Positions 1 to 53,714 of a stretch of DNA of 53,714 nucleotides are shown here, piece after piece; position 1 is the stretch's first letter, and every line of letters begins with the position of its first letter. Both the position numbers and the translations under genes were made by a program. This DNA is from an uncultured Bifidobacteriaceae bacterium (GTDB taxonomy: Bacteria; Acidobacteriota; Vicinamibacteria; Vicinamibacterales; UBA2999): the NCBI GenBank assembly GCA_964574545.1, contig CAZNOC010000003.1:1-53714 (forward strand), in the 5' to 3' direction. Under the pieces are notes generated by a model. That model saw nothing but the letters and a program-made list of their open reading frames with translations, was not told the DNA's origin and did not search any database.

Positions 1-36
1 CACCTCCCACACCCACTCCCGACTAGAATCGGTGTC

Positions 37-999
37 ATGCGTCTTCGCAAACTACACGTGGGCTGTTTCGGGGGCGGGACCGGTCTCCCGAGCCTCATTG
101 GCGGGCTGAAGCGCAATCCCTGGTTGCAGGTCAACGCCGTGGTCACCATGTTCGACAGCGGCGGCAGTTCGGGCCAGCTTCGTGACGAACTCGGCGTGCT
201 GCCTCCCGGCGACGTGCTCCGATGCGCGCTCGCGCTGGCGCGAAATGAAGGCGAGGCGCGCCGGGTCCTGCTCGCGCGTCTGCCGACGCTCGTCGGTCAC
301 GAGCGGCTCGGCGGACACACGGGCGGCAACCTGCTGCTGTCGATGATGGAGCGGTACAGCGGCGACTTCCTGGCCGCCGTAGACGGGCTGCGCGCGCTGC
401 TTGGCTGCCAGGGCCGCGTCTGGCCCGTGAGCGTCGAGGGGGCCTCGGTCTGCGCCGAGTACGCCGACGGCCACGAGACCGCCGGAGAGGTCGAAGTGGA
501 CCTGGGACATCGGCGGGGCCACGAGGTACGGCGGGTATGGCTCGAGCCCACACCCGCGATCCACCCCGCGGTGCGTGACGCCATTGCCGGGTTCGATGCC
601 GTCGTGATCGGTCCCGGAAGCTTCTTCACCAGCCTCATGCCGACGTTGCTCGTAGCCGGCGTTCGTGAGGCGCTGGCCCGCGTGGACGGCCCGATCATCC
701 TCGTGGCCAATCTCCTCACCGAAGGGCGAGGGATGCACGGATTCACCGCGGCAGATGCCGTGCAGTGGGTCGAGCGAACGATCGGCCGCTCCGTGAATGT
801 CGTCCTGGTCAACACGGGGCAACCGGCGGCCGAGGTGCTCTCGAGGTATGCCGCCGAGCACAAGCACCCCCTCGCCCTGGGCCCGTTGCCGCCGGAATGC
901 GAAGTCGTCGAGGGGGAGTTCTGGTCGCACGGCATCGCCCGGCACGACCGCCGCAAGCTGTCGTACGCGGCGTGGGCAGTGCTCAGCCGTCAGCTGTGA
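37..999 (+). CDS. yvcK: YvcK/CofD-family gluconeogenesis factor (UDP-GlcNAc-binding)
   Basis: GGGTG, DSGGSSG..R, PPGD, GHxxGNL and GPGSxFTS motifs. Confidence 0.9.
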   Translation: MRLRKLHVGCFGGGTGLPSLIGGLKRNPWLQVNAVVTMFDSGGSSGQLRDELGVLPPGDVLRCALALARNEGEARRVLLARLPTLVGHERLGGHTGGNLLLSMMERYSGDFLAAVDGLRALLGCQGRVWPVSVEGASVCAEYADGHETAGEVEVDLGHRRGHEVRRVWLEPTPAIHPAVRDAIAGFDAVVIGPGSFFTSLMPTLLVAGVREALARVDGPIILVANLLTEGRGMHGFTAADAVQWVERTIGRSVNVVLVNTGQPAAEVLSRYAAEHKHPLALGPLPPECEVVEGEFWSHGIARHDRRKLSYAAWAVLSRQL

Positions 1000-1012
1000 T
1001 GCACTCCGCGCG

Positions 1013-1765
1013 TCAACCCTGATCCTTCGTGCGGCGTCTGCCCTGGCTCGCCCGGGGTGCGTGCGAGCGCTGACGGCCCTCCGCAGGCGCAGGCGTGTCC
1101 TTCGCTTCGATCACTTGCGCCAGGATCCGCTGGTAGAGACGGCCCGTGTCGCCGGTCTTTGCCGGTGGGTTGCGAGTCCACACGTCGGGCACGCCGCTCC
1201 CGATGATCTCCGCGAAGTCGGCGCCGGGCGTCTTCACGCTGTGCGGCGCGAACTCTGTGATGTCGAGCGGGCCCGACCATTCGTCGCGGTGCTTGATCAG
1301 CAGCCAGCTCGGTTTGCTGCCGCCGCCGTAGCCACGCGTGCGCACGAGCGCCCAGGAGCCCTTCAGCTTGTAGCCCTCGAGCCGGAACTTCAGGTCGCCT
1401 TTCCTGAGCGCGGCGCCGACGTCGGAGACTTCGGGCACCCACGTGCCGTAGTCCCAGAGCATCACGATCCCCGCACCGTACCCTTCAGGAATCACCCCTT
1501 CGAACATGCCGTAGTCCATCGGGTGGTCCTCGGTCTGCATCGCGAGCCGCTTGTCGCTGGTGTCGATCGATGGCCCCTTCGGCACGGCCCACGACAGCAG
1601 GACGCCGTCGTGCTCGAGCCGCAGGTCGTAGTGCAGATGGCTGGCGAGGTGCTTCTGGACGCAGAAGAACAGGTCGCCGTTTCGCTTCCGCCGGGCGGCC
1701 GCGTCACCGGAGGGCTCGGGCGTCTTCGAGAAGTCGCGCTTCCGGCGGTACTCGTCGAGCGGCAT
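1013..1765 (-). CDS. Stand-alone DNA ligase D 3'-phosphoesterase (PE) domain protein
   Basis: YRRKRDFSKTPEP, VQKHxAxxLHYDLRLE, SWAVPKGPS, EDHP, EGYGAG, WLLIK motifs. Confidence 0.9.
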   Translation of the reverse strand: MPLDEYRRKRDFSKTPEPSGDAAARRKRNGDLFFCVQKHLASHLHYDLRLEHDGVLLSWAVPKGPSIDTSDKRLAMQTEDHPMDYGMFEGVIPEGYGAGIVMLWDYGTWVPEVSDVGAALRKGDLKFRLEGYKLKGSWALVRTRGYGGGSKPSWLLIKHRDEWSGPLDITEFAPHSVKTPGADFAEIIGSGVPDVWTRNPPAKTGDTGRLYQRILAQVIEAKDTPAPAEGRQRSHAPRASQGRRRTKDQG

Positions 1766-1768
1766 CGG

Positions 1769-2217
1769 TCAGGCGGCCGTCAGGATCACCGGTCCCCCCC
1801 GGGTAATGACCAGCGTGTGCTCGTGGTGGGCGGCCAGGCTGCCGTCGCTCGTGCGGATCGTCCACCCATCGTCGTCCTCCACGGGATCCGCGGCGCCGGC
1901 GCTGATCATCGGTTCGATCGTCAGGACGAGGCCTTCGGTCAGGATGTCTCGCTGCCAGGGGTCGAACTCGTTGGGCACGGTCGGCGGCTCGTGAATCGTC
2001 CGGCCCACGCCGTGCCCGGCCAGGCGCGGACGACGGAGAAGCCCTGGCGGCGGACGGCGCGGCTCACGGCAACGCGCAGCAGCGCAGCGGCAACCCGGTC
2101 GAGCTCGCCGGTGGTCACCCCGGCGCGGACGTGTGTCTCGACGGCGTCCAGAACGAGGCGGGTGACGCGCCTCACCTCTCGCAGCCCCTTCCAGTCCGCT
2201 GTGGATTCGATCGACAT
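1769..2217 (-). pseudogene. map: Type I methionine aminopeptidase pseudogene (internal deletion plus frameshift)
   Basis: N-terminus MSIES...GVTTGELD in one frame and C-terminus GHGVGRTIHE...TIEPM...AHHEHT in another; frameshift near 2025; about 100 central codons missing. Confidence 0.85.
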
Positions 2218-2320
2218 CGCTCGGCCGCCTCCTCCGCCCTGGAACGACGCGGACTGCGACCGGCGTACGCGCTCGCATCCGTGCACCCCGGGCGACCCAT
2301 TCGATGATATACAGTCTGCC

Positions 2321-3745
2321 ATGTTCCTGACCGCCGTCCTCATCTACCTTGGGATTCTCGTGGTCTTCAGTCTGTGGCAGGCACGTGCCACGAGAACGGG
2401 AGACGACTTCCTGGTGGCGGGACGGAGCCTCCCGGCGCGGGTGCTCGTCTTCACGCTGCTGGCCACCTGGATCGGATCGGGAAGCCTGTTCGGCGGCGCC
2501 GGCCTGGGGTACCGGGCGGGCTTCGCAGCGCTGTGGCAGCCGGCCGGCGCGTGGGCGGGCATCCTGCTCATCTACTTCCTGGCGCCGCGGGTCCGCCGCA
2601 TCGCGAAGTACACCCTCCCCGACATTCTGCACCTTCGCTACGGCAGCGCGGCTCGCGTGCTTGGCACCTTCACGATCGTCATCGCCTACACGACCATCGC
2701 GGCCTACCAGTTCCGCGGCGGGGGCCGGCTCCTGGAACTGGTCGCCGGAATCGACGTCACCCAGGGCGCGCTCATCACGATGCTGTTCTGCGTGGCTTTC
2801 ACGGCGCTGGCCGGGATGATGTCGGTGGCGTATCTGGATGTCGGCAACGGCGTGATGATGCTCGTGGGCGTCGGCGCCGCGGTCGTCTTCCTGGTCCTGA
2901 ATGCCGGCGGCCCGGTGCCGGCGCTCGACGCGCTGCGGCCCGACCAGGTCGCCGTCTTCGGCACGCTCCACCCATGGCAGGATGCCGGGGCGATCTTCCT
3001 CCCCACCATGCTGCTGCTGATGGGGGAGGCGAACATGTACCAGAAGCTGTTCTCCGCCAGGGATGAAGGCGCGGCGAAGCGCGCCGTCGCCGGCTGGATC
3101 CTCGTCACGATCGTCGTCGAGACGCTCATCATCTCGGTGGGCGTCTTCGGAAGCACGCTCTTCCCGAACCTGACGGCAGGCGAGTCCGAGGCCATCGTCC
3201 TGCGGGTCGCGGTGTCAGGGCTGCCGACCGTGCTCGGGTTGATGCTCGTCTGCGGCGCGGCCGCCATCATCGTCTCCACGGCCAACAGCTTCCTGCTGGC
3301 GCCGGCGAGCGCGCTGATGCGGGACGTCTACCTTCCGTTTGTCAACCCGGATGCGACGGACAAACAGGTCCTGTTCGCGACACGCGCGATGGTGGTCGTG
3401 CTCGGCGTCACCGGTTTCCTGGCGCTTGGCTTCTTCAGCACGATTCTCGAGATGGCGCTCTGGGCCTACACGATGATCGGCGCCGGCATCACACCGGCCC
3501 TGCTCGCCGCCTTCCTGTGGCCCCGCGTGACGCGCTTCGGCGGCGTGGCGTCCATCATGGTCGGCATGGGCACCACGCTCGCGTGGGAGATTCTGGCGCG
3601 CCTGCGTGGCGGGGAAGGGGAGGCCTTGTATCTCTGGGGAGTGCCCACGATCTACCCCGCACTCGCGCTGGCCGTGGTGACGCTGGTCGTGGTCAGCCTG
3701 ATGTCACCCCCTCCGAGCGAGGCGGATAGGACAGCAATCAAGTAG
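2321..3745 (+). CDS. Sodium:solute symporter (SSS) family protein
   Basis: DFLVAGRSL, ATWIGSGS, many TM helices, AAIIVSTANS; true start inferred at ATG 2321 inside the long ORF 797..3745. Confidence 0.9.
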   Translation: MFLTAVLIYLGILVVFSLWQARATRTGDDFLVAGRSLPARVLVFTLLATWIGSGSLFGGAGLGYRAGFAALWQPAGAWAGILLIYFLAPRVRRIAKYTLPDILHLRYGSAARVLGTFTIVIAYTTIAAYQFRGGGRLLELVAGIDVTQGALITMLFCVAFTALAGMMSVAYLDVGNGVMMLVGVGAAVVFLVLNAGGPVPALDALRPDQVAVFGTLHPWQDAGAIFLPTMLLLMGEANMYQKLFSARDEGAAKRAVAGWILVTIVVETLIISVGVFGSTLFPNLTAGESEAIVLRVAVSGLPTVLGLMLVCGAAAIIVSTANSFLLAPASALMRDVYLPFVNPDATDKQVLFATRAMVVVLGVTGFLALGFFSTILEMALWAYTMIGAGITPALLAAFLWPRVTRFGGVASIMVGMGTTLAWEILARLRGGEGEALYLWGVPTIYPALALAVVTLVVVSLMSPPPSEADRTAIK

Positions 3746-3750
3746 TGCTC

Positions 3751-3830
3751 GGGTCCGACGGATCGGACGGGTCCGACGGGTCCGATGGGTTCGACGGCTT
3801 CGGCAGGTCCGAGGGGCGCCGAGGTCCGGC
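3751..3830. repeat. Degenerate 9-bp tandem repeat (GGGTCCGAC), about 8 units
   Basis: gggtccgac ggatcggac gggtccgac gggtccgat gggttcgac ggcttcggc aggtccgag. Confidence 0.8.
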
Positions 3831-3866
3831 ACGCGTGTCAGACCCGTCCTGCGCTAGCATGTCACT

Positions 3867-4670
3867 ATGCGTTCCTGTCTTCGTGCCGTCGCGGTGGCCT
3901 GCGCCATTCTGACTCCCGGCTCCGTGTCACCCCAGAATCCGGACTTGCCCGTTGAGATTCTGTATCGCGCGGTCGATTCAGGTGGGGACACGCTGACGTA
4001 CACCATGGCGGTGCCCCGCCTGCCGCCACCACGCAGCGGGTACCCGATGGTGTTGGCCCTGCACTACTCGATGGGACCGTCCGGCGCGCCGACCTACTTC
4101 GGTCTTGGCTTTGCCGGTCAGCTGATCCTGCCGGCGTTGCTCGACCTGAATGCGGTGGTCGTCATCCCGGACGCCCCGGCCGGCACCTGGGCGAGCGCGC
4201 GTAGCGAACGCCTTGTGCTGGCGATGCTCGACGAGGTGCAGAAGGACTTCAGCATCGACGCGAGACGCACTCTCGTCACCGGGTTCAGCATGGGCGGAAA
4301 CGGCGCGTGGTACTTCGCCGCGAAGCATTCGGAGCGGTTTCGAGCCGCGGTGCCGATTTCGTCCGCACCGCTCGTGCAGGTCGTCGAGACGCAGAAGGAC
4401 GAGTGGGCCTCCGTGGAGCAGGCGCTCGGAGACCCAGAGGCGGCGTGGGCATCGCAGTTTGGCGCCGTGCCGCTCTATGTGATCCACAGCCAGGGTGACG
4501 AACTGCTGCCGTTCGACCAGGTCGAGCGCGCGGTGGACGCGCTGAAGGCGCGGGGCGTCTCGGTGACCCTGGCGCCGGTGGACGGCATCCCGCATCATCA
4601 ACTGCCGTCGTATGTGGAGCCGCTGCGCGACGCCATCCCCTGGATCCGGGAGGCCTGGGCCCGGAAGTAG
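3867..4670 (+). CDS. Secreted alpha/beta hydrolase (esterase/peptidase-like)
   Basis: Signal peptide; GFSMGG nucleophile elbow; HSQGD Asp and C-terminal His. Confidence 0.8.
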   Translation: MRSCLRAVAVACAILTPGSVSPQNPDLPVEILYRAVDSGGDTLTYTMAVPRLPPPRSGYPMVLALHYSMGPSGAPTYFGLGFAGQLILPALLDLNAVVVIPDAPAGTWASARSERLVLAMLDEVQKDFSIDARRTLVTGFSMGGNGAWYFAAKHSERFRAAVPISSAPLVQVVETQKDEWASVEQALGDPEAAWASQFGAVPLYVIHSQGDELLPFDQVERAVDALKARGVSVTLAPVDGIPHHQLPSYVEPLRDAIPWIREAWARK

Positions 4671-4728
4671 GCGTCGCGCGATTCGACGCGTCGATGGCCG
4701 AACGCCGAGAGCCGACAGCCAGAGTCCC

Positions 4729-6171
4729 ATGTCCGTCCTTCTGCTCTCCACCTACGATCTCGGCCGCCAGCCATTCGGGTTGGCCTCGCCCACCGCGTGG
4801 CTGCGCCGTGCCGGCGTCGAGACGCACGCCGTCGATCTGTCGCGTCACCGCCTCGACCCCGATCGGCTGGCGCGCGCCGCGCTGGTGGCGGTGTACCTCC
4901 CGATGCACACGGCCACCCGCCTGGCGCTTCCCGTCCTCGACGCCGTGCGCGCGCAGGCCTCCCACGCCCATCTTGCCGCCTATGGCCTTTATGCCCCGCT
5001 CAACGAACGGCTATTGAGGGATCACGGTGTCGAGACCATCCTTGGGCCCGAGTTCGAGGCCGATCTGGTCGCCCTGGCTCAGCGCACGCTGGAGACTGCC
5101 GGCCGGCGAGGCGCCTCCGGCCGCCGCGTGACGCCTGACGCCCCGGCCCCGTTCCACACCGCGAACCCTCGTCCCCGCCTGCCGCGCCTGTCCTTCATCA
5201 CCCCGGACCGCACAGGTTTGCCGTCGCTGTCGGAGTACGCGACGCTGCGCTGGCCCGATGGATCGTCGCGGCTCGTGGGCAGCACGGAGGCGACCCGCGG
5301 TTGCCGGCACTCGTGCCGCCACTGCCCGATCGTTCCGGTGTACGGCGGCCAGTTCCGCGCCGTGCCGGTGGACGTCGTACTGGAAGACATCGCGCAGCAG
5401 GTGGCGGACGGCGCCGGTCACATCACGTTTGCCGACCCCGACTTCCTCAACGGGCCCGCGCACGCGCGGCGCATCGTCGAAGGGCTGCACGCCCGCTGGC
5501 CGTCGCTCACCTACGACGCCACCATCAAGGTGGAACACCTGCGGCGCCATGCGGCCGTCCTGCCGGCGCTTCGGGACACGGGCTGCGCCTTCGTGACGAG
5601 CGCTGTCGAGTCGGTAGACGACCGGGTGCTCGAGCACCTCGACAAGGGGCACACTCGAGCCGATGTGATCTGGGTCTCGGAGGAACTTCGGCGCGTCGGG
5701 TTGCCGCTCGCGCCGACCTTCGTCGCGTTCACGCCGTGGACCACGCTGGAGAGCTACCTCGATCTGCTGGACACCATGGCGGCGCTCGACCTGGTCGAAC
5801 ACGTGGCACCCGTCCAGTGGACGCTGCGCCTGCTCGTCACGTGGCAGTCTCGCCTGCTCGAACTCGACAGCGTACGCGCGGTGACGCGCGCGTTCGATGC
5901 GCAGACCCTGACGTACCCGTGGCGCCATCCAGACCCGCGCGTCGATGCCCTGCAGCGGGACGTGATGACGCTCGTGGGCGTCCGCGCGAGCCGCGCGCGT
6001 CACGAGGTGTACGCGGAGATTCGCGCGCGTGCCTGCGAGGCGGTGGAAGGCCGGCGGGGGAGCCGGCTTCCCACGCGGCCGCCGCTCGTCGCGCGTGCCG
6101 CCATTCCGTACCTGAACGAACCCTGGTACTGTTGAGCGGAGCCCACTGGAGAGCAGGTGGCTCTCCTCTGA
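4729..6171 (+). CDS. CUAEP-tail radical SAM selenoprotein (Sec at TGA 6133-6135)
   Basis: CRHSCRHC 4Fe-4S motif; in-frame TGT TGA GCG GAG CCC reads C-U-A-E-P, then TGEQVALL and a stop at 6169-6171; hairpin directly after the UGA. Confidence 0.88.
6138..6164 (+). promoter_or_regulatory. Putative bacterial SECIS element
   Basis: GAG-c-CCA-CTG[GAGAG]CAG-g-TGG-CTC stem-loop directly 3' of the in-frame UGA, with a G-starting apical loop. Confidence 0.65.
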
Positions 6172-6176
6172 CGCGG

Positions 6177-6253
6177 TTCGCGATTCGCGATTCGCGATTC
6201 GTTGTTCGCAATTCGCGATTCGCTATTCGCAGGTCGCGATTCGCGATTCGCAG
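6177..6253. repeat. Heptamer tandem repeat (TTCGCGA) x11
   Basis: 11 consecutive degenerate units, with palindromic core TCGCGA in the intact ones. Confidence 0.9.
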
Positions 6254-6288
6254 CCAGGCGCCAGTCGCTGTTTCCCTTAGTGCCCTTC

Positions 6289-7554
6289 GTGAAGCGCATC
6301 CTTCTGCTGGCGACGACAACGGGGTATCAGACCCGGATGTTCGGGGAGGCCGCCGCGCGGATCGGCGTCGAACTGCAGTTCGCCACCGACCGGTGCGACC
6401 AGCTCGAAAATCCCTGGCGCGATGGGGCGATTGCCATTCGCTTCGCGGCGGAGGAGGACTCCGTCCAGGCGATCGTCAAGGCCGCCCGGGATCGGCCGTT
6501 CGACGGGATGCTGACGGTCGGCGATGGCCCCGTCGTGATTGCCGCGCGCGTCGCCGCGGCCCTCGGGATGCCAGGCCACCCACCGGAGGCTGCCGCCGCC
6601 AGCCGCGACAAGCAGCGGTTCCGAGCGCGCCTGAGCGCGGCGAAGCTGTCCGTGCCCTGGTTCACGACCGTGACGGCCGACACAGATCCCGCCACGCTGC
6701 GCGACCGCGTGCCGTTCCCCTGTGTCGTCAAACCCGTCGCGCTTTCGGGCAGCCGCGGCGTCATCAGGGCGAACGATGGACGGGAGTTCGTCGAGGCGTA
6801 CGAGCGGCTGCGGCGCCTGCTGGAGTCGCCGGAGGTGCGGGCCTCGCGTGATGCCGCGACCCGGCTGATTCACGTGGAAGGCTACATCGACGGAGAGGAG
6901 TTCGCCCTCGAGGGCGTGCTCGATAGCGGCCGCCTGCAGACGTTCGCCCTCTTTGACAAACCCGATCCGCTCGTGGGCCCCTTCTTCGAAGAGACGATCT
7001 ACCTCACCCCTTCGCGCCGGTCCGCCCGGCTGCAGGCCACAATCGGACGCGCGGTCGAGGCGGCGGTGAAGGCCGTCGGGCTGCTCCACGGCCCCGTGCA
7101 CGCGGAATGCCGCGTGGGACAGGAAGGCTGCGTCGTGATCGAAGTCGCGGCCCGGCCGATCGGCGGGCTGTGTGCGCGGGCACTGAGGTTCGACGGGCCC
7201 GCGGGACACGGGATATCGCTCGAGGAGGTGCTGCTCCGCCATGCGATGGGTGAACCCGTGGACGGCTACGTGCGCGAGCCTCAGGCGTCTGGCGTGATGA
7301 TGATCCCCATTCCGCGTGAGGGCGTGTACCGGGGAGTGGAGGGGGTGGAGGAGGCCGAAGCTGTCGCGGGCGTGGACCAGGTCACCATCACCGCACGGCC
7401 CGACCAGCGGCTCGTGCCCCTGCCGGAGGGCGCAAGCTATCTGGGCTTCATCTTTGCTCGCGGCGCGGGACCAGCCGAGGCCGAGCGGTCGTTGCGGCAG
7501 GCGCACCGCGCGCTGCGGTTCGCGATCGATCCCCGCATCCCGTTGCGACAGTGA
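6289..7554 (+). CDS. ATP-grasp domain protein (L-amino-acid ligase-like)
   Basis: DKxxFR, VVKPxxLSGSRGV, VEGYIDGEE, HAE, IEVAARPIGG motifs; GTG start inferred at 6289. Confidence 0.88.
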   Translation: MKRILLLATTTGYQTRMFGEAAARIGVELQFATDRCDQLENPWRDGAIAIRFAAEEDSVQAIVKAARDRPFDGMLTVGDGPVVIAARVAAALGMPGHPPEAAAASRDKQRFRARLSAAKLSVPWFTTVTADTDPATLRDRVPFPCVVKPVALSGSRGVIRANDGREFVEAYERLRRLLESPEVRASRDAATRLIHVEGYIDGEEFALEGVLDSGRLQTFALFDKPDPLVGPFFEETIYLTPSRRSARLQATIGRAVEAAVKAVGLLHGPVHAECRVGQEGCVVIEVAARPIGGLCARALRFDGPAGHGISLEEVLLRHAMGEPVDGYVREPQASGVMMIPIPREGVYRGVEGVEEAEAVAGVDQVTITARPDQRLVPLPEGASYLGFIFARGAGPAEAERSLRQAHRALRFAIDPRIPLRQ

Positions 7555-7585
7555 CCTTGTCGCTGATGCGCCGCTCCGGCCGAGC

Positions 7586-7915
7586 CTACTTGGCCTGCTG
7601 CGGGACGTAGCCCGGCGGCAGCGCCGCTCCCTCCCCGAAGAAGAACTCCTCGAGGTGCTTCAGGATGAGCTCCTGACCTTCCTTCTGCCACGGCATCAGG
7701 CGGTATTCATTCAGGATCATCTTCTGGCGCTCTTCCCACAGCTTCCAGGCGTCCGCCGAGACGTGATCGTAGATGCGCTGACCGATCTCCCCGGGCCACG
7801 GCGCCATGTCGAGACCCGGGAGCTGCTTCTGCAACTTCACGCAGAAGACCGTGCGCCCGCTCGTACCGCCGGCCGGCTCGCCCTGGCCCGACGGGGGGCC
7901 GCCACTCATGCTCAT
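7586..7915 (-). CDS. yggX: Fe(II)-trafficking / oxidative damage protection protein YggX
   Basis: RTVFCVKL...GL...PGEIGQRIY..VS..AW..W...Q.M.LNEYRL...GYVP; GGAGG RBS and TACAAT upstream. Confidence 0.92.
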   Translation of the reverse strand: MSMSGGPPSGQGEPAGGTSGRTVFCVKLQKQLPGLDMAPWPGEIGQRIYDHVSADAWKLWEERQKMILNEYRLMPWQKEGQELILKHLEEFFFGEGAALPPGYVPQQAK

Positions 7916-8009
7916 GCCATCGCCTCCAGCCACAGATTGTACTCCCTGCCAGACCGCCAACGAGGCGGGCGGCTGGTATCATGAAGCGTCACCTTCGCCA
8001 CTAAGCACC

Positions 8010-8228
8010 GTGGAACCCGAAGACCGCCATCGCCTCTGCTGGTACAGCCGCCGCACGCCGGAGATCCCCGAGGACCTGGGTCTCCAGACGATCGTTGACG
8101 GCCACCTGCTGTACTGCGCCCACCCCATGTGGTTCCCCGTCGTGGGCTACCAGTTCGAAGTCTCCAACTGCGCAGACTGCGATTACTTCCGGGCGACGAA
8201 GTCCAGTCGCGGCTCGTCGCTCGAATAG
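8010..8228 (+). CDS. Small Cys-rich hypothetical protein (72 aa)
   Basis: GC3-biased codons; C-x25-C-x17-CxxC pattern; GTG start inferred. Confidence 0.55.
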   Translation: MEPEDRHRLCWYSRRTPEIPEDLGLQTIVDGHLLYCAHPMWFPVVGYQFEVSNCADCDYFRATKSSRGSSLE

Positions 8229-8365
8229 CGCGCGCCCGTCGGAGCGGCGCCTCACGACCTGACTGAACCTTTGTATTGGTTCTTGTCGGGCTGGGAGCTC
8301 TACTGTAGTGATTTCATTCACCGCCCGTTAGATACGGGCTGATGACCTAAGTATAAGTCATTTAT

Positions 8366-8378
8366 TTTCAATATTTTA
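8366..8378 (+). promoter_or_regulatory. Putative IHF-binding site
   Basis: TTTCAATATTTTA versus consensus WATCAANNNNTTR, in an AT-rich patch upstream of a sigma-54 promoter. Confidence 0.55.
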
Positions 8379-8402
8379 ACTGAGTGGCAGATCCAGCTCA
8401 GG

Positions 8403-8418
8403 TGGCACGCGCCTTGCG
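8403..8418 (+). promoter_or_regulatory. Sigma-54 (-24/-12) promoter
   Basis: TGGCACG-CGCC-TTGC with exact GG-N10-GC spacing, about 30 bp upstream of the KGG gene. Confidence 0.8.
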
Positions 8419-8448
8419 ATTGAACCCAGGCATAAGGAGGCAAGAATC

Positions 8449-8709
8449 ATGACCGAGCACCGCAAGGAGCGCCGTGGGTTTGCGTCGATGTCGGCCGAGA
8501 AGCAGCGCGAGATCGCCAGCAAGGGTGGACGCGCCGCGCATGCCAAGGGCACGGCACACGAGTGGAGTTCTGATGAGGCTCGTGCCGCCGGACGCAAGGG
8601 CGGAATGATGAGCCGCGGCGGACGCGGGAAGCTTCCCGAGGGCACCTCCGACGAGGCAGCCACTTCCACCCCGAACCCGCCCATTCCCACCAACGAGGGG
8701 AGCGTCTAG
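8449..8709 (+). CDS. KGG-domain general stress protein (YciG/Con-10 family)
   Basis: RGFASM..EKQREIASKGG...AHEW..DEARAAGRKGG; AAGGAGG RBS. Confidence 0.92.
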   Translation: MTEHRKERRGFASMSAEKQREIASKGGRAAHAKGTAHEWSSDEARAAGRKGGMMSRGGRGKLPEGTSDEAATSTPNPPIPTNEGSV

Positions 8710-8790
8710 CCGCCCACCGTCGGTGGCTGCGATTGAGTCGCCGCGAGGCGAACTGCGCTGACAGGCCTGCGGTCTAAGGCGCAACCTCGC

Positions 8791-10818
8791 TTAGGGAGTG
8801 AGTCGAGCGACCTGCACTCTGGCGTCGTTGAAGCAGGCGCCGCCCCCGAGATCTGTCAGCGTGTCCGGGACCAGGGCATTTGAAGTCCATCCCAGAGGCA
8901 CGCTGCGGCGCCACACCCCTTTCGGATAGGACACCGTGCCCGGCCGCACGTGCGTTGTCACGTGCGCCGGGCACGTCATCTCTCCGAGGGCGTTGAAGAC
9001 GCGCACCTCGTCGCCGTCCCGCACGCCGCGCGTCGCGGCATCGTCCGGATGCATGTCCAGCGTCGCCGTCGGCCGGGGCAACTCCCCGAGCGTTGAGCTG
9101 ATCGTGCGGTCGCTCGCCGGCGAAATCAGCGACAGGGGGTACTCGCGTGTCGCGGGGTCCGGCCGGAACGTGTACAGCCCGAGCGGAGCCTCCTGCTCGA
9201 GCGCTTCGTCGAAGAGATGTACCTTGCCATCAGACGTCCGCGGGAAGACGTCTACGAACTGAATTGGCCGCGCCCCGCCAGGGGGGATGGGCATGGTGCC
9301 GCTGCGCAACGCGTCGGCCGCCTCCGTAGGCAGTCCACTCATCACGGCCAGCATCGCGTCCAGCTCCCCCTGGGGATCGTCGTCCCTGTCCAGGCCGGTT
9401 CGGCGCAGGAGGTCCGCGAAAACGTCGGCATTGGCCCGGGCCTCACCGACCTGGTCGATGACGGGCCGTCCCAGTTGCAGGGTGATCGGCCCGTAGCCCC
9501 GTACGAAGTCGTAGCCTTCCAGAAACGTCGTCGCCGGCAGCACGACGTCCGCGTACACCGCCGTGTCGGTCATCACCTGCTCGAACACCACTGTGAACAG
9601 GTCCTCGCGTTCGAGGCCCTTGATCACCCTCGCCTGGTCGGGAAGCGTGACGGCCGGATTGCAGTTGTAGACGAACAGCACGTCGATCGGAGCGCCCTCG
9701 GGTTCGGTCAGCGCGCGGCCCACGCGATTGATGTTCACGACTCGCGTCGCCGGCTCCTGATCCCGAATCCACGTCTTCTCGATGCCCCACGACGCCGTGT
9801 TGCTCATCGAGTATCCGCCTCCGCGAATCCCGAACTTGCCGCCGACGGCCGGCAGCGCGAGCACGGCCAGCGCGGCGTTGCCTCCATTCCGGTTGCGTTC
9901 CAGGCCCCAGCCGCACTTCACCAGAGCCGGACTGGCGCCGGCGTACATCTCCGCAAACGTCGTCACCTGGTCTACCGTGAGACCGGTGACCTCGGCCGTC
10001 CGCACCGGCGTCCACGGCTCCGCGCGTTCTCGCAGTTGCTCCCATCCGGTCGTGTGCTCGGCCAGGAAGCCGAGGTCCGCTGTACCGCTGTGGAAGAGAT
10101 GCCGGTGCACGGCCATGGCCAGAGCGACATCGCTGCCCGGTCGCGGCGCCAGGTGCAGATCGGCCTGGCGCGCAAGCGGCGTGGTGCGGGGGTCGATGAC
10201 GACGATGGTGGTGCCCCTGGTGCGGGCATCCTTCAGGTACGGCATCAGGTGAATGCCGGACACCCCGGGGTTCACCCCCCAGAGCACGATCAGCCTGGCT
10301 TCTGGATAGTCCTGATACGTCGTCGAGGCCATCTTGCCGTAGGCCGCCTGGTTGGCGGCACCGGTGGGCGCGGCGCAGAGCGTCCGTGCGAGGCGGGATG
10401 CACCCAGCCGCCGGAACAGGGCCGCGTCGGTCGTGTCCTGAGTGAGCAGGCCGTTCGATCCCCCGTAGCAGAGCGGAAGGACCGACGCGCCGCCGGTACG
10501 CTGGTGCGCATCGACGAGCCTGTCGGCCACGAGCGACAACGCTTCCTCCCAGTTCACCCGCTCGAAGCGGCCCTCACCCTTGGCGCCTCGTCGCACCGCG
10601 GGGTAAAGCAGGCGGTCGTCGCCGTAGACGCGCTGATGAAATCTCCGAACCTTCGCGCAGATGTAGCCGTTGGTCACCTCGTTGCTGCGGGCGCCGTCGA
10701 TGGTCGTAATCCTCCCGCCGCGCACCGTCACCGACAGCGTGCAGGCGTCGGGGCAGTCAAGGGGGCAGGCAGTTTCGACGGTGGACTCGGTGGGCGCGAT
10801 ACCGGGGCGGACAGCCAT
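8791..10818 (-). CDS. Molybdopterin-dependent oxidoreductase (DMSO reductase family, 4Fe-4S)
   Basis: CPLDCPDAC...ICAK, RLLYP, WGxNP, TDTAxYADVVLPA, C-terminal molybdopterin dinucleotide-binding domain. Confidence 0.9.
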   Translation of the reverse strand: MAVRPGIAPTESTVETACPLDCPDACTLSVTVRGGRITTIDGARSNEVTNGYICAKVRRFHQRVYGDDRLLYPAVRRGAKGEGRFERVNWEEALSLVADRLVDAHQRTGGASVLPLCYGGSNGLLTQDTTDAALFRRLGASRLARTLCAAPTGAANQAAYGKMASTTYQDYPEARLIVLWGVNPGVSGIHLMPYLKDARTRGTTIVVIDPRTTPLARQADLHLAPRPGSDVALAMAVHRHLFHSGTADLGFLAEHTTGWEQLRERAEPWTPVRTAEVTGLTVDQVTTFAEMYAGASPALVKCGWGLERNRNGGNAALAVLALPAVGGKFGIRGGGYSMSNTASWGIEKTWIRDQEPATRVVNINRVGRALTEPEGAPIDVLFVYNCNPAVTLPDQARVIKGLEREDLFTVVFEQVMTDTAVYADVVLPATTFLEGYDFVRGYGPITLQLGRPVIDQVGEARANADVFADLLRRTGLDRDDDPQGELDAMLAVMSGLPTEAADALRSGTMPIPPGGARPIQFVDVFPRTSDGKVHLFDEALEQEAPLGLYTFRPDPATREYPLSLISPASDRTISSTLGELPRPTATLDMHPDDAATRGVRDGDEVRVFNALGEMTCPAHVTTHVRPGTVSYPKGVWRRSVPLGWTSNALVPDTLTDLGGGACFNDARVQVARLTP

Positions 10819-10854
10819 CAGTGGATTCTAGGGGAGGCGGGCCGGCGAGGACAA

Positions 10855-10915
10855 CCATCTCGCGATCTGGTGATGTGTTGATGTGGTGATCGGATCTGGC
10901 GATGCTCCGATCTTC
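10855..10915. repeat. Degenerate 8-bp repeat (GATSTGGY-like)
   Basis: gatctggt gatgtgtt gatgtggt gatcg gatctggc. Confidence 0.5.
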
Positions 10916-10978
10916 GCTGGGCGGGGACGAATCTATCTCTCTATCTCCCGGGGTGACGCGACGATGCATCACCCGGCG

Positions 10979-11398
10979 TCAGCCGGGCAACGCCCAGTCC
11001 TCCCACGCCAGATCATCCACACGTCCGAACTCACGCGAGTTGGCTGTGACGAGCGTCAACCCACGCCGGACGGCCTGCCCCGCAATCAGCGCGTCGTAGG
11101 CCCCGATGGGCGTGCCCGACCGTTCGAGCAACGCCCTCACCTCTCCCCCCGCGCGCGCATCAGCATCGTCAAACGCGAGCACCTCGACGGGACCCGACAG
11201 GAACGTCTGGACTCGCGCGGTGTTCTGCTCGCGCCGTTCGCTCTTCGCGACTCCGTACCAGAGCTCGTGCAGGACCACGGTGGACACGCACACGACACCA
11301 CCGTTCCCGAGAGCGCGCTGGAAGCGGGCACGTACGGGTACCGACGTACCGTTGATAAGCGCGATGCACGCGTTCGTGTCGAGCGAGTACTCGATCAC
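10979..11398 (-). CDS. vapC: VapC PIN-domain toxin
   Basis: LDTN, ELWYG, PIGAYDALIAG, LVTAN.REF motifs. Confidence 0.93.
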   Translation of the reverse strand: MIEYSLDTNACIALINGTSVPVRARFQRALGNGGVVCVSTVVLHELWYGVAKSERREQNTARVQTFLSGPVEVLAFDDADARAGGEVRALLERSGTPIGAYDALIAGQAVRRGLTLVTANSREFGRVDDLAWEDWALPG

Positions 11399-11634
11399 GA
11401 GAAGTCGTCGCGCAAGGGCGCCACGGGCTGGCGGCGTCCCTCAGGCATGAACGGCTCGGCCGCAAAGCGGTCGAGCTCCGCAAACCACTCCGTGACGTCC
11501 GACACGACAGGTTCGAGCAGGACCCCGCGGCCGTGGCGGGACACCCGCACCTCTGTGCCGGGGAAGCGAAACTCCATCGGCAAGCGCACGGCCTGGCTGC
11601 GTCCGTTCACGAACAGTTTGGCGAGTTTGCTCAT
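11395..11634 (-). CDS. vapB: VapB antitoxin (AbrB/SpoVT fold)
   Basis: AKLFxNGRSQAVRLPxEFRF; 4-bp overlap with vapC. Confidence 0.93.
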   Translation of the reverse strand: MSKLAKLFVNGRSQAVRLPMEFRFPGTEVRVSRHGRGVLLEPVVSDVTEWFAELDRFAAEPFMPEGRRQPVAPLRDDFS

Positions 11635-11647
11635 CGTGTTTCCCTCA

Positions 11648-11676
11648 CTTGATATATATCAACAATATATACCAAG
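11648..11676. promoter_or_regulatory. Palindromic operator upstream of vapBC
   Basis: Perfect 14-bp palindrome TTGATATATATCAA (11649-11662) within the larger IR CTTGATATATA-N7-TATATACCAAG. Confidence 0.7.
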
Positions 11677-11721
11677 AGAAGGCCCAGAGCAAGGGAACTG
11701 TGGAGAACGGGCCCAACAGTC

Positions 11722-12975
11722 CTACGGACGGCGGGTGCGAACGGCCGTGCCGTCCTCGATCTCCCGCAGCGCCTGGAATGGCCCTGCTACGACCGGCGTG
11801 TCCGCATCGATACCCGTGACCTCGACGTCGAGCCCGCCGATAATCCCCATCGTCACTGGCGTGAACCGCGCGATGTCGTCGCGCACGACGAACACGCCCG
11901 TGAGCGTGGCGGTGCCGTCTGGCGCGGCACGTTCGACGACGGCCTGGAGGGGTACGACCAGGGGGCGGGTGCGTTCGGCGACCAGTATCTCGGCGTCGCA
12001 GGTGAGTCCCGGCCGGAGCGAAGCCGTGTCGCCTTCGAGCTGCACCTTCACGCGAAACTCGCGCGCTGCCGCCTGCTGGCCCAACTGCGGCAGGGCGCTC
12101 GCGCCGATTTCCACCACTCGGCCGCTGAAGCGTTCTCCCGGCAACGCTTCGAGCATCACGGTCGCGGGCTGGTCGAGGGCCAGGCGCAACACGTCGGCCT
12201 CGGCGACCTTCACCTCCGCGATGATGGCGCTCAGATCCGAGACCGTCATCAGAGTGGTGCCTGGCTGATTCTGGACCCCGATGACCACCATTTCGCCCTC
12301 TTCCACCTCGAGGCGTGTGACGATGCCGGCGACTGGTGAGGTGATGGCGGTCTTGTCGAGGCTGTCGCGCGCCCGTGCTTCGTCCGCGCGTGCCTGAGCC
12401 ACGCGGCGCGTGGCGGCCTCGCGAGCTTGTTCGGCGCGCCGAACGGCGGACGTCGCCGAGACGGCCTGGGCGGCCGCCGTGTCGGCGCCGGCCAACGCCG
12501 CGTCGAGTTCGGCCTGGGCGATGAGGCCGCTGGCGCGGAGGTCGCGTGCGCGGGCCAGCACACGGTCGGCCTCGGCCGCCCGGGCTTGTGCGGCCTCGAG
12601 ATCCGCCTGCGCGGTTCTGACCTGATCGGCCGCGCCACGCGCCTCTGCCTCGAGCGCTTGACGTCCTGATGAAGCCGCCTCGGCGGCGCTGGCCGCCTGG
12701 ACGGGGTCGATGCGCGCCAGCACCTGGCCGGCCTCGACGCGGTCGCCCTCCCGGACCTGCAACTCGACGAGCCGCCCCATCACGTTGGAACCGATATTGG
12801 CGTAGCGCTGAGCCACGATTTCGCCCGAGGCGGTCACGTACGACGCGAGCGTCTCGACCTGGCGGACGGTGGCGACGTCCACCTCGCGCGCCTCCGGGCC
12901 CCGGCGTGCCATCACGACGCCCAGGACCACGACCAGGGTGGCGATCAACGGAAGGAGCAGGCGGCGCACTCTCAT
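11722..12975 (-). CDS. Efflux periplasmic adaptor subunit (MacA/HlyD family)
   Basis: N-terminal TM, VREGDRVEAGQVL lipoyl half-motifs, Ala-rich coiled coil, SPVAGIV, LRPGLT. Confidence 0.9.
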   Translation of the reverse strand: MRVRRLLLPLIATLVVVLGVVMARRGPEAREVDVATVRQVETLASYVTASGEIVAQRYANIGSNVMGRLVELQVREGDRVEAGQVLARIDPVQAASAAEAASSGRQALEAEARGAADQVRTAQADLEAAQARAAEADRVLARARDLRASGLIAQAELDAALAGADTAAAQAVSATSAVRRAEQAREAATRRVAQARADEARARDSLDKTAITSPVAGIVTRLEVEEGEMVVIGVQNQPGTTLMTVSDLSAIIAEVKVAEADVLRLALDQPATVMLEALPGERFSGRVVEIGASALPQLGQQAAAREFRVKVQLEGDTASLRPGLTCDAEILVAERTRPLVVPLQAVVERAAPDGTATLTGVFVVRDDIARFTPVTMGIIGGLDVEVTGIDADTPVVAGPFQALREIEDGTAVRTRRP

Positions 12976-13074
12976 ATGACTAAACTTACCCTTGGACGCC
13001 ACATGCGGCCGAAGGATTCGCGGGTCTTGCGAATTCCGGGGGCCTCCGAGCGGAATCTGTTGTCAAAGCGTTCA

Positions 13075-14307
13075 ATGAGAGTCGTGGTCGAGGCGTTCGC
13101 CCAGGCGTTCGCGGCGCTGCGCGCGCGCCCGTTGCGAGCCTCGCTCGGTGGCCTGGCCATTGCCGTTGCCGTTGCGACGATCGTGTTCGTGGTGACGGCC
13201 CTGGATGGCGTGGCGGCCGGCGCCCGCCTGGCGACGGCCCGCGCGTTCGGATCGGACACGTTCCTGATCGCACAGGTCGCGTCCCCCGGCCGGGTCAGCC
13301 GCCGCGAACTCGAGCAGCAGCGCCTTCGCAACCCGCCGATTCAGCGGTCCGACGTGCGCTTCCTTGAGCGCTGGGCGGACGGCCTCGTCCTGTACGCCCC
13401 TAACGCCCAGACCAGCGCGGACCTTGTCGCGGGCGCGCGACGGTTCGAGAACGCCGCCATCACCGGCACCACCGCAGCGCTCGCCGACCTGCGCGACCTC
13501 GCGATCGGACGAGGGCGTTTCTTCACCGACCGCGAGTCGGACGCTGGCGCGGCCGTGGCCGTGATCGGCACCGACGTCGCCGACACCCTGTTCCCCGGCA
13601 AGGATCCGCTCGGGCAGACGCTCCGCATGGCCGGCCGGCGTTTCGAGGTGATCGGGGTGCAGGACCGCCTGGGCAGCTCCGGTGGCACGTCGCTCGACCG
13701 CTACGCCTGGATCCCGCTCGTGGCGTTCGAGCGCGCGTTCGGAGCGCCGCGCAGCGTGCAGATCTTCGCGAAGGCCGCTCCAGGGTTGCCGTCTGTCACG
13801 GGCGAGGATCGGGCGCGGATCAGCTTGCGCGCCCGCCGCACCCTCGCGCCGGGCGTCACCGACAACTTCGATGTGTTGACGCCGGACGCGGCGCGCACCT
13901 TCGTGCAGTCGCTGTCCGAACGGATCGGTGCTGCCGCCGGGCCCATCTCGGTGATGGCACTGCTGGCGGCGATCGTCGTCGTCACCAACACCGTCCTCGT
14001 GTCGGTCACCGAGCGCACGCGCGAGATCGGCGTCCGGAGGGCGCTTGGTGCCCGCCGCCGCCAGATCATGGCCGAGGTCCTGGCCGAGGCCCTGCTCATG
14101 GCCCTGATTGGCGGCGCCATCGGCGCGGCTGCTGCGTCCGGCCTGCTCGCCCTGCTGGCCGGGCTGCTCGACGTGCCGCTCGCCGTCGAGCCCGCCACCG
14201 TCGTCTTCGCCCTTTCGGCCTCGGGTCTGAGCGGCTTGATTGCCGGCTGGTATCCCGCCCGCCGCGCGACGCGCATCGACGTGATCGCCGCGATCAGGAG
14301 CGAGTAG
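13075..14307 (+). CDS. MacB/FtsX-family ABC transporter permease
   Basis: GRFFT, VTERTREIGVRRALGA, PARRA motifs; start inferred at ATG 13075. Confidence 0.9.
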   Translation: MRVVVEAFAQAFAALRARPLRASLGGLAIAVAVATIVFVVTALDGVAAGARLATARAFGSDTFLIAQVASPGRVSRRELEQQRLRNPPIQRSDVRFLERWADGLVLYAPNAQTSADLVAGARRFENAAITGTTAALADLRDLAIGRGRFFTDRESDAGAAVAVIGTDVADTLFPGKDPLGQTLRMAGRRFEVIGVQDRLGSSGGTSLDRYAWIPLVAFERAFGAPRSVQIFAKAAPGLPSVTGEDRARISLRARRTLAPGVTDNFDVLTPDAARTFVQSLSERIGAAAGPISVMALLAAIVVVTNTVLVSVTERTREIGVRRALGARRRQIMAEVLAEALLMALIGGAIGAAAASGLLALLAGLLDVPLAVEPATVVFALSASGLSGLIAGWYPARRATRIDVIAAIRSE

Positions 14308-14311
14308 GCGC

Positions 14312-15628
14312 ATGGCGGTCACGATCGAATCGGGAAGCGCGAACGACCGCCGGCGGACTCGCCCGTCCCGTCAGCCCCTGGGCGCCGCCCTGTCCGGCGC
14401 GGCGAGCCTGGCCGTGGACTCCCTTCGGGCGCAGCCGTCGCGATCCGCTCTCGCCGTGGCGGGCATCGTCATCGGGATCGTCACGGTGGTGCTGGTGGCG
14501 TCCGTGCTGGTCGGCTTGCGGAACAGCGTCGCACAGCTCTTCCGGGAACTCGGGACCGAGAACATCTTCGCGTTTCATCGTGGTGGCGACCCGTACTCAC
14601 CGCCCTCGGAAGCCGAGGCACGGCGTCGGACGCTGTCGCCATCGCTCGTGGCGACACTCGAGCAGCTGGGGCCGTCGATCCGTGAAGTGGGCGTGCAGGT
14701 GCTGGTGCCCGCGGTCACGGCCACGCGCACCATCACCGCCCGCGCCGGGGTGAACGAATCCGACACGGTGATCATCGAGGGCGTCTCGCCGAACTTCCAC
14801 GAGATCACCGGCGCCGAGTTCGCAAGCGGCCGTCCATTCACGGAACTCGAGAGCCGTGTGGCGGCGCCAGTCGCCGTCATCGGCGCCAACATCGCGCGCG
14901 CCCTCTTCGGCACCGCGGACGCCGTCGGACAGTCGCTTCTGCTCGGCGGCGATCGCTACTTCGTCGTCGGCGAGCTGGCGCCGCGCCGTGGCACGTTCTT
15001 CGGGGAGAACCGCAACGACAACGTGGTATCGATTCCCGCCGGCACGGCGCGACGAAGGTTCCCCGATGCCGAGCAGACCGTTCTGTACATCCGCGCGATG
15101 CCTGGCGCACGCGACCAGGCGCGGATCGAAGCCGAGACGATCCTTCGACTTGCACGCGGCGTACCGCTCGGAGCCCCCAGCGACTTCACGCTGTCGACGG
15201 CGGACCAGATCATCGCGCAATTCGATCGGATCGGGGCGCAGATCTTCTTCGCCACCGTGGCGCTCGCAGCCGTGAGCCTGCTCATCGGCGGCATCGGCAT
15301 CGCCAACGTGATGATTATCAGCGTGACGGAGCGCACCCGCGAGATCGGCGTGCGCCTCGCGATCGGCGCGCGCCGCCCGGAGGTGCTCCGGCAGTTTCTG
15401 CTGGAAGCGGCGTTGCTCTCGGGGCTCGGGGGCGTGGCCGGCGTCGTGGTCGCCACGCTGCTCGGACTCTTGGCCACGGCCCTGGCTCCCGGTTTCCCGG
15501 CCGTCCCTCCGCTCTGGGCCGTGGCGAGCGGCCTTGGCACGTCGGTGCTCGTGGGCGTGGTGGCGGGCTACTGGCCGGCCCGCCGCGCGGCGGGCCTTGA
15601 CCCCGTCGAGGCGCTCCGCTACGAATAG
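14312..15628 (+). CDS. MacB/FtsX-family ABC transporter permease
   Basis: [43 protein letters not shown]. Confidence 0.92.
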   Translation: MAVTIESGSANDRRRTRPSRQPLGAALSGAASLAVDSLRAQPSRSALAVAGIVIGIVTVVLVASVLVGLRNSVAQLFRELGTENIFAFHRGGDPYSPPSEAEARRRTLSPSLVATLEQLGPSIREVGVQVLVPAVTATRTITARAGVNESDTVIIEGVSPNFHEITGAEFASGRPFTELESRVAAPVAVIGANIARALFGTADAVGQSLLLGGDRYFVVGELAPRRGTFFGENRNDNVVSIPAGTARRRFPDAEQTVLYIRAMPGARDQARIEAETILRLARGVPLGAPSDFTLSTADQIIAQFDRIGAQIFFATVALAAVSLLIGGIGIANVMIISVTERTREIGVRLAIGARRPEVLRQFLLEAALLSGLGGVAGVVVATLLGLLATALAPGFPAVPPLWAVASGLGTSVLVGVVAGYWPARRAAGLDPVEALRYE

Positions 15629-15631
15629 GGA

Positions 15632-16927
15632 GTGCCCGGCGCCGACCACAGCCTTCCTCACGTCGTGATCGTCGGCGGCGGGTTCGGGGGCCTCTTCGCC
15701 GCCCGTGCCCTGCGCAGGACGCCTGTCCGCGTCACCCTGATCGATCGCCAGAACCACCACCTCTTCCAGCCCCTGCTCTACCAGGTGGCCACCGCCGTGC
15801 TCTCCCCCGGAGACATCGCCGCGCCGATCCGCTGGGTGCTGCGAGGCCAGCGACACCTGCGTGTCCTGATGGGCGAAGTGACCTCGATCGACACGAGCGC
15901 GCGACGTGTGGTGCTCGAGAATGGCGACGAGGTGGAGTACGACTTCCTGATCGTTGCGGCCGGCGCCACGCATGCGTACTTTGGACAGGACGCGTGGGCG
16001 AGCTTCGCGCCCGGCTTGAAGACGCTCGATGACGCGCTCGACCTCCGGCGGCGGGTGCTCGTCGCCTTCGAACGGGCCGAGCGCGAACCCGATCCGGCGC
16101 GTCAGCGCAGGTGGCTCACGTTCGCGATCGTCGGCGGCGGGCCGACGGGCGTGGAGTTGGCGGGCAGCCTCGCCGAGATCGCGCGGCACACCCTCCGCCG
16201 CGAGTACGCGGCCGTTGATCCGCGGTCGTCGCGCGTCATGCTGATTGAGGCCGGGCCGAGCATCCTCTCCTCCTTTCCCGCGCCCCTGCGCGAGCGGGCC
16301 AGGCGATCGCTGCGCGAGTTGGGGGTCGAGGTCCGTGAAGGCGAGGCCGTCACCGACATCGGTGACGGCTTCGTCAGGATCGGCCCGGATCTGGTGGCGG
16401 CGCAGACAGTCATCTGGGCCGCCGGGGTGGCCGCCTCGCCCCTCGGTCGTTCGCTCGACGTGCCGCTCGATCGCGCGGGCCGGGTGATCGTCGAACCCGA
16501 TCTGTCCATCCCGGGCCGTCCGGAGGTGTTCGTCGTGGGAGACCTCGCCTCCTTCACGCACCAGACCACGGCACCTCTGCCGGGAGTGGCGCAGGTGGCG
16601 ATGCAGGGCGCGGCATCGGCGGCCGTCAACATCCGCCGGCGGCTGGCAGGACAGCCATCGGTGCCGTTCCGGTATCGCGACTACGGCAACATGGCGACGA
16701 TTGGCCGCGCGTCGGCGGTGGCCGACTTCGGATGGGCGCGCCTGTCAGGATATCCCGCCTGGTTGATGTGGCTGTTCATCCACCTGGTCTGGCTGGTGGG
16801 CTTCAGGAGCCGAGTGTCCGTCCTGCTGCAGTGGGCGGTCTCGTACGTGTCCTACCAGCGGAGCGTCCGGCTGATCACGGGGCGGCCGGCTTCGGTCCCC
16901 CGTCGAGAGCAGGCCCTTCCGGACTAG
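15632..16927 (+). CDS. ndh: Type II NADH dehydrogenase (FAD-dependent)
   Basis: GGGFGG, FQPLLYQVAT, GGGPTGVE, WAAGV, GD, AQVAMQ motifs. Confidence 0.9.
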   Translation: MPGADHSLPHVVIVGGGFGGLFAARALRRTPVRVTLIDRQNHHLFQPLLYQVATAVLSPGDIAAPIRWVLRGQRHLRVLMGEVTSIDTSARRVVLENGDEVEYDFLIVAAGATHAYFGQDAWASFAPGLKTLDDALDLRRRVLVAFERAEREPDPARQRRWLTFAIVGGGPTGVELAGSLAEIARHTLRREYAAVDPRSSRVMLIEAGPSILSSFPAPLRERARRSLRELGVEVREGEAVTDIGDGFVRIGPDLVAAQTVIWAAGVAASPLGRSLDVPLDRAGRVIVEPDLSIPGRPEVFVVGDLASFTHQTTAPLPGVAQVAMQGAASAAVNIRRRLAGQPSVPFRYRDYGNMATIGRASAVADFGWARLSGYPAWLMWLFIHLVWLVGFRSRVSVLLQWAVSYVSYQRSVRLITGRPASVPRREQALPD

Positions 16928-16928
16928 A

Positions 16929-18578
16929 CTAACGCCGCACCGGCGACACGACCTGCCCCGACAGGACATGGGTGAACCGGCCGCCGTCACGCGCGAGCAC
17001 GCCGTTCACGAGCACGTGCACCATGCCCTCCGCGAGCTGGTGCGGATCCTGGTAGGTGGCCGCGTCACGGACGGCCGCAGGGTCGAAGACGAGCAGGTCG
17101 GCGTAGGCGCCTTCGCGAATCGTGCCGCGGTCTTTAAGGCCGAAGACCGAGGCAGGGAGGCTCGTCATGGACCGGATGGCGAAGGGCAGGTCGACGACAC
17201 CCCTCTCATGCACATACACCCGCAGCTTGCGCGGGAAGGCACCGTATGCGCGCGGGTGCGGCTTCCCCTGGCCCAGCGGGACCAGGTCTCCGTCCGTGCA
17301 CGTCATCGTCCACGGCCGGCGCATCAACAGCTCGATGTCGCGCTCCGACATGTTGAACGAGACGAGGCTCGTCTCCGATCGCTCGAGCAGATCGAGCGCC
17401 GTCACCTCAGGCGCCGTTCCGGCCGCCTCCGACAGGTCGGCGAGCGTCCGGCCCTCGATCGACGGATCCGGCGCGAACCGGCCGACCATCAGCGTGTCGG
17501 GGCCGCCGCGCCGGGCGATGTTCGTCCGTACTTCGTCCAGCAGCCGTGCCCGATCGTTGCCGCGGATCCGTGCCAGCAGGGCGTCGCGCCCTCCGACCTG
17601 TGCCCAGCGGGGGATGAGCGCGCCCGTGATGCCCGTTCCGCTCGCGCTGTAGGGATACTGATCGGCGAAGACCTCGACGCCCCTGGCGCGCGCCGCCTCG
17701 ATCCGCTCGATGATGGCCATTGACAGGCCCCAGTTGGCCGGCCCCAGTGCCTTCACGTGCGAGACGACGCCGACGAGGCCCGCCTGCTCGGCGATGTCGA
17801 TGACTTCCTGCACGGCGGCGACGACCCCGATGGTGTAGTCGCCCTCGTCACGGATGTGGCTCGAGTACACGCCGCCGTACTGCGCTGCGATCCGCGCCAT
17901 CGCCACGACTTCGTCGGTCTTCGAGTAGCTCCCCGGCGCATAGTAGAGGCCGCTCGACAGGCCGAGGGCGCCCGCCTTCATGCCCTCGTTCACCATGTTC
18001 ACCATCTCGGCGAGCGCTTCCGAGTCTGGCTCGGCGTCGGACATCCCCATCACGGCGGCGCGAATCGTCCCATGCGGCACGAACATCCCGACGTTCACGC
18101 CGATGCCGTGCTCCTCGTAGGTGGCCCGCTGGCCGGCGATCGTGACGGGTCCGCCGCCGTCCGGATTGACGAACGCGGTCGTGATCCCTTGTGCGAGAAG
18201 CGGTTCCGCATGCCGCAGGTCGTCCAGCAGCCCCGGACCCGCGTGCGAGTGCACGTCGATGAACCCCGGCGTGACGTAGAGGCCAGACGCGTCGATCACC
18301 CGCGATGCCGTTGCGCCGTCGAGGCGCCCCACCGCACGAATTCGGTCGGAGACGATGCCGATGTCGAGCCGTTGCCATGGGTTGCCGGTGCCATCGAGCA
18401 CGCGGCCCTCGCGGATCAGGATGTCGTAGTGCGCCGCTTGACCTTGACTCTGGTGCTCAGGTGCCGCGACATGCCCCGGAGGATCAGACTTCACGGGGAC
18501 GGCCAGCATCAGCAGGATGAGCCCGCAGAGGATCGCTTTCGCTGTCACATGCCCCTCGATTCTGGCTGCTCTCATCAT
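16929..18578 (-). CDS. N-acyl-D-amino-acid deacylase (amidohydrolase) with signal peptide
   Basis: PGFIDVHSH, SSGLYY, SHIRDE, DQYPY, HPRAYG, ADLLVFDP; start uncertain (18578 or GTG 18548). Confidence 0.88.
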   Translation of the reverse strand: MMRAARIEGHVTAKAILCGLILLMLAVPVKSDPPGHVAAPEHQSQGQAAHYDILIREGRVLDGTGNPWQRLDIGIVSDRIRAVGRLDGATASRVIDASGLYVTPGFIDVHSHAGPGLLDDLRHAEPLLAQGITTAFVNPDGGGPVTIAGQRATYEEHGIGVNVGMFVPHGTIRAAVMGMSDAEPDSEALAEMVNMVNEGMKAGALGLSSGLYYAPGSYSKTDEVVAMARIAAQYGGVYSSHIRDEGDYTIGVVAAVQEVIDIAEQAGLVGVVSHVKALGPANWGLSMAIIERIEAARARGVEVFADQYPYSASGTGITGALIPRWAQVGGRDALLARIRGNDRARLLDEVRTNIARRGGPDTLMVGRFAPDPSIEGRTLADLSEAAGTAPEVTALDLLERSETSLVSFNMSERDIELLMRRPWTMTCTDGDLVPLGQGKPHPRAYGAFPRKLRVYVHERGVVDLPFAIRSMTSLPASVFGLKDRGTIREGAYADLLVFDPAAVRDAATYQDPHQLAEGMVHVLVNGVLARDGGRFTHVLSGQVVSPVRR

Positions 18579-19819
18579 CGCCCCATCGTCGCCGCCAGCA
18601 GTACGACGTGCTTCGCGGTTCGCAGCATCGCCGGGATGTCGGCCCACTCATCCGCGAAGCCCCGCTGGCCGCCACGGCTCCCGCCGAGACCGATGGCGGG
18701 CGTCCCCTGGCCCAGGGCGACGTTCATGTTGGACGAGCCGGCGTTGCCGAGCCGGCCCTCCAGCCCGAGGTGCTGTGCGATGGCCACCGACGTCACAACA
18801 AGAGGCGCGCGGTCGAAGTCGGGGAGCTGGCCCCCTGGGGTGAGCTGGACGGGTTCCATGGCGAAGGCAACGCCCGTGTCCTCGGCCACGGCTTCGAGGA
18901 GCGCGCGCACGTCGGTCTCCACCGCCGACACGTGGCCGGCGTCGAGCGACCGGATATCGAGCGAGAACCAGCCCGTGCCCGGCTTGTGGTTGAATACGGC
19001 TCCGCTCTGGATCATGGCCACGTTGATGATGGTCCTCGTGTCGGCGTGCCGCGTGGGGTGGGGGAGTTGGAGGATGCGGTCCACCGCGCGGCCAATGCCC
19101 TGATTGACGTTGGGCACGCCGCCGCCGAGCGAGTGTCCCGGTGTGCCGCTTGCGACAACGCGCCACCAGTGGATCGCGATCGCGCCGTAGCTGATGCTCG
19201 TGCCGTCACCCAGGATATCCACGAACGCGATGGCGCGTTCGCGGTAGCGGGCATAGAGCGCGGCCATCCCCTTCAGCCCCGTCTCCTCCTGGGCGACAGC
19301 CGCGAACACCAGGTCGTGCTCCGGCTGGATACCGCGCGCGACGAGCGCTTCGGCCGCCGCGACCATCGCCGCCGTCGTGAGGGAGGTGTTCGTACCCGGA
19401 CCGACGACGCGGTCGCCGTCAACGCGGGGAGGTGCGCTCGCCGCGCGCTGGTGCTCGGCGACGGTCGCGAGATCGTCGAGCGTCGAGACGAAGATCAGCG
19501 CCTTGCCCGATCGGCCCGGGATCAGGCCCACCGCGTTGGGCGAATCGTCCACCACCACCTGCTGCAGCCCGACACGGCGCATCTCGGCCGCCACGGCCTC
19601 GGCGCGCTCGCGTTCCTGACCGGACGGGGAGACGATGCCGCCAATTCGCGCCAGCCATGCCGCGATGCCGTCACGTCGCTCCTCGATGTCTTCGAGGGCG
19701 CCAAGCACGGCCGGGTCGGCCAGCGCGAGCGGCAGTGGCTGCTGCGCGGGGGCGGACGACGCCGACAGTGCCACGAGCACCACGGCCACGGGGAGCGGGA
19801 ACACGCGGAAGGTCAGCAT
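18575..19819 (-). CDS. M20/M25/M40 peptidase-family protein, secreted, metal ligands degenerate
   Basis: SPSGQE, QEETG, GHS, dimerisation domain DIRS; expected HxD, D and C-terminal H ligands are substituted. Confidence 0.8.
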   Translation of the reverse strand: MLTFRVFPLPVAVVLVALSASSAPAQQPLPLALADPAVLGALEDIEERRDGIAAWLARIGGIVSPSGQERERAEAVAAEMRRVGLQQVVVDDSPNAVGLIPGRSGKALIFVSTLDDLATVAEHQRAASAPPRVDGDRVVGPGTNTSLTTAAMVAAAEALVARGIQPEHDLVFAAVAQEETGLKGMAALYARYRERAIAFVDILGDGTSISYGAIAIHWWRVVASGTPGHSLGGGVPNVNQGIGRAVDRILQLPHPTRHADTRTIINVAMIQSGAVFNHKPGTGWFSLDIRSLDAGHVSAVETDVRALLEAVAEDTGVAFAMEPVQLTPGGQLPDFDRAPLVVTSVAIAQHLGLEGRLGNAGSSNMNVALGQGTPAIGLGGSRGGQRGFADEWADIPAMLRTAKHVVLLAATMGR

Positions 19820-20001
19820 GGGCAGGCGGCGACATTGTAGCGCGACGCTCGTGCGTGCCGGACGGTGATCCTACTGGAACACCCCGACGGTGGCGAGTAT
19901 GATGAAAGACAGTCGCGCGGTCGCGCGCGTGACGTCCCCGCGTCCCCTCGACTCCTTCGGGAGCCGACTACTCCACACGAGCGCTTGGGAAGGGGCCAGC
20001 C

Positions 20002-20907
20002 ATGATCCGTGTCGATCGCATTCTTTGCCCTGTTGATCAGTCCGATATCTCCCGGCGCGCGCTCGACTACGCCGTGGTGCTCGCGAAACGCTACGGCGCA
20101 TCCGTGTGCGCCGCGGAGGTCGTGTCGGTCACCCTGCCGACGGCCGACTACCTTCCCCCGTCCGCGGAGTTCGCGCTGACCACCGGTCAGCAGCAAGCGC
20201 ACGCCGAGGCCCTCGAGGCGTTCGTGGCACCGGCGCGCCGCGACGGCGTCGCGGTCGAGACCCGCGTCAGCGGCGGGTTCATCGTCGAGCAGTTGCTGCT
20301 CGAAGCCGAGGAGTACAAGCCCGACCTGATCGTCATGGGCACCCATGGTCGATCGGGGGTGCAACGTCTGGTGCTCGGATCGGTGGCCGAGAAGATCCTG
20401 CGGCGCGCCGCCTGTCCCGTGCTGACCGTCCCCCCTGCGGTGAAGGTCGCCCCGGCGACGCTCGAGTTGCCGAAGACGATCCTCTGCCCCCTCGATTTCT
20501 CCGACGCGTCACTTCGCGCGCTCGAGTTTGCGATGTCCCTGGCTCAGGAAAGCGACGCCACGCTCATCCTGATGCACGTGGTGGATTGGGCCGCGGAGAC
20601 GTGGGCCGCCGGGACCCACGGCGCGGCGTTGGCCGACTACACGTCGGCACGAAAGGCCGAAGCGGAGCGGCTTCTCCGCGACGCCATCCCGGAGCCTGCC
20701 CGCGAGTGGTGCCAACCGGAGATTTTGGTGGTGGAAGGCAAGCCGTGGCGCCAGATCCTGCGGGTGGCCGGCGAGCGGCATGCGGACCTCGTCGTGCTGG
20801 GCGTGCTCGGCCGTGGCGCCGTGGACCTGACGCTCTTTGGCTCCACCACGCATCACGTCGTTCGTGAAGCGCCGTGCCCCGTGTTGACGGTCCGCGCCGC
20901 GGGCTGA
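20002..20907 (+). CDS. Tandem-domain universal stress protein
   Basis: Two USP repeats: ILCPxD.S, DLIVMGTHGRSG..LGSVAE..CPVLTV. Confidence 0.93.
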   Translation: MIRVDRILCPVDQSDISRRALDYAVVLAKRYGASVCAAEVVSVTLPTADYLPPSAEFALTTGQQQAHAEALEAFVAPARRDGVAVETRVSGGFIVEQLLLEAEEYKPDLIVMGTHGRSGVQRLVLGSVAEKILRRAACPVLTVPPAVKVAPATLELPKTILCPLDFSDASLRALEFAMSLAQESDATLILMHVVDWAAETWAAGTHGAALADYTSARKAEAERLLRDAIPEPAREWCQPEILVVEGKPWRQILRVAGERHADLVVLGVLGRGAVDLTLFGSTTHHVVREAPCPVLTVRAAG

Positions 20908-21014
20908 GCGGCAGACGGCAGGAGCCGGAAGGGAGGGGGCACGGACACGACGGCGGGGCCAGATCCGTGCCTCGACTTCGCGGCCGTGCGCGTGCTACAA
21001 CGGCGCCACAGACC

Positions 21015-22268
21015 ATGGCACTGTCCCTGCGCCGCGCACTGCTCGTGTCGGGATGTGTGCTGCTCGTGGCGAGCGCACCTCTCTACGCCCAGCAGACCAT
21101 CAACCTTCCCCCGGCACTCCGGGCCAGCCTCGACCGGTCCGTCGATCCCGCCCAGCGCATTCGGGTCACCGATCCTGAAGGGCGGGAGATCACGGAAGAG
21201 ACCCGCGCTCGGGTCCGAGACGGGGCCGTGGTGCTCGCGCCGCCCGCCAACCGGCCCTTCATCGTCCGGCTCGAACAGGTCGAGCGGATGACGCTGCCCG
21301 TCGATCAGGCGCGTGTCGCGTTGCCCGGGGGCCTGGTGATGCCAGGTCCGCGCGGCACGCTGCCCGCCTGGTTCCAGGTGACCGTGGGGGCGAGTCCGAG
21401 TCCCGCGGTGTGGGACGAGGCCAGTCGGCGCTACACCACGCGGTTGTGGTTCGGGCTGAGAGCCAGCGATCACGCGTCGCCCGACCTCGTGCCGGACCGT
21501 CCGGTGGCGGTCCGGCTCGACTTCCTCGGGTTGAACGCCGAACCGGTCGAGGCCTTGCAGATCGAGCGCCCGGGCCTCGAGTACGAGCGGCCGGTGGATC
21601 TGCACTTCATGCCGACGACGGCGAGCCCGACGTTGCAGGTGCGATCGAATCTGACGAGCGTTGACCTTGCCCTCGAGGTGCTGCCGCGGCTGGAGCTTCG
21701 CCCGGTGCACCTCGAGATCCCAGGCCTCGGCCTGGGCACCGTGGACGTCGTCGTCGCCCACGTGCTGCCGCACGGCGAGGCTGCGCCCGCGACGCGTGCC
21801 GTCCCCGTCTCGCTGACCATTGAAGGCGGGGCGACGCTGGACGAGCCGTCGGTGGTGATCCGCGAGGGTGACACGCAGGCGCAGTTCACGCTGCGTTCCT
21901 CGGGCCTCGGCGATGTGACGATCCGGGCAAGGGCCGGTGCGCAGTCGGACAGCACGACGATCCGGCAGACGTTTCCTCTGTTTCCGCTGCTGGCGGGCTT
22001 GTTCGGCGGCTGCCTCGGCGGATACGCGCGGAGCTTCATGCCGCGGGCGCGCCGCCGCTCGACTCCGAGGCGCGTGCTCGAGGGAGTGGTGGTGGCCTTG
22101 ATCGCGTGGATCGCGGCGGTGCTGGGCGTGGCGCAGCTCGGACTGCCGGCGGTGGTGGCGGCGACAGAGGCCGGTGCGTTTCTCGTCGGCGCGCTGGCCG
22201 GGTTCATGGGAGTCACGTTCATCGAACAGCTGACCCGAGGCAAGTCTCCGGCCCGGACGCCGGCCTGA
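21015..22268 (+). CDS. Hypothetical exported/membrane protein
   Basis: Signal peptide, beta-rich middle region, three C-terminal TM segments. Confidence 0.7.
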   Translation: MALSLRRALLVSGCVLLVASAPLYAQQTINLPPALRASLDRSVDPAQRIRVTDPEGREITEETRARVRDGAVVLAPPANRPFIVRLEQVERMTLPVDQARVALPGGLVMPGPRGTLPAWFQVTVGASPSPAVWDEASRRYTTRLWFGLRASDHASPDLVPDRPVAVRLDFLGLNAEPVEALQIERPGLEYERPVDLHFMPTTASPTLQVRSNLTSVDLALEVLPRLELRPVHLEIPGLGLGTVDVVVAHVLPHGEAAPATRAVPVSLTIEGGATLDEPSVVIREGDTQAQFTLRSSGLGDVTIRARAGAQSDSTTIRQTFPLFPLLAGLFGGCLGGYARSFMPRARRRSTPRRVLEGVVVALIAWIAAVLGVAQLGLPAVVAATEAGAFLVGALAGFMGVTFIEQLTRGKSPARTPA

Positions 22269-22319
22269 CATCGCTCATGGGCCGGTGAGCGCCTGATCCC
22301 TCCGAGCGTGAATCAGCGT

Positions 22320-22967
22320 CTACAGCCGCACCAGCCCGCGCCGCACCGCGACCGCGATCGCTTCGGTACGGCTCGAGACGCCCAGCTTGTCGAACAGGTG
22401 CGCGAGGTGCACCTTGACGGTGCCTTCGCTGATGCCGAGCCCGGCGGAGATCTCCTTGTTGGAGCGCCCGTCGGCGAGCTCGCGCAGCACCGCCAGCTCA
22501 CGCGGCGTGAGCTGCACGCGCGCGCCGCGCTCGGCCAGGCGGGCGGCCACGGCGGGGGCGACATGCGTCCGCCCGCCGAGGACATCGCGGATGCAAGCGA
22601 GCAGTCCCTCGGCCGACACGTCCTTCAGCAAGTACGCCTGGGCGCCGGCCTTGAGCGCCCGGTCGATGTCCTCGTCCGTGTCGTAGGTCGTCAGGATGAT
22701 GAGGCGGGCATCCGGCACGACCGCGCGAATCTGTCGAACGACCTCGACGCCCTCAAGACGCGGCATCCGCAGATCGATGAGTGCGACATCAGGCCTCAGT
22801 TCAACGAACAGCTCCACTGCCCGTTGGCCGTCTGGCGCTTCGGCCACGACGTCGAGGTCCGCCTCCTGGTTCAACAGGTTGGCCACGCCGTTGCGCATGA
22901 GCGCGTGGTCGTCGGCGATCAGGATGCGGGCCTTCGCAGGTGCCCGAGCCGTCCGCGGCTTCTTCAT
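22320..22967 (-). CDS. NarL/LuxR-family response regulator
   Basis: ADDH, DLRMP, YLLK receiver domain; LTPRE...SNKEI...TVKVH HTH. Confidence 0.95.
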   Translation of the reverse strand: MKKPRTARAPAKARILIADDHALMRNGVANLLNQEADLDVVAEAPDGQRAVELFVELRPDVALIDLRMPRLEGVEVVRQIRAVVPDARLIILTTYDTDEDIDRALKAGAQAYLLKDVSAEGLLACIRDVLGGRTHVAPAVAARLAERGARVQLTPRELAVLRELADGRSNKEISAGLGISEGTVKVHLAHLFDKLGVSSRTEAIAVAVRRGLVRL

Positions 22968-24790
22968 ACGGCCCGCGGGTACCCCGCGCGCGCGCGCTCG
23001 TCGGTCCAGGCGAGAATCAACTCCGTGCCGCCGCCCGGCTCGGTGACGAGGGTCAAGGAGGCGTCGATCCGCTCGGCGCGCTCCTGCATTCCCCGCACGC
23101 CGTAGCCGCTCGTGGCCCCTTCGCTCTCGAACCCCCGTCCATCGTCGCCCACGACCAGCCGGAGTCCGGTCTCGTCCGCCAACAACCGCACCCAGATGCG
23201 CGACGCGCCGGCATGACGCACCGCGTTTGTGATCGCCTCCTGCGCGATGCGCACGATCTCGTGCTCCACCGGCTCCGGCGCGCTGGGGGTGCCGGAGACC
23301 TCGAGGACCAGGGGGATGGCGGCGCCCCGCTGCGCGCCATCGACGAGCCGGGTGAAGGCGTCCCGCAGGCCGGCGCCGTCGAGCACACGCGGACGCAGCG
23401 CATGCACGGAGCGCCGCGCCTCCAGCAGGTTCTCGCGCGCCAGGTCCATCACCTGGTCAAGGCTCGACGCCACCTGCTGTGGCAGCGGGCCCCCGTGCCG
23501 GCGCACGCCCTGCACCTGCATGGCGATGGCGGCAAATCCCTGCGCCATCGTGTCGTGGATCTCGCGCGCCAGGCGGTTGCGTTCCTCGAGCACCGCCGCC
23601 TGGCGCGCCTGCTCCTGCGCCTCGTGGGCAAGGCGCGTCAACTGGATGGCCAGTGCCGCCTGCTGCGCCAACGCGCGCAGCAACTGCTGGCTGATGGCGT
23701 CGAGCGTCGTATGCTCACGGAAGGCAAGGCCCAGAAAACCGACGAGGCGTTCCCCGGCCTGAAGCGCCGTGGCCACCAGCACGCGCACGCCGCGCTCACG
23801 AAAGTGCGTCCGCGCCTCCGGCGGGAAGAAATCCAGGTCGCGCTCGATGTCGAACTGTCGCGGCTGCCGGCTCGCGCGCAGCAGCTCGAGGGCCCGCGCC
23901 TCGGCGGCGTCCGTCCTTGGGACGATCAGCGGCTCGGTGATCACGCCGTCCTCGACGTAGACGGCGCGCCGCTGCTGGCCGCTGTCGTCGAGCAGCACGA
24001 CGTAGCCGCTCGCCGCGCCGAGCTGGCGCGTGGTCTCGAGCACGAGCTGCGAAAGGAACGTCGAGAGATCCGGCTGGCTTGCGAGGTGTGTCGAGGTGCG
24101 CGCCAGCACGTCGTTGGCGGCTGCCAGTTCGCGGATCCGCCGCCGCTCGGCGTCGAGGCGCGCTGCGACGGCCGCATCCCGCTCGATGGCCCCGGCCAGG
24201 AGCGAGGCGGCGGTCTCGATGGTCGAGACCGTGGCCGGGCTCCACTCGCGGTCGGTGTGGCAGTTGTCGAAGCTCAGGACGCCCCAGAACTCGCCGTGCG
24301 CCACGATCGGCACGACGAGCACCGACCGCGTACCGTCCCGCTCCTTCAGCGCGCGGAGCGCATCGGGCATCTGTGCCGTATGCGCCTGCAGCGCCTGGCC
24401 GTCCTGGAGGCGATCGCGCCACGCCTCGCCGAACGAACAACACGACACGGGGAAGCGGCCCGGCAGTTCGGAGTGACGTACCACGCCAGGCTGCGTCCAT
24501 TCGTACGGGCAGATCACCTGATCGCTCTCACGGGTCTCTGCCAACAGCCGCCGGTACACGCTCACACGGTCGGCTCCAGAGGCTTCGCCGAGCGACGCCA
24601 GCGCGCGCGGGATCGCCACCGAAAGATTGTCCCCAGAGGTGAGCAGCGCTTCAGCCGCGCCTGCCACGCCCCGCAGCAGCGCTTCGCGGCGCTCGATGGC
24701 GTCGGTCAGTGCCGCGTGCTCAATCGCGGACTCCTCGCAGGATCCTCCCGGCGCCCCGGGTTCCGAGGGCTGGCCTGGTCTTACTGGCAT
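22964..24790 (-). CDS. GAF-domain sensor histidine kinase (HisKA_3/NarX type)
   Basis: Two GAF-like regions; ERNRLAREIHD, QEAITNAVRH, DDGRGF, G.GVRGM. Confidence 0.92.
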   Translation of the reverse strand: MPVRPGQPSEPGAPGGSCEESAIEHAALTDAIERREALLRGVAGAAEALLTSGDNLSVAIPRALASLGEASGADRVSVYRRLLAETRESDQVICPYEWTQPGVVRHSELPGRFPVSCCSFGEAWRDRLQDGQALQAHTAQMPDALRALKERDGTRSVLVVPIVAHGEFWGVLSFDNCHTDREWSPATVSTIETAASLLAGAIERDAAVAARLDAERRRIRELAAANDVLARTSTHLASQPDLSTFLSQLVLETTRQLGAASGYVVLLDDSGQQRRAVYVEDGVITEPLIVPRTDAAEARALELLRASRQPRQFDIERDLDFFPPEARTHFRERGVRVLVATALQAGERLVGFLGLAFREHTTLDAISQQLLRALAQQAALAIQLTRLAHEAQEQARQAAVLEERNRLAREIHDTMAQGFAAIAMQVQGVRRHGGPLPQQVASSLDQVMDLARENLLEARRSVHALRPRVLDGAGLRDAFTRLVDGAQRGAAIPLVLEVSGTPSAPEPVEHEIVRIAQEAITNAVRHAGASRIWVRLLADETGLRLVVGDDGRGFESEGATSGYGVRGMQERAERIDASLTLVTEPGGGTELILAWTDERARAGYPRAV

Positions 24791-24873
24791 CGTGATGATT
24801 CGATTGTCCCCGCCGGTCCTCTGAATTCGCAATAGGCCGGATGGTGGAGGGCGCCGGCCTCACGCCGCACCCG

Positions 24874-26118
<1,245 letters not shown>

Positions 26119-26182
26119 GGGATTCCCACGATCATAGCAAAGACGGGTTCGGTGCACAGACGGGCGCGCACTGCAGAACCGT

Positions 26183-26406
26183 CCGCAGATTGCGCAGATG
26201 ACGCAGATTCCGGGCCTCGCACGGCCGGCGGCATCACGTCCGCGGTCGGCCTTTGGCCGACCAGGCGCGCCCGGGTGGGGCGGGTCCTGAGTCGCCGCGG
26301 TGAATGACCGCGACTCAGGATCCGCCCTCACCCGGGCACGCCGGGCTGCAGGTCTTGACCTGCAGCCGCGGGACGACTGCATCTGCGCAATCCGCGTAAT
26401 CCGCGG
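26183..26406. repeat. Nested palindrome cluster (REP/BIME-like)
   Basis: Outer inverted 9-mer arrays (CGCAGATTG.../...CAATCCGCG) enclose three GC-rich hairpins. Confidence 0.7.
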
Positions 26407-26425
26407 ATACCCGTGAGAAACGCGC

Positions 26426-28333
26426 TCAGCCGGCCGTGCGCTCTTCGAGGGCGTGCCACCGCTCGTAGGCGGTGTGCAGCTCGGCGGCGACGACCTCCTG
26501 GCGCGCCAGGGCGACCTGGATGGCCTCGGCGCCGGTCTTGTAGAAGTCGGGCGCCGCCACGGCGGCCAGCAGCTCGGCCTGCTCGCGTTCGAGGGCTTCG
26601 ATGGTGGCCGGCAGCCGCTCGAGCTCACGCTGCTCCTTGTAGGTGAGTTTCCGTGGCGTGCCGGCCGCCAAGGGCCCAGCGACGACGCGCGCGGGGCTCG
26701 CCGGCAGGGAGGAGGGTGGCGGCGCATCCTCCGGCGGGGCGGGCCGCTGGCGCAGCCAGTCCTCGTAGCCGCCGACGTACTCGGCGACGCGGCCGTCTCC
26801 CTCGAACACGAGCGTGCTGGTGACGACGTTGTCCAGGAAGGCACGGTCGTGGCTGACGAGGAGCAGCGTCCCGGGGAATTCAGCGAGCTGAGCTTCGAGC
26901 AGCTCGAGCGTCTCGAGGTCGAGATCGTTTGTCGGTTCATCGAGCACGAGCACGTTGGCCGGCCGCGTGAAGAGCCGCGCCAGCAGCAGGCGGTTGCGCT
27001 CGCCGCCGGAGAGCGCCTTCACGGGAGACCGCGCCCGCTCGGCAGGAAACAGGAAGTCGCGCAGGTAGCCCATCACGTGCCGGGACTGGCCCTGTACCGT
27101 GATCGTGTCATTGCCATCGCCGATGGTGTCCACGACGGTGCGCTCCGGGTCGAGCTGCTCGCGCTGCTGGTCGAAGTACGCTACCTCGACGTTCGCCCCG
27201 CGCCGGATCTCGCCGGCGTCCGGCGCGATCTCCTCGAGGAGGAGCCGCAACAGCGTCGTCTTGCCGGCGCCGTTGGGTCCGATGAGACCGATCCGGTCGC
27301 CGCGCATGATCCGGGTGGAGAAGTCGCGGACCACGGCCTGGCCGCCATAGCCTTTCGACACGCCGCGCGCCTCGAGAACCATCTTGCCGGAGGGGTCGGC
27401 GAGAGCGACCTGCACGCGCACCGTTCCCATGCGCTCGCGGCGCTCCGCGCGCTCGGCCCGCATCGCCATCAGCGCGCGGACGCGCCCCTCGTTGCGCGTG
27501 CGACGGGCCTTGATGCCCTGGCGCAGCCACACTTCCTCCTCGGCCAGCTTCCGATCGAAGCGCCCGTGCTCCGCCGCCTCGTTTGCCAGCGCCTCCTCCT
27601 TGCGCCGCAAGTACACCTGGTAGTCGCCAGGCCACGACGTCAGCCGGCCCCTGTCGAGTTCGACGATCCGGGTCGCCAGGCGATCGAGGAAGGCGCGGTC
27701 GTGCGTCACGAACACCACGGCGCCCCGGTACTCGAGCAGGAATGCCTCAAGCCACAGAATGGCGTCGATGTCGAGATGGTTCGTGGGCTCGTCGAGCAGC
27801 AGGAGGTCGGGCTCGTTCACCAGCGCGCGCGCGAGCAGTACGCGCCGGCGCCAGCCGCCCGAGAGCGTGTCCACGATCTGATCGGCCGGCAGCGAAAGCC
27901 GCTCCAGCACGTACTCCACGCGTTGCTCGAGGCGCCAGCCATCCTGCTCGTCGAGCCGATGCTGGAGCCGTCCGAGCCGTGCGAGGTCGTCCTCACCGCC
28001 ATGCTCGGCAACGGCGGTCGCGGTGTGATGGTAGTCCTTGACAAGCGCTCCGAGCGCGCCGAGCCCGTCGGCGACGACATCGAACACGGGCCGGTCGGCC
28101 GAGAGCGGGACATCCTGGACGAGGCGCGCCACCCGCAAGCCTGGCGCACGCCACAGCGCACCGGTGTCGGGCGGTGTCTCACCGCTCAGGATCTGAAGCA
28201 GCGTGGACTTGCCCGTGCCGTTGCGGCCGAGAATCGCCACCCGTTCACCCGCTTCAATCTGGAGGGCGGCATCATCGAGCAGCGGGAGATGGCCGAACGC
28301 CATCGACACGTGGTCGAGCGTGACGAGGGGCAT
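26426..28333 (-). CDS. uup: ABC-F family ATPase Uup
   Basis: Two ABC cassettes ([17 protein letters not shown]; GPNGAGKT), [16 protein letters not shown] linker, [11 protein letters not shown]-terminal domain. Confidence 0.95.
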
Positions 28334-28341
28334 GGGGCGCG

Positions 28342-28563
28342 TCAGTCCTCTTCGTGCCAGCCGCTGCCAACGAGATCCCGGCGGATCTCGTCGGCACGGA
28401 AGAGCGCCATCTCGAGTTCGTCGTAGTTCTCGGCCCGATCCATCGTGTCGTTGACGAAGAACGTCAGCGTGCTCTGGGGATCACCGGGGATCACGACGGC
28501 CCGGGCATGGTCGCCGCGCGGGTGATACAGGCGCCAGACCGTGGTAGGCGCGGAGAGTTCCAT
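28342..28563 (-). CDS. Hypothetical protein (73 aa)
   Basis: Strong GC3 bias; fills the gap just upstream of uup. Confidence 0.65.
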   Translation of the reverse strand: MELSAPTTVWRLYHPRGDHARAVVIPGDPQSTLTFFVNDTMDRAENYDELEMALFRADEIRRDLVGSGWHEED

Positions 28564-28626
28564 CCGACGATCATGGCAGACTTCCCCGAATTCCAGAACC
28601 TGGATCCGCGACTGGCACGGCGGACG

Positions 28627-29634
28627 TCAGCGGCTCGGCGCGGGACGGACCGGTCGATTGAGCCGGGCCGACTCGTGCAGGGCCGACAGGGTGGAGACGA
28701 GGGCGCGCGACTCGGCGAGGGAAACGACCGGCGTGGCGCCGTCCTGCACGACCGCCGCGAAATCATCCACCTCCCTGACGAACAGCTCCCGCGAGCCCTC
28801 GACGACGATGATCTGGTGGCCATCGTGTCGCCGCAGGCCGAGTTCCTCGCGCGCGGAAGGCTTGAACGGCGTTGGCACGACCAGGACGCCATCGCTGCCG
28901 GCAAGTTCCATCCAGGTCCGCGAAACCGCGCGGAAGCCGCAGTCGATGCGCGCTGTCACGCCGGAGGCGTAGCGGAGCATTGCGCTGAACGACTCGTCCA
29001 CACCCGACGACCCGAGGCTCGCCCACCCCATCACTTCCACCGGCGCGGCGCCGGCTACGAGCGACGCGAACCCCACCGGATAGCAGCCGACGTCCCACAG
29101 GCTTCCGCCGCCGAGCGACGGATCCAGGCGCACGTCGTTCCCGCGCGACCGCGGGTACGTGAACGCGCCAGTGATCGTGCGGAGATCGCCGATGGCGCCC
29201 TTGGCGAGGAGCGCAAGCACCGCTCCGGTCTGCGGCTCGTGACGGTACATGTAGCCTTCGGCCACGTGGCGCGATGCGCTCGCGGCGGCCGCGGCGACCA
29301 GGTCCAGGTCGCCCGGGTCGAGCGCGATCGGCTTCTCGCACAAGACGTGCTTGCCGGCCTCAATCGCCGTGAGCGTCCATGGCACGTGCAGGCTGTTCGG
29401 CAGCGGGACGTACACCGCGTCTACGTGAGGGTCGTTCAGGAGCGAGGCATAGGTGGGGGCTGCCCGGGGGATGCGCCACTCGCGCGCGTACGCGTCGGCC
29501 CTGCCGCGGTCCCGGCTCGCCACAGCCACCAGTTCATGGCGCGGCGATGCGCGCAGGGCCGGGATGATCCGGCGATTGATGCGGGCCGTGCCCAGAAGAC
29601 CCCAGCGCAGGGGTCGCGGGGCGACGCCCGTCAT
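28627..29634 (-). CDS. Gfo/Idh/MocA-family oxidoreductase
   Basis: LRWGLLGTARI, AVYVPLPN..H, HVLCEKP, GGSLWDVGCY. Confidence 0.92.
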   Translation of the reverse strand: MTGVAPRPLRWGLLGTARINRRIIPALRASPRHELVAVASRDRGRADAYAREWRIPRAAPTYASLLNDPHVDAVYVPLPNSLHVPWTLTAIEAGKHVLCEKPIALDPGDLDLVAAAAASASRHVAEGYMYRHEPQTGAVLALLAKGAIGDLRTITGAFTYPRSRGNDVRLDPSLGGGSLWDVGCYPVGFASLVAGAAPVEVMGWASLGSSGVDESFSAMLRYASGVTARIDCGFRAVSRTWMELAGSDGVLVVPTPFKPSAREELGLRRHDGHQIIVVEGSRELFVREVDDFAAVVQDGATPVVSLAESRALVSTLSALHESARLNRPVRPAPSR

Positions 29635-30173
29635 TGCCTGGACCGCGCCTGCATCCGCCGGTTGAACTCCTCCGACTGCCCACGGGGGATCGACAGCGTC
29701 TGCCACGTGGCACCCTTCAGGTGCCTGGCGATCAGCACGATCTGATACGCGTGCCCCGCGTAGTGGACGATCTGGCGGCAGATGGCCTTGTGGACGGTGT
29801 GCGGCTCGCTGCGGATATGCACGATACGCGTCAGGTCCGAGTCCTGGAGGGGCGCCAGCGCGTCGAAGACCAGCCGCCACCCCGCCTCCCACTCCTCTCG
29901 CAGTTCGTCGCGGGTGAGCGGCGCGTCTTCGAACTCCTGGTCGCGCTGACGGTCCGGCTTTTCGCCGTCACTTGTCAGGAAGTCCGTCCATCGCGACCGC
30001 ATGTTGCCGGCCATGTGCCGCATCAGCACGGCCACGCTGTTCCCGTCGGCGTCCAGCCGCACGTGCAACGCTGCATCGTCGAGCTGGGCGATCGCCTTGT
30101 CGGCGAGCTTCTTGACCTTGCGGAGTTCGTCGATGGAGGTGGCAAGCAGGGAGTCAGGTGCGTCAGGTGTCAC
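29631..30173 (-). CDS. DUF1572 / DinB-like protein
   Basis: NSVAVLMRHMAGNMRSRWTDFLTSDGEKPDR.RD.EF, HY..H..QI, SIPRG. Confidence 0.88.
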   Translation of the reverse strand: MTPDAPDSLLATSIDELRKVKKLADKAIAQLDDAALHVRLDADGNSVAVLMRHMAGNMRSRWTDFLTSDGEKPDRQRDQEFEDAPLTRDELREEWEAGWRLVFDALAPLQDSDLTRIVHIRSEPHTVHKAICRQIVHYAGHAYQIVLIARHLKGATWQTLSIPRGQSEEFNRRMQARSRQ

Positions 30174-30313
30174 GGGTGCCTCCGAAGCGGGTCGGTCTCG
30201 CGCTCTTCGGGCCGCCGGGCCGAGGGCGGCATCGGCGGCGATGATACCGGATTCACGAGCGGCACGCAGGCTCGTCATGTCCCCGTTGCGGAGCTCTGGT
30301 ATCGTATCCGCCC

Positions 30314-31684
30314 ATGGCGGCAACACCACCGATCGGGCGTCGTCGGTTCCTCCGCACGGCGCTCGCGGCCGGGGGCCTCACCATGGCCGCGCCACTCGAG
30401 GCGCTGCTGGCACGCGTCCGCGACGACGCGGCGACCAACGGCGTCGGCTACGGCCCGCTCAGCCAGGCCGTGGATGAGACGACCGGCCTGCCGTTGCTGC
30501 ACCTGCCACAGGGATTCCGCTACCTCTCGTTCGGCTGGACGGGCGACCCACTGCGCGGCGGCACTCCCACGCCGCGACTCCCGGACGGGATGGCGGCATT
30601 TCCCGGCCCCGGGAGTTCGATCACCTTGGTCCGCAATCACGAGGTCGGGGCTGGCGAGACGTTCGGCGGCCCTCGCTACGACCGGTCGGCCGGCGGCGGG
30701 ACCACGACGTTGCAGTTCGATCCGGTTCGCGGCCGCGTCACGTCGGAGTGGGCGAGCCTGTCGGGTACTGTTCGCAACTGCGCGGGCGGTCCCACGCCCT
30801 GGGGCACGTGGCTTACCTGCGAGGAGAGCCTTGTCGCCCCCGGGCCCGGATCGTCCTTCAGGCAGCCGCACGGGTACGTCTTCGAGGTGCCGTCGGTGGG
30901 CCGCGCCACCGGGGAGCCGCTCGTCGCCATGGGCCGGTTCGTGCACGAGGCGGTGGCCGTCGATCCCGCGACCGGCATCGTCTACGAGACGGAGGACGCC
31001 CGCGAGTCCGGCTTCTATCGCTTCCTGCCGACCCAGCCACGGGACCTTGCCGCCGGCGGCCGGCTCCAGATGCTTGCCGTGACGGGGAGTCCAGCGATCG
31101 ACCTCCGTACTGGACAGTATCCGAACGCGAGGTATCCGGTCGGCTGGGTGGACATCGACGACCCTGACCGCGCGCACGCCGACGAAGCGGCGGCGGATGG
31201 ACGTGGCGTGTTCCAGCAGGGACGCGAGCAGGGCGCGGCGCTGTTCGGGCGCCTCGAGGGCGCGTGGTACGGCGGCGGGCTCATCTACTTCACGAGCACG
31301 AGCGGCGGCGATGCGCGGATGGGCCAGATCTGGGAATTCGATCCCGCCCGAGACGAACTCCGGCTTGTGTACGAGTCCCCGAGCAAGGACACGCTGAACA
31401 TGCCGGACAACATCTGCGTGAGCCCCCGCGGCGGCCTGGTGCTCTGCGAGGACGGCACGGAGACCCCGTGTCTGCACGGCCTCACGCGCGACGGCCGGAT
31501 CTTCCGGCTTGCGCGAAACAACGTCGTGCTTCAGGGGAGGAAGAACGGGTTCCGCGGCGACTACACGAACAGCGAGTTTGCCGGCGCCACCTTCAGCCCC
31601 GACGGGCGCTGGCTGTTCGTGAACATCATGGCGCCCGGCATCACGTTCGCGATCACAGGGCCGTGGGAGTCTTCAATCCTGTGA
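30314..31684 (+). CDS. phoX: PhoX-family alkaline phosphatase, Tat-exported
   Basis: GRRRFL Tat motif; PDGM, RNHE, NCAGGPTPWGTWLTCEE, HEA, PDN, CED, EFAGATFS. Confidence 0.9.
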   Translation: MAATPPIGRRRFLRTALAAGGLTMAAPLEALLARVRDDAATNGVGYGPLSQAVDETTGLPLLHLPQGFRYLSFGWTGDPLRGGTPTPRLPDGMAAFPGPGSSITLVRNHEVGAGETFGGPRYDRSAGGGTTTLQFDPVRGRVTSEWASLSGTVRNCAGGPTPWGTWLTCEESLVAPGPGSSFRQPHGYVFEVPSVGRATGEPLVAMGRFVHEAVAVDPATGIVYETEDARESGFYRFLPTQPRDLAAGGRLQMLAVTGSPAIDLRTGQYPNARYPVGWVDIDDPDRAHADEAAADGRGVFQQGREQGAALFGRLEGAWYGGGLIYFTSTSGGDARMGQIWEFDPARDELRLVYESPSKDTLNMPDNICVSPRGGLVLCEDGTETPCLHGLTRDGRIFRLARNNVVLQGRKNGFRGDYTNSEFAGATFSPDGRWLFVNIMAPGITFAITGPWESSIL

Positions 31685-31815
31685 TGTGGGGATGTGGGGA
31701 TGTGGGGATCTGATGTGGCGACCGCTCGATGTGGCGATCTGTCTGCCGATCTCGCGATGTATCTCCCGACTGCGAGAGCTGACGCTTTGAAGCTGAGAGC
31801 CGAAAGCTGAGAGCC
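31683..31815. repeat. 8-mer (GATGTGGG) and 7-mer (GCTGAGA) tandem repeats
   Basis: gatgtggg x3 plus variants; gctgaga gccgaaa gctgaga. Confidence 0.7.
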
Positions 31816-31846
31816 CACAGGCGCGAGCCGGGGGTCGCGCGAGCGC

Positions 31847-32413
31847 TTACTTGAAGCTGCGCTCGAAGAGGTCGTGGATCGCCTTGCGGCCCTGTTCGTC
31901 GAGGAACCTCGTGCCGGTGCCGGTCACGTGAATGTGCTCGATGACCGGCTCGTCGGCGCCCTGCCGCGCCGTCCAGCCACCAGTCTCACCGTCCCATTCG
32001 AACCAGCCATGCCTGGCCTGGTCGTAGACGAACAGCGGCTTGTTGCAGAGCTTGGCAAACTCGGCGCCCCACCCCGTGCCGCCGCGTACGGTGTCGTCGT
32101 CCTGGATGGCGCCGATGACGTAGATCTCCTGGCCCGCGTTGATCTGGTACCAGATCGATTGGAGGATCTTCCGGAAGGTGGGCGTGTCGGGGTAGCGGCG
32201 GTGCATCAGCCGAGACACGTAGGCGAGGCTGACATCGCCGGCGGCCAGCTCCTCGTGGTTGAGGACACGCAGCCCGCGTGTGCGGGCGGGCTTGTGCCCT
32301 TCGAACGAGAAGTTGACCTCTTCGATGCCGAAGCGTTCGGCGCACGCCCCGAACTCGGCCTCGGCGCCCTGCGCCCCTCCGCTGAAGAAGATGCAGTCTT
32401 CCCGTGCGAGCAT
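31847..32413 (-). CDS. Conserved hypothetical protein, possible SLOG-superfamily nucleotide-binding protein
   Basis: SGGAxGAE N-terminal motif and GGTGW motif resemble SLOG (Smf/DprA-YpsA-LOG) signatures. Confidence 0.6.
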   Translation of the reverse strand: MLAREDCIFFSGGAQGAEAEFGACAERFGIEEVNFSFEGHKPARTRGLRVLNHEELAAGDVSLAYVSRLMHRRYPDTPTFRKILQSIWYQINAGQEIYVIGAIQDDDTVRGGTGWGAEFAKLCNKPLFVYDQARHGWFEWDGETGGWTARQGADEPVIEHIHVTGTGTRFLDEQGRKAIHDLFERSFK

Positions 32414-32417
32414 CGCG

Positions 32418-33110
32418 CTACTCCTTGTCGCGGTCCTCGATGTCGGCGTCGAGGTCGGTATCGATATCGGCGTCCGTCTCGTCCGCGCCCGTCCCTACCG
32501 CGTCGTCGAGGTCGGTGTCCGTGTCGGTCTCCGGCTTCATGAAGTCCGGCAGGGCGTCGACGGCCTCTTCCTCTTCCTCTTCAAGCGCGTACATCCGGCC
32601 GGTGTGCTTGGTGGGAATCGGACCGCGTGGCTTGTCTTCCTTCTTGACGAAGCCCCCTTTACCGCCCTTCTTCTTGGGTGGCGCGGGCGGGCCGAAGTTG
32701 CGGGCGCGATTGGCGGGCACCTCGGGGCCGGCGTCGCCGCCCCGGAATCCGCCGCCCGGTCGGCTGAAGCCCTCGCCCGACCCGCCGGCCGGCCGCGGCG
32801 CGAAGCCGCCCCCCGGTGGCCGCGGCGCGTATCCACCCGCCGGTCTGGGCGGGCCGCCAGCCTCGCGCGCGCGTGCCTCGCTGACCGCAATCGGACGTCC
32901 CATGAACAGCTGGCCATCGAAGCGCTTGATGGCCTCCTCGGCGTCGGGACGGTCCGCGTACTCGATGAACGCGAATCCACGAGCACGACCCGTCTCTCGG
33001 TCGAGGGGGCGGACGACCTGGGTCGGCGGGGCGACCTGCGAGAAGTGCGCGCGCAGATCGTCGTCAGTGGCGGTGTAGGGGAGATTGCCGATGAAAAGTC
33101 GGACAGGCAC
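32418..33110 (-). CDS. RRM RNA-binding protein with Gly-rich linker and acidic tail
   Basis: RNP2 LFIGNL, RNP1 RGFAFIEY. Confidence 0.92.
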   Translation of the reverse strand: MPVRLFIGNLPYTATDDDLRAHFSQVAPPTQVVRPLDRETGRARGFAFIEYADRPDAEEAIKRFDGQLFMGRPIAVSEARAREAGGPPRPAGGYAPRPPGGGFAPRPAGGSGEGFSRPGGGFRGGDAGPEVPANRARNFGPPAPPKKKGGKGGFVKKEDKPRGPIPTKHTGRMYALEEEEEEAVDALPDFMKPETDTDTDLDDAVGTGADETDADIDTDLDADIEDRDKE

Positions 33111-33328
33111 GGTGTAAGGCTCTCGAGTAGAGAAACGATCCTGGGCTGAAGGGCGTTGACCTCGGCGACTGAACTCCGCTGTGGCTCAGGGCAGTGGGCT
33201 TCGCTCGTGGTTGACGGGTGTGTCAGCGCTAGAAGGGAATGGTGGGTGGCCGAGTGGCCAAGCGGAATCTGACACGCTTCTCGGTTTGAAGCATACCAGA
33301 CTCACCGAACGGCCACAAGGGCGGCCCC

Positions 33329-33583
33329 TCATCGCGCCTCCGGCGCGCCGAGCGCGGCGAGCTGCTCCCGCAGGGCGGTGATCCTCAACTGGACCATGTC
33401 GCGGTGCGCGGGCCGGCACGCGGCGATGAGCTCCGCCTGCGCCTGGGCGAGGGCGAGACCGACGGTGTCGCGCCGCGACTGCTGTTCCCGCTGCTCCGGC
33501 GTCAGCGCCCGGCGTGAAATCCCACCTCGCGCGGCGTCCTGCTGCTGCGACTCGACGGCCTTGCTCTCCCACCCCCGCGCCAT
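33329..33583 (-). CDS. Hypothetical protein (MARGWESKAVESQ...)
   Basis: 84-aa helical ORF with TACGCT -10 box 5 nt upstream. Confidence 0.7.
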   Translation of the reverse strand: MARGWESKAVESQQQDAARGGISRRALTPEQREQQSRRDTVGLALAQAQAELIAACRPAHRDMVQLRITALREQLAALGAPEAR

Positions 33584-33650
33584 GCGGCAGCGTAGGACAG
33601 CTTGCGGAGGGAATGCAAGCCCGCCCCACTTCTCTCGAGCGGGACGCGGG

Positions 33651-33668
33651 CATCCCGAAATCGGACAT
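33651..33668. promoter_or_regulatory. Putative enhancer-binding-protein upstream activator site
   Basis: Imperfect palindrome CATCCCGAAATCGGACAT about 90 bp upstream of a -24/-12 promoter. Confidence 0.5.
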
Positions 33669-33747
33669 CTGCCCTCGACCGCATCGCCGCGAAGGACGTG
33701 GCGCAACCCGTTGCCTTCGCAGTCGGTTAGCAAGACACAACCCGACG

Positions 33748-33763
33748 TGGCAATCCCCTTGCT
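33748..33763 (+). promoter_or_regulatory. Sigma-54 (-24/-12) promoter
   Basis: TGGCAAT-CCCC-TTGCT with GG-N10-GC spacing, about 60 bp upstream of the permease. Confidence 0.7.
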
Positions 33764-33782
33764 ACAAGGGGGGATGACCGAC

Positions 33783-33824
33783 GACCCTGATCCCTGATCC
33801 CTGATTCCCGATCCCTGACTCCCT
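33783..33824. repeat. Heptamer repeat (GATCCCT) x6
   Basis: gaccct gatccct gatccct gattccc gatccct gactccc directly before the ATG. Confidence 0.8.
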
Positions 33825-36263
33825 ATGGACCGCCTCATCCAGGACCTCCGTCACGCGACGCGCATGCTCGGCCGGGCACCGGCCTTCACGCTCGTCGTCA
33901 TCTTCACCCTGGCCGTCGGCATCGGCGCCAACACCGCGATGTTCAGCGTCGTCAACGCGGTGTTGCTGTCGGGTCTGCCGTTCCGGGACGCCGACCGTCT
34001 GCTCGACCTGAACGAGGTCGAGGTGGACAACCGGGCACGAGGCGCCATCGCACCGGCGAACTTCCTCGACTGGCGAGCCCAGGCGCAGAGCTTCGAGGGC
34101 ATGAGCGTCTATCAGGCACGCACCTTCAATGTGGCGACCGGCAGCGGCGAACCCGAGCGGCTGCCGGGGGCCGTGACCTCGACGAACTTCTTCGAGGTGC
34201 TGGGCACGACGCCGCTGCTCGGCCGGGCTTTCACGGTGATGGAGCGGGAGCCGGGAGCGGGCACGAGCGCCGTGTTGAGCTATGGCATCTGGCAGCGCCG
34301 GTTTGCGGGTGACCCGCAGGTGGTCGGGCGGGAGCTGCGGCTGAATGGGGAGCCGTACACCGTGGTCGGCGTGATGCCGGCCACGGTCAACTTCCCGCAG
34401 AACGCGGAGTTCTGGATTCCCGCGACCCACGACCTGCCGGCCGCCGGCGGGGGAGATCCCCGTGAGAATCGTGGTCTGCACTACCTGCGGGGGATCGCGC
34501 GCCTCGAGGAAGGCGTGACCGTCGAGCGGGCCAATGCCGAACTCGAGACGATCGGCCGGCAGCTCGCCGAGGCGTACCCCGATACGAACAGCAGCTTCGT
34601 TCCGATCGTCCGCCCCTTGCAGGAGCAGCTCGTGGGATCGGCGCGCACGCCGCTCTTCATCCTGCTCGGCGCGGTCCTGTGCGTGCTCTTGATCGTGGTC
34701 GCGAATGTGGCCAACCTTCAGATGGCCCGTGCGACCGTCCGCGCACGTGAACTGGCGATTCGGGCGGCCGTGGGTGCCACGCGGGACACCTTGATGCGGC
34801 AGCTGCTCACGGAGAGCGTGTTGCTGGCGCTCGTCGGCGCAGGCATCGGCATCCTGCTGGCGTTCTGGGGCGTGGACCTGATTCTCGCCCTCGACCCCGG
34901 CGAGGTGCCGCGCGTGGCGCCCATTACGGTCGACGGACAGGCGCTGACGTTTGCCGTGGTGCTGTCGGTGGTGACGGGCCTGCTCTTCGGAGTGGGACCG
35001 GCGTGGCAGGCGTCGCGCCCCGACCTGCAGAACACGCTCAAGGACCAGACGCGTGGGTCCACGGGCGACGGCGGACGCCACTACGCGCGCGGAGCCCTTG
35101 TCCTGGCCGAGGTGTCGATCTCGCTCGTGCTGCTCGTCGGCGCCGGACTCCTGTTTCGCAGCCTGATGACGCTGCTCGACGTGCCGCTCGGGTTCACGTC
35201 GAGCCAGGTCCTCACGCTTCAGGTCGCGCCCGCGGGGGAGAACTACCGCTCGCCGGAGCACTTCGTGGGGTATTGGGACCAGCTCGTCGAACGCGTGGCC
35301 GCTGTGCCGGGTGTGGAGCGGGCGGCACTCACCAACTCGGTGCCGCTCGGCGGCAACTTCGGGATCCTTTCGTTCATCGTACAGGGCCGCCCCGAACTGC
35401 CGCCGAACCAGCAGCCCCTCTCGCACTTCGTCTCCGTGTCCCCCGGCTACTTCGCCACGCTCGGGATTCCCGTCGTTCGCGGTCGCGAGTTCGAGCCGGG
35501 CGATGCGGTCGTCTCCCCCCGCGTCATCGTGATCAACGAGGCCATGGCCCGTCGCGAGTTCCCGGACGAGGACCCACTCGGCCGGCGGTTCTCGTTCGGA
35601 GCCGGTCCCGACGGAGAGCCCGCGTGGCTCGAGATCGTCGGTGTCGCCGGCAACGTGCGGCAGTACCGCGCCGACGAAGAGCCGGTGCCGATGACCTACA
35701 CCGTGCACACCAACGCGCCGCAGCAGGCGATGACCATCCTTGTCAGGACGGCCGGGTCGCCGGCGGCGATGACGCCCTCCGTGCGCGCCGCCATCCAGGG
35801 GCTTGACGCCGCCCTGCCCATCTCGCGAGCGCGGCCGCTCGATGAGGTCGTCGGCGCGTCGCTCGCGCAGCGCCGATTCAACATGACGCTGCTGATGGTG
35901 TTTGCCGGGATCGCGCTCGTGCTGGCCATTGCCGGGATCTATGGCACCGTGGCCTACGCCGTGGCGCAGCGGACTTCGGAGATCGGGATCCGGCTCGCGC
36001 TGGGCGCGACCCCCGGGGAGATCCTCCGGCTCGTGTTGTTCCAGGCGTTCAAGCCGGTAGCCGCCGGTCTGGTGGTCGGCGTGCTTGTCTCGTGGCTGAT
36101 GTCACGCACGCTCGAGCGCCTCGTGTACGGAATCAGCACGAGCGATCCGGTCACGTTCCTGGCGCTCCCGGCCCTGCTGGCGGCCGTCGCCCTCGTCGCC
36201 AGCGGCATCCCCGCGATTCGCGCCATGCGCGTCGATCCGATGATCGCGCTGCGCGTGGACTGA
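33825..36263 (+). CDS. Acidobacterial duplicated orphan permease (ADOP, two MacB/FtsX units)
   Basis: DLRHAxRML...GIGANTAMFSVVNAVLL, ANVANL, RExAIRAAxGA, QRTxEIGIRLALGA, DPMIALR. Confidence 0.93.
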   Translation: MDRLIQDLRHATRMLGRAPAFTLVVIFTLAVGIGANTAMFSVVNAVLLSGLPFRDADRLLDLNEVEVDNRARGAIAPANFLDWRAQAQSFEGMSVYQARTFNVATGSGEPERLPGAVTSTNFFEVLGTTPLLGRAFTVMEREPGAGTSAVLSYGIWQRRFAGDPQVVGRELRLNGEPYTVVGVMPATVNFPQNAEFWIPATHDLPAAGGGDPRENRGLHYLRGIARLEEGVTVERANAELETIGRQLAEAYPDTNSSFVPIVRPLQEQLVGSARTPLFILLGAVLCVLLIVVANVANLQMARATVRARELAIRAAVGATRDTLMRQLLTESVLLALVGAGIGILLAFWGVDLILALDPGEVPRVAPITVDGQALTFAVVLSVVTGLLFGVGPAWQASRPDLQNTLKDQTRGSTGDGGRHYARGALVLAEVSISLVLLVGAGLLFRSLMTLLDVPLGFTSSQVLTLQVAPAGENYRSPEHFVGYWDQLVERVAAVPGVERAALTNSVPLGGNFGILSFIVQGRPELPPNQQPLSHFVSVSPGYFATLGIPVVRGREFEPGDAVVSPRVIVINEAMARREFPDEDPLGRRFSFGAGPDGEPAWLEIVGVAGNVRQYRADEEPVPMTYTVHTNAPQQAMTILVRTAGSPAAMTPSVRAAIQGLDAALPISRARPLDEVVGASLAQRRFNMTLLMVFAGIALVLAIAGIYGTVAYAVAQRTSEIGIRLALGATPGEILRLVLFQAFKPVAAGLVVGVLVSWLMSRTLERLVYGISTSDPVTFLALPALLAAVALVASGIPAIRAMRVDPMIALRVD

Positions 36264-36312
36264 CGAGGTTCGCACGACCGTCTGCCCTCGTATTACAATC
36301 CATCCGTTCCTC

Positions 36313-36340
36313 GCGGGGGGCCGTTCAAAGGCCCCCCTAC
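36313..36340 (-). repeat. GTAG-type REP-like palindrome
   Basis: Minus strand reads GTAG-GGGGGCC-TTTGAAC-GGCCCCC. Confidence 0.5.
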
Positions 36341-36457
36341 TTGCCCTGCCAACTCGCGGGAGGGCAGATGGAGGCGTCAGCGAGCATGCGCGGGAGGCGT
36401 GTGCCCGGGCGCCTTCGCTCCCGGCGATCTGCTTCCGCGCGCCACAAGGAGCCGACG

Positions 36458-36853
36458 ATGACGACGTTTCAGTCCATCATCCCCAACCTCATCGTGCGCG
36501 ACATCGACGCGAGCGCGCGCTTCTACCAGGAAGTGCTCGGCTTTGCCGTCAAGACGACCGTGCCGGACGAGGCGCCCTTCGTCTTCGTCTGGCTCGAGCG
36601 CGATGGTGTGCCGGTGTTCCTGAACGATGCGGCGACGGTGGACCACGACCTTCCGGGCGCGGGTCACCGGCCGCCCGGCGGGACGGCGACCCTCTTCTTC
36701 ACGGTGACCGACGTCGACGCGTACCATCGCCTCGTTGCGCCCCGTGCCAAGGTGGTCATGCCGCTCAAGACACAGTTCTACGGGATGCGGGAATTTGCGA
36801 TCGAGGACCCGGACGGGCACATCCTCACGTTTGCCGAAAAGGTCGGCGGGTGA
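36458..36853 (+). CDS. VOC/glyoxalase family protein
   Basis: L.VRDI..S..FY..VLGF ... QFYGMREF.IEDPDG; AAGGAG RBS. Confidence 0.9.
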   Translation: MTTFQSIIPNLIVRDIDASARFYQEVLGFAVKTTVPDEAPFVFVWLERDGVPVFLNDAATVDHDLPGAGHRPPGGTATLFFTVTDVDAYHRLVAPRAKVVMPLKTQFYGMREFAIEDPDGHILTFAEKVGG

Positions 36854-37686
36854 GCGAGTTCCGTTCGGTGCCGCCCGCCGAGGCGCAGGCGCTTGTCGAG
36901 GCCGGCGCCGTACACGTGCTCGACGTGCGGACGCCCGACGAGTTCCGGCGCCTGGGGCACATCCCGGGGGCCTGGCTCCTGCCCGTGGACCTCGTCGCGG
37001 CGGCGCCGCCCGTGCTCCCACGGGACGGAAAGCCCGTGCTTGTCTACTGCGAGCACGGTGTCCGCAGCGTCGCGGCGTGTCAGTGGCTCGGCCTCGCCGG
37101 CGTGACGCCCCTGATCAACATGGCGGGCGGCATGTCTGCCTGGACCGGGCCGCGCGTCTTCGGCCCCGGCATCGTGCACGGGCCCTCGACGTGGCTGCTC
37201 GAGCACGCCGACCTGATCCCGCCGAACGCGCGCGTGCTGGATGTGGCGTCGGGCCGTGGCAGGCACGCGCTGCTGCTGGCGGCGTCCGGCTTCGAGGTGA
37301 CGGCTGTCGATCGGGATGCCGAGGCGCTCGCGTGGCTGGCGGCGACGGCGGCGCGTGCAGGGGTCGCGATCGCGACAGAAGCCCGCGACCTCCAAACGGG
37401 AGACGACGTGGAGTTTGGAGAGGGCCGGTTCGACCTCGTGCTGGTCTTCAACTACCTCCATCGGCCGTTGTTCCCGGCGATCGTCAAAGCGCTCGCGCCC
37501 GGTGGCGTCCTGTTCTACGAGACCTTTCTCGTCGGCCAGGAAGCACGGGGCGGCCCGAAGAACCCGGCGTTCCTGCTCGAACCGGGTGAGCTCCCGTCGA
37601 GGGTCGCACCGCTTGTGGTGGTGCGCCAGCGCGAGGGCGAGGTGGACGGCAAGCTGACGAGCGCGGTAGTAGCGCGGAGGGACTGA
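36850..37686 (+). CDS. Rhodanese / class I SAM methyltransferase (TehB-like) fusion
   Basis: LDVR..EF..GHIPGA and YCEHGVRS rhodanese motifs; VLDVASGRGRH, FNYLHR, L.PGG methyltransferase motifs. Confidence 0.85.
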   Translation: MSEFRSVPPAEAQALVEAGAVHVLDVRTPDEFRRLGHIPGAWLLPVDLVAAAPPVLPRDGKPVLVYCEHGVRSVAACQWLGLAGVTPLINMAGGMSAWTGPRVFGPGIVHGPSTWLLEHADLIPPNARVLDVASGRGRHALLLAASGFEVTAVDRDAEALAWLAATAARAGVAIATEARDLQTGDDVEFGEGRFDLVLVFNYLHRPLFPAIVKALAPGGVLFYETFLVGQEARGGPKNPAFLLEPGELPSRVAPLVVVRQREGEVDGKLTSAVVARRD

Positions 37687-37725
37687 GGCCGGGCTGCGCC
37701 ACGCCGGCGCTTGTACCGGGAGTCG

Positions 37726-38079
37726 TCAGGCGGTAGGCGCCAACTGAGCGACGGCGCGCTCGATGGCGACGGCGGTCACCCTGAAATGCGACGCGTGCCA
37801 GACGAGACGGCCTTCGTGAACGACAAGGACCTGGGGCGACTCGTGCCTGACGCCGAAGCGTTCCTCGACGGCATCTGAGACGCGCCGGCTCGCCTGGACG
37901 GGCACGAGGGAGACGTCGGCGGGGAGGCCGGGGCCGGCAAGAAGTGCTTCCACCTCGTCGTACGCCTGGGCGCTGGTGCCGCACGTCCGGCTGTGCTTGA
38001 AGATCACCGCAGGGCGGGTGAATGAGGCCTCGATGGCGGCTTCGAGTTCCTCCAGGGTGGTCAACTGGCGTATCAGCAT
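37726..38079 (-). CDS. ytxJ: Monothiol bacilliredoxin YtxJ/BrxC family
   Basis: IFKHS.TC..S and VRHESPQVL...WHASH motifs. Confidence 0.9.
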   Translation of the reverse strand: MLIRQLTTLEELEAAIEASFTRPAVIFKHSRTCGTSAQAYDEVEALLAGPGLPADVSLVPVQASRRVSDAVEERFGVRHESPQVLVVHEGRLVWHASHFRVTAVAIERAVAQLAPTA

Positions 38080-38160
38080 CCAGACGATCCTATCAGGCGG
38101 ACCCGACTCGACCTTTTGTGGTATTGCCGCCGGCGGAGCCGCGGCCGTAGCATCGGGGAG

Positions 38161-38745
38161 ATGCCCGTTGTTCTGCTGGTGATGCTCAGCCTGCTGCCGG
38201 CGGTCGCTCGCGCCCAGCCGGCGCCCCCCTCGCCGCTGACGGCCGGCGCACAGGAGTTGGCGGTTGGGGGCGGCGCTGCCTGGGGAGTGGCAGTGTTTCA
38301 CTCCGCCTCCGGCTATGACTTTGCGTTCCAGTCGGCGTCCTGGGGCCGTGTCCTCACGGCGCCGCGCGGCCCCGGGATCCTGCGCGGCCGTCTGCAGTGG
38401 GCCGTGGAGGTCGTGCCGGTCTTCGGCCAGTACGAGCCTCGCAAGGTCTACGGCGTCGGATTGAGCCCGATCATCTGGCGCTGGAACTTCGAGCGGGGCG
38501 CTCAGGTGCTTCCGTTCGTCGAGTTGGGCGGCGGAGGCCTGTGGACCACCGCCCCCGTTCCCGATCGGACCACCGACAGCAACTTCACGGCTCACGTGGG
38601 CGCGGGTGTCCGCTGGCTGACGGGCGCCCGCCAGGGCCTCGTGATCGCCTACCGCTTCCATCACATCTCGAACGGCAACAGCATCCAGAGCAATCCGGGC
38701 GTCAACAGCCACCAGGCGTACGTCGGCTGGACCTGGATTCGGTGA
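38161..38745 (+). CDS. Acyloxyacyl hydrolase / PagL-like lipid A deacylase beta-barrel
   Basis: Signal peptide; PFVELGGG; YRFHHISNG...NPGVN. Confidence 0.8.
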   Translation: MPVVLLVMLSLLPAVARAQPAPPSPLTAGAQELAVGGGAAWGVAVFHSASGYDFAFQSASWGRVLTAPRGPGILRGRLQWAVEVVPVFGQYEPRKVYGVGLSPIIWRWNFERGAQVLPFVELGGGGLWTTAPVPDRTTDSNFTAHVGAGVRWLTGARQGLVIAYRFHHISNGNSIQSNPGVNSHQAYVGWTWIR

Positions 38746-38993
38746 ACGGTGGACGGTGAACGGTGAACGGTGGTCGGTGGACGGTGGACGGTGGACGGTG
38801 ATCGGGGTCTGGGATCGGGGCTCAGGGGGGCACTGTCATTCTACCGATCCCCGATCCCCGATCCCCGATCCCGGTCCCCGGTCCCCGATCCCCGATCCCC
38901 GATCCCGGTCCCCGGTCCCCGGTCCCCGGTCCCTGGTCCCTGGTCCCTGGTCCCTGTCCCCGATCCCCGTTCACCGTTCACCGTTCACCGTTC
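38740..38993. repeat. Compound inverted heptamer array (CGGTGRA/GGGGATC ... GATCCCC/GGTCCCY/GTTCACC)
   Basis: About 30 heptamer units arranged as two inverted arms between convergent genes. Confidence 0.92.
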
Positions 38994-40484
38994 GTACGAC
39001 TCCCGCCTCCCTGACGCCGACAGCTTGACAAGATAGCGGAACGGGTCCTGCCAGAAGCGACGGCGGACGTCGGCCAGGCTTGCGCCGCCGCCGTAGCTCA
39101 CCGAGGAGCACAGGTGCTTCAGCATGTCCTGGATGATCGGGCGGACCGGGCCGCGTGCGGGCACGCTCACTTCGGTGCCCTCCGCGCCCAGCGCTTCGAG
39201 GTCCATCTCGACGTCGTCTTCCACATCGAGCCGGTCGCGGATGGCGGCCAGCGAGGCCATGCCGCGCAGCACCTTGAACGGCACCTTCACCGATCGTGGC
39301 TGGTCGGGCAGGAGCACCGACTTCTGGACGATATCGCCGGGCGTTTCCTCGGTGCCGGCGAACGCACTGCCCAGCATCACCGTGTCACCGCCGAACATCA
39401 GCGCTTCGAAGATCGCGCCGTGCCGCTTCACGCCTCCATCCGCAATGAGCGGGATACCACCATCGAGGCCGGCCTCGAGACGGCATTCGACGAGCGCGTG
39501 GATCTGCGGTACGCCGAAACTCGTCGTTATGCGCGTCGTACAGCCGCCCCCCGGGCCGATGCCGACCTTGACGGCATCGACGCCGCGATCGATGAGGAAC
39601 CGTACCCCGTCACCGGTCGCGACGTTGCCGCCGACCAGTTCGACGTCCCCGAAGCGCGCGCGGACAGCCTCGAGGGCCCGAGCCATCACCATCGAGTGGC
39701 CGTGCGCGATGTCAATCACCAGCACGTCCACACCGGCCTTGATGAGTTCGGCGGCGCGCTCCAGGTAGTCGCCCGTGGCGCCGATGGCGGCGCCGACGCG
39801 GAGCCGCCCCTGTCCGTCACGCGTCGCAAACGGCAAGTCCGCCTGCTTGACAAGGTCGCGCGCGGTGATCAGACCGAGGAGCACGCCTTCGCGATCGACA
39901 AGGGGCAGCTTCTTGACCTTGCGCGCCACCATCAACCGCTCGGCCTCCGCGAGCGGGATGTCGCCCACGCCCACCACGAGCGACTCCACAGGGGTCATGC
40001 GGGAAGCCACCGTCCTGCCGTCCGTCGTCACAAAACGCACGTCGCGGTCCGTGAGCAATCCCTTGAGGCGCTGTCCGCCGTCGACCACCACCAGGGTGCC
40101 TACGCGCGACCGGCGCATCAGCGCCGCGGCCTCGTCCAGCCGCGTCTCCGGGGCCACGGCGTAGGGCTGGCGAATCACGCCATGTTGCGTGCGCTTGACC
40201 TTCTCGACCTCGCGCACCTGCGGTTCGATATCACCCGATCGAAAGCCCCGGTCGATGATGCCGAGCCCACCCTGCTCGGCTTGCACGATCGCCATGGGCG
40301 CCCGCGTGACCGTGTCCATGTTCGCCGAGACGATCGGCCGCTTCAGCGTGAGGTGCTGGGAAAAGCGGCTCGTGAGGTCGATGGCCGCCGGATCACGCCG
40401 CTCAACGATGCTCTCGTGTGGCCGGAACAGGAAATCGTCGAACGTGCAGCCCTGGACGGCGTCAAGAAGTTTGGCCAATGACAT
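38985..40484 (-). CDS. guaB: IMP dehydrogenase / GMP reductase family protein with CBS domains
   Basis: TFDD, SANMDTVT, CBS pair, DIAHGHS, GNVAT, KVGIGPGGGCTTR, ADGG, RGMAS; reaction specificity uncertain. Confidence 0.85.
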   Translation of the reverse strand: MSLAKLLDAVQGCTFDDFLFRPHESIVERRDPAAIDLTSRFSQHLTLKRPIVSANMDTVTRAPMAIVQAEQGGLGIIDRGFRSGDIEPQVREVEKVKRTQHGVIRQPYAVAPETRLDEAAALMRRSRVGTLVVVDGGQRLKGLLTDRDVRFVTTDGRTVASRMTPVESLVVGVGDIPLAEAERLMVARKVKKLPLVDREGVLLGLITARDLVKQADLPFATRDGQGRLRVGAAIGATGDYLERAAELIKAGVDVLVIDIAHGHSMVMARALEAVRARFGDVELVGGNVATGDGVRFLIDRGVDAVKVGIGPGGGCTTRITTSFGVPQIHALVECRLEAGLDGGIPLIADGGVKRHGAIFEALMFGGDTVMLGSAFAGTEETPGDIVQKSVLLPDQPRSVKVPFKVLRGMASLAAIRDRLDVEDDVEMDLEALGAEGTEVSVPARGPVRPIIQDMLKHLCSSVSYGGGASLADVRRRFWQDPFRYLVKLSASGRRESYER

Positions 40485-40506
40485 CTCGCTGTGGAGCAAA
40501 CCCAAA

Positions 40507-40593
40507 CACGACCCACGACCCACCACCACCCACGACCCACGACCCACTACCCACTACCCACGACCCCTACCCACTACCCACTACCCACGACCC
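40507..40593. repeat. Heptamer repeat (ACGACCC/ACTACCC), about 12 units
   Basis: Reads GGGTCGT/GGGTAGT on the minus strand. Confidence 0.9.
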
Positions 40594-40616
40594 AGAGTAG
40601 TATCCTACTCTCCACG

Positions 40617-41354
40617 ATGCAGCCGGCTCTGCCGTTCCACGAGGATGCACCTCCGGCGCTGCCGCCCCCTGCGCTGTCTACCAGCCCGCCGCCTCTCGTG
40701 TTCGTACGGCATCGCCGCGCGCGCCGCTACATCCTTCGCGTGCTTCCCGACGGCACTTTGCGGGTGACAGTGCCTCGCTGGGGCAGCCAGCGTGATGCGC
40801 GCCGCTTCGTGGAGGAGAGCCGCGCGTGGGTGGCGCGCCAGCGCGCGATCCGCGCCGCCGAGACGTTGCGGGATCGGCGCTGGCGTGATGGATCCATCGT
40901 CCTCGTGGGCGGCGAGCCGGAGGTGCTGCGCGTGGAGCGGGGCACGGAGGGCGGAGGGCTCTGGTGTGGGGAGGCACGGGTGCCGGTCCGTGGCTCGCTG
41001 GATCCCGGTGATCTCGAGCCTCACGTGTCTCGATGGCTCCGCAACCGAGCGCGCAGAGAGCTGCCGCCCCTGCTGCAGGCGCTGGCCGACCAGCATGGGC
41101 TGACGGTGGCCCGCGTGTCGATCCGAGACCAGCGGTCGCGATGGGGGGCTTGCTCCCGGCGGGCCAACATCACGCTGAACTGGCGACTCGTGCAGGTCCC
41201 GCCGTCGGTTCGCGACTACGTCCTGCTGCACGAATTGATGCACCTGCGTGAGTTGAATCACTCCGCCCGCTTCTGGCGGCTGGTCGCCGCCGTGTGTCCC
41301 GACTACCAGCACTCTCGGCGCTGGCTCCGCGAAGAGGGTCGCGAGCTCCTCTGA
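40617..41354 (+). CDS. YgjP/DUF45-family zinc metalloprotease-like protein
   Basis: Q.SRWG.CS, LNWRL, YV..HELMH...NHS..FW. Confidence 0.9.
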   Translation: MQPALPFHEDAPPALPPPALSTSPPPLVFVRHRRARRYILRVLPDGTLRVTVPRWGSQRDARRFVEESRAWVARQRAIRAAETLRDRRWRDGSIVLVGGEPEVLRVERGTEGGGLWCGEARVPVRGSLDPGDLEPHVSRWLRNRARRELPPLLQALADQHGLTVARVSIRDQRSRWGACSRRANITLNWRLVQVPPSVRDYVLLHELMHLRELNHSARFWRLVAAVCPDYQHSRRWLREEGRELL

Positions 41355-41469
41355 CCGCCTCCGGCGTAGCGGTCGCACGCGGCACAGGCGCCTCACGCCC
41401 GGCACTCGGGCACCCTGTTGTGATAGCGTCTCGCAACTGTGGCCCCGGCTGGGGCGAAGCGAGGTCTCC

Positions 41470-42171
41470 ATGTTCATCGGCGTCGACGGGTGTCGCGGCG
41501 GGTGGGTGGTGGCGGTCGTGGATGCGCCAGGCGAGGAGACGCGCTTCGCGCTGGTCGAGTGTCTGGACGATGTCCTGCGGGTCGCGAAGGTCGGACGCGC
41601 GACCGTGGTGATCGATGTCCCGATTGGACTGCCGGAGGCTGGTCCCCGGCTCTGCGATCTCGAGGCACGCTCCCTCATTGGCAGGCGCTTTGGCGCCAGC
41701 GTCTTTCCGGCGCCCTGCCGGGCGGCGCTTGGCGGCGTCCACAACTACGATCGCGCGAGCCGGTTGAACCATCGTGCGTCCGGCCGACGGCTGTCGAAGC
41801 AGTCATTCCACCTCCTGCCGCGCATTGCCCACGTGGACGGCATGCTCGGTCCGGGGCTCCAGCGCTCGGTCCGCGAGGGCCATCCCGAGCTCATCTTCCG
41901 CATGCTGGCTGGCCGCGCACTGCTGCACGGCAAGAAGACGGTCGAGGGGCAGGTGGAACGGACGAGCTTGCTGGAGAAGGCGGGCCTGCGGCTCGATACG
42001 GGCGCGGCGCGGTTCCGGCTCGGCGTCTCGCAGGCGGGAGTGGACGACATCCTGGACGCCGCGGCCTGCGCGCTGGCCGCGTGGCGTGTGGCGGAGGGCC
42101 GGGCGCTGGCGTTGCCCACGGCCACCGAACAGCGCGACGCCCGTGGCCTCAGGATGGAGATCGTGGCATGA
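41470..42171 (+). CDS. DUF429 domain protein (predicted RNase H-like nuclease)
   Basis: GVDGCRGGW, IDVPIGLP, SVF..P, E.HPE, DD.LDA. Confidence 0.85.
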   Translation: MFIGVDGCRGGWVVAVVDAPGEETRFALVECLDDVLRVAKVGRATVVIDVPIGLPEAGPRLCDLEARSLIGRRFGASVFPAPCRAALGGVHNYDRASRLNHRASGRRLSKQSFHLLPRIAHVDGMLGPGLQRSVREGHPELIFRMLAGRALLHGKKTVEGQVERTSLLEKAGLRLDTGAARFRLGVSQAGVDDILDAAACALAAWRVAEGRALALPTATEQRDARGLRMEIVA

Positions 42172-42177
42172 GGGCGA

Positions 42178-42275
42178 TCAGTGGCCGGTTGTCAGCGACC
42201 AGTGCAAAGCGAGAACGGGCAGACCGGCGATTCCAGCCACATGCCCTCTTTGCACTGACAACTGGCAACTGACAG
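42178..42275. repeat. Inverted heptamer-based repeat (ACTGACA family)
   Basis: tcagtggccggttgtcag ... ctgacaactggcaactga. Confidence 0.65.
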
Positions 42276-42331
42276 CTCCTGTATGACGCCCGTCATATGA
42301 GGCTCCGGCGGCGGGTGCTACAGTACTGGCA

Positions 42332-43819
42332 ATGATCCCCGACTCCCGCCGTCCTCTCAGCAGGCTTGCCCTTGGTGCGCTGCTGCTCGGCGTCGGCGTC
42401 GCGCCGGCCATCGCGCAGCCCCCGTCCCTCCTGTCTCCCGGATGGGATGAGGGCATCCGGCTCGTCGAGGCTGCCGATCGCAACCCGGACCCGCGCGTGG
42501 TCGAGGTCGAGATCGTCGCGAAGCTCGCCGAGGTCGAGGTGGCACCCGGCAAGCGTGTCACGGCGTGGACCTACAATGGCGGGTTGCCCGGCCCCCTGAT
42601 CCGTGCGCGTGTCGGCGACCGCGTGATCGTGCACTTCTCCAACGAACTCGACGAACCCACCACCATTCACTGGCACGGCATCCGTTTGCCCATCGAGATG
42701 GACGGCGTCCCCGGCATTTCGCAGCCGCCGGTCAAGCGGGGCGAATCGTTCGTCTACGACTTCGTCGTGCCCGATTCGGGTCTGTACTGGTACCACCCGC
42801 ACGTGATGTCGGCCGCCCAGGTAGGCTACGGGCTCTACGGCCCGCTGCTCGTCGAGGACCCTGCCGAGGACGCGAGCGTGGGTGTCGCCGACATGCTCAC
42901 GATCGTCCTGAGCGACATCGGGTTCGATGCGCGCGGCGTCCTCGAGCCCGCGGATTCGGGAGGATCGGCGGGGATGGTGTTCGGCCGCGAGGGCAACCAC
43001 GTGCTCGTCAACGGCCGTGTGCATCCGACGCTCCGCGCCCGCGCCGGTGTCCCGCAGCGCTGGCGGATCGTCAATACGGCGAAGAGCCGGTTCTTCTTCC
43101 TCGACCTCGAAGGGCAGCCCTTCATCAAGATCGGCGGGGACGCCGGCCTCCAGGAGTACACGGAGACGAAGGACGTCGTGCTCGTGACGGCAGGGGAGCG
43201 CGTGGACCTGATCGTGATGCCGACGGGCGAGCCGGGCGGCGACGTCACGCTGCGGTCCCTGCTCTACAACCGCGGCTATGGCAGCATCGAGTATCGGAGC
43301 GTCGAGGACCTGCTGACCATCCAGTTCACCGACGAGGCGCCGCTTCCGGCCCCGACGCTGCCGGAGATCCGCCGCACGATCGTGCCCCCAACCGCGGAGG
43401 GCGCCACACCGGTGACGATGCAGTTCACGTTGCCGCCGGTGGACGGCAAGGGCGAATCCGAGTTCCGAATCAACGGCGTGCCGTTCTGGAAGGCGGAGCC
43501 GTTCCGGGCGCGGATCGGCGAGACGCAGTTCTGGACGCTCGACAACCAGACACCGTGGGACCACCCGTTCCACCTGCACGGTTACTTCTTCATGCCGGTG
43601 GACGAGCAGGGCGCTCCCATCAGACCGATGGAGTGGAAGGACACGCTCAACGTGCCGATGAACGAGAAGGTACGCCTGCTGGTGCACTTCGACGAGCGTC
43701 CCGGCGAGTGGATGATCCACTGCCACATCCTGGACCACGCCGACGGCGGGCTCATGGGCACGGTGCTGGTTGGCGACGTCAAGCCGTCGACTCACCACAC
43801 CCACGTGCCGCCTCGGTAG
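42332..43819 (+). CDS. Three-domain multicopper oxidase (laccase-like)
   Basis: HWHG, WYHPH, HPFHLHG, HCHILDH copper motifs; signal peptide. Confidence 0.95.
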   Translation: MIPDSRRPLSRLALGALLLGVGVAPAIAQPPSLLSPGWDEGIRLVEAADRNPDPRVVEVEIVAKLAEVEVAPGKRVTAWTYNGGLPGPLIRARVGDRVIVHFSNELDEPTTIHWHGIRLPIEMDGVPGISQPPVKRGESFVYDFVVPDSGLYWYHPHVMSAAQVGYGLYGPLLVEDPAEDASVGVADMLTIVLSDIGFDARGVLEPADSGGSAGMVFGREGNHVLVNGRVHPTLRARAGVPQRWRIVNTAKSRFFFLDLEGQPFIKIGGDAGLQEYTETKDVVLVTAGERVDLIVMPTGEPGGDVTLRSLLYNRGYGSIEYRSVEDLLTIQFTDEAPLPAPTLPEIRRTIVPPTAEGATPVTMQFTLPPVDGKGESEFRINGVPFWKAEPFRARIGETQFWTLDNQTPWDHPFHLHGYFFMPVDEQGAPIRPMEWKDTLNVPMNEKVRLLVHFDERPGEWMIHCHILDHADGGLMGTVLVGDVKPSTHHTHVPPR

Positions 43820-43829
43820 TCACGGACAA

Positions 43830-43910
43830 ACACGAAGCCCACGAAGGACACGAAGCGACACACGAAACGTACTGAGAGGAAGCCGAAAGCTGAAAGCCGA
43901 GAGCCGAGCG
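43830..43910. repeat. 9-mer (CACGAAGNN) and 7-mer (GCYGARA) tandem repeats
   Basis: cacgaagcc cacgaagga cacgaagcg; gccgaaa gctgaaa gccgaga. Confidence 0.65.
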
Positions 43911-43944
43911 CCGTCACGGCCGCGCGCATGCGCGGCCTTCAGTA

Positions 43945-44031
43945 TGGTGCCGGCGGAGGGGGTCGAACCCACACGCCCTTGCGGGCACAGGATTTTGAGT
44001 CCCGCGCGTCTGCCAATTCCGCCACGCCGGC
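43945..44031 (-). tRNA. tRNA-Leu(CAA)
   Basis: GCCGGCG acceptor stem, D-loop GGAATTGGCAGAC, anticodon loop CT-CAA-AA, long variable arm, GGTTCGA, encoded CCA. Confidence 0.97.
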
Positions 44032-44239
44032 CCGGGGGTCGCGAGGCCCGATCGACCCCGCAGGATGACTCGTCCGCGGGCGACGCGGACGAACTCTCCT
44101 ACAGTACACCGAACCGCCACGACGCGCGCATCGCGAGTTGTCTGCTGCCTCGGATGTACGTCGGCGTGGCCTCACCGTGAGAGACGCCCGGCCGGCTCGG
44201 AGCTCCACGGCGACAGGTGCGGGCGGTAGTCGGCACCAG

Positions 44240-44578
44240 CTAGAACAACCGTACACCGAGCGGGACCTCGCGGTCAGGCTGCACGAGCGCCACGGCGCCG
44301 TCGGCGGCGGGAACACCCAGCACGAGCACCTCGGACCGAAACGGACCGATCTGCCGCGGCGGGAAGTTGACCACCGCAAGCACCTGCCGTCCGACGAGGT
44401 CCTCCGGGGTATAGAGCGCTGTCAACTGCGCGGACGAACGCTTCGTGCCGAGGTCGGCCCCGAAGTCGATCGTCAGCCGATAGGCCGGCTTCCGGGCTTC
44501 CGGAAACGGCTCGGCGGTGACGATGCGCCCAAGACGGATGTCGAGGCGCTCGAAGTCCTGGAACGTGATTGGCGACAT
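44240..44578 (-). CDS. csaA: tRNA-binding protein / chaperone CsaA
   Basis: DIRLG.I...FPEARKPAY.L.IDFG...SSAQ.T..Y...VVNFPPRQIG...SEVLVLG. Confidence 0.93.
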   Translation of the reverse strand: MSPITFQDFERLDIRLGRIVTAEPFPEARKPAYRLTIDFGADLGTKRSSAQLTALYTPEDLVGRQVLAVVNFPPRQIGPFRSEVLVLGVPAADGAVALVQPDREVPLGVRLF

Positions 44579-44581
44579 CGG

Positions 44582-45583
44582 TCATCCCTGGGTGGTGAAC
44601 GTCGAGTCCTCGACGACGACCCGCATGGCTCCGACGCGGTCACCGCGCGTGTTGACGACTGAGGGCTCGGCGTGCCTGGCAAGCGCGGCCATCTCGTCGT
44701 CGCCGATGGCGTCGACGGTCTTGAGTAGCGCAAGTAGCGCGGGCTCGACAGCGCGCACCGCACCGTCCTCGACCTTGACGGCCACGCCGAGCCCGCGCGC
44801 GGGTACACCCGCGCAGTAGTAGCCCTCGGCGCCAACCTTGGCCCAGAGACGCCCCCTCGCGGCTCGCATCAGGTCGGTACAGAGGCGGTCGGTGCCCGCG
44901 ACGAGTTCGGGGTGCGCGGTCATCGCGCCCAGTACGAGTGCAGGTGCCTCGTCACCGCGGTCCGCGGCCACCGAGAGGCGGGCACACGCCCGCGCCATCG
45001 CCTGCAGAGGCAGCGTGAAGGTTGGCAGGCCGCAGCCATCGACCGCGCAGCCGATCGCATCGTGTGGGACGCCGGTCCATTCGGCGAGCGTGGCCAGCAT
45101 GCGCGTCTGCACGGGATGCGCGAGGAGGTGGTAGCCGTCACGAGGCCAGCCGTGGAGGGCGGCCAAGGCCAACATGCCCGCATGTTTTCCCGAGCAGTTG
45201 TTGTGGATACGGCCGGGCGCGACGCCGTCCGCAGCGAGTGCGGCAGCTGACGCCGGGTGCATCGGAGCGTGAGGACCGCAGGCCAGGGCGTCTTGGGAGA
45301 TGCCCGCCTTGGCCAGCAGCCGTCGCACCGTGTCGATATGAAACGGCTCCCCGCCGTGGGAGGCGGTCGTGACGGCCACCTCCTCGCCCGCCAGGCCGAA
45401 GCGCTCCACGCCCCCGTCTTCGACGAGCGGAAGCGCCTGGAACATCTTGATGGACGAGCGCACAAAGGTCACGAGCCCGGGCTCACCGGCCGTGCAGACC
45501 AGCCGCCCGCTCGCATCGCACACCACCGCGTGGACGCGGTGTCGAGATTCCACAAGGCCGCCCCGCAGGACCGTCACGATCAT
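44582..45583 (-). CDS. L-asparaginase II (Rhizobium AnsA type)
   Basis: RGG.VES.H, RSSIK, ASH.GE, NNCSGKH, DGCG.P, KVGAEG, KVEDG; alternative start 45613. Confidence 0.9.
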   Translation of the reverse strand: MIVTVLRGGLVESRHRVHAVVCDASGRLVCTAGEPGLVTFVRSSIKMFQALPLVEDGGVERFGLAGEEVAVTTASHGGEPFHIDTVRRLLAKAGISQDALACGPHAPMHPASAAALAADGVAPGRIHNNCSGKHAGMLALAALHGWPRDGYHLLAHPVQTRMLATLAEWTGVPHDAIGCAVDGCGLPTFTLPLQAMARACARLSVAADRGDEAPALVLGAMTAHPELVAGTDRLCTDLMRAARGRLWAKVGAEGYYCAGVPARGLGVAVKVEDGAVRAVEPALLALLKTVDAIGDDEMAALARHAEPSVVNTRGDRVGAMRVVVEDSTFTTQG

Positions 45584-45641
45584 GGGGCCGCACGGTATCA
45601 GTTCCCGGTGCACAGATCAAAACCGGCAAGTCCGTCCTTTG

Positions 45642-45666
45642 AACTGACAACTGACAACTGAAAACT
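45642..45666. repeat. Heptamer repeat (AACTGAC) x3
   Basis: aactgac aactgac aactgaa aact. Confidence 0.7.
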
Positions 45667-48052
45667 ACTTCGTCCCGACCCACACCAGCCCGACCTGCTG
45701 AACCGAAATACCGCCACGCGCGGGCTTCACCTGCACCGACTCCAGTGGCTCGGTGAGGGCGTCGAACTCGTCGTGAGCGGCATGCAGTTCGGTGTTCATC
45801 GTTTCGTCGAGCGCCGTGCGTTGCTCAACGAGCGCATCGCGGGTCGCCGTCGCGCGTGCGACGTCCTTCGCCTGACGGCCGATACGGCCCACCCCGCGGG
45901 CGGCGGTCGTCGCCTTGCCAATCGACGAAGCGCTGATCGCTTTGCGGCCGAAGACGGCGCCAAGGACGGCCGCCCCAAACGAGACAGCGGTCTGCACTTT
46001 CTGCTCGGTGGCCTGGCCCTGCTCTCGTTCGATGGCCGCCTCCGCACGCCGGATGCGCTCGTCGAGCGTCTGCAGCTTGGACGCATGCTTGCGTGTGATG
46101 CGCTGTTTGGCTTCGTCACGCCGCGCTCGGAGGACCGTCTGCAGACGGATGCGGAAGTCACGTTCGGATTCGCCAGGGTCCGAAGCCATCTTCACCCGCG
46201 GCGCCGTCAGAATCTCCACGGTCTCGGCCTGCGACAGCCAGCTGCTGAAGGCCTTCGTCCAGGCGGTGTAGCTGGCGGCCCGGGTCGCGGCGGCGGGCAC
46301 CGACGCGAAGGAGGCGCCTGCGGGTGCCGTCGAGGAGAGGTCGGCCAGCCGGAAGGTGGCGCGCTCGGCATGTTCCCACTCGACAGGAAGCCCGCCGTCT
46401 TCGATCGGCGCGACGAACACCACATCCCGAGTGACGTCCACCCCCAGCTTGCGGTCGGTGAATCTGAGGCGGGCGGCGCCGAGCAGGCGCGGCAGTCGCG
46501 TAGCCCCGTCCCCGGGTACGAAGTACTGGGGGATGGACGGCGGGAGCAGCGGGGCACGGGTCGGTTGGTCCTCGACCCCGTGCTCGCCGCCCACCTGTGG
46601 CGTCGGCGAGACGCGAGCGGCGGGTGCGGAGGGCGTCGGTTGGCGTGCGTCGGCCATCAGCTGACGGATCTCGTCGCGCCCAAGAGGACCGCGCAGGTAG
46701 GAGAGCGCCCACCGCGTCTGGAAGATCTCGGGAGCCTTCGCATGCACGTTGTGCAGCAGGAACACGCGCTTGTCCAGACCGGACAGCAGACGGTCGAGGC
46801 TCGCACGGTCCAGGCCGGTGCCCTCGCTCGCCGCCACGCCTTCCAAGCCGTCAAGGACCCGCGCTTTGTCGCGCTCGGTCTGGAGGCGGCCCAGAAACCA
46901 GGTGCCGGCGTTCGACAGCGCCTTGTAGTCGAGGTCCACCGGGTTCTGTGTCGACAACATCAGACCGAGCCCGTACGCGCGCGCCTGCTTGAGCAGTGTC
47001 AGCAGCGGGGTCTTGGATGGCGGGTTGGCCGTTGGCGGAAGGAATCCGAACAGTTCGTCCATATAGAGCAGCGCGCGCAGCGTCGTCGTGCCCCGCTGCG
47101 CCCGCATCCAGGCGATGACCTGGCCGAGCAGCAGGCTCACGAAGAACATGCGCTCCGCTTCGCCCAGATGGGCGATTGAGATGATCGCCACACGCGGCCG
47201 GCCGTCGGCGGTGTAAAGCAGGGAGTCGATATCGAGGGGCGCGCCCTCCAGCCACGCGTCGAAGCCAGGTGCCGCGAGCAGGTGGTTGAGCTTCATGGCG
47301 AGCTGAAACCGCTCCGCGGCGGGGAAGAAGCTCTCGAGATCGAGGACGCCGACCTTCGTGACCCCCGGATTCTGAACCGCCCCGATGAGCGCGGGCAGGT
47401 CCAGGTCACGCCCGGACCGCCAAGCGTCGTGGAGGACGGTCGAGACAAGGATGTGCTCCCGGCTCCGCGCCGGGTCGGCGGCCACACCGGCCAGCGTCAG
47501 CAGGCTTGTCACCGACGTCTGCACTCGCTCGGCAAGCAGCTCGGGCTCGTCGCGGATGGCGACCGGCGGCGCACGGAACGAGTCAAGAATCGAGAGCGGC
47601 AACCCCGCGCGGCTGCCAGGCGTGTAGATCGACACGTCGGCGGCCTCGCGCAGCCGGCGGATGCGGTCGCCGTCCTGCCCCCAGTCGGCGAGGCCGGCGG
47701 CCCAACGCTCCGCCTCCCGCGCCGCAAACGCCTCGACCGACCCTCCGCCGGCACGCGCCTCGTCCGGGTTGACCCACGGGGCGAACTCGGCGGCGTTCAG
47801 CCCGGGAAACGTGAGCATCAGGTTGCCAAGATCGCCCTTGGGATCGATCGCGAGGACGGGCAGCCCGTCGATCGCCGCTTCTTCGATCAGCGCGATCCCG
47901 AGCCCGGTCTTGCCGCTGCCGGTCATCCCGATACAGACGGCATGCGTGACGAGGTCGGCGGCGTCGTAGAGGACGGGCTCGGCCAACCGTCGCCGCTCCG
48001 CGGCGTCCCAGCGCCGGCCGAGATAGAACAAGCCGAGGTGTTCGAAGTCCAT
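45665..48052 (-). CDS. HerA/DUF87-like P-loop ATPase with C-terminal coiled coil
   Basis: THAVCIGMTGSGKT, IDPKGD, LYMDE, KQARAYG, TQNP.DLDYK. Confidence 0.85.
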   Translation of the reverse strand: MDFEHLGLFYLGRRWDAAERRRLAEPVLYDAADLVTHAVCIGMTGSGKTGLGIALIEEAAIDGLPVLAIDPKGDLGNLMLTFPGLNAAEFAPWVNPDEARAGGGSVEAFAAREAERWAAGLADWGQDGDRIRRLREAADVSIYTPGSRAGLPLSILDSFRAPPVAIRDEPELLAERVQTSVTSLLTLAGVAADPARSREHILVSTVLHDAWRSGRDLDLPALIGAVQNPGVTKVGVLDLESFFPAAERFQLAMKLNHLLAAPGFDAWLEGAPLDIDSLLYTADGRPRVAIISIAHLGEAERMFFVSLLLGQVIAWMRAQRGTTTLRALLYMDELFGFLPPTANPPSKTPLLTLLKQARAYGLGLMLSTQNPVDLDYKALSNAGTWFLGRLQTERDKARVLDGLEGVAASEGTGLDRASLDRLLSGLDKRVFLLHNVHAKAPEIFQTRWALSYLRGPLGRDEIRQLMADARQPTPSAPAARVSPTPQVGGEHGVEDQPTRAPLLPPSIPQYFVPGDGATRLPRLLGAARLRFTDRKLGVDVTRDVVFVAPIEDGGLPVEWEHAERATFRLADLSSTAPAGASFASVPAAATRAASYTAWTKAFSSWLSQAETVEILTAPRVKMASDPGESERDFRIRLQTVLRARRDEAKQRITRKHASKLQTLDERIRRAEAAIEREQGQATEQKVQTAVSFGAAVLGAVFGRKAISASSIGKATTAARGVGRIGRQAKDVARATATRDALVEQRTALDETMNTELHAAHDEFDALTEPLESVQVKPARGGISVQQVGLVWVGTK

Positions 48053-48095
48053 AGCAGGCGTCCCGGGTGCGAACGGAAAAGATGGGCCAGCGGAA

Positions 48096-48152
48096 GTTGT
48101 CAGTGCGCAGTTCTCAGTTCAAGGTGACCCCGGCGAATAGCGAATAGCGAAT
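48096..48152. repeat. Short heptamer repeats (TTNTCAG; GCGAATA x3)
   Basis: ttgtcag tgcgcag ttctcag; gcgaata gcgaata gcgaat. Confidence 0.55.
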
Positions 48153-48157
48153 CCCCG

Positions 48158-49972
48158 CTACACGTCAAGCCCCACCGACCGCATGAGGGCGATGGCGTTG
48201 CTGCTCTTCACCACCCCGGGGCGCAGCCGGTAGTCGAAGTGGAGGACACCCTCCTCGAATCGGTCCTCGAGGTGGACGTTGCACGCGCGCGGCGCGAGCT
48301 CGTCGGCAACCGCGGCCAGGGCCAGGTCGTGCGTCGTTGCCAGGCCAATCGCGCCCAGCTCGACGAGGCCGCGCAGAATCGCCGCCGCGCCATGCCGCCG
48401 ATCGTGCGAGTTGGTGCCCGAGAGCAACTCGTCGATCAGAAACAACATCGCGGGCCCATCGTCCGGGCGCCGTGCCAGCGCCACGATCTGCTGCAGCCGC
48501 GTGATCTCCGCGAAGAACCGCGATCGGCCCGCCTGCAGCGAATCCTGAATGCGCAGCGTGCCGCCCACCGCCAGCGGCGTCATCTCCAGCGCTTGCGCCC
48601 GCACCGGGGCGCCGGCCTGAGCGAGCACGGCGTTGATGCCGGCGGCGCGCAGCAGTGTGCTTTTGCCCGCCATGTTCGACCCGCTCACGAGCCAGAGCTG
48701 CGGATGTGCGCCACCCAGGCGCACGTCGTTCGGCACCGCGTCGGCAACGGGCAACAGGGGATGCGCCAGCGCCGTCGCGTTGAATCGGGCCGCGCCGCTC
48801 GAGAAGGTGGGAAACGGATCGGCGGGATGCTCGTATCTGTAGCCGGAGAGTGCGACGAGGGCTTCGAACTCGCCTGCCACGTCGAGCCAGCCCGGCACTG
48901 CCGGCCCCACCCGCCTGCGCCAGCGGTCCACGGCAAACGCCGCCTGCGTCCCGACCAGCCATAAGGCCGCCAGCGGTGCGAAGATCTGGTTGCGCCGTGA
49001 CGTGAGGATATCCACGATCCGCGCCAGCCGGGCGATCTCCTCCGAGGGGGCGTGGCCGCTGGCGACGAGCGCAGCCGCGAGCGCCTTGAGTCGCGGGCTC
49101 TCCGCCGGTTCGCGCTCGATGCGCTCCAGCAGCGTGGCCAGAAGCGTCAGGTCGCGCCCGTGCCGCTCGACCTCGAGCGCGAGCGCCACTGACCTGCGGC
49201 GAAACGCCAGGGCGACCAGCGCCTGAACGACCAGTACTGGGAGCAGCGCCGGCGATGGCGTGCCCGTCGCGAGCCACGCAACGATGAGCCCCGTGGAAGC
49301 GACGGCGAAGATCGGGAGGACAATGCGCGGCCACGACGCGGTCAGGTGGGATGGCGCCGTGGCCCAGGCCCGCAGGGCCGCCGCGTCCACGCCCACGCGC
49401 ACGTGCGGCCCCAGCGTGGCAAGGTCCTCGCGGAGATCGAGGCGAGGGGCGAGTTCTTCCACGGCGGCCTGCCGCAAGAGCACCTGGTCGATCGGCGACG
49501 GCGCCAGAAGCCAGCCCGCCAGGACCTCCTCGCCCGCACGCGTGCGCGGGCCCGACAGCAGCTCGAACAGCCCGCCCCGGCCGAACAGGTCGAGGTCGTC
49601 CGCGTACGGATGGTCCTCGCGGCGGAAACGCTCCCCGGTTTCGCCCGTGCCGGCCCACCGATCTCCGAGCCGGGCGAGGCCGCGCTCGTACACCTCGACG
49701 GCCCGCTCCGCCCGCTCACGCGCCGTCAGGATCTGGCCATGCCGCCATGCCAGCAGGGCAAACAGCGCGATCGGCACCACCAACCAGGCCCCATCCACTT
49801 GCGGGACGCGGAAGACGAGCAGGCCCAGGGCCGCCGTCGCCACGAACAGCCCGAGGCGCAGGTTGCTGAGCGCCAGGTGGCGCCGGTCGAGTGCCGCGGC
49901 CGAGGCGCGCCGCGCGTCGAGCCGGGACCGGTACTCGGCGGTTACGGCCGCACCTTGCCGTCGGCCGTCCAC
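48158..49972 (-). CDS. Membrane-anchored MutS-related ATPase (domain V, no mismatch-recognition domain)
   Basis: N-terminal TMs, DLDLFG, GSNMAGKST, SRFFAE, DE..SGTNS, TTHDL, FDYRL..G. Confidence 0.9.
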   Translation of the reverse strand: MDGRRQGAAVTAEYRSRLDARRASAAALDRRHLALSNLRLGLFVATAALGLLVFRVPQVDGAWLVVPIALFALLAWRHGQILTARERAERAVEVYERGLARLGDRWAGTGETGERFRREDHPYADDLDLFGRGGLFELLSGPRTRAGEEVLAGWLLAPSPIDQVLLRQAAVEELAPRLDLREDLATLGPHVRVGVDAAALRAWATAPSHLTASWPRIVLPIFAVASTGLIVAWLATGTPSPALLPVLVVQALVALAFRRRSVALALEVERHGRDLTLLATLLERIEREPAESPRLKALAAALVASGHAPSEEIARLARIVDILTSRRNQIFAPLAALWLVGTQAAFAVDRWRRRVGPAVPGWLDVAGEFEALVALSGYRYEHPADPFPTFSSGAARFNATALAHPLLPVADAVPNDVRLGGAHPQLWLVSGSNMAGKSTLLRAAGINAVLAQAGAPVRAQALEMTPLAVGGTLRIQDSLQAGRSRFFAEITRLQQIVALARRPDDGPAMLFLIDELLSGTNSHDRRHGAAAILRGLVELGAIGLATTHDLALAAVADELAPRACNVHLEDRFEEGVLHFDYRLRPGVVKSSNAIALMRSVGLDV

Positions 49973-50511
49973 AAGTACAACGTGCGCGGGCTGTCGGAGG
50001 AATCGGTGAAGCTGTCCACCTTCTCCGGTTCCCAGTCGCCCATCCCGAAGGCGTGCGCGACGATGCGCGACCCGGGCTTGAGCTGGCGGGTGAGGATGGG
50101 CCTGAGGCGCAGGTTCGACTGCGACAGGAGGTAGAGCGTGATGACGGTGGCTTCACTCACGTCGGTCGTGAGTGCGTCCTGCAGATGGAAGGTGACGAGG
50201 TGTTCGACGCCGGCGATCTTCGCATTGGCATTGGCCTCCGCGATGCGGACCGGGTCGATGTCCACGCCGACGCCACGAGCGCCGTACTTGCGGGCCGCGG
50301 TGATGGGGATCCGGCCATCGCCACACCCCAGATCGTAGACGACATCGTCCTTCGTGACGCGCGCCAGCGTGAGCATCCGATCAACGACCTCTTGTGGGGT
50401 CGGCACGTACGGCGCGAGGTTCGGCGCGTCGGGCCGGGCCTGCGTCTGGGCCGACAGCCCAAGGCCGAGTGCGACAACGACGACAGCGAGCGAGGTCAGC
50501 ATGGCACGCAT
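49942..50511 (-). CDS. Class I SAM-dependent methyltransferase with signal peptide
   Basis: PYVPTP..VV..ML, YDLGCGDGR, GVDID, LYLL, LKPGSRIV.H.F. Confidence 0.9.
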   Translation of the reverse strand: MRAMLTSLAVVVVALGLGLSAQTQARPDAPNLAPYVPTPQEVVDRMLTLARVTKDDVVYDLGCGDGRIPITAARKYGARGVGVDIDPVRIAEANANAKIAGVEHLVTFHLQDALTTDVSEATVITLYLLSQSNLRLRPILTRQLKPGSRIVAHAFGMGDWEPEKVDSFTDSSDSPRTLYLWTADGKVRP

Positions 50512-50754
50512 GACGAAAGAATAGCAGCCGGAGGGAGCCGCGACCACTGCACAGGGGATGGCCCACGCCGAATCGCGCAGATATTAGTGTGGACGACTAA
50601 GATCCAAAGGAGCCGGACTGGGTGGTTTGGCCAGCGATGCGACGCCGCGGCTCAAGCTCAACCGTGGGTAACTTGGTGGCTCCTCAGCCTTTACCGCATC
50701 CCCGCGCACCGGGCGGGTCGAAGGAAGGATCGGGCGATTTTCGGAGGTTTTTCG

Positions 50755-50783
50755 TTGATTTTGCGAGTTGGGCAGGCTATACT
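50755..50783 (+). promoter_or_regulatory. Sigma-70 promoter of carD
   Basis: TTGATT-N17-TATACT. Confidence 0.7.
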
Positions 50784-50847
50784 GAGGTTCGCCTGTTACA
50801 CGCAATTCAGGTCCTACCCACCACCCATTTTCCGAAACGGGGGCCAA

Positions 50848-51456
50848 GTGTCATTCCAGGTCGGCGACAAGGTCATCTACCCAAATCACGGCCTCGGTGT
50901 CGTTGAGAAAATCGAAGAGAAAACGATTCTCGGCACCACCTGCGGGTTCTTCCATCTTCGCATCATCTCGAACGAGACCACCGTTCTCGTGCCAGTCGTC
51001 AACGTGGACAACGTCGGACTTCGGCGTGCGATCACGGACGATGAGGTCGAGCGGTTGTTTCATCTGCTGGGCGACGGCAAGATCGACAACCATCAGAACT
51101 GGAAGGGCCGGTTCAAGGACAACTCCGACAAGATGCGCAGCGGCTCGATCTACGACATGGCGGATGTGCTGAAGAGCCTGACGTTCCTGTCGAAGTCCAA
51201 GAGCCTGTCGTTCCGTGAAAAGCGCATGCTCGACCGCGCGAAGTCCCTCATCGTGTCGGAGATCTCCGAGGTGATGCAGGTACTGGCGGACGACATCGAG
51301 TCGCGCGTGGATCGCGCGCTCGAGAAGTGCTTCGTCATGAAGGCGCGTGCCGCGCAGCGGGCTCAGGCGCGAGCCAGCGCGAAGGCCACGCCGGCCAAGG
51401 CCACCGCTCCGCGCGTGACGCCGCTGTCGAAGCCGCGCGCCGCGCGGGCCTCCTAG
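50848..51456 (+). CDS. carD: CarD-family transcriptional regulator
   Basis: FQVGDKVIYPNHGLG, VPV..VGLR, conserved W in NWKGR, LS..EKRML. Confidence 0.93.
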   Translation: MSFQVGDKVIYPNHGLGVVEKIEEKTILGTTCGFFHLRIISNETTVLVPVVNVDNVGLRRAITDDEVERLFHLLGDGKIDNHQNWKGRFKDNSDKMRSGSIYDMADVLKSLTFLSKSKSLSFREKRMLDRAKSLIVSEISEVMQVLADDIESRVDRALEKCFVMKARAAQRAQARASAKATPAKATAPRVTPLSKPRAARAS

Positions 51457-51494
51457 TCCCGCGCCGCCTCGCGGCGGCCAGCAGTGGTTCTCGG

Positions 51495-51528
51495 GAGCCT
51501 GGGGTCATCCCAGGCTCTTTCTTTTTTT
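51495..51528 (+). terminator. Rho-independent terminator after carD
   Basis: GAGCCTGGG-gtcat-CCCAGGCTC followed by TTTCTTTTTTT. Confidence 0.9.
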
Positions 51529-51549
51529 GGGGGTAGACTACGCCCCACC

Positions 51550-52275
51550 GTGTCGACGCTCGTTGCCGCCCTCCGGTCGCTGGCCACCTACCTGGCCGTC
51601 GTCACCTACATCCTCGTCGTCGGCCCACTCGCGTTGCTCATCGTCGTGCCGCTCCGGCTGAAGGGGTTTCTGTACGAAATCGGCCATGGCGGAGCGGTTC
51701 TGGCACTCGGGCTGGCGGGCATCCGCTACGAGGTGACCGGACGCGAACACGTGCCATCAGACCGCGCGGTCGTGTTCTGCTCGAACCATCAGAGCAACGT
51801 GGATCCGCCGGTGTTGTTCCGGGCACTCCACCGCCGGTTGCACATCCTCTACAAAGCGGGCCTCCGCCGGATTCCAATCATGGGGACCGCGATGGACGTT
51901 GGCGGGTTCGTGCCCGTGGACCGACAAGACCGCGAGCAGGCCATCCGGTCGATCGAGCAGGCCGCCCGGTCGATCCGCGAGGGCAACTCGTTCCTCATCT
52001 TTCCAGAGGGCACGCGCAGTCGCACCGACACGCTGCTGCCATTCAAGAAGGGCGGCTTCCTCATGGCCATCCAGGCGCAGGCGCCGATCGTGCCGGTGGC
52101 GATCAGCGGCGGGCGGAACGCGATGCGCAAGGGGAGCGCGCTCGTACGCCCTGCGCGGGTGCGCGTGCGCATCGGCGAACCGGTGTCGACTGAAGGGCTC
52201 ACGGTCGATGACCGTGACCGCCTGATTGCGACGGTGCGGGAACGCATCGAGACGTTGCTTCGTCAATCGCCCTGA
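51550..52275 (+). CDS. plsC: 1-acyl-sn-glycerol-3-phosphate acyltransferase
   Basis: NHQSxxD, VDR, FPEGTRS, PIVPV. Confidence 0.92.
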   Translation: MSTLVAALRSLATYLAVVTYILVVGPLALLIVVPLRLKGFLYEIGHGGAVLALGLAGIRYEVTGREHVPSDRAVVFCSNHQSNVDPPVLFRALHRRLHILYKAGLRRIPIMGTAMDVGGFVPVDRQDREQAIRSIEQAARSIREGNSFLIFPEGTRSRTDTLLPFKKGGFLMAIQAQAPIVPVAISGGRNAMRKGSALVRPARVRVRIGEPVSTEGLTVDDRDRLIATVRERIETLLRQSP

Positions 52276-52329
52276 GCCCTGATGCCTATGCTGTCCACCA
52301 CCTGTCATCGGTTTTTTGGAGGCTGAACG

Positions 52330-52950
52330 ATGGAATCCCTGATCCTGCTCGGCCGGACCCTGGGCTTCTCGCTGGCCGCCGGGGTGAACTTGTACGCCAC
52401 GGTCGCGGTGCTTGGACTGGCCGCGCGCTATCAGTGGGTCGCGCTGCCGGAGCAGTTCCAGGCGTTCAACCACGACTGGGTCATCGGGATCGCGCTTGCG
52501 TTGTACGTCGTCGAGTTCTTCGCCGACAAGATTCCGTGGGTCGACACCGCATGGGACACAGTCCACACCTTCATCCGGCCGCTGGGCGGGGCGCTTATTG
52601 CGATCACGACGATCGGTGATGCGTCGCCGCTCCTTCAGGGGCTGGTGGGGCTGGCCGGCGGTACCGTGGCGGCCGGCAGCCACCTGAGCAAGGCTGGCAC
52701 GCGCGCGGTCGTCAACACGAGTCCGGAACCGGTGTCGAACTGGACGCTCAGCGTTCTCGGGGATGTGTTCGTGGTCGGCCTCGGACTAGTCGCCATCACG
52801 TACCCACTGCTGGCGCTTGCCATCGTGGCGGTCGTGCTCATCGCAATCGCCCTGCTGTTCAGATGGCTGCTGAAGGCCCTGCGCCGCTCGAGGGCGCCCA
52901 GGCTGGAGCAGATGTCCATTCCACACAAGCGGACCGACCGCACCACCTGA
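52330..52950 (+). CDS. DUF4126 membrane protein
   Basis: AAGVNLYA, EFFADKIPWVD..WD..HTFIRP, SPEPVSN. Confidence 0.88.
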   Translation: MESLILLGRTLGFSLAAGVNLYATVAVLGLAARYQWVALPEQFQAFNHDWVIGIALALYVVEFFADKIPWVDTAWDTVHTFIRPLGGALIAITTIGDASPLLQGLVGLAGGTVAAGSHLSKAGTRAVVNTSPEPVSNWTLSVLGDVFVVGLGLVAITYPLLALAIVAVVLIAIALLFRWLLKALRRSRAPRLEQMSIPHKRTDRTT

Positions 52951-53051
52951 ATCGGGCGCGGCTCCGCGGTCGTGGCGAAGACGTCCCGCCGCACTGTCAA
53001 TTGCAGTGGAGTGCTAGACTGAACCTGCCACGCCCGCTGTCAGGACGAAGA

Positions 53052-53714
53052 ATGTCCAGAACCACGCGCCGCCTCATCCTGAGCCTCGTCCTTGTGGGCC
53101 TGGCCGCAGGCCTCGCCGCGCAGCAGCCCGTCGAGCCCGAGCGCGGCCAGCTACCTCCGTTCCGCGGGGGCGCCAACCTCGTGCGCGTCGATGCCTACAT
53201 CACGGAGAACGGGCGGGCGGTCACCGACTTGACCGCGGACGACTTCGAGATCCTGGAAGACAACGCCCCGCAGTCGGTCGAGCAGTTCGAGTTCATCGAG
53301 CCGCGACCGCACGGCCCCGAGGCCGATCGGATCGAGCCGAACACCGTCCGCGAGGCGGCGGCGATGGCTGCCGATCCACGCGCGAGGTTGTTCGTCCTGT
53401 TCATGGACGTGTGGCATGTGCAACTCGCCGGATCCTATCGAGCCCAGGAGCCGGTGGGCCATCTGCTCGAGCGTCTGATCGGCCAGGACGACATGGTCGG
53501 CGTCATGACGCCCGAGATGTCGGCGCGCAACATCACCTTTGCCCGCCGCACGTCCACCCTGCAGGCAATGATGGCCACCAACTGGTACTGGGGGCAGCGC
53601 GATCAGGTGCCGATGCTGGATCCGCGGGAAGAGGCCTACCAGCAGTGCTACGGCGACGAGGGCCTCGTGGCCGAGATGATCGATCGCCGGCGCGAGAAGA
53701 AGACGCTCGACGCA
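53052..53714 (+). CDS. VWFA-related Acidobacterial domain protein (runs off the window end)
   Basis: Open frame from ATG 53052: signal peptide, FRGGANLVRVDAY, VTDLTADDFEILED..PQ; absent from the ORF track because it has no stop. Confidence 0.85.
   Translation, partial: MSRTTRRLILSLVLVGLAAGLAAQQPVEPERGQLPPFRGGANLVRVDAYITENGRAVTDLTADDFEILEDNAPQSVEQFEFIEPRPHGPEADRIEPNTVREAAAMAADPRARLFVLFMDVWHVQLAGSYRAQEPVGHLLERLIGQDDMVGVMTPEMSARNITFARRTSTLQAMMATNWYWGQRDQVPMLDPREEAYQQCYGDEGLVAEMIDRRREKKTLDA

Follow-up and report, generated by a model that had tools for sequence, protein, structure and literature searches.

The 53,714-nucleotide stretch of soil-bacterium DNA analysed here (the window) encodes a radical SAM selenoprotein of the CUAEP/CCAEP-tail family, which, judged from gene neighbourhoods and genome comparisons, forms a conserved three-gene module with a predicted L-amino-acid ligase and YggX that recurs in several bacterial phyla. 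The family membership of the radical SAM protein, the selenocysteine coding of its gene, its kinship to ArsL, and the ties among the three genes in genomic location and phyletic distribution emerge directly from the comparisons described below. The features of the locus are as follows.

4729..6171, + strand: CUAEP-tail radical SAM selenoprotein gene (480 aa; Sec = codon 469, TGA read as U)
5302..5325, + strand: CxxxCxxC codons (C192, C196, C199), predicted [4Fe-4S] cluster ligands
5584..5586, + strand: Cys286 codon (TGC), family-specific conserved core Cys
6133..6135, + strand: in-frame TGA, selenocysteine 469 (TGA/Cys alternation; Sec machinery in the genome)
6148..6166, + strand: SECIS hairpin, 7-bp stem with AGGUG loop, 12 nt 3' of the TGA (covariation)
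6172..6251, no strand assigned: 7-nt tandem repeat CGCGATT, 11.4 copies, in the spacer between the radical SAM and ligase genes (TRF)
6289..7554, + strand: L-amino-acid-ligase-type ATP-grasp gene (~421 aa, GTG start; Pfam domains)
7586..7915, - strand: YggX (Fe(2+)-trafficking / oxidative-damage protection), convergent with the ligase gene; ATG 7913-7915 proposed, start uncertain

A radical SAM protein with a Cys-Sec tail

The radical SAM open reading frame extends from the ATG at position 4729, a start that agrees with the N-termini of 26 aligned homologues, to the TGA stop at 6169-6171, and contains a single in-frame TGA (6133-6135, codon 469), giving a protein that ends in EPWYC-U-AEPTGEQVALL. 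Comparison of this protein with the NF040546 (rSAM_CUAEP) model yielded 602.2 bits, with residues 3-478 aligned to positions 1-467 of 468 and a curated cut-off of 500 bits, and a genomic search with the same model recovered the gene at 595.7 bits with one TGA inside the match. The protein is a typical full-length member of the CUAEP/CCAEP-tail radical SAM (seleno)protein family, as the earlier note had recognised. The one relevant paper retrieved by our literature search names this family and calls it uncharacterised. Homologues amount to at least 8000 protein clusters at E <= 1e-10; the Sec-form database entries mostly end early at the TGA, so that the tail is hidden.

The Pfam Radical_SAM domain spans residues 188-327, and the cluster motif reads G-C-R-H-S-C-R-H-C, its cysteines C192, C196 and C199 being invariant in all 27 CUAEP and all 6 RCCLKC/ArsL sequences aligned. 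Both the CxxxCxxC motif and the C-U/C-A-E-P tail are invariant across the CUAEP alignment. In addition, Cys286 is found in 26 of the 27 CUAEP sequences (the Cys of locus L115 is shifted one column earlier), while the six RCCLKC/ArsL sequences carry Val or Leu at this column; Cys286 is proposed as a candidate third ligand beside the tail pair.

The in-frame TGA is read here as a true selenocysteine codon and not as a chance stop, because it alternates with Cys among homologues, is accompanied in the TGA forms by a covarying SECIS element, and occurs in a genome equipped with selA, selB, selD and tRNA-Sec. The EPWYC[U/C]AEP motif was present in 109 of 110 homologous loci (a set in which L108 is truncated and a few loci duplicate one species), with TGA at the variable column in 61 and a Cys codon in 48, and the reading frame past this column stays conserved. 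The SECIS stem pairs positions 6148-6154 with 6160-6166. Folding this region on its own gave no significant result (z = -0.74), and a comparative test was needed. In 54 distinct Sec-form sequences the stem was 88.1% paired, against 77.2 +/- 1.2% after shuffling (reached in 0 of 500 shuffles) and 44.7-51.1% when the stem was slid. Double-change cells in the same 54 Sec forms numbered 43, as compared with 16.6 +/- 2.9 expected from shuffles (again 0 of 500), and the stem positions were paired in 88% of cells in 57 Sec forms versus 42% in 46 Cys forms. The host genome encodes SelA (527.7 bits), SelB (336 bits) and SelD (273.5 bits), all above their cut-offs, together with a tRNA-Sec bearing the anticodon tca.

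Relationship to ArsL

By sequence comparison, ArsL (RCCLKC tail) represents by far the nearest characterised family. Its model, NF040542, was the second best match of the radical SAM protein (253 bits, residues 3-414 on positions 1-409 of 423), whereas all other NCBIfam radical SAM families scored 48 bits or less. These 253 bits lie below the NF040542 cut-off of 450, so the protein is not itself an ArsL/RCCLKC-tail member. In the phylogenetic tree the CUAEP and RCCLKC sequences grouped together against the outgroups with support of 99/97, and the RCCLKC sequences were monophyletic (100/100); the relatedness to ArsL asserted in the earlier note is borne out by both the near-full-length match and the tree. 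The two proteins can be aligned over about 410 residues with 28-31% identity, their families have 40 invariant residues in common, and both display the CxxxCxxC motif and a Cys-rich extreme C-terminus. They differ in the number of tail chalcogens, which are two in the radical SAM protein (C468 and U469) and three in ArsL (the cysteines of R-C-C-L-K-C), in length, the radical SAM protein being about 55 residues longer, and in the extra core Cys286.

ArsL is described as the C-As bond-forming enzyme of arsinothricin biosynthesis, which generates methylthioadenosine (MTA) and a 3-amino-3-carboxypropyl (ACP) radical from SAM, and as the only canonical-fold radical SAM enzyme known for the ACP radical. 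Its C-terminal CCxxC tail is reported to bind As(III) through three Cys, and a tail variant named MCCA is reported to show the highest activity on methylarsenate.

The gene neighbourhoods of the two families are also distinct. ArsL-family clusters hold ArsR, ArsM, an aquaporin, an MFS or ArsQ transporter and an ArsN1-type GNAT, whereas ArsM, ArsQ, ArsN1, ArsR and aquaporin genes were all missing near the CUAEP radical SAM gene, and the ArsL-family gene is linked to a CMD/AhpD-like small protein where the CUAEP gene is linked to YggX. When six plasmid clusters of the ArsL family were examined, five proved to encode an LAL-like ATP-grasp protein next to ArsM, an MFS transporter and GNAT/ArsN1, the plasmids in question belonging to Alicyclobacillus, Priestia, Bacillus, Klebsiella and Pantoea. 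These ATP-grasp proteins exhibit only 23-25% identity with the ligase of the window, so the parallel is one of analogy and not of common ancestry of the pair.

The ATP-grasp ligase and its coupling to the radical SAM protein

The gene at 6289-7554, which lies on the same strand as the radical SAM gene and is separated from it by a 117-nt spacer, encodes a predicted L-amino-acid ligase. Its product contains the Pfam domains ATPgrasp_N (38.6 bits), ATP-grasp_4 (101 bits) and LAL_C2 (63.7 bits), all over the gathering scores, and the closest solved structure is that of the L-amino acid ligase BL00235 (3VOT, E 6.5e-39), an enzyme that makes Met-Gly and Met-Met. The aligned motifs VVKP, H..E and IEV.AR are common to BL00235 and the ligase, and the three-domain LAL architecture is common to BL00235, BacD, RizA, TabS, DdaF and the ligase. 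Nevertheless, the ligase falls below the equivalog cut-offs for BacD (42.9 vs 850) and DdaF (32.5 vs 840) and, unlike known LALs, forms its own orthologous group, which travels with the CUAEP radical SAM protein. The pair described in the earlier note, that is, a radical SAM gene with a CRHSCRHC motif and a WYC-U-AEP tail followed in the same direction by an amino-acid-ligase-like ATP-grasp gene, is confirmed at 4729-6171 and 6289-7554.

The spacer holds the CGCGATT array. Heptamer arrays with other units were found in 28 of 71 homologous radical SAM-ligase spacers, and period-7 arrays of at least four copies number 199 genome-wide. A role for the repeat as a locus-specific part of the system was rejected since such repeats occur throughout the genome, and it is probably not specific to the radical SAM-ligase pair. 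In Rfam and promoter/terminator scans, no match rose above threshold or above the level expected by chance.

Comparative genomics indicates that the radical SAM protein and the ligase are functionally coupled, beyond mere adjacency. The ligase gene lies directly 3' of the radical SAM gene in 27 of 29 loci of relatives and inside the locus in 63 of 80 radical SAM loci drawn from all GTDB species; among the remaining 17 loci, six have less than 1.2 kb of downstream flank. The conservation next to homologues on which the earlier note's reading depended was thus not refuted. Among 61 related genomes, a ligase orthologue was encoded in all 42 that are radical SAM-positive (37 with intact and 5 with broken or split genes) and in none of the 19 that are negative, the ligase-like protein of the negative genome G053 being only a 34% paralogue. 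Since related genomes are not independent, these counts overstate the number of independent events. In one relative (G052) the two genes are 1.5 Mb apart and both retained, and in another (G036) both are pseudogenes. Of ten genomes without a ligase gene near the radical SAM gene, eight have an orthologue elsewhere (43-55% identity), and in the two genomes that lack the ligase the radical SAM gene is surrounded by genes for other ligases, namely a Mur ligase and an ATP-grasp protein of circularly permuted type.

A similar association was observed among 151 Chloroflexota genomes, of which 27 encode both proteins, 2 the radical SAM protein only, 8 the ligase only and 114 neither; in other words, the ligase is present in 27 of 29 radical SAM-positive genomes and in 8 of 122 negative ones, and one of the two genomes with the radical SAM gene only has a partial copy. 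The two Chloroflexota genes may be convergent, ordered as radical SAM-then-ligase or ligase-then-radical SAM, or unlinked. In the Thermomicrobium roseum megaplasmid record, which covers the megaplasmid only, the radical SAM gene was present and the ligase gene was not found. Two apparent radical SAM-ligase fusion proteins (P0124 and P0125) were rejected as Rosetta stones: their junctions read the tail out of frame (VVLLRRA) with the tail motif in another frame, and they are therefore frameshifted read-throughs of adjacent genes. Neither the radical SAM-ligase nor the radical SAM-YggX coupling appeared in the literature searched.

YggX as a third partner

A partner that the earlier note had missed is YggX, encoded convergently with the ligase gene and identified by PF04362 (110.1 bits, cut-off 27) and NF003817 (113.8 bits). 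All 18 aligned sequences share its conserved N-terminal Cys, and its C-terminal Lys is nearly invariant. A YggX match was found in 54 of 63 ligase-containing loci, and YggX adjoins the ligase gene even where the radical SAM gene lies elsewhere (loci L121-L125, in which Chloroflexota and Gammaproteobacteria are each represented by a genome). All 20 strong Chloroflexota YggX genes (at least 106 bits) belong to radical SAM-positive genomes, compared with none in the 122 negative genomes, and all 20 are situated within about 0.6 kb of the radical SAM or ligase gene, some being called as overlapping the radical SAM start; 9 of the 29 radical SAM-positive Chloroflexota lack YggX. Among the relatives of the host, YggX is present in 56 of 61 genomes with or without the radical SAM gene, and its adjacency in Acidobacteriota could consequently be positional.

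Other neighbours were also considered. The upstream Na+/solute symporter and alpha/beta hydrolase were rejected as parts of the system, their position being conserved among close relatives only, and the loci examined showed neither a conserved exporter gene nor a conserved self-resistance gene beside the pair. A few weak sulfur hints were noted, namely a sulfotransferase-ligase fusion in locus L063, sulfotransferases near the radical SAM gene in L105 and L110, and one unverified ligase-PSP1-sulfite reductase protein (P0128).

Proposed function and alternatives

We propose that the radical SAM protein would cleave SAM at the C-gamma-S bond, as its sister ArsL does, to give methylthioadenosine and an ACP radical. 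A soft heteroatom, bound by the mobile C-terminal Cys468-Sec469 pair and perhaps also by Cys286, would trap this radical. A free 2-amino-4-X-butanoate would result, which the ligase would join to another amino acid at the expense of ATP. YggX would shield or maintain the [4Fe-4S] cluster, which is oxygen-labile, in the mostly aerobic hosts. The formation of an ACP radical is inferred here, as are the acceptor atom, the sequence in which the two enzymes act and what YggX does, and we give the joint proposal an even chance of being correct. The Met dipeptides made by BL00235, the ATP-grasp genes of ArsL clusters and the other ligases around lone radical SAM genes suggest that an amino acid suited to ligation is produced. 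The acceptor X is probably not arsenic, and sulfur or selenium is our leading guess.

Since the kinship to ArsL amounts to only about 30% identity, the radical SAM protein might instead perform ordinary 5'-deoxyadenosyl chemistry, for example on the ligase product, with Cys-Sec as a redox or hydrogen-atom-donating tail, an alternative that we regard as unlikely although credible. Such chemistry would agree with the canonical CxxxCxxC motif and Pfam Radical_SAM domain, with the B12-binding-like N-terminal domain of several homologues (Pfam E 1e-6 to 1e-8, near the cut-off) and with the weaker NCBIfam matches, which are to B12-binding radical SAM families. Exchange of Sec for Cys is common at redox-active sites, and thioredoxin reductase has a C-terminal Cys-Sec redox tail. 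However, the sole full-length characterised relative is the noncanonical ArsL, canonical families do not exceed 48 bits, and many residues of the active-site region are invariant across the CUAEP and ArsL families.

The coupling to YggX might also reflect a protein modification resembling that of diphthamide, in which the radical SAM protein would attach ACP to a protein residue, with YggX as the obvious candidate, and the ATP-grasp enzyme would amidate or extend the carboxylate. Diphthamide synthesis likewise pairs an enzyme that forms an ACP radical with a ligase that depends on ATP; YggX is tied to both enzymes across phyla, accompanies them exclusively in Chloroflexota, and offers an invariant Cys and the C-terminal Lys. 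Dph2 of that pathway and the radical SAM protein would both be ACP-radical generators from SAM if the analogy with ArsL holds, but Dph2 is described as lacking the CxxxCxxC motif and the radical SAM fold and as acting on a protein. The three-domain architecture of the ligase is that of free-amino-acid ligases, YggX occurs in most relatives without the module and is absent from nine radical SAM-positive Chloroflexota, and E. coli YggX works without either enzyme, which together make this explanation quite improbable.

We consider very improbable the reading of the earlier note, by which a metalloid such as As or Sb would be bound by the Cys-Sec tail and the resulting arsinothricin-like amino acid would be built into a Trojan-horse peptide antibiotic. 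The position of ArsL as nearest characterised family, the ATP-grasp genes of its plasmid clusters, the reported action of a vicinal-Cys tail variant of ArsL on methylarsenite, and a radical SAM gene divergent from a MerR/MerT/HMA metal operon in L063 would be in line with that suggestion. Nevertheless, HMM and Pfam annotation bore out the earlier note's own observation that ars genes are absent from the window, the ars-type genes of ArsL clusters were also missing from 14 diverse annotated loci, and no close arsinothricin-type ArsM was found in the host genome (best match 61 bits, 27% identity). With no arsenic genes at the locus, two tail chalcogens and no conserved exporter, the metalloid or Trojan-horse reading is left unsupported. 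Moreover, the pair is fixed beside a housekeeping gene and follows long vertical runs within one order, a distribution unlike that of a sporadic antibiotic cluster; a physiological function seems to accord better with these vertical runs in Acidobacteriota and with the YggX linkage. Finally, inherited synteny devoid of any functional link, to which the predominance of loci from one phylum and gene order conserved by descent might point, is hardly tenable, since co-occurrence persists when the genes are unlinked, adjacency is kept in Chloroflexota while order and orientation are shuffled, all 19 genomes that lost one of the genes also lost the other, and in G036 both have decayed.

Implications

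The radical SAM family is present in 42 of the 61 genomes of this order and in 29 of the 151 Chloroflexota sampled, and these closest relatives of ArsL constitute a family far larger than that of ArsL itself. The radical SAM protein, the ligase and YggX provide a concrete three-protein system that suggests carbon-heteroatom chemistry beyond arsenic, and YggX, which accompanies the radical SAM family in two or more phyla and has long been studied, is now tied to a specific enzyme pair. Judging from the ATP-grasp genes present in many clusters of the ArsL family, there may be peptide forms of arsinothricin-like compounds as well. Returning to the proposed ACP-radical pathway, a bolder version, which we hold to be doubtful, is that these aerobic soil bacteria form a C-S or C-Se bond on a tail-carried atom, giving a (seleno)homocysteine-type amino acid that is converted into a small thiol or selenol peptide aiding YggX. 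If this were true, the peptide and YggX would together serve to protect against iron-sulfur damage and oxidative stress, the pathway would be widespread, and so far unrecognised, in Acidobacteriota, Chloroflexota and some Proteobacteria, and ArsL would be a specialised arsenic offshoot of a much larger family.

Gene content of the rSAM locus

The earlier note had reported a selenoprotein radical SAM (rSAM) gene followed in the same direction by an ATP-grasp gene, and reading of the frame and motifs in the sequence placed both genes exactly where it had put them.

Features of the window
4729-6171, + strand: rSAM gene, a single 480-codon frame when the TGA at 6133-6135 is decoded; a second TGA (6169-6171) is the stop
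6172-6251: tandem array of the 7-nt unit CGCGATT, 11.4 copies, in the rSAM-ligase spacer
6289-7554, + strand: ligase gene, starting with GTG, 421 codons, after a 117-nt spacer
7586 to about 7915, - strand: YggX gene, convergent with the ligase gene and 31 nt beyond its end
8791-10818, - strand: molybdopterin oxidoreductase of the formate-dehydrogenase/DMSO-reductase superfamily
10979-11398, - strand: VapC-like PIN toxin
15632-16927, + strand: pyridine-nucleotide disulfide oxidoreductase, weakly like the "N-terminal to SelD" family
36850-37686, + strand: rhodanese-plus-methyltransferase protein, weakly TehB-like

The rSAM contains the cluster motif G-C-R-H-S-C-R-H-C (C192, C196, C199) and ends in ...NEPWYC-U-AEPTGEQVALL. 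Its best model is NCBIfam NF040546, "CUAEP/CCAEP-tail radical SAM (seleno)protein", matched over its entire length with 602.2 bits (cut-off, 500 bits). The second is NF040542, the model of ArsL, the RCCLKC-tail rSAM that forms the C-As bond of arsinothricin; it scores 253 bits, below its cut-off of 450 bits, and aligns residues 3-414 with model positions 1-409 of 423. The remaining rSAM families reach at most 48 bits in the profile search, and the protein is an ordinary member of the named family NF040546. The YggX gene is annotated as encoding an Fe(2+)-trafficking/oxidative-damage protection protein, whose exact mechanism is, to our knowledge, unsettled. The ligase comprises the Pfam domains ATPgrasp_N, ATP-grasp_4 and LAL_C2, the three of L-amino acid ligases (LAL), and its closest solved structure is BL00235 (3VOT, E 6.5e-39), for which a review names Met-Gly and Met-Met as products. 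By the taxon names of its nearest loci, the window belongs to the order Vicinamibacterales (Acidobacteriota).

None of the four genes between 8791 and 37686 listed here is conserved beside the module formed by rSAM, ligase and YggX. Upstream, a Na+/solute symporter ORF (797-3745, + strand) of uncertain start, with an N-terminal extension of about 500 residues that lacks a family match, overlaps the end of a CofD/YvcK-like gene (1-999); symporter homologues lie directly 5' of the rSAM gene in several relatives. As for the spacer array, the window's genome contains 199 period-7 arrays of at least four copies, with many different units and several at contig ends, and short repeat arrays, usually of period 7-9 and each built on a different unit, occur in 28 of 71 rSAM-ligase spacers of other genomes. 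Microsatellites with 7-nt units, placed in intergenic spacers, seem characteristic of these Vicinamibacterales genomes.

Selenocysteine coding of the rSAM tail

The TGA was compared across 110 homologous loci, comprising that of the window, 29 of relatives and 80 representing one genome per GTDB species (a few loci of the two subsets belong to the same species, and L108 is cut at a contig end). The motif EPWYC[U/C]AEP was present in 109 of them, the variable column being TGA in 61 and a Cys codon in 48. In the window, a 7-bp hairpin begins 12 nt 3' of the TGA (6148-6154 paired with 6160-6166, loop AGGUG). Of 58 distinct Sec-form sequences, 54 were tested, omitting the near-duplicates L039, L040, L049 and L054; in these, 88.1% of hairpin cells were paired, against 77.2 +/- 1.2% in shuffles, a value that none of 500 shuffles reached; pairing dropped to 44.7-51.1% when the partner was slid, and double-change cells numbered 43 against 16.6 +/- 2.9 in shuffles. 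As a control, cells at the hairpin positions were paired at 88% in 57 Sec-form genes versus 42% in 46 Cys-form genes. Furthermore, selA, selB and selD score above their cut-offs in the window's genome, which also contains tRNA-Sec. On these comparative grounds, the in-frame TGA at 6133-6135 is a predicted selenocysteine codon.

Most database proteins of the CUAEP family end at this TGA. In Thermomicrobium roseum (NC_011961.1; L127, 10363-10450), RefSeq protein WP_012643191.1 is annotated to end ...SWFC; the selenoprotein tail is missing from this record, because the DNA continues beyond the annotated end as WFC-TGA-GCG-GAG-CCG (U-A-E-P), with a hairpin-capable stretch. T. roseum DSM 5159 and Solirubrobacter taibaiensis KCTC 29222 are cultured carriers, each with a Sec-form gene.

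Association of the rSAM with the ligase

The ligase gene lies directly downstream of the rSAM gene in 27 of 29 loci of relatives, the exceptions being a contig edge (L010) and a locus retaining only a 38-residue ligase remnant (L018). Among the 80 GTDB-species loci it adjoins the rSAM gene in 63, downstream and co-directional in 60, convergent in L063 and L104 and upstream in L113; it is absent from 17, six of which have less than 1.2 kb of downstream sequence. Profiling of 61 Vicinamibacterales genomes found the rSAM above cut-off in 37 and broken or split in five, and a ligase orthologue occurs in exactly these genomes (42/42, in pieces in G006, G034 and G036) versus 0/19 of those without the rSAM, where the sole match is a 34%-identical paralogue in G053. 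Conservation of the ATP-grasp gene next to rSAM homologues, on which the earlier note had made its pairing depend, was thus borne out. The G053 paralogue (C352:2988-4461) adjoins the YggX gene of that genome.

The two genes also share their fate: both are intact though 1.5 Mb apart in G052, and both are degraded in G036. Ten genomes lack a ligase gene near the rSAM gene, and eight of them encode an orthologue elsewhere (43-55% identity). Among 151 Chloroflexota genomes sampled evenly, 27 carry both genes, two the rSAM only (one as a partial gene), eight the ligase only and 114 neither, although, with genome completeness not given, some absences counted under "only" and "neither" may be misses; the layouts are convergent, rSAM-then-ligase, ligase-then-rSAM and unlinked. 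The co-occurrence counts are presented without a statistical test because related genomes are not independent; they include the unpublished genomes G026, G068 and G108 (one genome each), of which the conclusions are independent, and gene calls in other loci come from a simple GC3-based script, so that gene ends may be wrong. Taken together, shuffled gene order with adjacency kept, co-retention when unlinked and co-loss argue for a functional link between rSAM and ligase, as judged from genomic distribution.

Of the ten genomes without a ligase gene near the rSAM gene, the two that lack any orthologue, Solirubrobacter taibaiensis (L073) and an Acidobacteriaceae MAG (L075), have several rSAM neighbours in common, namely a circularly permuted ATP-grasp and a Mur-type ligase along with a double thioredoxin and a GT1 glycosyltransferase. 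TauD, DUF169 and an AMP-binding enzyme are further neighbours in L073, and YcaO is one in L075. This neighbourhood is possibly a natural-product cluster using the same building block.

YggX as a third partner

Matches to YggX occur in 54 of 63 ligase-containing loci. Where rSAM and ligase are unlinked, YggX lies beside the ligase gene in L121-L125, which include one Chloroflexota and one Gammaproteobacteria genome; in other Chloroflexota it adjoins the rSAM gene, the end of its gene call overlapping the rSAM start at some of the loci. Strong YggX matches (at least 106 bits) occur in 20 of the 151 Chloroflexota genomes, all 20 of them rSAM-positive, and none is more than about 0.6 kb away from the rSAM or ligase gene. 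Nine weaker matches (49.5-69.7 bits) are in rSAM-negative Chloroflexota, and nine rSAM-positive Chloroflexota genomes have no YggX. In Vicinamibacterales, by contrast, YggX is present in 56 of 61 genomes irrespective of the module. The rSAM has a dedicated LAL-type ligase as a coupled partner and, in two or more phyla, YggX as another. Of 18 Chloroflexota loci, eight (L134, L137, L139-L141 and L149-L151) have a PurU-like formyltransferase gene (Formyl_trans_N) adjoining YggX or the rSAM.

Relationship to ArsL and to ATP-grasp proteins of ArsL-family clusters

A tblastn search of plasmids returned 37 records; the T. roseum megaplasmid's CUAEP gene accounts for one, and RCCLKC-tail or ArsL genes, 28-31% identical across about 86% of the query, for the other 36. 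A maximum-likelihood tree was built from 22 CUAEP sequences, six RCCLKC/ArsL sequences and two paralogous rSAMs of the window's genome, leaving out the frameshifted L099 and one fragmentary outgroup. As the earlier note had supposed, the rSAM clusters with ArsL: CUAEP and RCCLKC sequences group at 99/97, in line with the second rank of NF040542 in the profile search. The RCCLKC sequences are monophyletic (100/100) on a long branch that attaches to T. roseum at 100/99. Because the outgroup branches are very long, the tree is compatible both with ArsL as a sister group of the CUAEP family and with ArsL nested inside it. The two families have 40 invariant positions in common, and ArsL is the nearest characterised kin of the window rSAM.

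ArsL is reported to cleave SAM into methylthioadenosine (MTA) and a 3-amino-3-carboxypropyl (ACP) radical. The enzyme binds As(III) through three cysteines at its C-terminus, and taking these away stops C-As bond formation, not SAM cleavage; a review describes the tail variant MCCA as most active on methylarsenate. In the CUAEP family, Cys286 is nearly invariant (26/27 sequences), whereas ArsL-family proteins have Val or Leu at this column. Because Cys286 comes on top of the three cluster cysteines and the C-U/C pair of the tail, the chalcogens outside the cluster again number three in the CUAEP family (one core, two tail), and we infer that Cys286 and the tail pair may form one site.

Six ArsL-family plasmid clusters were examined. 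Five, from Alicyclobacillus, Priestia, Bacillus cereus, Klebsiella and Pantoea (L128, L129, L130, L132, L133), encode an "ATP-grasp domain-containing protein" with ATP-grasp_4, and the Pseudomonas arsQ-arsL-arsM cluster is the sole one without. The two Firmicutes ATP-grasp proteins that were scanned also gave a weak LAL_C2 match. Identity of the cluster ATP-grasp proteins to the window's ligase is only 23-25%. The neighbour of each ATP-grasp is a small protein, which Pfam classes as CMD/AhpD-like in Alicyclobacillus, Priestia, Bacillus and Pantoea and leaves unmatched in Klebsiella. ArsR, an aquaporin and a CobW-type GTPase are also encoded in these five clusters, as is an acetyltransferase of the GNAT or ArsN1 type; those of Alicyclobacillus, Klebsiella and Pantoea additionally carry ArsM and an MFS transporter. 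A literature search found no connection between arsinothricin and ATP-grasp proteins, one paper naming both unconnected. The pairing in ArsL-family clusters is independent of, and analogous to, that in the window; by analogy, it supports the idea that such ligases would act on the amino-acid product of the rSAM. The product of the ATP-grasp-bearing clusters may be a peptide form of arsinothricin.

Proposed pathway

We propose, at roughly even odds for the scheme as a whole and with every step inferred, that the rSAM splits SAM into MTA plus an ACP radical, and this radical would be captured by a soft atom on Cys468/Sec469, perhaps with Cys286. A 2-amino-4-X-butanoate would then be released and joined by the ligase using ATP, while YggX would guard the rSAM cluster.

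Set beside the MTA-forming cleavage by ArsL, canonical chemistry yielding 5'-deoxyadenosine, with a redox role for the tail, appears unlikely. That a module whose ligase carries the L-amino acid ligase domains should instead modify a protein is quite improbable. About as improbable is the metalloid amino acid or Trojan-horse peptide put forward in the earlier note: the 53.7-kb window lacks ars genes, as that note had itself observed and profile annotation agrees, the best match to arsinothricin-type ArsM in the window's genome is only 61 bits (27% identity), the ArsR/ArsM/aquaporin/ArsN1 set is absent from all 14 diverse CUAEP loci annotated, no conserved exporter or resistance gene accompanies the rSAM-ligase pair, and the rSAM gene is common and mostly vertically kept in Vicinamibacterales.

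A few weak leads towards sulfur are the fusion of a sulfotransferase to the ligase in L063, the presence of a sulfotransferase together with a sulfonate-type ABC system close to the rSAM in L105, an aryl-sulfotransferase encoded in L110 and one ligase-PSP1-sulfite reductase protein. In L063, a Pyrinomonadaceae MAG, the fusion gene (7420-9606, - strand; 728 aa, N-terminal Sulfotransfer_3) is accompanied by a YcaO gene and a second rSAM, and a MerR/MerT-HMA/CopZ-like operon lies on the opposite side of the CUAEP gene. Neither the sulfotransferase and sulfite reductase leads nor this mer-type operon is decisive.

The ligase link, YggX, the third cysteine and the ArsL-cluster parallel were not found described in a literature search. 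The three-gene system offers a clear experimental way into NF040546, a very large uncharacterised family.

Follow-up and report, generated by a model that had tools for sequence, protein, structure and literature searches.

A CUAEP-tail radical SAM gene of the NF040546 family with a read-through selenocysteine codon and a probable SECIS hairpin at 6148-6166

The TGA at positions 6133-6135 of the window (the whole 53,714-nt stretch of DNA that was analysed) is almost certainly a real selenocysteine (Sec) codon, in a new sequence of a known family, with its SECIS element relocated to 6148-6166. The gene that contains it, at 4729-6171 on the forward strand, is a member of the catalogued family NF040546, the CUAEP/CCAEP-tail radical SAM (seleno)proteins, as judged by matches to NF040546 and PF04055 and by its translation. 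The result extends a gene call that had been cut short, in a family whose members were already known to include Sec proteins, and the covarying hairpin provides an exact, testable SECIS for that family. Haft and Gwadz (10.1101/2022.07.06.499078) give NF040546 as a selenoprotein with a CU motif that is uncharacterised; the main text of the 2026 selenoproteome review makes no mention of it, and a literature search with bioRxiv supplements and subscription journals outside its scope found no paper that places the SECIS of the family or gives its reaction.

The selenocysteine codon and its conservation

Translation from the start ATG at 4729, with the TGA read through, gives a 480-residue product bearing Sec469 (Met 4729 being residue 1), which ends in W-Y-C-U-A-E-P followed by TGEQVALL. 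The continued frame AEPTGEQVALL, ending at the TGA at 6169-6171, had been proposed in the original prediction and was confirmed in the sequence. Read-through raises the NF040546 score from 581.3 bits for the truncated protein to 602.3 bits (cut-off 500), which supports Sec decoding. The match covers the whole model, residues 2-477 of the protein aligning with positions 1-467 of the model's 468, and, the tail being the same, there is no difference in kind between this protein and the family. ArsL (NF040542) is the second-best family, with 253 bits where 450 are required. The radical SAM domain PF04055 scores 47.4 bits, and the CxxxCxxC cluster motif is encoded at 5302-5325 on the forward strand; all 54 proteins that were aligned keep its three cysteines. 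On a numbering that follows the translation of 4732-6168, M58-H59-T60-A61 in the N-terminal domain and C285 are also invariant in 54 CUAEP-family proteins and are not found in ArsL; these residues are candidate extra ligands.

Of 151 genomes sampled from the same taxonomic family, 103 carry the gene above cut-off, and tails were examined in these 103 and in eight partial matches, other partial matches being left out. The Cys-Sec codons TGT-TGA occupy 6130-6135 (forward strand), and at the second of them 63 of the 111 relatives have TGA and 48 have a Cys codon, with similarity continuing past it; both the expected U/C alignment with conservation beyond the UGA and the expected occurrence of Cys at this position in family variants are thus borne out. 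A wider set of 106 loci, from which five spurious pattern matches had been dropped, contains 94 with TGA and 12 with Cys, and includes named records from Acidobacteriota, Chloroflexota, Thermomicrobiota, Latescibacterota, Actinomycetota and Gammaproteobacteria. Most of the named relatives that lie closest are Vicinamibacterales or other Acidobacteriota. Such counts overstate the independence of the observations, since only three changes between Sec and Cys are needed on a tree of the 101 rows that remain once 10 short ones are set aside. The tail encoded at 6136-6168 on the forward strand, the codons of which would double as SECIS, has 11 residues in all 63 TGA-type relatives and 5-14 in those of the Cys type. 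The true stop codon, TGA at 6169-6171 (forward strand) in the window, is TGA in 33, TAG in 21 and TAA in 9 of the 63.

Selenium is evidently not essential to the enzyme, given that 48 of the 111 relatives use Cys. The gene selA is found in 61 of the 63 TGA-type genomes, the remaining two carrying selB, and in 29 of the 48 Cys-type genomes; it is, however, common anyway, exceeding its cut-off in 107 of the 151 family genomes, and in a phylum sample its presence in 29/29 genomes with the radical SAM gene is uninformative because 162/201 have it overall. The Cys codon that precedes the Sec codon is TGT in 62 of 63 TGA-type family members, against a genome use of TGT of 14%, whereas the same position is TGC in all 48 Cys-type members (TGT 0/48). 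RNAalifold places a weak 3-bp helix at the UGU-UGA site. As a general recoding signal, UGU before UGA was rejected, for it occurs in only 43 of 70 rows of the wider set.

It is extremely improbable that the TGA at 6133-6135 is instead a true stop, a sequencing error, or a codon reassigned to another amino acid throughout the genome. Gene callers do end the protein there, just as had been foreseen: 119 of the 120 best database matches finish at WYC, the protein's own 468-residue entry among them, the RefSeq CDS of Thermomicrobium roseum also terminates at the equivalent TGA, and the truncated protein alone is still above the NF040546 cut-off. Against this, the codon recurs as TGA in the relatives counted above with a conserved AEP after it, the Sec position is occupied by TGA and never by TAA or TAG, and the Sec machinery is present in the genome. 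TGA also makes up 57% of the stops in long ORFs of the host genome and, taken with the pattern of TGA and Cys among relatives, this led to the rejection of an alternative genetic code or an error. Decoding of the TGA as Sec, to place a C-terminal WYCUAEP tail on an NF040546 enzyme, can be held with a confidence close to certainty. The truncation in current annotation removes residues that ArsL, a relative, cannot do without, and the annotated protein would therefore probably be crippled if expressed; with members of the Cys type this problem is easily avoided.

Two overlapping hairpins downstream of the UGA

With the ribosome at the UGA, positions 6148-6166 of the forward strand very probably fold as a hairpin that acts as the SECIS, with a 7-bp stem (6148-6154 paired with 6160-6166) and the loop AGGUG (6155-6159); Sec decoding at 6133-6135 and this assignment, taken together, are likewise considered highly likely. 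Support comes from covariation in two sets of aligned sequences. In the first, of 57 distinct TGA-type rows, 93.5% of the cells are paired and there are 20 double-sided changes, compared with 87.3% and 6.5 in shuffled alignments (0/500 as good) and with 38-59% paired in slid controls, although the structure was chosen after this set had been seen. In the second set, of 69 rows that are non-identical to those of the first (one row with an N was dropped, and some are from the same family), the corresponding figures are 84.5% and 71 double-change cells, against 72.3% and 24 cells in shuffles, 0/500 being as good for both measures; the number of pairs with a double-sided change does not exceed that in shuffles (257/500), and covariation counts throughout are inflated by the relatedness of the sequences. 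RNAalifold, unaided, recovers six of the seven pairs.

Several further features of the alignments point to the same structure. Its pairs are formed in 94% of cases in the 63 TGA-type tails, versus 49% in the 19 Cys-type tails of equal length, and the window itself carries a compensatory change, having G-C where 39 of the 63 have C-G. Rare codons are kept at paired sites: one Ala is encoded by GCT in 62 of 63 relatives, compared with a genome use of 3.7%, and the sole exception matches a change on the opposite arm. All seven Watson-Crick pairs arose in 0.12% of 200,000 random draws of synonymous codons, for a structure that had been preselected from the data. The second base of the loop, G6156, is G in 63/63 and 70/70 rows.

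The bacterial SECIS model, as set out in PMC13188914, calls for a loop of 3-9 nt, a stem of 4-16 bp, a G at loop position 1 or 2, a distance of 16-37 nt from the UGA and an energy of at most -7.5 kcal/mol. On every one of these counts the AGGUG hairpin lies within the model so described, with a loop of 5 nt that begins 19 nt after the UGA and has G at position 2, a stem of 7 bp and an energy of -12.6 kcal/mol. It shares with the consensus a 5-nt loop, a 7-bp stem and a position-2 G followed by another G, but differs from it in filling nearly all of the remaining coding sequence and ending two bases before the stop.

The original prediction had assigned the role of SECIS to a different structure, a bulged hairpin at 6138-6164 on the forward strand whose loop reads GAGAG. 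This hairpin does fold as described, with an energy of -13.5 kcal/mol (z -1.83, 8/200 shuffles as good), and it is the minimum-energy fold of 6133-6171, with an ensemble frequency of 0.70, although on energy alone the case for it is marginal (z -1.47, 17/200 shuffles). The two hairpins are mutually exclusive because they have a common 3' arm. Between 73 and 79% of the cells of the GAGAG hairpin can pair in relatives, but it shows no covariation in either set: 78.9% of cells paired with no double-sided changes in the first (57 rows), and 73.3% with 7 such changes in the second (69 rows), where shuffles give 72.9% and 5.6. One of its loop-proximal pairs is formed in just 15 of 63 relatives. The slightly short spacing that had been conceded for it proves real, the loop lying 13 nt after the UGA and outside the 16-37 nt of the model in PMC13188914; the difficulty vanishes with the AGGUG hairpin. 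The GAGAG hairpin is thus probably not the SECIS, and it is highly unlikely that it serves either as the SECIS or as a switch competing with the conserved AGGUG hairpin.

In naked RNA that includes the UGA, the GAGAG fold beats the AGGUG hairpin, and neither hairpin stands out by its energy (6136-6175: z -0.47, 65/200 shuffles as good). Leaving out the bases beside the UGA, a manipulation that we take to mimic cover by the ribosome, makes the GAGAG hairpin collapse, and once the first 3-6 bases are excluded the closing pair of the AGGUG hairpin has a probability of 0.95-1.0. A ribosome at the UGA would cover the next few bases and leave 6148-6166 to fold, whereupon SelB, on established knowledge, would bind the loop G and deliver the Sec-tRNA. 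Much of the tail sequence that is conserved after AEP would then be kept for encoding the hairpin, so that most of the conservation in the tail may reflect RNA structure and not a need of the protein.

Selenocysteine machinery and further candidate genes in the genome

The original prediction implied that selA, selB, selC and selD would be present elsewhere in the genome. All four were found above cut-off in the assembly, which is 97% complete, with scores of 527.7 (selA), 336 (selB), 64 (selC) and 273.5 bits (selD). The tRNA-Sec has the anticodon TCA (UCA), and SelB carries winged-helix domains. The only selD above cut-off (C111:2861-3778) carries a fused pyridine nucleotide-disulphide oxidoreductase domain, with Cys in the active site of SelD.

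Seven further probable selenoprotein genes have TGA at the Cys of a recognisable motif: a protein disulfide oxidoreductase, an AhpD-like protein, two peroxiredoxin-like and two rhodanese-like proteins, and a DUF3179 protein, the candidate Sec codons lying at C262 4487, C70 17386, C34 21210 and 23443, C16 18665, C31 23639 and C6 16980. Each is followed by a 6-8 bp hairpin with a loop that begins 17-24 nt after the TGA; as the screen demanded such hairpins, they furnish context and no independent test. The screen listed 25 candidates out of 9,406 hairpin-bearing TGAs, and eight of the 25, chosen by eye, were tested. One of the eight was discarded as an ordinary upstream stop. The screen is insensitive, in that the window's own site at 6133-6135 was unranked by it.

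Relation to ArsL, genomic neighbourhood and possible chemistry

The nearest characterised relative is ArsL, the radical SAM enzyme of arsinothricin biosynthesis with an RCCLKC tail, which has the same domain order and 29-32% identity over about 414 residues. ArsL converts SAM into methylthioadenosine and joins the aminocarboxypropyl (ACP) group to As(III) (10.1101/2024.02.01.577332), and its C-terminal cysteines bind As(III), according to two reports (10.1101/2024.02.01.577332; 10.64898/2026.04.29.721666). The CC of ArsL aligns with the CU found here, so that both proteins have an adjacent C-terminal pair; the tail here, however, is CUAEP instead of RCCLKC and lacks the third Cys of the ArsL CCxxC, and some 45 residues are inserted before it. 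Membership of the ArsL family itself fails, the score being 253 bits against 450, with no RCCLKC motif and no ars cluster in any of 217 loci.

Directly downstream, at 6289-7554 on the forward strand, lies a gene for an ATP-grasp enzyme of the L-amino-acid-ligase type (PF13535, PF18603, PF18130). Of the 108 family loci whose flank is long enough, 107 have it in this place, and it is found in 31 of 60 further loci, in some of them convergent or upstream. Among the 201 genomes of the phylum sample, 28 of the 29 that have the radical SAM gene also have the ATP-grasp gene, versus 8 of the 172 that lack the former, one of these eight being G174, which is marked unpublished, and kin in the sample being non-independent. 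The GGLC cysteine of the ligase (C295) is Cys in all 161 covering rows of 175 alignments, and no Sec form of the ligase or internal stop was found among the 175. Stops inside ATP-grasp matches were considered as further recoding sites and dismissed, being the genes' own ends. On the reverse strand at 7586-7960 there follows an Fe(II)-trafficking protein of the YggX type, which exceeds the cut-offs of both PF04362 and NF003817 and is near the gene in every one of the 71 family loci that extend far enough, as well as in 24 of 60 further loci. In other lineages, where the ATP-grasp and radical SAM genes are apart, NfuA-like genes (L249:5227-5844, L200:5349-5957) adjoin one or the other of them.

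These relationships allow a chemistry like that of ArsL to be proposed, tentatively and by analogy, in which a SAM-derived group is transferred to a tail-bound metal or metalloid and the product is then ligated by the ATP-grasp partner. The flexible Cys-Sec pair would hold a soft metal or metalloid substrate, which need not be arsenic, beside the [4Fe-4S]/SAM site as in ArsL; the enzyme would join to it a group derived from SAM, such as the 3-amino-3-carboxypropyl group transferred by ArsL; the linked ligase would couple the amino-acid-like product into a dipeptide; and the YggX or NfuA neighbours might serve in upkeep of the cluster. The proposal is favoured by the standing of ArsL as next-best family, by the binding of As(III) to its homologous tail, and by the presence of an ATP-grasp gene in ArsL-type clusters on three Bacillales plasmids (L267:635-1858, L268:1436-2668, L269:444-1667), where it adjoins a gene of the carboxymuconolactone-decarboxylase family. 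It is disfavoured by the missing third tail Cys, by the insertion of about 45 residues, by the identity of only 23% between the Bacillales ATP-grasp protein and the ligase here, and by the lack of ars genes: queries with ArsQ, ArsM, ArsN1, ArsB, Acr3, ArsR and aquaporin gave no match in the 217 loci, 140 of which are at least 8 kb long. Genes like those for ArsM, ArsN1 and ArsR do exist elsewhere in the host genome. No literature linking the ATP-grasp gene of the Bacillales clusters to arsinothricin was found. That the radical SAM and ATP-grasp genes constitute a widespread, undescribed two-enzyme pathway, with a second ArsL-type enzyme and a dipeptide product, is on the same analogy a somewhat unlikely extension of this proposal. 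If true, it would place a selenoenzyme forming carbon-heteroatom bonds in natural-product chemistry, in bacteria of soil and fresh water and away from any arsenic cluster.

Two other functions were weighed. In the first, which is unlikely, the Cys-Sec pair would be a mobile redox centre that reduces the substrate or resets the active site, the radical SAM domain acting on an amino acid or dipeptide by ordinary 5'-deoxyadenosyl radical chemistry. Mammalian thioredoxin reductase, with its C-terminal Cys-Sec, offers a parallel. The structure model (overall pLDDT 90.7; the sequence modelled lacked Met1, had Cys in place of Sec and bore one spurious final Cys) assigns low confidence to residues 441-460, the linker before the tail (pLDDT 52-61), so that the adjacent Cys-Sec pair is carried on a probably flexible segment, and the absence of metalloid genes nearby in the 217 loci agrees with such a role. 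So too does the closest solved relative, the radical SAM diol dehydratase AprD4 (PDB 6FD2), which is the best match both by sequence (E 8.7e-07) and by fold (TM 0.65); it is nonetheless only about 19% identical, shared chemistry is without evidence, and neither comparison found a close solved structure. Against a redox role, inspection of the frequent neighbours by eye shows no recurring reductase or thioredoxin, and the homologous tail of ArsL, in the two reports on it, binds substrate and does not shuttle electrons (10.1101/2024.02.01.577332; 10.64898/2026.04.29.721666).

The second function is less likely still, and supposes that the N-terminal Rossmann-like domain binds cobalamin and that a metal or metalloid on the Cys-Sec pair is methylated or alkylated much as by HgcA, another protein with a CU motif. 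Consistent with this, the matches to the modelled fold include, besides AprD4, the proteins TsrM, OxsB, MgmA, CysS and TokK; PF02310 is precomputed for 13 of 120 homologs; the invariant M-H-T-A in the N-terminal domain is absent from ArsL; and CU motifs have been linked to heavy-metal binding by Haft and Gwadz (10.1101/2022.07.06.499078). PF02310 was not found in the protein here, however, cobalamin does not figure in the title of AprD4, the best fold match, and to cast the His as a cobalamin ligand is speculation. The predicted structure and its fold matches, among which both cobalamin-dependent and other enzymes occur, do not decide between transfer of the ArsL type, redox chemistry and cobalamin chemistry, and the remaining probability beyond these three falls to something else.

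A few minor features of the neighbourhood complete the picture. No promoter-like sites were detected, and the two terminator-like sites, against 1.3 expected, are uninformative. Between the radical SAM and ATP-grasp genes, at 6172-6251, Tandem Repeats Finder reports a 7-bp tandem repeat of 11.4 copies, and several relatives have other short repeats at the same intergenic place. A small Cys-containing ORF at 8001-8228, with no family match, occurs in 33 TGA-type family loci versus one of the Cys type, a distribution that may be lineage synteny.
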